DNA of 32,569 nt from a bacterium (GTDB taxonomy: Bacteria; Babelota; Babeliae; Babelales; RVW-14): assembly GCA_043822925.1 (NCBI GenBank), contig JBDRBF010000013.1, positions 1 to 32,569 on the forward strand, in the 5' to 3' direction. This document shows positions 1 through 32,569 of the stretch, one piece after another. Every line of letters begins with the position of its first letter. The first letter of the stretch is position 1. The translations under genes were made by a program, and so were the position numbers. The notes below the pieces were generated by a model. It was not told the origin of the DNA and did not search any database. It saw only the letters and a program-made list of their open reading frames with translations.

Positions 1-10148: not shown

Positions 10149-12659
10149 ATGCTCTTAACGCAGTACCTAGAACAAAACGCACAAAATTTTCCAAATAACC
10201 CTGCACTCACTATGCGTATGGGCTACAGAACCGTAACATTAACGTATGGACAAGTTTACAAACACGCACAAAAAGTCGCACTTTTTTTAGAAAAACATAA
10301 CGTAAATTTGGGAGACAAAGTTTTACTGCTCGCACCAAACTCACCATACTGGATTTGTGTTTTTTGGGGATGCCTACTGCGTGGGGCAATACTCGTACCC
10401 TTAAATATCCAAAGCACAGGCGAACTGGTTAATAGTATTATTAAACACACAAACCCAAAACTCTTTTTCTCGCACAGTTTATTCAAACACACTAACACTA
10501 TAGATATGAATACAGTACCTACATATAAAATCGAATTACTTCCAGAATTAATACAAGAATTTAAAATCTCAGATTTTAGATCTATAACATGTTCAGAAAA
10601 CGACTTAATAGAAATTTTGTACACATCAGGTACAACCGGCACACCTAAGGGCGTCATGCTTACACACAAAAATCTTGATACAAATTTACAAGATTTACGG
10701 CCACTTATACCATTTAGTGGCCCGTCAGAACGCCTACTTTCTATTTTACCGTTAAGCCACATACTCGAACAACTAGGTGGCTTCTTAGTCCCCTACTCAG
10801 TCGGCGCACATATTATTTATACCCATTCTTTTAGCGCTATACGGCCACTCTTACAACAATATAAAATCACCCGCATGTTTACCGTTCCAGAATTCTTAAA
10901 AGTTTTTATGACCAAAATAGAAGACACAGCGCAACAACAAAACAAACTCAAACTTTTGCACAAAATGCAAAAACTCTCTCTTAAGCTTGGCCAAAAATGG
11001 CTCGCACGAATACTATTCAAAAAAATACATAAACAATTTGGCGGACACCTTAAGACTTTTATTTGCGGCGGCGCACCCCTAGACCCGATACTTGAAAAAA
11101 AATGGAACGCGCTGGGCATAGAAGTCATGCAAGGCTATGGCCTGACCGAAACGTCACCCGTTATTTCAACAAATTCGTACGAGGGACACAAATTGTGCTC
11201 AGTTGGCAAAGTTATGCCAAGCGTTAGCTTACGCCTGGATACAGACGGCAATATATTAGTAAAAGGCCCATCGATATTTACTGGCTACTACAAAAACGAT
11301 GAAAAAACCCAAGAAGCGTTTACTCCAGACGGCTACTTTAAAACCGGTGATATTGGAGAACTTGATACTGATGGTTTTTTATTTTTGCGCGGCCGAAAAA
11401 CGTACATGATACTCGGGCCCGGTGGCCAAAATGTACACCCAGAAGATTTAGAACAAGAACTCAACAAGCAACCAGATATTATAGATAGCTGTGTCCTGGG
11501 GCTAGAAAAACCTGATGGAAACATGGAGATACACGCGGTACTTTTGTGCCAAAAAAATCCAGACACAAACACAATCTTATGTAACGGCCAAAAAATTATC
11601 GACAGCGCTAATTCACAACTTACGTCATACCAACAAATCGCAAGCTGGTCTCTCTGGCCAGATGACGACTTTCCACGGTCAGCAACACGCAAAGTAAAAA
11701 AGAACGAAGTTCTGACGCATATTAAACAACACAAAGAAACACTCGCACAAACTCAACAAACGCCAACATCTAACATAACACCAATCACGCGTATTTTAGC
11801 ACAATTAACCGGCAATCCAATATCACGTATAACCCCAGAAACAAAAGTAGTTCCCGAGCTTGGCCTAGATTCGTTATTGCGCATAGAATTAATCATGCGC
11901 ATAGAAGAAGAACTACGCACAACAATAGAAGAATCAAAAATCACATCGCAAACAACAGTATCAGATCTAGAAGACTTATTAAAAGAAAACAATCCAGTAC
12001 AAACATATCCCGCACTAAAAAAATGGCCACGCTGGCGCATAATTTCTATGCTGCGCATGGTCATACAAATACCTGTGTTTTTATTTCTCAAAATATTTGT
12101 AAAACTAAAAGTTACAGGCCAAGAAAACCTGCAAAACATCTCAGGACCAGTAATTTTCATGCCCAATCACATTAGTTATCTAGACCCCGCAGTCGTCACT
12201 ATGGCGCTACCATTTGCCATACGCTACAAACTAGCACAAGCCGCAGCACACGATGTTTTGTATAACTATCACAAAATACTTGTCACACTTGCTGAACTTA
12301 TTTTTAACTCATTTTCTTTCCCCCGCACCGAGCATGAAAATATTAAACAAGGGTTAGATCACATGGGACAATTAGTCGATAAAGATTATTCGATATTAAT
12401 TTTTCCTGAAGGCAAAATAAGCGAAAACCTCAAACTTTTACCCCTCAAGCGCGGAGCCGGCTTAGTCGCGATTGAAATGGGAATTCCAGTTATCCCGGTT
12501 AAAATTACCGGCGCCAACATTGTACTACCATGTGGAAAACATATTCCATGCAAACGCAGTAAAGTTACAATTATTTTTGGAAAACCATTGATTTTTAGTA
12601 AGTCAGAAACCTACATTCAAGCAACAGAAAAAATTGCAAAAGCTATGAACGAGTTGTAA
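10149..12659 (+). CDS. Long-chain acyl-CoA/AMP ligase - acyl carrier protein - PlsC-type acyltransferase fusion
   Basis: YTSGTTGTPKG, QGYGLTE and FKTGD (ANL adenylation domain); LGLDSL (phosphopantetheine Ser); PNHISYLD and FPEG (PlsC motifs). Confidence 0.92.
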   Translation: MLLTQYLEQNAQNFPNNPALTMRMGYRTVTLTYGQVYKHAQKVALFLEKHNVNLGDKVLLLAPNSPYWICVFWGCLLRGAILVPLNIQSTGELVNSIIKHTNPKLFFSHSLFKHTNTIDMNTVPTYKIELLPELIQEFKISDFRSITCSENDLIEILYTSGTTGTPKGVMLTHKNLDTNLQDLRPLIPFSGPSERLLSILPLSHILEQLGGFLVPYSVGAHIIYTHSFSAIRPLLQQYKITRMFTVPEFLKVFMTKIEDTAQQQNKLKLLHKMQKLSLKLGQKWLARILFKKIHKQFGGHLKTFICGGAPLDPILEKKWNALGIEVMQGYGLTETSPVISTNSYEGHKLCSVGKVMPSVSLRLDTDGNILVKGPSIFTGYYKNDEKTQEAFTPDGYFKTGDIGELDTDGFLFLRGRKTYMILGPGGQNVHPEDLEQELNKQPDIIDSCVLGLEKPDGNMEIHAVLLCQKNPDTNTILCNGQKIIDSANSQLTSYQQIASWSLWPDDDFPRSATRKVKKNEVLTHIKQHKETLAQTQQTPTSNITPITRILAQLTGNPISRITPETKVVPELGLDSLLRIELIMRIEEELRTTIEESKITSQTTVSDLEDLLKENNPVQTYPALKKWPRWRIISMLRMVIQIPVFLFLKIFVKLKVTGQENLQNISGPVIFMPNHISYLDPAVVTMALPFAIRYKLAQAAAHDVLYNYHKILVTLAELIFNSFSFPRTEHENIKQGLDHMGQLVDKDYSILIFPEGKISENLKLLPLKRGAGLVAIEMGIPVIPVKITGANIVLPCGKHIPCKRSKVTIIFGKPLIFSKSETYIQATEKIAKAMNEL

Positions 12660-12727
12660 CCTAAATTTATGCATGAAAAATAATACACGAGTAGTAAGTT
12701 GGTCATGTTACCAGAGGAGAAACTGCT

Positions 12728-13708
12728 ATGTTCAAGGCAAATCGCTCTCTTGGAAAAATTGCACTTCTGTTACTTGTTGGAGGTATTTTTATAACATCGC
12801 ACGGTTATGGGATGAAACAAGAAATAAACAATCCAGAAGAAATCGAACAAGAAACAACTACAAATGACGGGCAAACAAAATATAAATTTGAAGACTGGAC
12901 TGACAAAGATGCTAATCTTCTAAAAAGTAAATTTGAATACAGAGAATTAATGAAATACATATACCATCACCTAGATGAAGATTTTCCAAATCAGGATACA
13001 ACCGAATGGTGTAAACAACAGGCAAATAAAACCAATTTCATAGGCCTCTATTTTAAATCAAGAATCTTCTATAACGAACTAGGAAAAAAACACCCTTTCA
13101 CACCTATTGAATTCAAAAAAGAAGCTATATCTATCATTAATTCGCTAGCACAAACAGCTCTAAACACCGGCATTTATCTACGCGTAAACAATTCCAATTC
13201 AGATAACATAGATAGAATTCTCAAACAAGAGACCAACGCCTATAATATAATTCGATTAAAATTTCAATACTGGTTTAAATCTCACTTAGAAAAGCTTGAA
13301 AAGAAAGCACCATTTGAATCTTGCCTAAAAGAATGCAAAAAAAATTCATTCGCCTGGGCAGAAAAATTAACTCACGACTCCCTTATTCCATTTATCTGGG
13401 TTCCCTATATCAAATTTAAAACAAGCATAACATGGGGAATAACATTTGAAAAAATTATCCCAAAAGAAGAAATTGACAGAGTCAGAAACAAAGCCACTAA
13501 GAAATTAGCCATAAAAAATGCGCTAGAGTTACTAATTCTTATTTTCGAGAAATATGAAAAATGTAAAAATTGGTCTGAATTCTTCGAGTTACACCTTTTC
13601 GATGAAACAATAAAGACCATCTACCAAGAAATCTCAGCAGAACCCTATGATGAAGCAATAAGTAGAGAAGTTATAAAAAAAGAACTAATAAAATTAAACG
13701 AAAAATAA
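12728..13708 (+). CDS. Secreted hypothetical protein
   Basis: GAGGAG SD; signal peptide ends GYG|M; no recognisable domain. Confidence 0.8.
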   Translation: MFKANRSLGKIALLLLVGGIFITSHGYGMKQEINNPEEIEQETTTNDGQTKYKFEDWTDKDANLLKSKFEYRELMKYIYHHLDEDFPNQDTTEWCKQQANKTNFIGLYFKSRIFYNELGKKHPFTPIEFKKEAISIINSLAQTALNTGIYLRVNNSNSDNIDRILKQETNAYNIIRLKFQYWFKSHLEKLEKKAPFESCLKECKKNSFAWAEKLTHDSLIPFIWVPYIKFKTSITWGITFEKIIPKEEIDRVRNKATKKLAIKNALELLILIFEKYEKCKNWSEFFELHLFDETIKTIYQEISAEPYDEAISREVIKKELIKLNEK

Positions 13709-13749
13709 TAATAAGATTCTAAACAACTTAAACCACACTCACTCAACAC

Positions 13750-13780
13750 ACCAGCCCACGACACAAAATCGTGGGCTGGT
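13750..13780. terminator. Perfect 12-bp hairpin between convergent genes (terminator or REP-like)
   Basis: accagcccacga-cacaaaa-tcgtgggctggt. Confidence 0.65.
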
Positions 13781-13801
13781 TCACTTTTAACCAATAATTG
13801 T

Positions 13802-14902
13802 TCAATCTATAAATGGGTTAAACGGCAAGATACATAATGGGGGCAGGCCACAGAATGAGAGAGTCGTTTTATTTTCAACGCCAGAATCCCCATCGCCGGG
13901 GCTTTCTCCTCCAGAAACATTGTCGCCTAAACTTTCGTCATCCCCGTTAAACTCACTTACCCGATGCAAGCCCCTCTCTTTTTCTTGTGGCTCTTCAAAA
14001 TCTTCCAACACACCCGTATTTTATTCATACTCCTCAAATTTACAGTTTTCCCACATTTTTTTATGCCGTTCTTTTATCTGTCCAACAACTTCTCGTCCCT
14101 TCCTACGCACCATAAGCCTACACAGATCAAGAGGACATTTTTTCGTCTTATCGTTAACAAAAAAAGGATCCCCCAAGTAATCTAGATACTCATCATAAAC
14201 TCTAAGACGGTTATTCAAAAGCTCAAGAACATGCTCAATATCTATATAATAAGAAGATTTTTCATCAAAAACCTCTGGGCTCGCTGCAAAAAGATTCCCC
14301 GATTCTTTTTTTAAACAATAATCCAAAAAACATATTATAAATGGCGTAAAACCAGAGAACCAACAATAAAAGTCCTGATCCCTCTTTTTTTCTTTGTCTT
14401 TATGAAAAAACAAATTTTCTGATAATTTAAATTTTCCGATCAATTCACCGACTATCATCATTAATTCATACCCGGCCCCTAAAAAACAGCTTCCAATATC
14501 TTTAAAATTAAGATTATCAGATTTAGGCAAACTCCAAAAAAACTCATTCTTCACCTGCTCGAATTCATGAATATAACGATCGTCACCAATAATTTTAAAA
14601 CCATATTTGAGCAACGAAATAACCGTTACAATCTCATTCAAACAAAAAAGCCCTAGATCCTTACGCTTTTCTTTAGGTGACAAAAGACGACTGCCTCCCA
14701 AAGGCCAGCTTTTACCTGTATTCAAAACTAAATCTCGCTGAATCACCCCGTCTTGCTCGATTATTCTCTCTAGGTTTTGGTTGAGATCGTCTCGCTTAAT
14801 GCCAGCATTTATTGTGAGCTTCTTAGCGCCGTAAGAAGACTGAACAGGAACAAAAACAAACACTATTAACAAGATCAAAAAAAAACGTACTGTAGGGATC
14901 AT
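13802..14902 (-). pseudogene. Secreted hypothetical protein (paralog of 14908-15816) interrupted by an in-frame TAA at 14021-14023
   Basis: ORF 14902->14021 continues in the same frame after TAA (NTGVLEDFEEPQEKERGLHRV...). This matches the paralog's tail EEPEVVGHVLHRV. May still make a functional truncated protein. Confidence 0.7.
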
Positions 14903-14907
14903 AAAAA

Positions 14908-15816
14908 TCACCCCATTAAAAAATCATCATCGCCTGTATTCGCCTCTTCTAAATCCGCCTCACCTAAATCTAACGCATTTACCCGATGCAAGACATGCCC
15001 GACTACTTCTGGCTCTTCTTCATCAACTTCTTCAAACGCCAGCTCACAAACTTTTTTATGTCTCAATTTTATTTGCTCAATAACCTGTTTACCATCTTCA
15101 AATACCCTTTCAATTGGAACAGAACGAGAGAGCAAACTATTATTACGCTGATGGAACACTGACTCACTACACAACCTACAATACAATTGCACGTGCTCCT
15201 CAAAAATCTGAATAATTTCCTTTATATCAATATAATCTGGGTCTTCTTCATCAAAAACTTTAGGCCTATCATGAAAAAAAGCCCCTGAAACAGCGTTAAA
15301 ACAAAACTCCAAAAAATATATAATAAATGGGACATACCCGCTTATCCAACAATAAAATTCATTAATCGTTACCATTTTTTCTGGCTTTTGACAAAGCACT
15401 TTTTCAGTCAATTTTAAATTATGCACTAGCTCTAAAACAAGCCCCCTTAACGCTTCTTCAACGTCCAGAAACGGACAAAAAGACTGCATAACATCCAATT
15501 TTAAAATTTCTGACAAATGCTTTACTCGAACGCAAGAAGGATCACTATTAAAAACCTGCCAGCCATAATCTAACAACAAAAGCACACTATTAATTTCATG
15601 TTGCAACTCGATTATATCGTTTTGTGATAATTTTTTTGGAGCTTTTTTTATTTCCAATAAAGAAGACTGTTTGCTAAAACCTAAATCTTTAATAACAGGC
15701 GGCCTAACGGGTGTTTTCCCAAATGGAATCTCGATTTTTTTAATCCCATAAGAACATGGATACAACATGATAAGGCTCATAAAAAAAATCAAGAAAGCAC
15801 GCCCCCGAACCTTCAT
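14908..15816 (-). CDS. Secreted hypothetical protein, tandem paralog of the adjacent gene
   Basis: Start MKVRG with GGGGAG SD; signal ends SYG. Shares FYCWxSGxxPFII, VFDExxxxYIDI and QIKxRHKK with the adjacent gene. Confidence 0.8.
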   Translation of the reverse strand: MKVRGRAFLIFFMSLIMLYPCSYGIKKIEIPFGKTPVRPPVIKDLGFSKQSSLLEIKKAPKKLSQNDIIELQHEINSVLLLLDYGWQVFNSDPSCVRVKHLSEILKLDVMQSFCPFLDVEEALRGLVLELVHNLKLTEKVLCQKPEKMVTINEFYCWISGYVPFIIYFLEFCFNAVSGAFFHDRPKVFDEEDPDYIDIKEIIQIFEEHVQLYCRLCSESVFHQRNNSLLSRSVPIERVFEDGKQVIEQIKLRHKKVCELAFEEVDEEEPEVVGHVLHRVNALDLGEADLEEANTGDDDFLMG

Positions 15817-15921
15817 ACTCGTTCTCCCCAAACAAACCTATTAGAAATAATAGAGATATTTGATTACAGGTATACAGAAGGGGGAATAAAAAAATCAAGT
15901 ATTTATGTGGGATGGGATTAA

Positions 15922-16037
15922 AGCATGGGGTTTTAACCCCGTGCTAAATCAAGCATCAGGCGATTACGTCTGAGAAGCAGATAACCGGGGTTCATCTGTC
16001 TTTAGCTATAGGCTTCTGACAAGACAAGAACCCCGGT
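15922..16037. repeat. REP-like cluster downstream of asnS (A + B palindromes plus hairpin with nested insertion)
   Basis: agcatggggttttaaccccgtgct; tcaggcgattacgtctga; accggggttca[...]caagaaccccggt. Confidence 0.75.
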
Positions 16038-16065
16038 CTAATATCCGTATATATTAATTTATATA

Positions 16066-17466
16066 TTAAAAATCGATATGTTTTGGATAACGAGGGAACG
16101 GAATAACGTCACGTATATTTTCCATGCCAGTCACAAACAAAACAAGACGTTCAAAACCAAGACCAAAACCAGCATGTGGCACTGAACCAAACTTACGCAA
16201 TTCAAGATACCACCAATAATCTTCTTTATTTAAACCAAGTTCGTCCATACGGTGCACAATGGCATCGTAGCGTGCTTCACGTTGACTGCCACCAATCAGT
16301 TCGCCAACGCCCGGCACCAACAGGTCCATGGCTGCAACTGTTTTATTATCGCTATTTAGGTGCATATAAAACGATTTAATTTCTTTTGGATAGTCTGTGA
16401 CAAACACCGGCTTCTTACAATACTCTTCTGCAAGATAGCGCTCATGCTCTGTTTGTAAGTCACAACCCCACGTTACGGGGTACTCAAACTTTTTGCCGCA
16501 TTTTTGCAAAATCTCGATTGCTTGAGTATACGGAATATGAGCAAAATCAGCATTGGCTATCGCCGTGATTTTTTCGAGTATTCCTGGAGAAATAAACTTG
16601 TCAAAAAAAACCATGTCTTCATGACATATTTCCAAAAGATACTTAAGACAATACTTGAGATAATTTTCAGCACATGCCCGGTTATCAGCCAGTTCAGCAA
16701 ACGCCATTTCAGGTTCAATCATCCAAAATTCAGCCAAGTGACGAGACGTATTTGAATTTTCAGCTCTAAACGTTGGCCCGAACGTGTATATATCTGAAAG
16801 TGCGCACGCGTATACTTCGCCATTTAATTGCCCGGAAACAGTTAAATAAGCACTTTGGCCAAAAAAGTCTTGTGAACTATCTACTTTACCTGCAGCATTT
16901 TTAGGAAGTTTTTCTAAATCAAGCGTCGTTACCCGAAACATTTCGCCCGCACCTTCACAGTCAGACCGAGTAAGTATGGGAGTATTTACATACAAGAAAC
17001 CATTTTCTTGAAAAAATTTATGTGTCGCATACGCAAGCGCATTACGTACTCTTGCTACAGCACCAAACGTATTTGTTCTTGGGCGCAGATGTGAGATCGT
17101 ACGTAAAAATTCAAACGTATGTTGCTTTTTTTGCAATAAATATGTGTCAGATGGGCAATCACCAATAATCGTTATCTTCTCAGCTTTAAGTTCAAACGCT
17201 TGTTCTTTGCCCGGACTTTTAACAACTGTACCAGCAATAGAAACTGAAGCACCAGTCGCTAATTTCTCTAAAATCTGGGAATAATCAGGAATACCTGCAT
17301 CAGCAATTACTTGCAAGCCAGCAAGCGTGGACCCATCGTTAATAACAATAAACAAAAAAGCTTTTTGGTCACGCACACTGCGCACCCATCCCTTAATACA
17401 AACCTGAGTACCAATATGAGACAAGTTTATAGATTTAATTTTCGTACGCATAATATTTTCAGACAT
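16066..17466 (-). CDS. asnS: Asparagine--tRNA ligase
   Basis: GWVRSVR OB-fold, [59 protein letters not shown]. Start at MSENIM with GCGGGAG SD. Confidence 0.97.
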
Positions 17467-17607
17467 TTTTACTCCCGCTTCGTGAGTGTCTCTATTTCGC
17501 ACAAACTTTACACAAAATGTTACATATACGTGAGCATCTCACATGCTTATTTACCTGTATTTCACGCACAACATACTCTGTATTGTACACGGATTTAATA
17601 GACATAC

Positions 17608-17720
17608 AAAAAAAAGAGAGAACATTTTTTAGATGCTCTCTCCAAACTCCGGGGCGGGAGTCAAAAAGTTGCTTACTTTCGATGAGGTTCGCACATCATC
17701 TTAAAATTTGCAAGCACTTT
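17608..17720 (-). ncRNA. Candidate structured RNA (two hairpins plus intrinsic terminator) between the giant gene and asnS
   Basis: All three stems contain G-U pairs valid only on the minus strand; ends in AGAGAGCAU/AUGUUCUCU plus a U-run. Could simply be the 3' UTR of the upstream gene. Confidence 0.5.
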
Positions 17721-17797
17721 GCAAAGATCTAATGGGATTTTTATAAAAAATTAGTAAACTTACTGGTATTTGTCTGTTTTATTACCCAAACTTATAT

Positions 17798-20700
17798 TTA
17801 AACCACTTGAGCCTTTTGCCGTGCAGCAACATCATCAGCAAGATAAACTTCTTTATGCGCCGCTTCAACCATCCCTGCAAGAACATTTGCCTTAAACTCT
17901 TGAGATACCAACGTTGTTTTACCAATCTTGCTTAACAAGTTTTCAAGTTTAGCCAGTTCAAACTTCTTATCACGGGGACGCAACGGGAACATTTCTTTTA
18001 TCGTCTTTTCAATTTTACGTTGCCCGGTCGCAAGCGTAGTCTCTCGAGGACGATTTACAATATTTTGAAGCTCTTCAAACTTCGTATAATAAGCAGAACG
18101 TAATTTTTTCTGAAGCGCCGGAGCCATTTTTTGAGCAACAAACGCTATTTGCTCTTTTGTCAGAACATCTGCTTTCTGAACTTGATCAAGCAATTTCTTA
18201 AGAGCATTCAGCGCTGGCACATCAGTAGCTCCTACCGTAGCACTTAGTTTTTGTAACACTTTGGCTATCTCGTTTTGTTGTGCTACGCCAAATTTACTCG
18301 TAGCCCCTTGTTCTATTATTTGTTTTATTGCAGCTATTTGCTGCACCAACGATTTACCCACTATTGCCTGATTGATAACGTGCACTGTTGGCGCTGGAGC
18401 TATTGTCTTTAAGATTTGCGCAAAATATGTTTTTTGTTCTGGCGAGATACTATTATTATCTGCACTAACAGCACTGGCAAGCATCTCTATTGCTTCTTGT
18501 TTTTCTTGATCTGTAAGACTACCTATATTATTTATAACTTCTTGCATCGCTTGCGCTATTGCATTTTGCGTTGCAGCATCTGGCTTTGTAAATTGCCCAT
18601 CACGCACTATGTGCTTAAGCGCTCCTGCTTGCTGAGCTACCGTTTTATTCGCAATAACTTGTGCAACAGATGCTACGGTCGCTGGCACCGTTACTGATGC
18701 TATTGTTTGCTTAAACGATGCTTTTTGCGCAGGCGATAAACTTGTATTTTTGTCTTGTACCGCTTCTATTAATAATTGACGCGCTGTTTCCTGTTCTTGT
18801 GGCGATAACTGAGTCCAGTTAGTGACGATATTTTGTAACGTCTGCGCAACAACAACTTGTGCTTTTGCATCTAACTTACTTGCTTTACCTGCTCCCACTA
18901 TTTTTTGTAACGCAACTACTTGCTGTGCTGGTGTTTTACCCGCGACAGCTTTCGTCACTTTTTGTGCTGTTGGCGCAACGACTTTAGTTACTTTTGTTTT
19001 TGCTTTTGCTCCTGGCGCTGGAGCTATTGTCTTTAAGATTTGCGCAAAATATGTTTTTTGTTCTGGCGAGATACTATTATTATCTGCAGCTACAGAATTA
19101 CTAATAACCTGCAACGCTTGCTGCTTTTCAACTTCTGTAAGATTAGACCAATTATTAACAATATTTTGAATAGCTATTGCTACTGCATCTTGAGCATTAG
19201 CATCAAGCTTTGTTCCAACACTATTACCAACAATTTGCTGCAATGCAATAACCTGCTGCCCGGGTGTTTTACCCTGAACAGCACTTATTACACGCTCTTT
19301 CGTTGGAACAGGAGCAACTGTTTGCAGCAAATTTTTAAAATATTGTTTTTGCTCTGAAGTTAAAATATTACTTGGCGCACTTAATGCATTACGTACCGTA
19401 TCAAAAATATCTTGTCTTTCAAGCAACGTTACTTTATCAAGATTTTTAAGCATCGCATCAAGTACTGATGCTACAGCATTTTTAGCCGCAGCATCAGGCT
19501 TTGTTATTTTTGAATTCGCAACAATCTGATCTATTGCATCTGCTTGCTGACTAATCGTCTGATTTTGTGTCGCCTGAGTTACTATTTCAGCTGTTGGCGT
19601 TTTAACCAACGTTGGTGCAACTTGAGTTGCAATATATACTTGCTGAGCCGGCGCAAGTGCAGAACTTACAGCAGCAGCATCAAGCATTTGTTGGTACCGT
19701 AAAAGTGTTGGCGCATTCATTTCTAACAAACGAGAACCTACTTGTTGTATCGCCTGTGCATACGCATTTTGCGTAGCAGTATCAATAGTTCCAACACCCA
19801 TACCAGCACTTTGCATAAGAGCTTCAAGAACATCGATTTGTTTAAGCACTGGCAACTGAGTAATAACCTGAATCATCGCTGGCGTAGGAACTGAACCAAG
19901 CGATGGCAACAACGTCCCAAGCACATACCCCTTTTGCTCAAGATCAAGCAATTTACCAAGCACTGCCTGATTAAGAAGTGTACCCAAACCAGCAAACGCT
20001 GCTGGATCTATATCACCAGAAACATCAACCATATTTTCAAGCGCTTTAGTTAAAGACTCACTGGTTACAGTACCAAGTGGCATATCTTTACCAACGGTAA
20101 CAACCTCTTGAAGCGCTGCTATTTTTGCCGCTGAACTAGACTGAGCCATTGCCTGCTCAATTTTTGCACCAGTACCAACAAGTTGTTCACGTTCACGTTG
20201 CAACGCGGGGATTAAATTATTCTTCAAATAAGCAATTTGTCCGGCTGAAAGCGTATTACTATTTGCTGAACTAATAAGCAAATTAATCAAAGCATCGAGC
20301 AACTCAATTTTTTGAACAACCGACAAAGTAACCTGAGTCACAACAATTTTTTGCTGCTGAGCACGTGTCGCTTTATTTTGTGCTAATTTTTTTGTAAGTT
20401 TTTTAGTTACTTTAGCTTTTTTCGCTTTTGCAGGAACCTTTACAGGCTGCACCTGTTGTGCTTGTTGCACTTGAGACATTACATAACGATCGTTATATAA
20501 TGTTTGTAACGCTTGAGCATATATATTTTGTATCCGACTAGAAAATACTTTATCTCCAACAGACTGCAATAACGCAAAAATCGCTTTTATTTTTTGCAAC
20601 GTCGTTAACTGAGCCATTGCAGCTGCAAGCGCAGATTCAAAAGCACGTTCATCTTGAGTTGAAGCTGCAACGCCTAATTGTCCAAGTCCAGTAAGTTGCG

Positions 20701-23700
20701 CAATACGAGGCAATCCACTTATATCTTGAGCTTGTGCTCCTGGCATTGAAAGTAACCCTGATTGATCAGCCGTTTTTTTACCCAACGCATCGGCCATAGA
20801 CAAACCTGGTTGCGTTAAGCCTGACGTTGTTATTGCAGGCATAGCAGAAGCGCCACGTGCTTTATCTCTATCTGCAACCAATGAACCAAGTAAAGACGTC
20901 TTAATATTTTGCTGCATTTCAGGCGTTAAAAGTAAACTATTTTGCAATCTACCAAACAATGTTACAAGACTACCAAGAACCGCCGGATCAAGAGGCCGCG
21001 CTTGATACAAATCTTGCAAAGCTTGTGATAACAATTTCTTTACTGATGGATCAAGAAGATCAATAAACGCTTTTGTATCTTGTTGTGAAAGAGCATCAAG
21101 AGCTTGTAATTTGCCCAAATACGTTGATTGGCCAAGGGCGGCAACAATTTGATCTTGTAAATTTCTGGCACCATATTCTTGCGCGATCACTGGAATTAAT
21201 GACCCTGTAATTTGTTGACGCTGAACTAACGGAATTAATGGATTATCTTTAAGAAGATCAAGCATATTGCTCAAATCTCTAAGCCCAGCGGTATCAGTTG
21301 GTCTTTCTTTAAACGATTTATCAACAAGCTGCGCCATAAGCATTTGAGTTTTTGGATCAGTGGTCGTTAAATCTGAAACTTGCCCTATTTTTTGAGCAAT
21401 CGCTTGTAGAGCTCCTAAATTAGATACAGGGTCAGAAGGCTTTGTGAGCGCCTGTTGCGCAGCTATTTTTACATCTTCTTTGGCAAGCGACGGCAGCAGT
21501 GTACCAACAATAGATGTTTTCATATTCTCTGGAATAGACGAACTCAATTTAGCACTATCAAGAACCCCTGACAACGCACCAAGAGCTGCTGAATCTGTTT
21601 TTGGACGACTCGTATAAAGTTGCTGTAATGCATTACCAATAATTGTTTTAGTATCAGGCATTATTAACTGCCCGCCCGCTTGCTGACCTTCAACCTGTTG
21701 CATATATTTCTGCAAATCAACTAAACGATTTTGATAATCAGAACCAGATAAAACCGGCATTTTCAACAAACCATTTACACCTTCTTGAATCGTCTTATTT
21801 AGTTGTTCTTGCCCAACAACTGTCGTCATATCTTGCAATTTTGCCGGATCAAGTGAAACTATTGGATTATCTTTTAATTGTCCCAATAAACTTTGCAAAT
21901 TACCAAGACCAGCAGCATCAGTTGGACGACCGGTATAAATTTTATTAAGTAACTGATCAATTAAATTCTGTGTATCTGAATCAAGAACTTTTCCACCTGA
22001 TCCATCAAGCAACCCCTTGAGCGTCCCCATATTTTTTTGTGCATCACCAGGCAGTGTTAACGCATTTTTGAGTTCAGCTTGTGCTTTATCTGATACAAGC
22101 CCTGGCAACATAATTTGATTAATACCTATTTTAAACTGATCAAGCAATAACGTATCATCTTTAAGTTTATTTAATAAATCTTCAAGACTTTTAAGTACTG
22201 CAATATTATCTTTTGGACGCGCATCATATAATTGTTGAATAAGACGCGCAAGCAACTGTTTTATATCATCGGGAAGTGTTTGGCCTAATAACTGATCAAT
22301 AATATTCTTCAAAGCTGCCAAACGTTGGGCATAATCAGCGATAGCCAAAATCGCATTAATACGGTCACGCAAATCTTGCGCTTGCTTATCTTTATTAACC
22401 TCATCAAGCACGCTTTGATCAATCGATATTAATTGACCAGTCTTTAACTGTCCCAACAAATTTTGTAATTTACCAAGCGATACTGAATCTTGAGGACGCA
22501 AACTAACCAATTGATTTGTTGCTTGTTGCAATAAATCTTTCGTTACAGGATCAAGCACAAGCCCTTTAGATTTATCTAAAACATTTTGCAAAACCCCAAG
22601 CCCAGCAACAGAATCTTTACCTGCAATAATACCATTAAGCATCTTATTAATATCAGCAAGCTGTTTATCAAGCACAAGTTCTGGCAAAATTGTTTTGCCC
22701 ATATTAACCAAGAAACTTGGCGTCAATAATGGGCTGGCTGTAAGACCGGTTAATAAAGATTGCAATTGTCCAAGCACATCAAGATCATTTTTGGGACGAT
22801 CGTTATACATCTTTTGCAACGCGTCAGAAATAAGGCCTTTTATTGTGTCACTCAAACCCTTGCCCTTAAGTTCATTTAAAAACACCTGTAAAGCCGCAAG
22901 ACGTTGCGCATAGGTATAATCAGGATTTGTTAAAATATCATTAAGTTTATTTTGAATATCAAACTGCTCTTTTTCTTTATTAAGTGCAGGCAATAACGTT
23001 GCATTAATTTGAGCCTTTAGTGCCGGCGTAATAAACGCACTATCTTTTATACTATCAAACAATGCTTTTAACTGAGCAAGAACATCAACATCACCTACCG
23101 GCCTATCGCTATATATTTTTTGCAACGCATCAGATAATAAAACACTCAATGCAGGATCAAGAATTTTTCCGGCCAAATCATTTATAAATGCTTGTAACGC
23201 TGCAAGACGCTCTTTATAGTCGGCTATCGCCATAATTTTGCTAAGTCTATCTTGGAAATCAAGTGCAGCTTTTTCTTTTATTAGCGTTGGCAAAAGAATA
23301 CCAATAATATCTAACTTAAATGCTTGCGTAAGTAATGGACTATCTTTAAGCCCTTCAAGCAAGCCTCGTAATAATTCAAGCGCAGCTACATCAGTTTTTG
23401 GACGTACATCAAACTGCCCACGTAACATATTTGATAATACCAACTGTGTTGGCCCATCAAGAACAACACCAGTTAAACTACCAAGATAATCTTTTAACAA
23501 TCCCAACCGAATTTTATAGTCAGGATTTGCAACAATTGTATTTAATTGCGTTTGAACTCCAAGCATTTTTTTGTCTTGCCCAACAGTTGCAAGCATCCCG
23601 GTCAAAGCTGTTTTCTGTTCAGCTAAAAGTAACGGGCTCGTTAACGCTTTATTAAGTAACGCTTCAAGACTCGTTAAACTTTCAAGATCTGTTTTTACGC

Positions 23701-25108
23701 GATTATTAAAAAGAGCGACAAGAACATTATTTAATATTTTTTGAGTTACATCACCTATTTTTTTATTGGCCTGCTTATCAAAAACATCAGCCAACGCCGT
23801 TAACTTTGCGCCATACGTAGCGCCAGCTATAGCCTGCTTAATAGCATCTTGCACAATCGCATCAATTAACTCTTGGACAAGCACCGACAACTTTGCCGTG
23901 ATTTCTGTTTTTTGAGTGTCAGAAACAAGCATAGTACCAAGAACTCTATTAAATAAATCACGCAAAGAAGTTAAAAGAGAAATTTGCCCCGTCCCTCGTT
24001 GAGCAAACACAACATTAAGAATCGCAAACAAAAACGCTTGAGCCGTTGTTGAAACACCCAACTGTGTATATGTATCACAATAACTATTAAGCGCCGTAAT
24101 TATTGCATTAATATCTCGCAACTTATAAACATTTATTAATGCCTGCTCAGGAGCCATTTGACTCAACATTCCTGCTATTTCGGCCTGTTTTGCAGACGCA
24201 AGCAACGGTGTCTTTTGAGCATCTGTGAGATACACTAATAATAAATTTATTTGAGCCACCGATTTATCTAAACGCTTACCAAACATAAGTATAGGTGCTG
24301 GCGCATAAATATCTTGCGTAATTTTGCCAAAAGTCTTAGCCGCATTTGCACGTTGAATGGCCGTAAAATCTTTAAGCTGGGCATCAAAATCAACATTTTC
24401 TAAAGCAATTCGTATACGATTCTCAAGCGATACAATCTCAAAATATTCTTTTACTTTTGACTGCTGATCCGCGTCAAGCAATGGCGTTGTCTGAGCAAAT
24501 TGTAAAAACTTTAACAAATAAGAAATCGCTTTATCTTGCCCGGCACGATCATCAAACACGGATGTCGTTTTATTAAAATAAAACGTTTGAACAACAGGAG
24601 CAAACTCAAGTTTTACAGCCCCTGGCAAGACGGTACTCAATTTACGAACCCGAGGGATATAACCATCAGTCTCTTTTGCCTCAAAAACAGCCGATTCTAC
24701 CTCGGTTGCCTGCTGAAAATTACTAATAACTGTTTTTTGCGTCGGCGATAAAAAATTACTCTCCTGAGCCGTCTGAAACAACACATTCAGATAATCAATA
24801 TCTGGATTTATATTTTTAGCTAAAGCTGTACTATATTGTGCAATGCGCAAGTTATACACTTTATTTAACGCATCAAAGCATACTTTTTGCGTTGTCGCAT
24901 CTGGATTAGTATCTACCATTTCATTCAGAGCATCATTAAAATCAATTACCTGACTATCCCAATCATCATAACTCCAAATTTCGTTAATACGACTTTGCAA
25001 CGCAGCCTGACTCGTTACAGAGGTCATAGAAAAAACAGATCCAAAAATTAATGTAAAAAAAGATAAAACAAAAAATAAATGCCGAACCAATTTTCTTGAG
25101 ACTTGCAT
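17798..25108 (-). CDS. Giant (2436 aa) secreted alpha-helical repeat protein
   Basis: AGGAG SD; signal ends VFS|M. About 23 imperfect ~90-100 aa repeats (consensus like DYxxRLxAL...LDxxTQxLLxxALQxLYxxRPxxD...SPLL...LLPxL). Confidence 0.9.
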   Translation of the reverse strand: MQVSRKLVRHLFFVLSFFTLIFGSVFSMTSVTSQAALQSRINEIWSYDDWDSQVIDFNDALNEMVDTNPDATTQKVCFDALNKVYNLRIAQYSTALAKNINPDIDYLNVLFQTAQESNFLSPTQKTVISNFQQATEVESAVFEAKETDGYIPRVRKLSTVLPGAVKLEFAPVVQTFYFNKTTSVFDDRAGQDKAISYLLKFLQFAQTTPLLDADQQSKVKEYFEIVSLENRIRIALENVDFDAQLKDFTAIQRANAAKTFGKITQDIYAPAPILMFGKRLDKSVAQINLLLVYLTDAQKTPLLASAKQAEIAGMLSQMAPEQALINVYKLRDINAIITALNSYCDTYTQLGVSTTAQAFLFAILNVVFAQRGTGQISLLTSLRDLFNRVLGTMLVSDTQKTEITAKLSVLVQELIDAIVQDAIKQAIAGATYGAKLTALADVFDKQANKKIGDVTQKILNNVLVALFNNRVKTDLESLTSLEALLNKALTSPLLLAEQKTALTGMLATVGQDKKMLGVQTQLNTIVANPDYKIRLGLLKDYLGSLTGVVLDGPTQLVLSNMLRGQFDVRPKTDVAALELLRGLLEGLKDSPLLTQAFKLDIIGILLPTLIKEKAALDFQDRLSKIMAIADYKERLAALQAFINDLAGKILDPALSVLLSDALQKIYSDRPVGDVDVLAQLKALFDSIKDSAFITPALKAQINATLLPALNKEKEQFDIQNKLNDILTNPDYTYAQRLAALQVFLNELKGKGLSDTIKGLISDALQKMYNDRPKNDLDVLGQLQSLLTGLTASPLLTPSFLVNMGKTILPELVLDKQLADINKMLNGIIAGKDSVAGLGVLQNVLDKSKGLVLDPVTKDLLQQATNQLVSLRPQDSVSLGKLQNLLGQLKTGQLISIDQSVLDEVNKDKQAQDLRDRINAILAIADYAQRLAALKNIIDQLLGQTLPDDIKQLLARLIQQLYDARPKDNIAVLKSLEDLLNKLKDDTLLLDQFKIGINQIMLPGLVSDKAQAELKNALTLPGDAQKNMGTLKGLLDGSGGKVLDSDTQNLIDQLLNKIYTGRPTDAAGLGNLQSLLGQLKDNPIVSLDPAKLQDMTTVVGQEQLNKTIQEGVNGLLKMPVLSGSDYQNRLVDLQKYMQQVEGQQAGGQLIMPDTKTIIGNALQQLYTSRPKTDSAALGALSGVLDSAKLSSSIPENMKTSIVGTLLPSLAKEDVKIAAQQALTKPSDPVSNLGALQAIAQKIGQVSDLTTTDPKTQMLMAQLVDKSFKERPTDTAGLRDLSNMLDLLKDNPLIPLVQRQQITGSLIPVIAQEYGARNLQDQIVAALGQSTYLGKLQALDALSQQDTKAFIDLLDPSVKKLLSQALQDLYQARPLDPAVLGSLVTLFGRLQNSLLLTPEMQQNIKTSLLGSLVADRDKARGASAMPAITTSGLTQPGLSMADALGKKTADQSGLLSMPGAQAQDISGLPRIAQLTGLGQLGVAASTQDERAFESALAAAMAQLTTLQKIKAIFALLQSVGDKVFSSRIQNIYAQALQTLYNDRYVMSQVQQAQQVQPVKVPAKAKKAKVTKKLTKKLAQNKATRAQQQKIVVTQVTLSVVQKIELLDALINLLISSANSNTLSAGQIAYLKNNLIPALQREREQLVGTGAKIEQAMAQSSSAAKIAALQEVVTVGKDMPLGTVTSESLTKALENMVDVSGDIDPAAFAGLGTLLNQAVLGKLLDLEQKGYVLGTLLPSLGSVPTPAMIQVITQLPVLKQIDVLEALMQSAGMGVGTIDTATQNAYAQAIQQVGSRLLEMNAPTLLRYQQMLDAAAVSSALAPAQQVYIATQVAPTLVKTPTAEIVTQATQNQTISQQADAIDQIVANSKITKPDAAAKNAVASVLDAMLKNLDKVTLLERQDIFDTVRNALSAPSNILTSEQKQYFKNLLQTVAPVPTKERVISAVQGKTPGQQVIALQQIVGNSVGTKLDANAQDAVAIAIQNIVNNWSNLTEVEKQQALQVISNSVAADNNSISPEQKTYFAQILKTIAPAPGAKAKTKVTKVVAPTAQKVTKAVAGKTPAQQVVALQKIVGAGKASKLDAKAQVVVAQTLQNIVTNWTQLSPQEQETARQLLIEAVQDKNTSLSPAQKASFKQTIASVTVPATVASVAQVIANKTVAQQAGALKHIVRDGQFTKPDAATQNAIAQAMQEVINNIGSLTDQEKQEAIEMLASAVSADNNSISPEQKTYFAQILKTIAPAPTVHVINQAIVGKSLVQQIAAIKQIIEQGATSKFGVAQQNEIAKVLQKLSATVGATDVPALNALKKLLDQVQKADVLTKEQIAFVAQKMAPALQKKLRSAYYTKFEELQNIVNRPRETTLATGQRKIEKTIKEMFPLRPRDKKFELAKLENLLSKIGKTTLVSQEFKANVLAGMVEAAHKEVYLADDVAARQKAQVV
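18389..18464. repeat. 76-bp exact direct repeat, copy 1 (copy 2 at 19013-19088)
   Basis: Identical nucleotide string encoding ADNNSISPEQKTYFAQILKTIAPAP in two repeat units. Confidence 0.95.
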
Positions 25109-25316
25109 AACGATTTCTCCTTTTTAATGAGAATACTTTTCAAAAAAATAAGTCTATTAAATTTCAGTTTATTCAACTTTTGTAATATATCGACTTTTTT
25201 TTACGTTATGCAAGAAATGGAAATAAGAAACAAAAAATACATGAAATTAAATTTAACCTGAGATTTACATCTGCCATAAACACATAAAACGACAACCGGC
25301 TCAACCCCCTAATTAA

Positions 25317-26330
25317 TCACAAGAAATTATCGTATCCATCAGCAAAAACAGGCACAACTTCGTTATTATACGTATACTCAATTCCAGACGTTTTTTGCGT
25401 AACTCGTCCGATTTCCCATAATGGTGACTTAAACTTTTCTTCATATTGTTTGCGAATATATTCAAACTTTTTTTTATCAATAGTCACGAACAAACAATAA
25501 TCTTCGCCTCCATTAAGCGCCAAATGCAACGGGTCCCACGTAAAAATCTTTGATATTTTTTTCAACTGAGCAGAAATCGGAAGTTTTGTTAATTCAACCG
25601 AAAAGCCAACGCCAGCAAGTTCACTCATCCATTTAACCTCACCTCCAACTCCATCAGAAACATCGGTCATACCATTAACACCAGCTTGTCTGGATAACCA
25701 TTCACCTTCTTCAAGATAGACATGCGGGCGGTAATGGGCATTTACTAAATAACGCGTAACATCTGAATGTACTAAGTGATTCTCATCTAATATTAATCTT
25801 AACCCTCCACCACTATCACCAACGTAACCAGTAACACAAACAACATCGTCAACTTTAGCGGCTGAAATTAATTTTGCGTCAGTTTTTGCAACAACCCCCA
25901 TCATAGTCATATTTATAACAATCACCGTAGACCGTATCGTATCGCCACCAATAAGCACGACATTATATTGTCCGGCCAAATACTTAAAACCACTTAAAAA
26001 ATCATTAAGCCACTCGGACGATGTATCACGGGGCAAACCCAACGATAGTGCTACATATTTTGGACGGCCGCCCATTGCGGCAATATCACTCAAATTAGCT
26101 GCAAGCGCTTTATAGCCCAACTGATAAGCGGAAATACGGTCTTTCAAAAAATGAGTATGTTCAACAAGCATATCAGTTGAAATAATATCAAACATATTCG
26201 AGTCATTATCACGCATAACAATTGCACAATCATCACCAATGCCCTTAATAATATGACTTGAAGGTTCAGTAGAAAATTGTGATACGATATTTTTGTATAC
26301 ACCCATTTCACCAATTTTTGAAAGGTTCAT
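25317..26330 (-). CDS. thiL: Thiamine-monophosphate kinase-like protein (PurM/ThiL family), divergent
   Basis: GIGDDCA, STDMLVEHTHF, NLSDIAAMGG, GGDT, DVSDG, GGEDY, terminal GYDNF; adjacent to the thiE-like gene. Confidence 0.85.
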   Translation of the reverse strand: MNLSKIGEMGVYKNIVSQFSTEPSSHIIKGIGDDCAIVMRDNDSNMFDIISTDMLVEHTHFLKDRISAYQLGYKALAANLSDIAAMGGRPKYVALSLGLPRDTSSEWLNDFLSGFKYLAGQYNVVLIGGDTIRSTVIVINMTMMGVVAKTDAKLISAAKVDDVVCVTGYVGDSGGGLRLILDENHLVHSDVTRYLVNAHYRPHVYLEEGEWLSRQAGVNGMTDVSDGVGGEVKWMSELAGVGFSVELTKLPISAQLKKISKIFTWDPLHLALNGGEDYCLFVTIDKKKFEYIRKQYEEKFKSPLWEIGRVTQKTSGIEYTYNNEVVPVFADGYDNFL

Positions 26331-26344
26331 AAACGCCCTTTTAC

Positions 26345-27028
26345 TTATAAAGCCTCTCTATTTGCAACACTAACGACACATCGTAAATCTTTTACCTGCT
26401 TGATCGTCATCGCAAGCTTACAAGCCGCATTTTCAGGATCCGGTTGATGACAAATAGCTGAAACTACTGCAATGCCATCAGCTCCAGCAGACATAACATC
26501 TGCAACGTTATATTGCGTTATGCCGCCAACAGCAACAAGTGTTTTTTTTGAAATTTTACGCAATCGTTCAAGTCCCTCGAGTTGCCAGGCAGGACGATTA
26601 ACAGGACGAGTTAATGATGGGAAAATTTGGCTTACCTTAAAATAATCAACGTCATATTTCTCAGCTTGAATAGCATAACTTATATTTTCAACCGTCAAAC
26701 CAATTATCGCATCCGGCCCCATCAACCTACGCACATCTGCATACGGCATATCGGTCTGTCCAATATGTACACCATCTGCTCCACTAGCAAGCGCTATATC
26801 AACTCTATCATTTATAATTAATGGTATCGAAGTTCCAGCGAGCAATTCTTTTATTTTAGTCGCTTTTGCGATAACCTCGCGAATACTTACCTGTAAATCA
26901 TTTTCACGTAATAAGATTACCGTCACGCCACCGCGTATTGCTTTATGAATTACGCTTTCCAATATTCCCGGAACAGTTACCGTATCATGCGTTACCATAA
27001 ACAATGAATAATCAACAAGCTTCTTCAT
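26345..27028 (-). CDS. thiE: Thiamine-phosphate synthase-like protein (ThiE/TenI family), divergent active site
   Basis: LIINDRVDIALASGADGVHIGQTD, AVGGI and GADGIAVVSAI are present. QLREK reads LLREN and TxTK reads SLTR. Confidence 0.85.
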   Translation of the reverse strand: MKKLVDYSLFMVTHDTVTVPGILESVIHKAIRGGVTVILLRENDLQVSIREVIAKATKIKELLAGTSIPLIINDRVDIALASGADGVHIGQTDMPYADVRRLMGPDAIIGLTVENISYAIQAEKYDVDYFKVSQIFPSLTRPVNRPAWQLEGLERLRKISKKTLVAVGGITQYNVADVMSAGADGIAVVSAICHQPDPENAACKLAMTIKQVKDLRCVVSVANREAL

Positions 27029-27096
27029 GGTTTTCTACTCTTAGTTTTTGTGTTTTTTGTACAACTTTTTTCCCAAAAATTCACACATCTCCAAGT

Positions 27097-27124
27097 AGTA
27101 TGCACCCAAGTTTTGGCGTGTCAA
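27097..27124 (-). promoter_or_regulatory. Putative sigma70 promoter of thiE-thiL
   Basis: TTGACA-16 bp-CATACT on the minus strand, about 70 nt upstream of the thiE ATG. Confidence 0.5.
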
Positions 27125-27144
27125 TCACACGAATTTTTTTTCAC

Positions 27145-28446
27145 TTAAATAGACTTAGGAAACATAGATTTACAAGAAAAAAACTCAGGCAATTCAAGCT
27201 TTTCATGCTTATTTGCGCCTACTTCTTTATCACAATTAGAAAGCCGTCGTTGTTTCTCTTTTCTCTGATTCTGACAAAACTGTCCATATTTAAAACGCTG
27301 CGAATTAAACGCACCTTCTTTTACAAATTTTCCATTTACACATAATTCAGGCAATACAACATTATCAATCCCATCAATCCCATCAATCCCATCAAATTCG
27401 TCAAATTCGTCAAATTCACAAATCTCAATCTCTATCTTCTTTTTATTTTTTTTCTTAAATTCTCCAGGAACAGCCGGCTTCTTTTTTTCTACCGAAACTG
27501 ATGCAACGGTTCCATTTTGCCATGTACGATCAATATCCGAATACGTACAACCACGTAGCTCACAAAAATCCAACCCCTTCATTTTTGGATCAACATTATA
27601 ACCAAAAAGCTCTTTCAGTTGCGATTCTAATTCTTCATAAAATTCTAACGTGACAAGAATAGGCAACCTAACTGGCCCATTTTTAAATTGCCATCGATAT
27701 TTAGTCATTGACTCGGATCTACTCCCAATATTTAAATCGCTTCCTACGTCAACAATCTTGACTCCATCACGAATTACCATATCGAAAAATCCACAATGCA
27801 TACCGTACCCAGCCTCAATATCTTCCCATTTCTTCTTGCCTTTTTCCCGCGTCTTAAATAATCGCAACTCCTGTACGATTTTTACTGCACATTTTACCGA
27901 TCGACCACAAGCTTCTTTTCGCCCGCACTCTTCTTCACTAAAATACCCAAATACCCCATCCCCCATTGTATTTTGCACAACCCCTCCATGTCTCTCAATT
28001 ATCAGCCTTATCAGCGTATGATAATAATCCAAAAATGTGCCTAACGACACGAGCTCATTAATTGATCCATATGTAAAATAAAATTCTTTATCTTTATATC
28101 GCTTACAAAACGAAGTAAAATTGCGCATATCTATAAATAAAATACCCCCAAATCCACGCTCAACATCACTTAATTCAACAAGACTTTTAACATCAGAATC
28201 AAGTGGCTTCTTTTTCTTTTCTTTATTAAAACAATTATTTTTCTGACGTTCTTTAAAATATTCAGGATCAACTAAAAGCCTCTGCGGAGACCTTGCCCGA
28301 AATGGCATTCGAGGAAGAAACTCATCATCACCAGCATTTGAACTAAACGAACTTCTTCGAGAATCTGGATCTAAAAACATGCCAAAAACACTATTTTCAC
28401 TCAAGAACAAAACAAATAAAAACAAAACAAAATTCTTAGACTTCAT
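27145..28446 (-). CDS. Secreted class III nucleotidyl (adenylate/guanylate-type) cyclase
   Basis: GGAGG SD, start MKSKNF, signal ends VFG|M. FIDMRNFT and MGDG carry the metal-binding Asps; GMHCG; NIGSRSES carries the catalytic N and R. Confidence 0.85.
   Translation of the reverse strand: MKSKNFVLFLFVLFLSENSVFGMFLDPDSRRSSFSSNAGDDEFLPRMPFRARSPQRLLVDPEYFKERQKNNCFNKEKKKKPLDSDVKSLVELSDVERGFGGILFIDMRNFTSFCKRYKDKEFYFTYGSINELVSLGTFLDYYHTLIRLIIERHGGVVQNTMGDGVFGYFSEEECGRKEACGRSVKCAVKIVQELRLFKTREKGKKKWEDIEAGYGMHCGFFDMVIRDGVKIVDVGSDLNIGSRSESMTKYRWQFKNGPVRLPILVTLEFYEELESQLKELFGYNVDPKMKGLDFCELRGCTYSDIDRTWQNGTVASVSVEKKKPAVPGEFKKKNKKKIEIEICEFDEFDEFDGIDGIDGIDNVVLPELCVNGKFVKEGAFNSQRFKYGQFCQNQRKEKQRRLSNCDKEVGANKHEKLELPEFFSCKSMFPKSI
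27364..27417. repeat. 9-bp microrepeats in the cyclase tail (EFDEFDEFDGIDGIDGID)
   Basis: (atcaatccc)x3 followed by (tcaaattcg)-type x3. Confidence 0.9.
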
Positions 28447-28471
28447 AGCGCCCCCTCCAGAAAATATCAAT

Positions 28472-29155
28472 TTAATTTTTCACGATTTCTTTACACATAC
28501 CACAAAGAACCCCAAATACCTGCACGCCAAATACCCGAACCCCATAAAAACGTCTAAAAGCTGCACGCACAAAAACATACGCAACCGTGCTGCCAGCAGC
28601 AAACACAAATCGCTCAAGCGCAACAACAGGAATTAACGCAAGCCACTGTGCAGCAACCATAGGGACCATATATAAACACATAACACTGCCAACAGCATGT
28701 GCTATAAACGTACTACTTAAAGCTGTCAAAAAGATAGAACCTACACTAAATTTTGTACCACCCTGCTTACCAAGCCCCAAAGCGTTAACCACATAAATAA
28801 TTACGGGAATAACCCAATAAAAAGAATAAACAAACGCCTGCTGGCCAACAGGATGCACCATAAATAAAAACATACATAATACCGGCAACACTAAACTCAC
28901 TAAAAAATTTAAAACCTGAGTTAAAACCCGAGATCGAACCCAAGACTGAGCACTCTTTATATTAGAATTCGTATCAAAAGCCCACTTTGCACTAGCAAGT
29001 AACGTCGGCACCCCCCACGTAACTAACCCAAAACCTAATACTTTACGTGCAACAAAAAACGTAAATAATAAACCAGTCGCTCCAACAAAACCAAATAAAC
29101 TGCCAGCAAGTGGCACAATAAGATTTAACAAAGAAAATATAACTAATTTCTGCAT
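28472..29155 (-). CDS. Polytopic membrane protein (~6-7 TM), possible solitary vitamin-uptake/ECF S-component-like protein
   Basis: GGAG SD; highly hydrophobic 227 aa with polar intramembrane motifs HPVG, STFIAHAVGS and IPVVALER. Function is inference. Confidence 0.7.
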   Translation of the reverse strand: MQKLVIFSLLNLIVPLAGSLFGFVGATGLLFTFFVARKVLGFGLVTWGVPTLLASAKWAFDTNSNIKSAQSWVRSRVLTQVLNFLVSLVLPVLCMFLFMVHPVGQQAFVYSFYWVIPVIIYVVNALGLGKQGGTKFSVGSIFLTALSSTFIAHAVGSVMCLYMVPMVAAQWLALIPVVALERFVFAAGSTVAYVFVRAAFRRFYGVRVFGVQVFGVLCGMCKEIVKN

Positions 29156-29267
29156 TTTTTCTCCAATCCTTTTTTACACGTTCACCTATTTACACCACAC
29201 ATAAAATACACATATTTTATTATACATCAATCAGATAAACGTATAAAAATAATCAAGAAAAATTGTC

Positions 29268-29311
29268 AAAAAAAAACGGTGCACGCTATCCCGAGGGACA
29301 ACATGCACCGT
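29268..29311 (-). terminator. Rho-independent terminator
   Basis: Minus strand CGGUGCAUGUUGUCC-CUCG-GGAUAGCGUGCACCG (G-U pairs) followed by a run of 9 U. Confidence 0.9.
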
Positions 29312-29387
29312 GTAAAAATTCTCACTTAAGACTTTATTGTGCTACTTATATTTATATAAAATAACTATTAAATCTTACGTAAATTAT

Positions 29388-29966
29388 TTATTTTGCTTTC
29401 TTAACTAAGTTAACCCATTTTGCTACTGCTTGCTTCTTTTGCAATATTGATGCTTTATTGGAATAGAAATAATTATCCCAACCAGCACTTTTGGTCATAA
29501 CAGGCAATATTTCTTTTTCATGTGCTACATAAAACTCTTGATATTCAAGCGTCCATGTAGAAAAATCTCGAGCATCAAGCTCTTTTACTATTTTTTCTTG
29601 AATCGTAACTTTTGCTTCTTCTTGAGATTTAACTTTTGCTGGGCGCGCTTTTCTTAATACTTCAAGTACCTCTTTTGATGGTGCTTGTTTCTTTTCTTGC
29701 ACTTTCTCTACTTCTGTTACAACCGGGTTAACTACCGGAGCTGTTACAACAGGAGCAACAACTTCTTTAGGCGAGGCAACAACACCTTGTTTTACTACAA
29801 AAGCATTATCATGAGTACGGAAGCAACCGCATGAAATCGCATGCATAAACTTCTTGAACGAACCTTCTTGTATTTGAACTTCTTGCTTGGTAGCCTGAAC
29901 AGACATTCCTGAAATAGCCATCAAAGTAGCCATAACAAATGTTTTTGACAAATTCTTCTTTATCAT
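29388..29966 (-). CDS. Secreted hypothetical protein with Pro/Val-rich linker
   Basis: Start MIKKNL with GGAG SD; signal ends VQA; followed by a terminator. Confidence 0.75.
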   Translation of the reverse strand: MIKKNLSKTFVMATLMAISGMSVQATKQEVQIQEGSFKKFMHAISCGCFRTHDNAFVVKQGVVASPKEVVAPVVTAPVVNPVVTEVEKVQEKKQAPSKEVLEVLRKARPAKVKSQEEAKVTIQEKIVKELDARDFSTWTLEYQEFYVAHEKEILPVMTKSAGWDNYFYSNKASILQKKQAVAKWVNLVKKAK

Positions 29967-30215
29967 AATAGTTCTCCATTTTTTAGTACCCAGACCGAAA
30001 AACATGCGTACAAAGTCACACACCCTGTACACGCTGTTTAACCACCATTTATTCACATATACTTACACTTGTTAAATCTTAATTGAAACTTAGCGTAAGA
30101 CAATTATGGCTTTTTATTTCTCAATCGTCAACTATATATCAAAAACTCATAAAAACCGCATTTTTTGCTTAGCACCCGACAAAAACATGGGAAAATAATG
30201 ACAAAATCGCATTTT

Positions 30216-30350
30216 GCCTATGGTTGAAACCATAGGCTATAACCAAATTTCAGGTGATTACACCTGAGCCCAGATAACATACATTATTTCCAGATCATCA
30301 GGCGTAAACGCCTGAAACTCTCTTGCAAAGCCTAGTGTTTTAACACTAGG
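30216..30350. repeat. Composite inverted element A-B...B'-A' of four REP-like palindromes
   Basis: gcctatggttgaaaccataggc; tcaggtgattacacctga; tcaggcgtaaacgcctga; cctagtgttttaacactagg. Confidence 0.85.
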
Positions 30351-30513
30351 TAAAAATTGGATTTAACCTTTATTTTAAAGCATAAAATTTTCTTCATCTT
30401 CACAAGCTCTCTCCCAATAAAAACCATAGTTCTCACTTCTATATCTTAGGTAATTCACAAAGCTCGACCCCGAGCCCCGATTTAACTCGATTTCTCCTGC
30501 TTCAACTCACGCC

Positions 30514-31656
30514 CTATTTTAAATTATCTTTTACTTCCCCCATTTTTTGAGCCAAATCTACTAATTTTGTTTTCAAAGCTTCAAGGCTGTTAGAAAATTT
30601 TTTGATCGCAATATAAAGAGGATCTTTTTCTCTTAATTCTTGCTCCAGTTTTTTCTTCTCTTCTTCTTTCTCTTCAAGCTCCTTTTTATGCGCTTCTTCT
30701 TTTTCTTTTAGATCCTTTTTATACGCTTCTTCCAACAGCTTCTTCTCCTCTTCCGATTGCTTGAATTTCTCTTCTATCTTTTTCTTCGCTTCCTCGTCCT
30801 CTAAATTCTTCTTCGCATCCTCTTGTTCTTTCAACTTTTTGAGGCTTGCGTCTTCTTCTTCTTTTTTTTTCGCTTCTTCTTCTTTCTGTCGCTTATCTTC
30901 CTCTAATTTTTTTATCTTTGCCTGCTCTTCTTCCAGCTTCTTTTTAGCTTCTGCTTCAGATTCTTGTTTCTCTGTTTCTTTCTTCTCTAACTCTTTTTTC
31001 AGATCTTCCTTCTCTTTTTCACTTAATTCTTTTTGCCCTTCAAAAACTTCTTTTTCCTTCTCTAGTCCTTCTGTTTTTTTCGCGAGCGCCTCTTTTTCTT
31101 TCGCTTGACTCTCTGCTACTTTCTTGAGTTCTAATTCTTTCAATTCATTTATCTTGCCTTCCAATGTAATTTTTTCTGTTGGCCACTCGCCTACAAAAGT
31201 TTTATAAGCAGACAAAACATTGGTCCAGCCTTTACCATAAACTTCAAAAAGATGTGAATGGTTATCGATTCTTTCTTTTAAGGCAGCAATAGATTCGTCC
31301 TTTAAAGCTTTAATAGATTCGTCCTTTAACGTTTCTGCAGGCATTCCTAATTTTTGCCATAGAAGATAAAACAATTTTTTCCTATCTTGAATACTAAAAG
31401 TAACTTGTTGGCTTTTGCCCTTTTTAGCTTTCAGTTGTTTTTTATATGAGCTAAATTTTTCTTCCAAAACTACCAGCTCTTTTTTCTCTTCTTCAGACAA
31501 TCCAACAAGCCCGGCTTTCTTTTTACCCGATTTCACCGTACCGCCTGTCTTCGGCTTCATCCCCTGCACCATAGAAACAAAACAAAATTGGCACACAAAA
31601 AAAGCCGAAAGCAAAATAAATAACCCAGAACAATTTTTCATTCGCATCACAGCCAT
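30514..31656 (-). CDS. Secreted Lys/Glu-rich coiled-coil protein
   Basis: GAGGAG SD; signal ends VQG|M; long KE-rich heptad region; 24-nt internal duplication (LKDESI x2). Confidence 0.85.
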   Translation of the reverse strand: MAVMRMKNCSGLFILLSAFFVCQFCFVSMVQGMKPKTGGTVKSGKKKAGLVGLSEEEKKELVVLEEKFSSYKKQLKAKKGKSQQVTFSIQDRKKLFYLLWQKLGMPAETLKDESIKALKDESIAALKERIDNHSHLFEVYGKGWTNVLSAYKTFVGEWPTEKITLEGKINELKELELKKVAESQAKEKEALAKKTEGLEKEKEVFEGQKELSEKEKEDLKKELEKKETEKQESEAEAKKKLEEEQAKIKKLEEDKRQKEEEAKKKEEEDASLKKLKEQEDAKKNLEDEEAKKKIEEKFKQSEEEKKLLEEAYKKDLKEKEEAHKKELEEKEEEKKKLEQELREKDPLYIAIKKFSNSLEALKTKLVDLAQKMGEVKDNLK

Positions 31657-31775
31657 CATATCTCCTCAAAAATAACGCTCACAAAAGCGTTCCAAAAACT
31701 CGTATTGTTTTTACTTAATCATAAAACTTCACCATTTTTCAAGAGAACACAAAAGATCAACCCAAAATTAGGATT

Positions 31776-31835
31776 AGATCCTGAAACACTACTTCGCCCT
31801 ACGTGGCTACGAAGTGCAGGCAAGTTCAGGATGAC
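31776..31835. repeat. REP-like hairpin (agatcctgaaa...caagttcaggatgac) with a second palindromic element nested in its loop
   Basis: Outer arms atcctgaa/ttcaggat; inner acttcg...cgaagt hairpin. Confidence 0.7.
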
Positions 31836-31982
31836 AATAGAATTCATTTTGTGATACAGTTTTGACAGCAAGGGGAAATATGGACCCAGGCGTCGCCGGT
31901 GGCGATGATAATACATAGAACAGGATGGCAAAAAAATTTAACAGGTTACTCAAAAACAGGTTTCTCAAACCAGGGTGTAATA

Positions 31983-32569
31983 ATGGAAAAAAAGCTTTTT
32001 CTTGAAGACAACATCGGCTTTGTAGAACTTATAGACGTCTTTGGCAGCGACCTAACCGTCGTGAATGCAGCACGCGTATCGTTCAATAAAGAATCAGAGT
32101 TTGAACCAACAAGCGAGGCGATAAATAGCACTGAGCATACAAACAGCTCAAGCAACATGCCCGGACAAAAATTAAGCGAGCGTGATGCAAAGCTCATACA
32201 ATACCTAGCCAAGCACAAACACATCACCCCATTTTTCCATCCCATTATCCGCATGCGCATCAAAATGCCAATTTTTGTTGTACGCGAATGGTACCGCCAT
32301 TCAATCGGCTTTGCCCGCAACGAAGTTTCCCGCCGCTATGTTACCGACTCCCCAGAGTTTTTTGTGCCACAAGACCTCAGACAACGAGATGTAAATATAA
32401 AACAAGGCTCAAGCGACGCAATCGTACTAGATAATAAAATAAAAGTTCAAGAGATGCACATTTTTTGCACACACGTTCTCGATTATTACAACAGATTGCT
32501 CGAGCAAGGCGTATGCCCTGAACAAGCACGCATGATTTTACCACAATCTATGTATACAGAATTTATTGA
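31983..32569 (+). CDS. thyX: FAD-dependent thymidylate synthase, 3'-truncated (absent from the ORF track)
   Basis: Manual translation: MEKKLFLEDNIGFVELIDVFGSDLTVVNAARVSF...HKHITPFFH...MPIFVVREWYRHSIGFARNEVSRRYV...GVCPEQARMILPQSMYTEF. Frame is open to the window end. Confidence 0.95.
   Translation, partial: MEKKLFLEDNIGFVELIDVFGSDLTVVNAARVSFNKESEFEPTSEAINSTEHTNSSSNMPGQKLSERDAKLIQYLAKHKHITPFFHPIIRMRIKMPIFVVREWYRHSIGFARNEVSRRYVTDSPEFFVPQDLRQRDVNIKQGSSDAIVLDNKIKVQEMHIFCTHVLDYYNRLLEQGVCPEQARMILPQSMYTEFI

Follow-up and report, generated by a model that had tools for sequence, protein, structure and literature searches.

The window, the 32,569-nucleotide stretch of DNA analysed here, carries an adjacent pair of thiE-like and thiL-like genes, and both encoded proteins differ from their families at residues that are otherwise near-invariant. 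We favour, tentatively, the reading that the pair is a selected and remodelled terminal TPP module that is fed by host-derived precursors.

Family membership and genomic setting

The thiE-like gene occupies positions 26345–27028 of the minus strand and encodes a 227-aa protein of the thiamine-phosphate synthase family. Its stop codon is separated by 14 nt (26331–26344, minus strand) from the start of the downstream thiL-like gene (25317–26330, minus strand), which encodes a 337-aa protein of the thiamine-monophosphate kinase family. The corresponding genes of the related genome G018 share a 4-nt overlap. The window ThiE scored 179.0 bits against TIGR00693, above the equivalog cut-off of 145.1, and 177.7 bits against PF02581; TIGR00693 scores of other ThiE proteins were 195.7 (G018), 186.3 (P0002), 178.7 (P0003) and 205–210 (canonical neighbours). 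The window ThiL likewise exceeded the equivalog cut-off of TIGR01379 (266.7 versus 184.15 bits; canonical ThiL relatives, 289–306), and its scores against the PurM-superfamily neighbours selD (69.4 bits) and hypE (57.4 bits) lay far under the ThiL score. AF2 models of ThiE and ThiL reached pLDDT values of 90.1 and 89.9. The top Foldseek matches of the former were the ThiE structures 1xi3 and 2tps (TM 0.81–0.86), and the closest solved relatives of the latter were ThiL chains such as 5cc8 (E 1.6e-38). TenI was also considered for the thiE-like gene and rejected, the score against the TenI model (NF005819) being 92.9 bits for a cut-off of 251 and TenI ranking 42nd by structure in Foldseek (TM 0.72), after every ThiE entry. 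The family assignment is made by profile and fold, and the exact substrates of the pair are candidates only.

A promoter-like site, TTGACA-16-CATACT (27097–27124, minus strand), matches the consensus at 10 of 12 positions in the 116-nt gap that precedes thiE. The preliminary description had given the pair its own promoter; such a site is present, but the region holds fewer promoter-like sites than expected by shuffling (6 versus a shuffle mean of 9.8). The lack of a TPP riboswitch that it had also noted was borne out, with no match to RF00059 at E up to 1 in positions 24500–29500 and none genome-wide. Piecewise matches to the pair, with 0 differences, came from DNA contigs of two further public runs, and these independent contigs cover every named changed codon but that of ThiL Ile155. 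Metatranscriptome contigs from two runs of two studies contain pieces of both genes, again with 0 differences. One RNA-library contig (26171–26385) spans the thiE–thiL junction, and one reaches position 27116, which lies upstream of the predicted −10 and could thus reflect transcription running on from the upstream gene, or carried-over DNA. These contigs record presence in the libraries and do not prove transcription.

The host genome is Babeliales/Dependentiae-like, 1.52 Mb in size and 92.46% complete. Across this assembly, the pair are the sole ThiE and ThiL genes, with no canonical copies elsewhere, and thiD, thiM, thiC, thiG and thiamine pyrophosphokinase were not found, which extends the reported absence of thiD and thiM from the window to the whole 92%-complete genome. 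Absent genes may sit in assembly gaps, the host genome being 92% complete and that of G018 58%. Transketolase is present (805 bits; cut-off, 488), and the cell therefore needs TPP. A transporter that would take up HMP-PP, thiazole phosphate or TMP was not identified in the genome. The upstream membrane protein (28472–29155, minus strand) looks similar to the S component of an ECF transporter, with a feature score of 0.88 and a structural TM of 0.71; it was dropped as a part of a thiamine module because it occurs in 32 of the 35 family genomes and the genome has no EcfT. Among 261 genomes of the phylum, two have a ThiE above the cut-off, and two likewise a ThiL. A third ThiE-like match, of 115 bits in G221, is probably a contaminant, given that its contig has 75% GC in a bin of 42% GC. 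A literature search for thiamine in Dependentiae returned no paper on the topic, as judged from the listing.

Altered and retained residues

Changes in ThiE were assessed against 146 non-clade homologues and 108 diverse representatives, and those in ThiL against 197 non-clade homologues. By these counts the motif substitutions first noticed in the two proteins are real, near-invariant residues having changed with respect to 108–197 homologues. The derived ThiE residues are His14, Leu39, Asn43, Lys131, Gln134, Ser138 and Arg141 (window numbering), with Leu39, Asn43 and Arg141 corresponding to B. subtilis (Bs) Gln57, Lys61 and Lys159. Gln57 is conserved in 146/146 homologues and 106/108 representatives, and Leu occurs at this position in none of the 146 or the 108. 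Lys61 (146/146 and 96/108) is replaced by Asn43, directly after which the window protein has a 2-aa insertion, and Lys159 (146/146 and 104/108) by Arg. The DYxG Gly (140/146) has become Lys131, a residue absent from this position in both sets, whereas Gln134 stands for a Pro found in 127/146 and Ser138 for Thr156, found in 145/146. The change from VTD to VTH is likewise genuine (Asp in 141/146), but the Asp is not universal: it is present in 79/108 diverse representatives and missing from B. subtilis ThiE itself. Thr in place of Ser130 is a normal variant (14/146 and 23/108).

Residues retained in ThiE include Arg59, Asn92, Asp93, Asp112, Thr158, Gly188 and Ser209 (Bs numbering). We take Gln57, Arg59, Lys61 and Lys159 to be the pyrimidine and pyrophosphate contacts, roles that were reportedly described by Chiu et al. 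in 1999 and Peapus et al. in 2001; Arg59 alone of these is kept. The Mg2+ ligands and the thiazole-phosphate site (Asn92, Asp93, Asp112, Thr158, Gly188 and Ser209) are complete, which agrees with the initial observation that the N-D, second Asp, GG and VS motifs (Asn92, Asp93, Asp112, Gly188 and Ser209) are intact.

The derived ThiL residues are Met9, Ile155, Val204, Glu231, Trp234 and Asn335 (window numbering). Arg155 of the K-x-R-S linker, present in 197/197 homologues, is replaced by Ile, and His335 of the C-terminal D-H-F motif, present in 187 of the 190 homologues having a residue there, by Asn; the family residue is thus lost at both positions. The GEF Phe (182/197) has become Met, the PxP Pro (Pro in 143 and Ala in 46 of 197) Val, Asp231 (185/197) Glu, and position 234 (Arg in 108 and His in 80 of 197) Trp. 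The change of EDYE to EDYC had been counted as a further deviation and falls away, Cys being the majority state (115/197). Asp33, Asp34, Asp53, Asp82, Asp130, Asp223, Asp226, Thr131, His60 and Ser225 are retained, so the metal-binding Asp motifs are all intact, as described, and so are the GDD and SDG loops.

Positions of the window ThiL and of PaThiL were matched by motif mapping, which aligns Glu231 and Trp234 with PaThiL Asp219 and His222. The metal, adenine and TMP contacts given in an excerpt of the PaThiL paper are Asp30, Asp47, Asp75, Asp122, Asp211, Asp214, Thr123 and His54 (PMC13254938). Their counterparts in the window ThiL (Asp34, 53, 82, 130, 223 and 226, Thr131 and His60) are kept. 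With these metal ligands and adenine- and TMP-contacting residues in place, the notion of a pseudoenzyme pair is unlikely for ThiL. The linker Arg and the C-terminal His receive no mention in excerpts of the AbThiL (PMC6416309) and PaThiL (PMC13254938) papers. According to the AbThiL excerpt, ThiL leaves the pyrimidine ring of TMP open to the solvent (PMC6416309), so the ThiL changes are not obviously required by a new pyrimidine.

The closest relatives (P0002/P0123, P0003 and P0122) were compared as proteins. Gln57Leu and Gly131Lys are common to three of the four clade members, as are Arg155Ile and the loss of His335; the substitutions are therefore shared by relatives and not private to the strain. 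The fourth member, G018, has the canonical residues at these positions and a fully canonical ThiL that keeps 50/51 highly conserved columns. The remodelling had been called coordinated: changes are indeed found in both enzymes, but all the shared ones lie on one branch of one clade, so that "coordinated" amounts to a single evolutionary event. Within the sub-clade, Lys159 of ThiE changed twice independently, to Arg in the window and to Asp in P0003, and P0003 ThiE also lacks an invariant His, as though constraint had been relaxed at the pyrophosphate side of this enzyme. All four clade members keep only 34–36 of the 45 ThiE columns that are at least 95% conserved, whereas other homologues keep 45 at the median and 42 at the 5th percentile.

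Origin and selective constraint

In the ThiE and ThiL trees, the four sequences form one clade (SH-aLRT 99 and 100) with an inner topology that is identical in both, nested within an Ignavibacteria/Bacteroidota group. The next-nearest homologues (54% identical for ThiE and 46% for ThiL) belong to Bacteroidota, Ignavibacteria and Acidobacteriota metagenome bins, and the loci L087, L088 and L091 have the order thiM-thiE-thiL, followed by thiC or thiD-tenA. Single-protein scans of genome and metagenome contigs found no relative of the pair; scans with clade alignments recovered the G018 contig and canonical ThiE loci for ThiE, and only loci 30–41% identical for ThiL. Because two of the 261 phylum genomes carry the pair and its nearest relatives are Ignavibacteria/Bacteroidota operons, the pair is an old, horizontally acquired thiE-thiL remnant of an operon of the thiM-thiE-thiL-thiC/thiD type. 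It was taken up by the ancestor of a small lineage within one Babeliales/Dependentiae family and was inherited vertically by G000, the genome of the window, and G018. Its base composition now matches that of the genome (GC 0.388 versus 0.373). The preliminary description had missed this context of a horizontally acquired operon fragment in a host-dependent bacterium.

Between G000 and G018, ThiE is 55.6% and ThiL 54.5% identical, the median of 46 reciprocal best pairs being 57.4%. The dN values were 0.405 for thiE and 0.414 for thiL, with a range of 0.11–0.83 over 24 gene pairs hand-picked across the identity range out of the 46; in each of these 24 pairs dS either could not be computed or reached 1.87 or more, which renders the dN/dS ratio uninformative. 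Columns that are at least 95% conserved in the families are identical in the three sub-clade members at 39/45 positions of ThiE and 45/51 of ThiL, compared with 17/51 and 62/152 of the columns that are less than 50% conserved. In neutral simulations (n = 1000, substitutions only) run to half the observed divergence, the frame stayed open in 6.8% of cases for thiE and 0.2% for thiL, and each of the two proteins has an uninterrupted reading frame in four lineages. Judged from these comparisons, purifying selection keeps the pair. Decay is unlikely because the pair has diverged to an extent usual for the proteome, with dS saturated, and the conserved columns are still conserved; simple decay, with private changes and dN/dS near 1, does not describe a pair whose changes are shared and whose sequences are under purifying selection.

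Possible roles and known systems

Dependentiae are a protist-associated phylum and are thought to live off host metabolites. To our knowledge, the use of phosphorylated B1 intermediates by symbionts has been proposed for insect symbionts and never shown. The genome needs TPP, apparently makes neither HMP-PP nor thiazole phosphate, and yielded no TPP-forming enzymes besides this pair; we therefore favour the reading that the two enzymes finish the cofactor from phosphorylated intermediates of the eukaryotic host. ThiE would join a pyrimidine pyrophosphate to thiazole phosphate and ThiL would phosphorylate TMP via its intact multi-metal ATP site; uptake of HMP-PP, thiazole phosphate and TMP is an assumption. 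The pyrimidine/pyrophosphate half of ThiE would have been remodelled in the sub-lineage by Gln57Leu and Gly131Lys, and later in the window by Lys61Asn and Lys159Arg, and ThiL would have been remodelled at three conserved basic or polar positions (Arg155Ile, 234Trp and His335Asn). We read these changes as a shift in affinity or specificity, which a very low flux would tolerate or favour, and not as a loss of function. Against this reading, 259 of the 261 phylum genomes manage without the pair, so that its benefit is not obvious; residues invariant in 146–197 homologues have been replaced; and ThiE lies below the family level of conservation in all four clade members (34–36/45).

Radical changes at residues that are elsewhere invariant or nearly so, arising in both enzymes of the same three lineages while G018 keeps all of these residues, could instead reflect a shifted substrate. 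The sub-clade ThiE would then couple an altered pyrimidine-like electrophile to thiazole phosphate, and ThiL would phosphorylate an analogue or a less charged acceptor. The new Lys131 of ThiE, unseen in 146 + 108 homologues, the conversion of three basic or polar ThiL positions to Ile, Trp and Asn, and the continued selection after the changes are in line with this proposal, which we nevertheless regard as unlikely. We found neither a candidate analogue nor a gene to make one, and no new pair-specific neighbour gene, the upstream membrane protein being present in 32/35 family genomes. The shared changes, all on a single branch, are one event and offer no replication; a change in ThiL would be unneeded given the solvent-exposed pyrimidine of TMP in the AbThiL excerpt (PMC6416309); and transketolase still needs ordinary TPP. 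It is rather improbable that both sub-lineage enzymes shifted jointly towards the synthesis and activation of a compound different from ordinary thiamine phosphate. That product could possibly be an analogue from a host-derived or modified pyrimidine, or ThiL could act on a less charged acceptor. The thiamine-analogue pathway put forward at the outset has nothing that points to it positively.

An equally doubtful alternative is that only ThiL matters and converts host TMP to TPP, with ThiE on the same transcript being non-catalytic or differently used since its substrates were lost with thiM and thiD. ThiE is derived in 4/4 clade members (34–36/45) and G018 ThiL is canonical (50/51); Lys61, Lys159 and the invariant His changed independently in single lineages; and no source of HMP-PP or thiazole phosphate was found in the genome. 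However, an unused gene would be expected to be deleted or broken in a reduced genome, and all four thiE genes are open. Moreover, the conserved ThiE columns are held in the sub-clade (39/45 versus 17/51), its Mg ligands and thiazole-phosphate site are intact, and ThiL too lost an invariant Arg in the same sub-clade.

That both genes are functionless and slowly decaying, their substitutions being random damage, is very improbable: it would fit the loss of invariant residues from both proteins, the missing precursor genes, the lack of the pair in most relatives and the HMM scores below those of canonical relatives (179 versus 205–210 for ThiE, 266.7 versus 289–306 for ThiL), but it is opposed by divergence at the proteome median, a dN of only about 0.41 at saturated dS, the steep gradient of constraint across columns, the rarity of open frames in neutral simulations, the intact frames in four lineages for each protein and the high confidence of both AF2 models.

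Under our preferred reading of a host-fed terminal module, a lineage that gained and kept only the last two TPP steps would imply that it can draw on the host's phosphorylated B1 intermediates. The sub-clade is also a natural experiment, in which proteins without ThiE Gln57 and the ThiL linker Arg persist under selection. A true shift of substrate would mean a new two-step B1 branch in an intracellular parasite of protists, whereas ordinary enzymes would make this a modest example of a reduced genome gaining genes by transfer.

Compared with the ThiE enzymes of B. subtilis (2TPS) and P. furiosus (1XI3), the window protein shares the TIM-barrel, an equivalog-level score and the Mg and thiazole-phosphate residues. 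It differs in having Leu for Gln57, Asn for Lys61, Arg for Lys159, Lys for the DYxG Gly and His for the VTD Asp, and in a genome that has no thiD or thiM partner. The ThiE paralogue TenI (1YAD) shares the fold and binds phosphate at the matching place, but the window protein keeps the ThiE Mg ligands. The window ThiL resembles the enzymes of A. baumannii (5CC8/5DD7), P. aeruginosa (8YKS) and A. aeolicus (3C9T) in its equivalog-level score, metal Asp residues, SDG loop, adenine-contacting Thr and TMP-contacting His; it differs by Ile for the invariant Arg, Asn for the C-terminal His, Trp at PaThiL His222 and Glu at PaThiL Asp219.

The operons at L087, L088 and L091 have the same thiE-thiL order with near-abutting genes and a ThiE that is 46–50% identical by tblastn, and the nearest ThiL homologues are 44–46% identical. 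Those operons contain all the canonical residues, whereas the window has their two middle genes only, between Dependentiae flanks, in a genome that lacks the kinases and ThiC. A published parallel comes from an excerpt of the study of tsetse symbionts by Belda et al. 2010 (PMC3091646), in which the symbionts were proposed to exchange HMP-PP and THZ-P and to finish the pathway with ThiE/YjbQ and ThiL. There, as in the window genome, a host-restricted bacterium has an incomplete pathway whose terminal enzymes would use phosphorylated intermediates of another organism. As far as that excerpt goes, however, the tsetse symbionts are Enterobacterales with vertically inherited remnants of a full pathway, whereas the window pair is an acquired fragment with remodelled active sites.

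Altered residues in the thiE-like and thiL-like proteins

The thiE-like ORF (26345–27028, minus strand; 227 aa) is followed by a thiL-like ORF (25317–26330, minus strand; 337 aa) that starts 14 nt past its stop. The thiE-like protein matched Pfam TMP-TENI (177.7 bits) and exceeded the cut-off of NCBIfam thiE TIGR00693 (179.0 versus 145.1 bits), and the thiL-like protein matched AIRS/AIRS_C and exceeded that of thiL TIGR01379 (266.7 versus 184.15 bits). B. subtilis ThiE was the top solved relative of the former (E 4.5e-29) and A. baumannii ThiL that of the latter (E 1.6e-38). AlphaFold models from 20-row alignments had pLDDT values of 90.1 (ThiE) and 89.9 (ThiL), and the solved structures nearest to the ThiE model were ThiE 1xi3 and 2tps (TM 0.81–0.86). 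A TenI identity was rejected for the first protein (92.9 bits against a cut-off of 251; structural rank 42), as were SelD (69.4 bits) and HypE (57.4 bits) for the second, both scoring far under TIGR01379.

We placed the window ThiE on B. subtilis ThiE by pairwise alignment, taking the usual residue numbering to be the chain index plus 8. Comparison sets comprised 146 ThiE and 197 ThiL homologues outside the clade of the window, drawn from listed database matches and from locus ORFs fitting the ThiE/ThiL HMMs (E no higher than 1e-20); identical sequences were merged. These comparisons confirmed the preliminary description, according to which motif residues are changed in both proteins and metal motifs are intact. 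Gln57, Lys61 and Lys159 of ThiE, which we take to be pyrimidine/pyrophosphate contacts, are each present in 146/146 homologues; the window has Leu, Asn (with a 2-aa insertion right after it) and Arg at these positions. The DYxG Gly (140/146), Thr156 (145/146) and Pro134 (127/146) are replaced by Lys, Ser and Gln. The described VTD to VTH change is present, although Asp at that site is not universal (141/146). Another proposed deviation did not stand: the Cys of EDYC is the majority state in ThiL (115/197). ThiE Ser130Thr is a common variant. A broader sample from an exhaustive search started from 149 representatives of clusters at 50% identity; dropping 41 that were fused or of unsuitable length (too long or too short) left 108 single-domain sequences. 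Of these, 106 had Gln57, 96 had Lys61 and 104 had Lys159; neither Leu57 nor Lys131 occurred in any.

In the window ThiL, the linker Arg155 (197/197), presumably an ATP contact, is Ile, and the C-terminal His335 (187 of the 190 homologues with a residue there) is Asn. Position 234, Arg in 108 and His in 80 of 197, is Trp; Asp231 (185/197) is Glu, Pro204 of the PxP motif (Pro 143, Ala 46 of 197) is Val, and Phe9 of the GEF motif (182/197) is Met. Metal ligands and phosphate sites are retained in both proteins. Independent DNA contigs from two other runs matched 25317–27028 piecewise with 0 differences and covered the codons of all these changes except that of ThiL Ile155.

Relatives and origin of the pair

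Among 5.8 billion proteins, close relatives of the window sequences numbered only three for ThiE, namely P0002 (69% identity), P0003 (70%) and P0004 (56%; next match 54%), and three for ThiL, namely P0122 and P0123 (both 65%) and P0124 (54%; next match 46%). An exhaustive search of 1.84 billion representatives gave one close cluster only. P0004 and P0124 are neighbouring genes, overlapping by 4 nt, in another Babeliales/Dependentiae-like genome (G018). The ThiE and ThiL trees agree on one clade, in which the window groups with the two metagenome relatives, themselves sisters, and G018 lies outside this sub-clade. Both metagenome relatives carry ThiE Gln57Leu and Gly131Lys and ThiL Arg155Ile, Asp231Glu and loss of His335; G018 has the canonical residue at all five positions. 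ThiE Asp14His, Pro134Gln and Thr156Ser and ThiL Pro204Val extend to G018 as well. ThiE Lys61Asn occurs in the window but not in these relatives, and position 159 is Arg in the window, Lys in P0002 and G018, and Asp in P0003. The suggestion of coordinated change stands insofar as derived ThiE and ThiL states co-occur, yet they arose on one branch, as a single event.

The nearest proteins to the window AsnRS are named Candidatus Babeliales (70–73%) and Candidatus Dependentiae (67–69%), names that underlie the taxonomic assignment used here. Among 261 phylum genomes, ThiE and ThiL each exceeded the cut-off in two, that of the window (G000; 1.52 Mb) and G018. The sole other ThiE-like match in the phylum (L106, G221:C45:353-2537; 115 bits, within an open frame of 531 aa) was rejected as a third ThiE: its contig has a GC content of 74.9% versus 42.1% for another contig of the same bin, probably reflecting contamination. 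The nearest canonical relatives of the pair are in Ignavibacteria and Bacteroidota bins, with the order thiM-thiE-thiL, then thiC or thiD-tenA. GC of the pair matches that of the genome (0.388 versus 0.373). From this rarity, these relatives and the genome-like GC, the pair is a fragment of a thiM-thiE-thiL type operon that was acquired horizontally long ago and has since ameliorated.

Expression and neighbouring genes

A promoter-like consensus match, TTGACA-16-CATACT (27124–27097, minus strand), lies upstream of thiE. Metatranscriptome contigs from two libraries of two studies matched 25435–25635, 26171–26385 and 26968–27116 with 0 differences; the second crosses the thiE-thiL junction. The third spans the start of thiE and extends 88 nt upstream of it, past the predicted -10 hexamer, and therefore suggests read-through from the upstream cyclase-like gene, another start site or carry-over of DNA into the library. 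The reported lack of a TPP riboswitch was upheld, with no Rfam match in the thiE leader and no such riboswitch in the 92.46%-complete genome.

The 441-aa protein adjoining thiE upstream (27145–28470, minus strand) had no Pfam match. Both its language-model features (0.94) and its structure are similar to those of class III adenylate/guanylate cyclase domains, and its N-terminal hydrophobic segment, Lys-rich stretches and DEFDEFDEFDGIDGIDGID repeat suggest that this cyclase-like protein may be secreted. The second gene upstream of thiE (28472–29155, minus strand) encodes a multi-pass membrane protein of 227 aa without a Pfam or NCBIfam match, which resembles ECF-transporter S components (feature score 0.88, structural TM 0.71). 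Its presence in 32/35 family genomes and the lack of an EcfT match in G000 would fit a solitary vitamin importer shared across the family. Downstream of thiL, a giant 2436-aa ORF (17798–25108, minus strand) contains many ~90-residue helical repeats and a signal-like N-terminal segment. GC rises to 0.50 at 8001–9000, versus ~0.37 elsewhere, and ORFs overlap on both strands at 8316–9885.

Metabolic context and candidate role

The absence of thiD and thiM from the window holds across the 92.46%-complete genome, in which thiC, ThiG and thiamine pyrophosphokinase likewise had no match; neither thiD nor thiM was found in G018 (58% complete). G000 encodes a transketolase (805 bits, cut-off 488; truncated by the contig end). 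On this gene content, the pair is the only recognisable TPP-making route in G000, and its substrates must come from outside. Thiamine pyrophosphokinase exceeded the cut-off in 2/35 family genomes (L147, G021:C72; L148, G001:C37), neither of which holds thiE-thiL; TPP routes are thus patchy and vary among close relatives. Most relatives, without any such route, presumably import the finished cofactor.

We tentatively favour a selected terminal TPP module using host-derived phosphorylated precursors. In the sub-clade, both pockets have been remodelled: the predicted pyrimidine/pyrophosphate half of ThiE is altered and its Mg and thiazole-phosphate half intact. Three conserved basic/polar residues of ThiL are altered, with predicted metal, adenine and TMP contacts intact, as transferred by motif mapping from the PaThiL residues named in PMC13254938. 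Such changes in both pockets could also reflect a true substrate shift of the pair, which we consider doubtful; the AbThiL paper (PMC6416309) describes the TMP pyrimidine as solvent-exposed in ThiL, which weakens the case for both enzymes following one altered pyrimidine.

Of the columns with at least 95% conservation across the family, 39/45 (ThiE) and 45/51 (ThiL) were identical among the three sub-clade members, against 17/51 and 62/152 for columns less than 50% conserved. All four clade members retained 34–36 of the 45 highly conserved ThiE columns (other homologues: median 45, 5th percentile 42), and ThiL retained 45/51 in the sub-clade and 50/51 in G018. HMM scores drop in the same order, and these reductions count against fully ordinary enzymes. 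A functional ThiL accompanied by a non-catalytic ThiE is unlikely.

Comparison of G000 with 21 G018 contigs (~97 kb) gave 46 reciprocal best pairs with a median identity of 57.4% (10th–90th percentiles 36–71%), ThiE (55.6%) and ThiL (54.5%) falling mid-distribution. dS was saturated in 24/24 pairs computed, and dN was 0.405 (thiE) and 0.414 (thiL), within a range of 0.11–0.83. In neutral simulations (substitutions only, 1000 runs), the frame was still open in 6.8% (thiE) and 0.2% (thiL) at half the observed sub-clade divergence, and in 1.4% and 0% at full divergence. Given this constraint gradient, ordinary divergence and the simulations, the two genes are very unlikely to have decayed neutrally since the time of the sub-clade ancestor. 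The preliminary description would have read substitutions private to this strain, with dN/dS near 1, as decay; five of the changes are shared within the sub-clade and both genes are constrained, and decay of the pair is highly improbable. The tentative reading as a terminal module fed with host-derived phosphorylated precursors may be compared with a proposal by Belda et al, 2010 (PMC3091646), in which symbionts of tsetse exchange HMP-PP and THZ-P.
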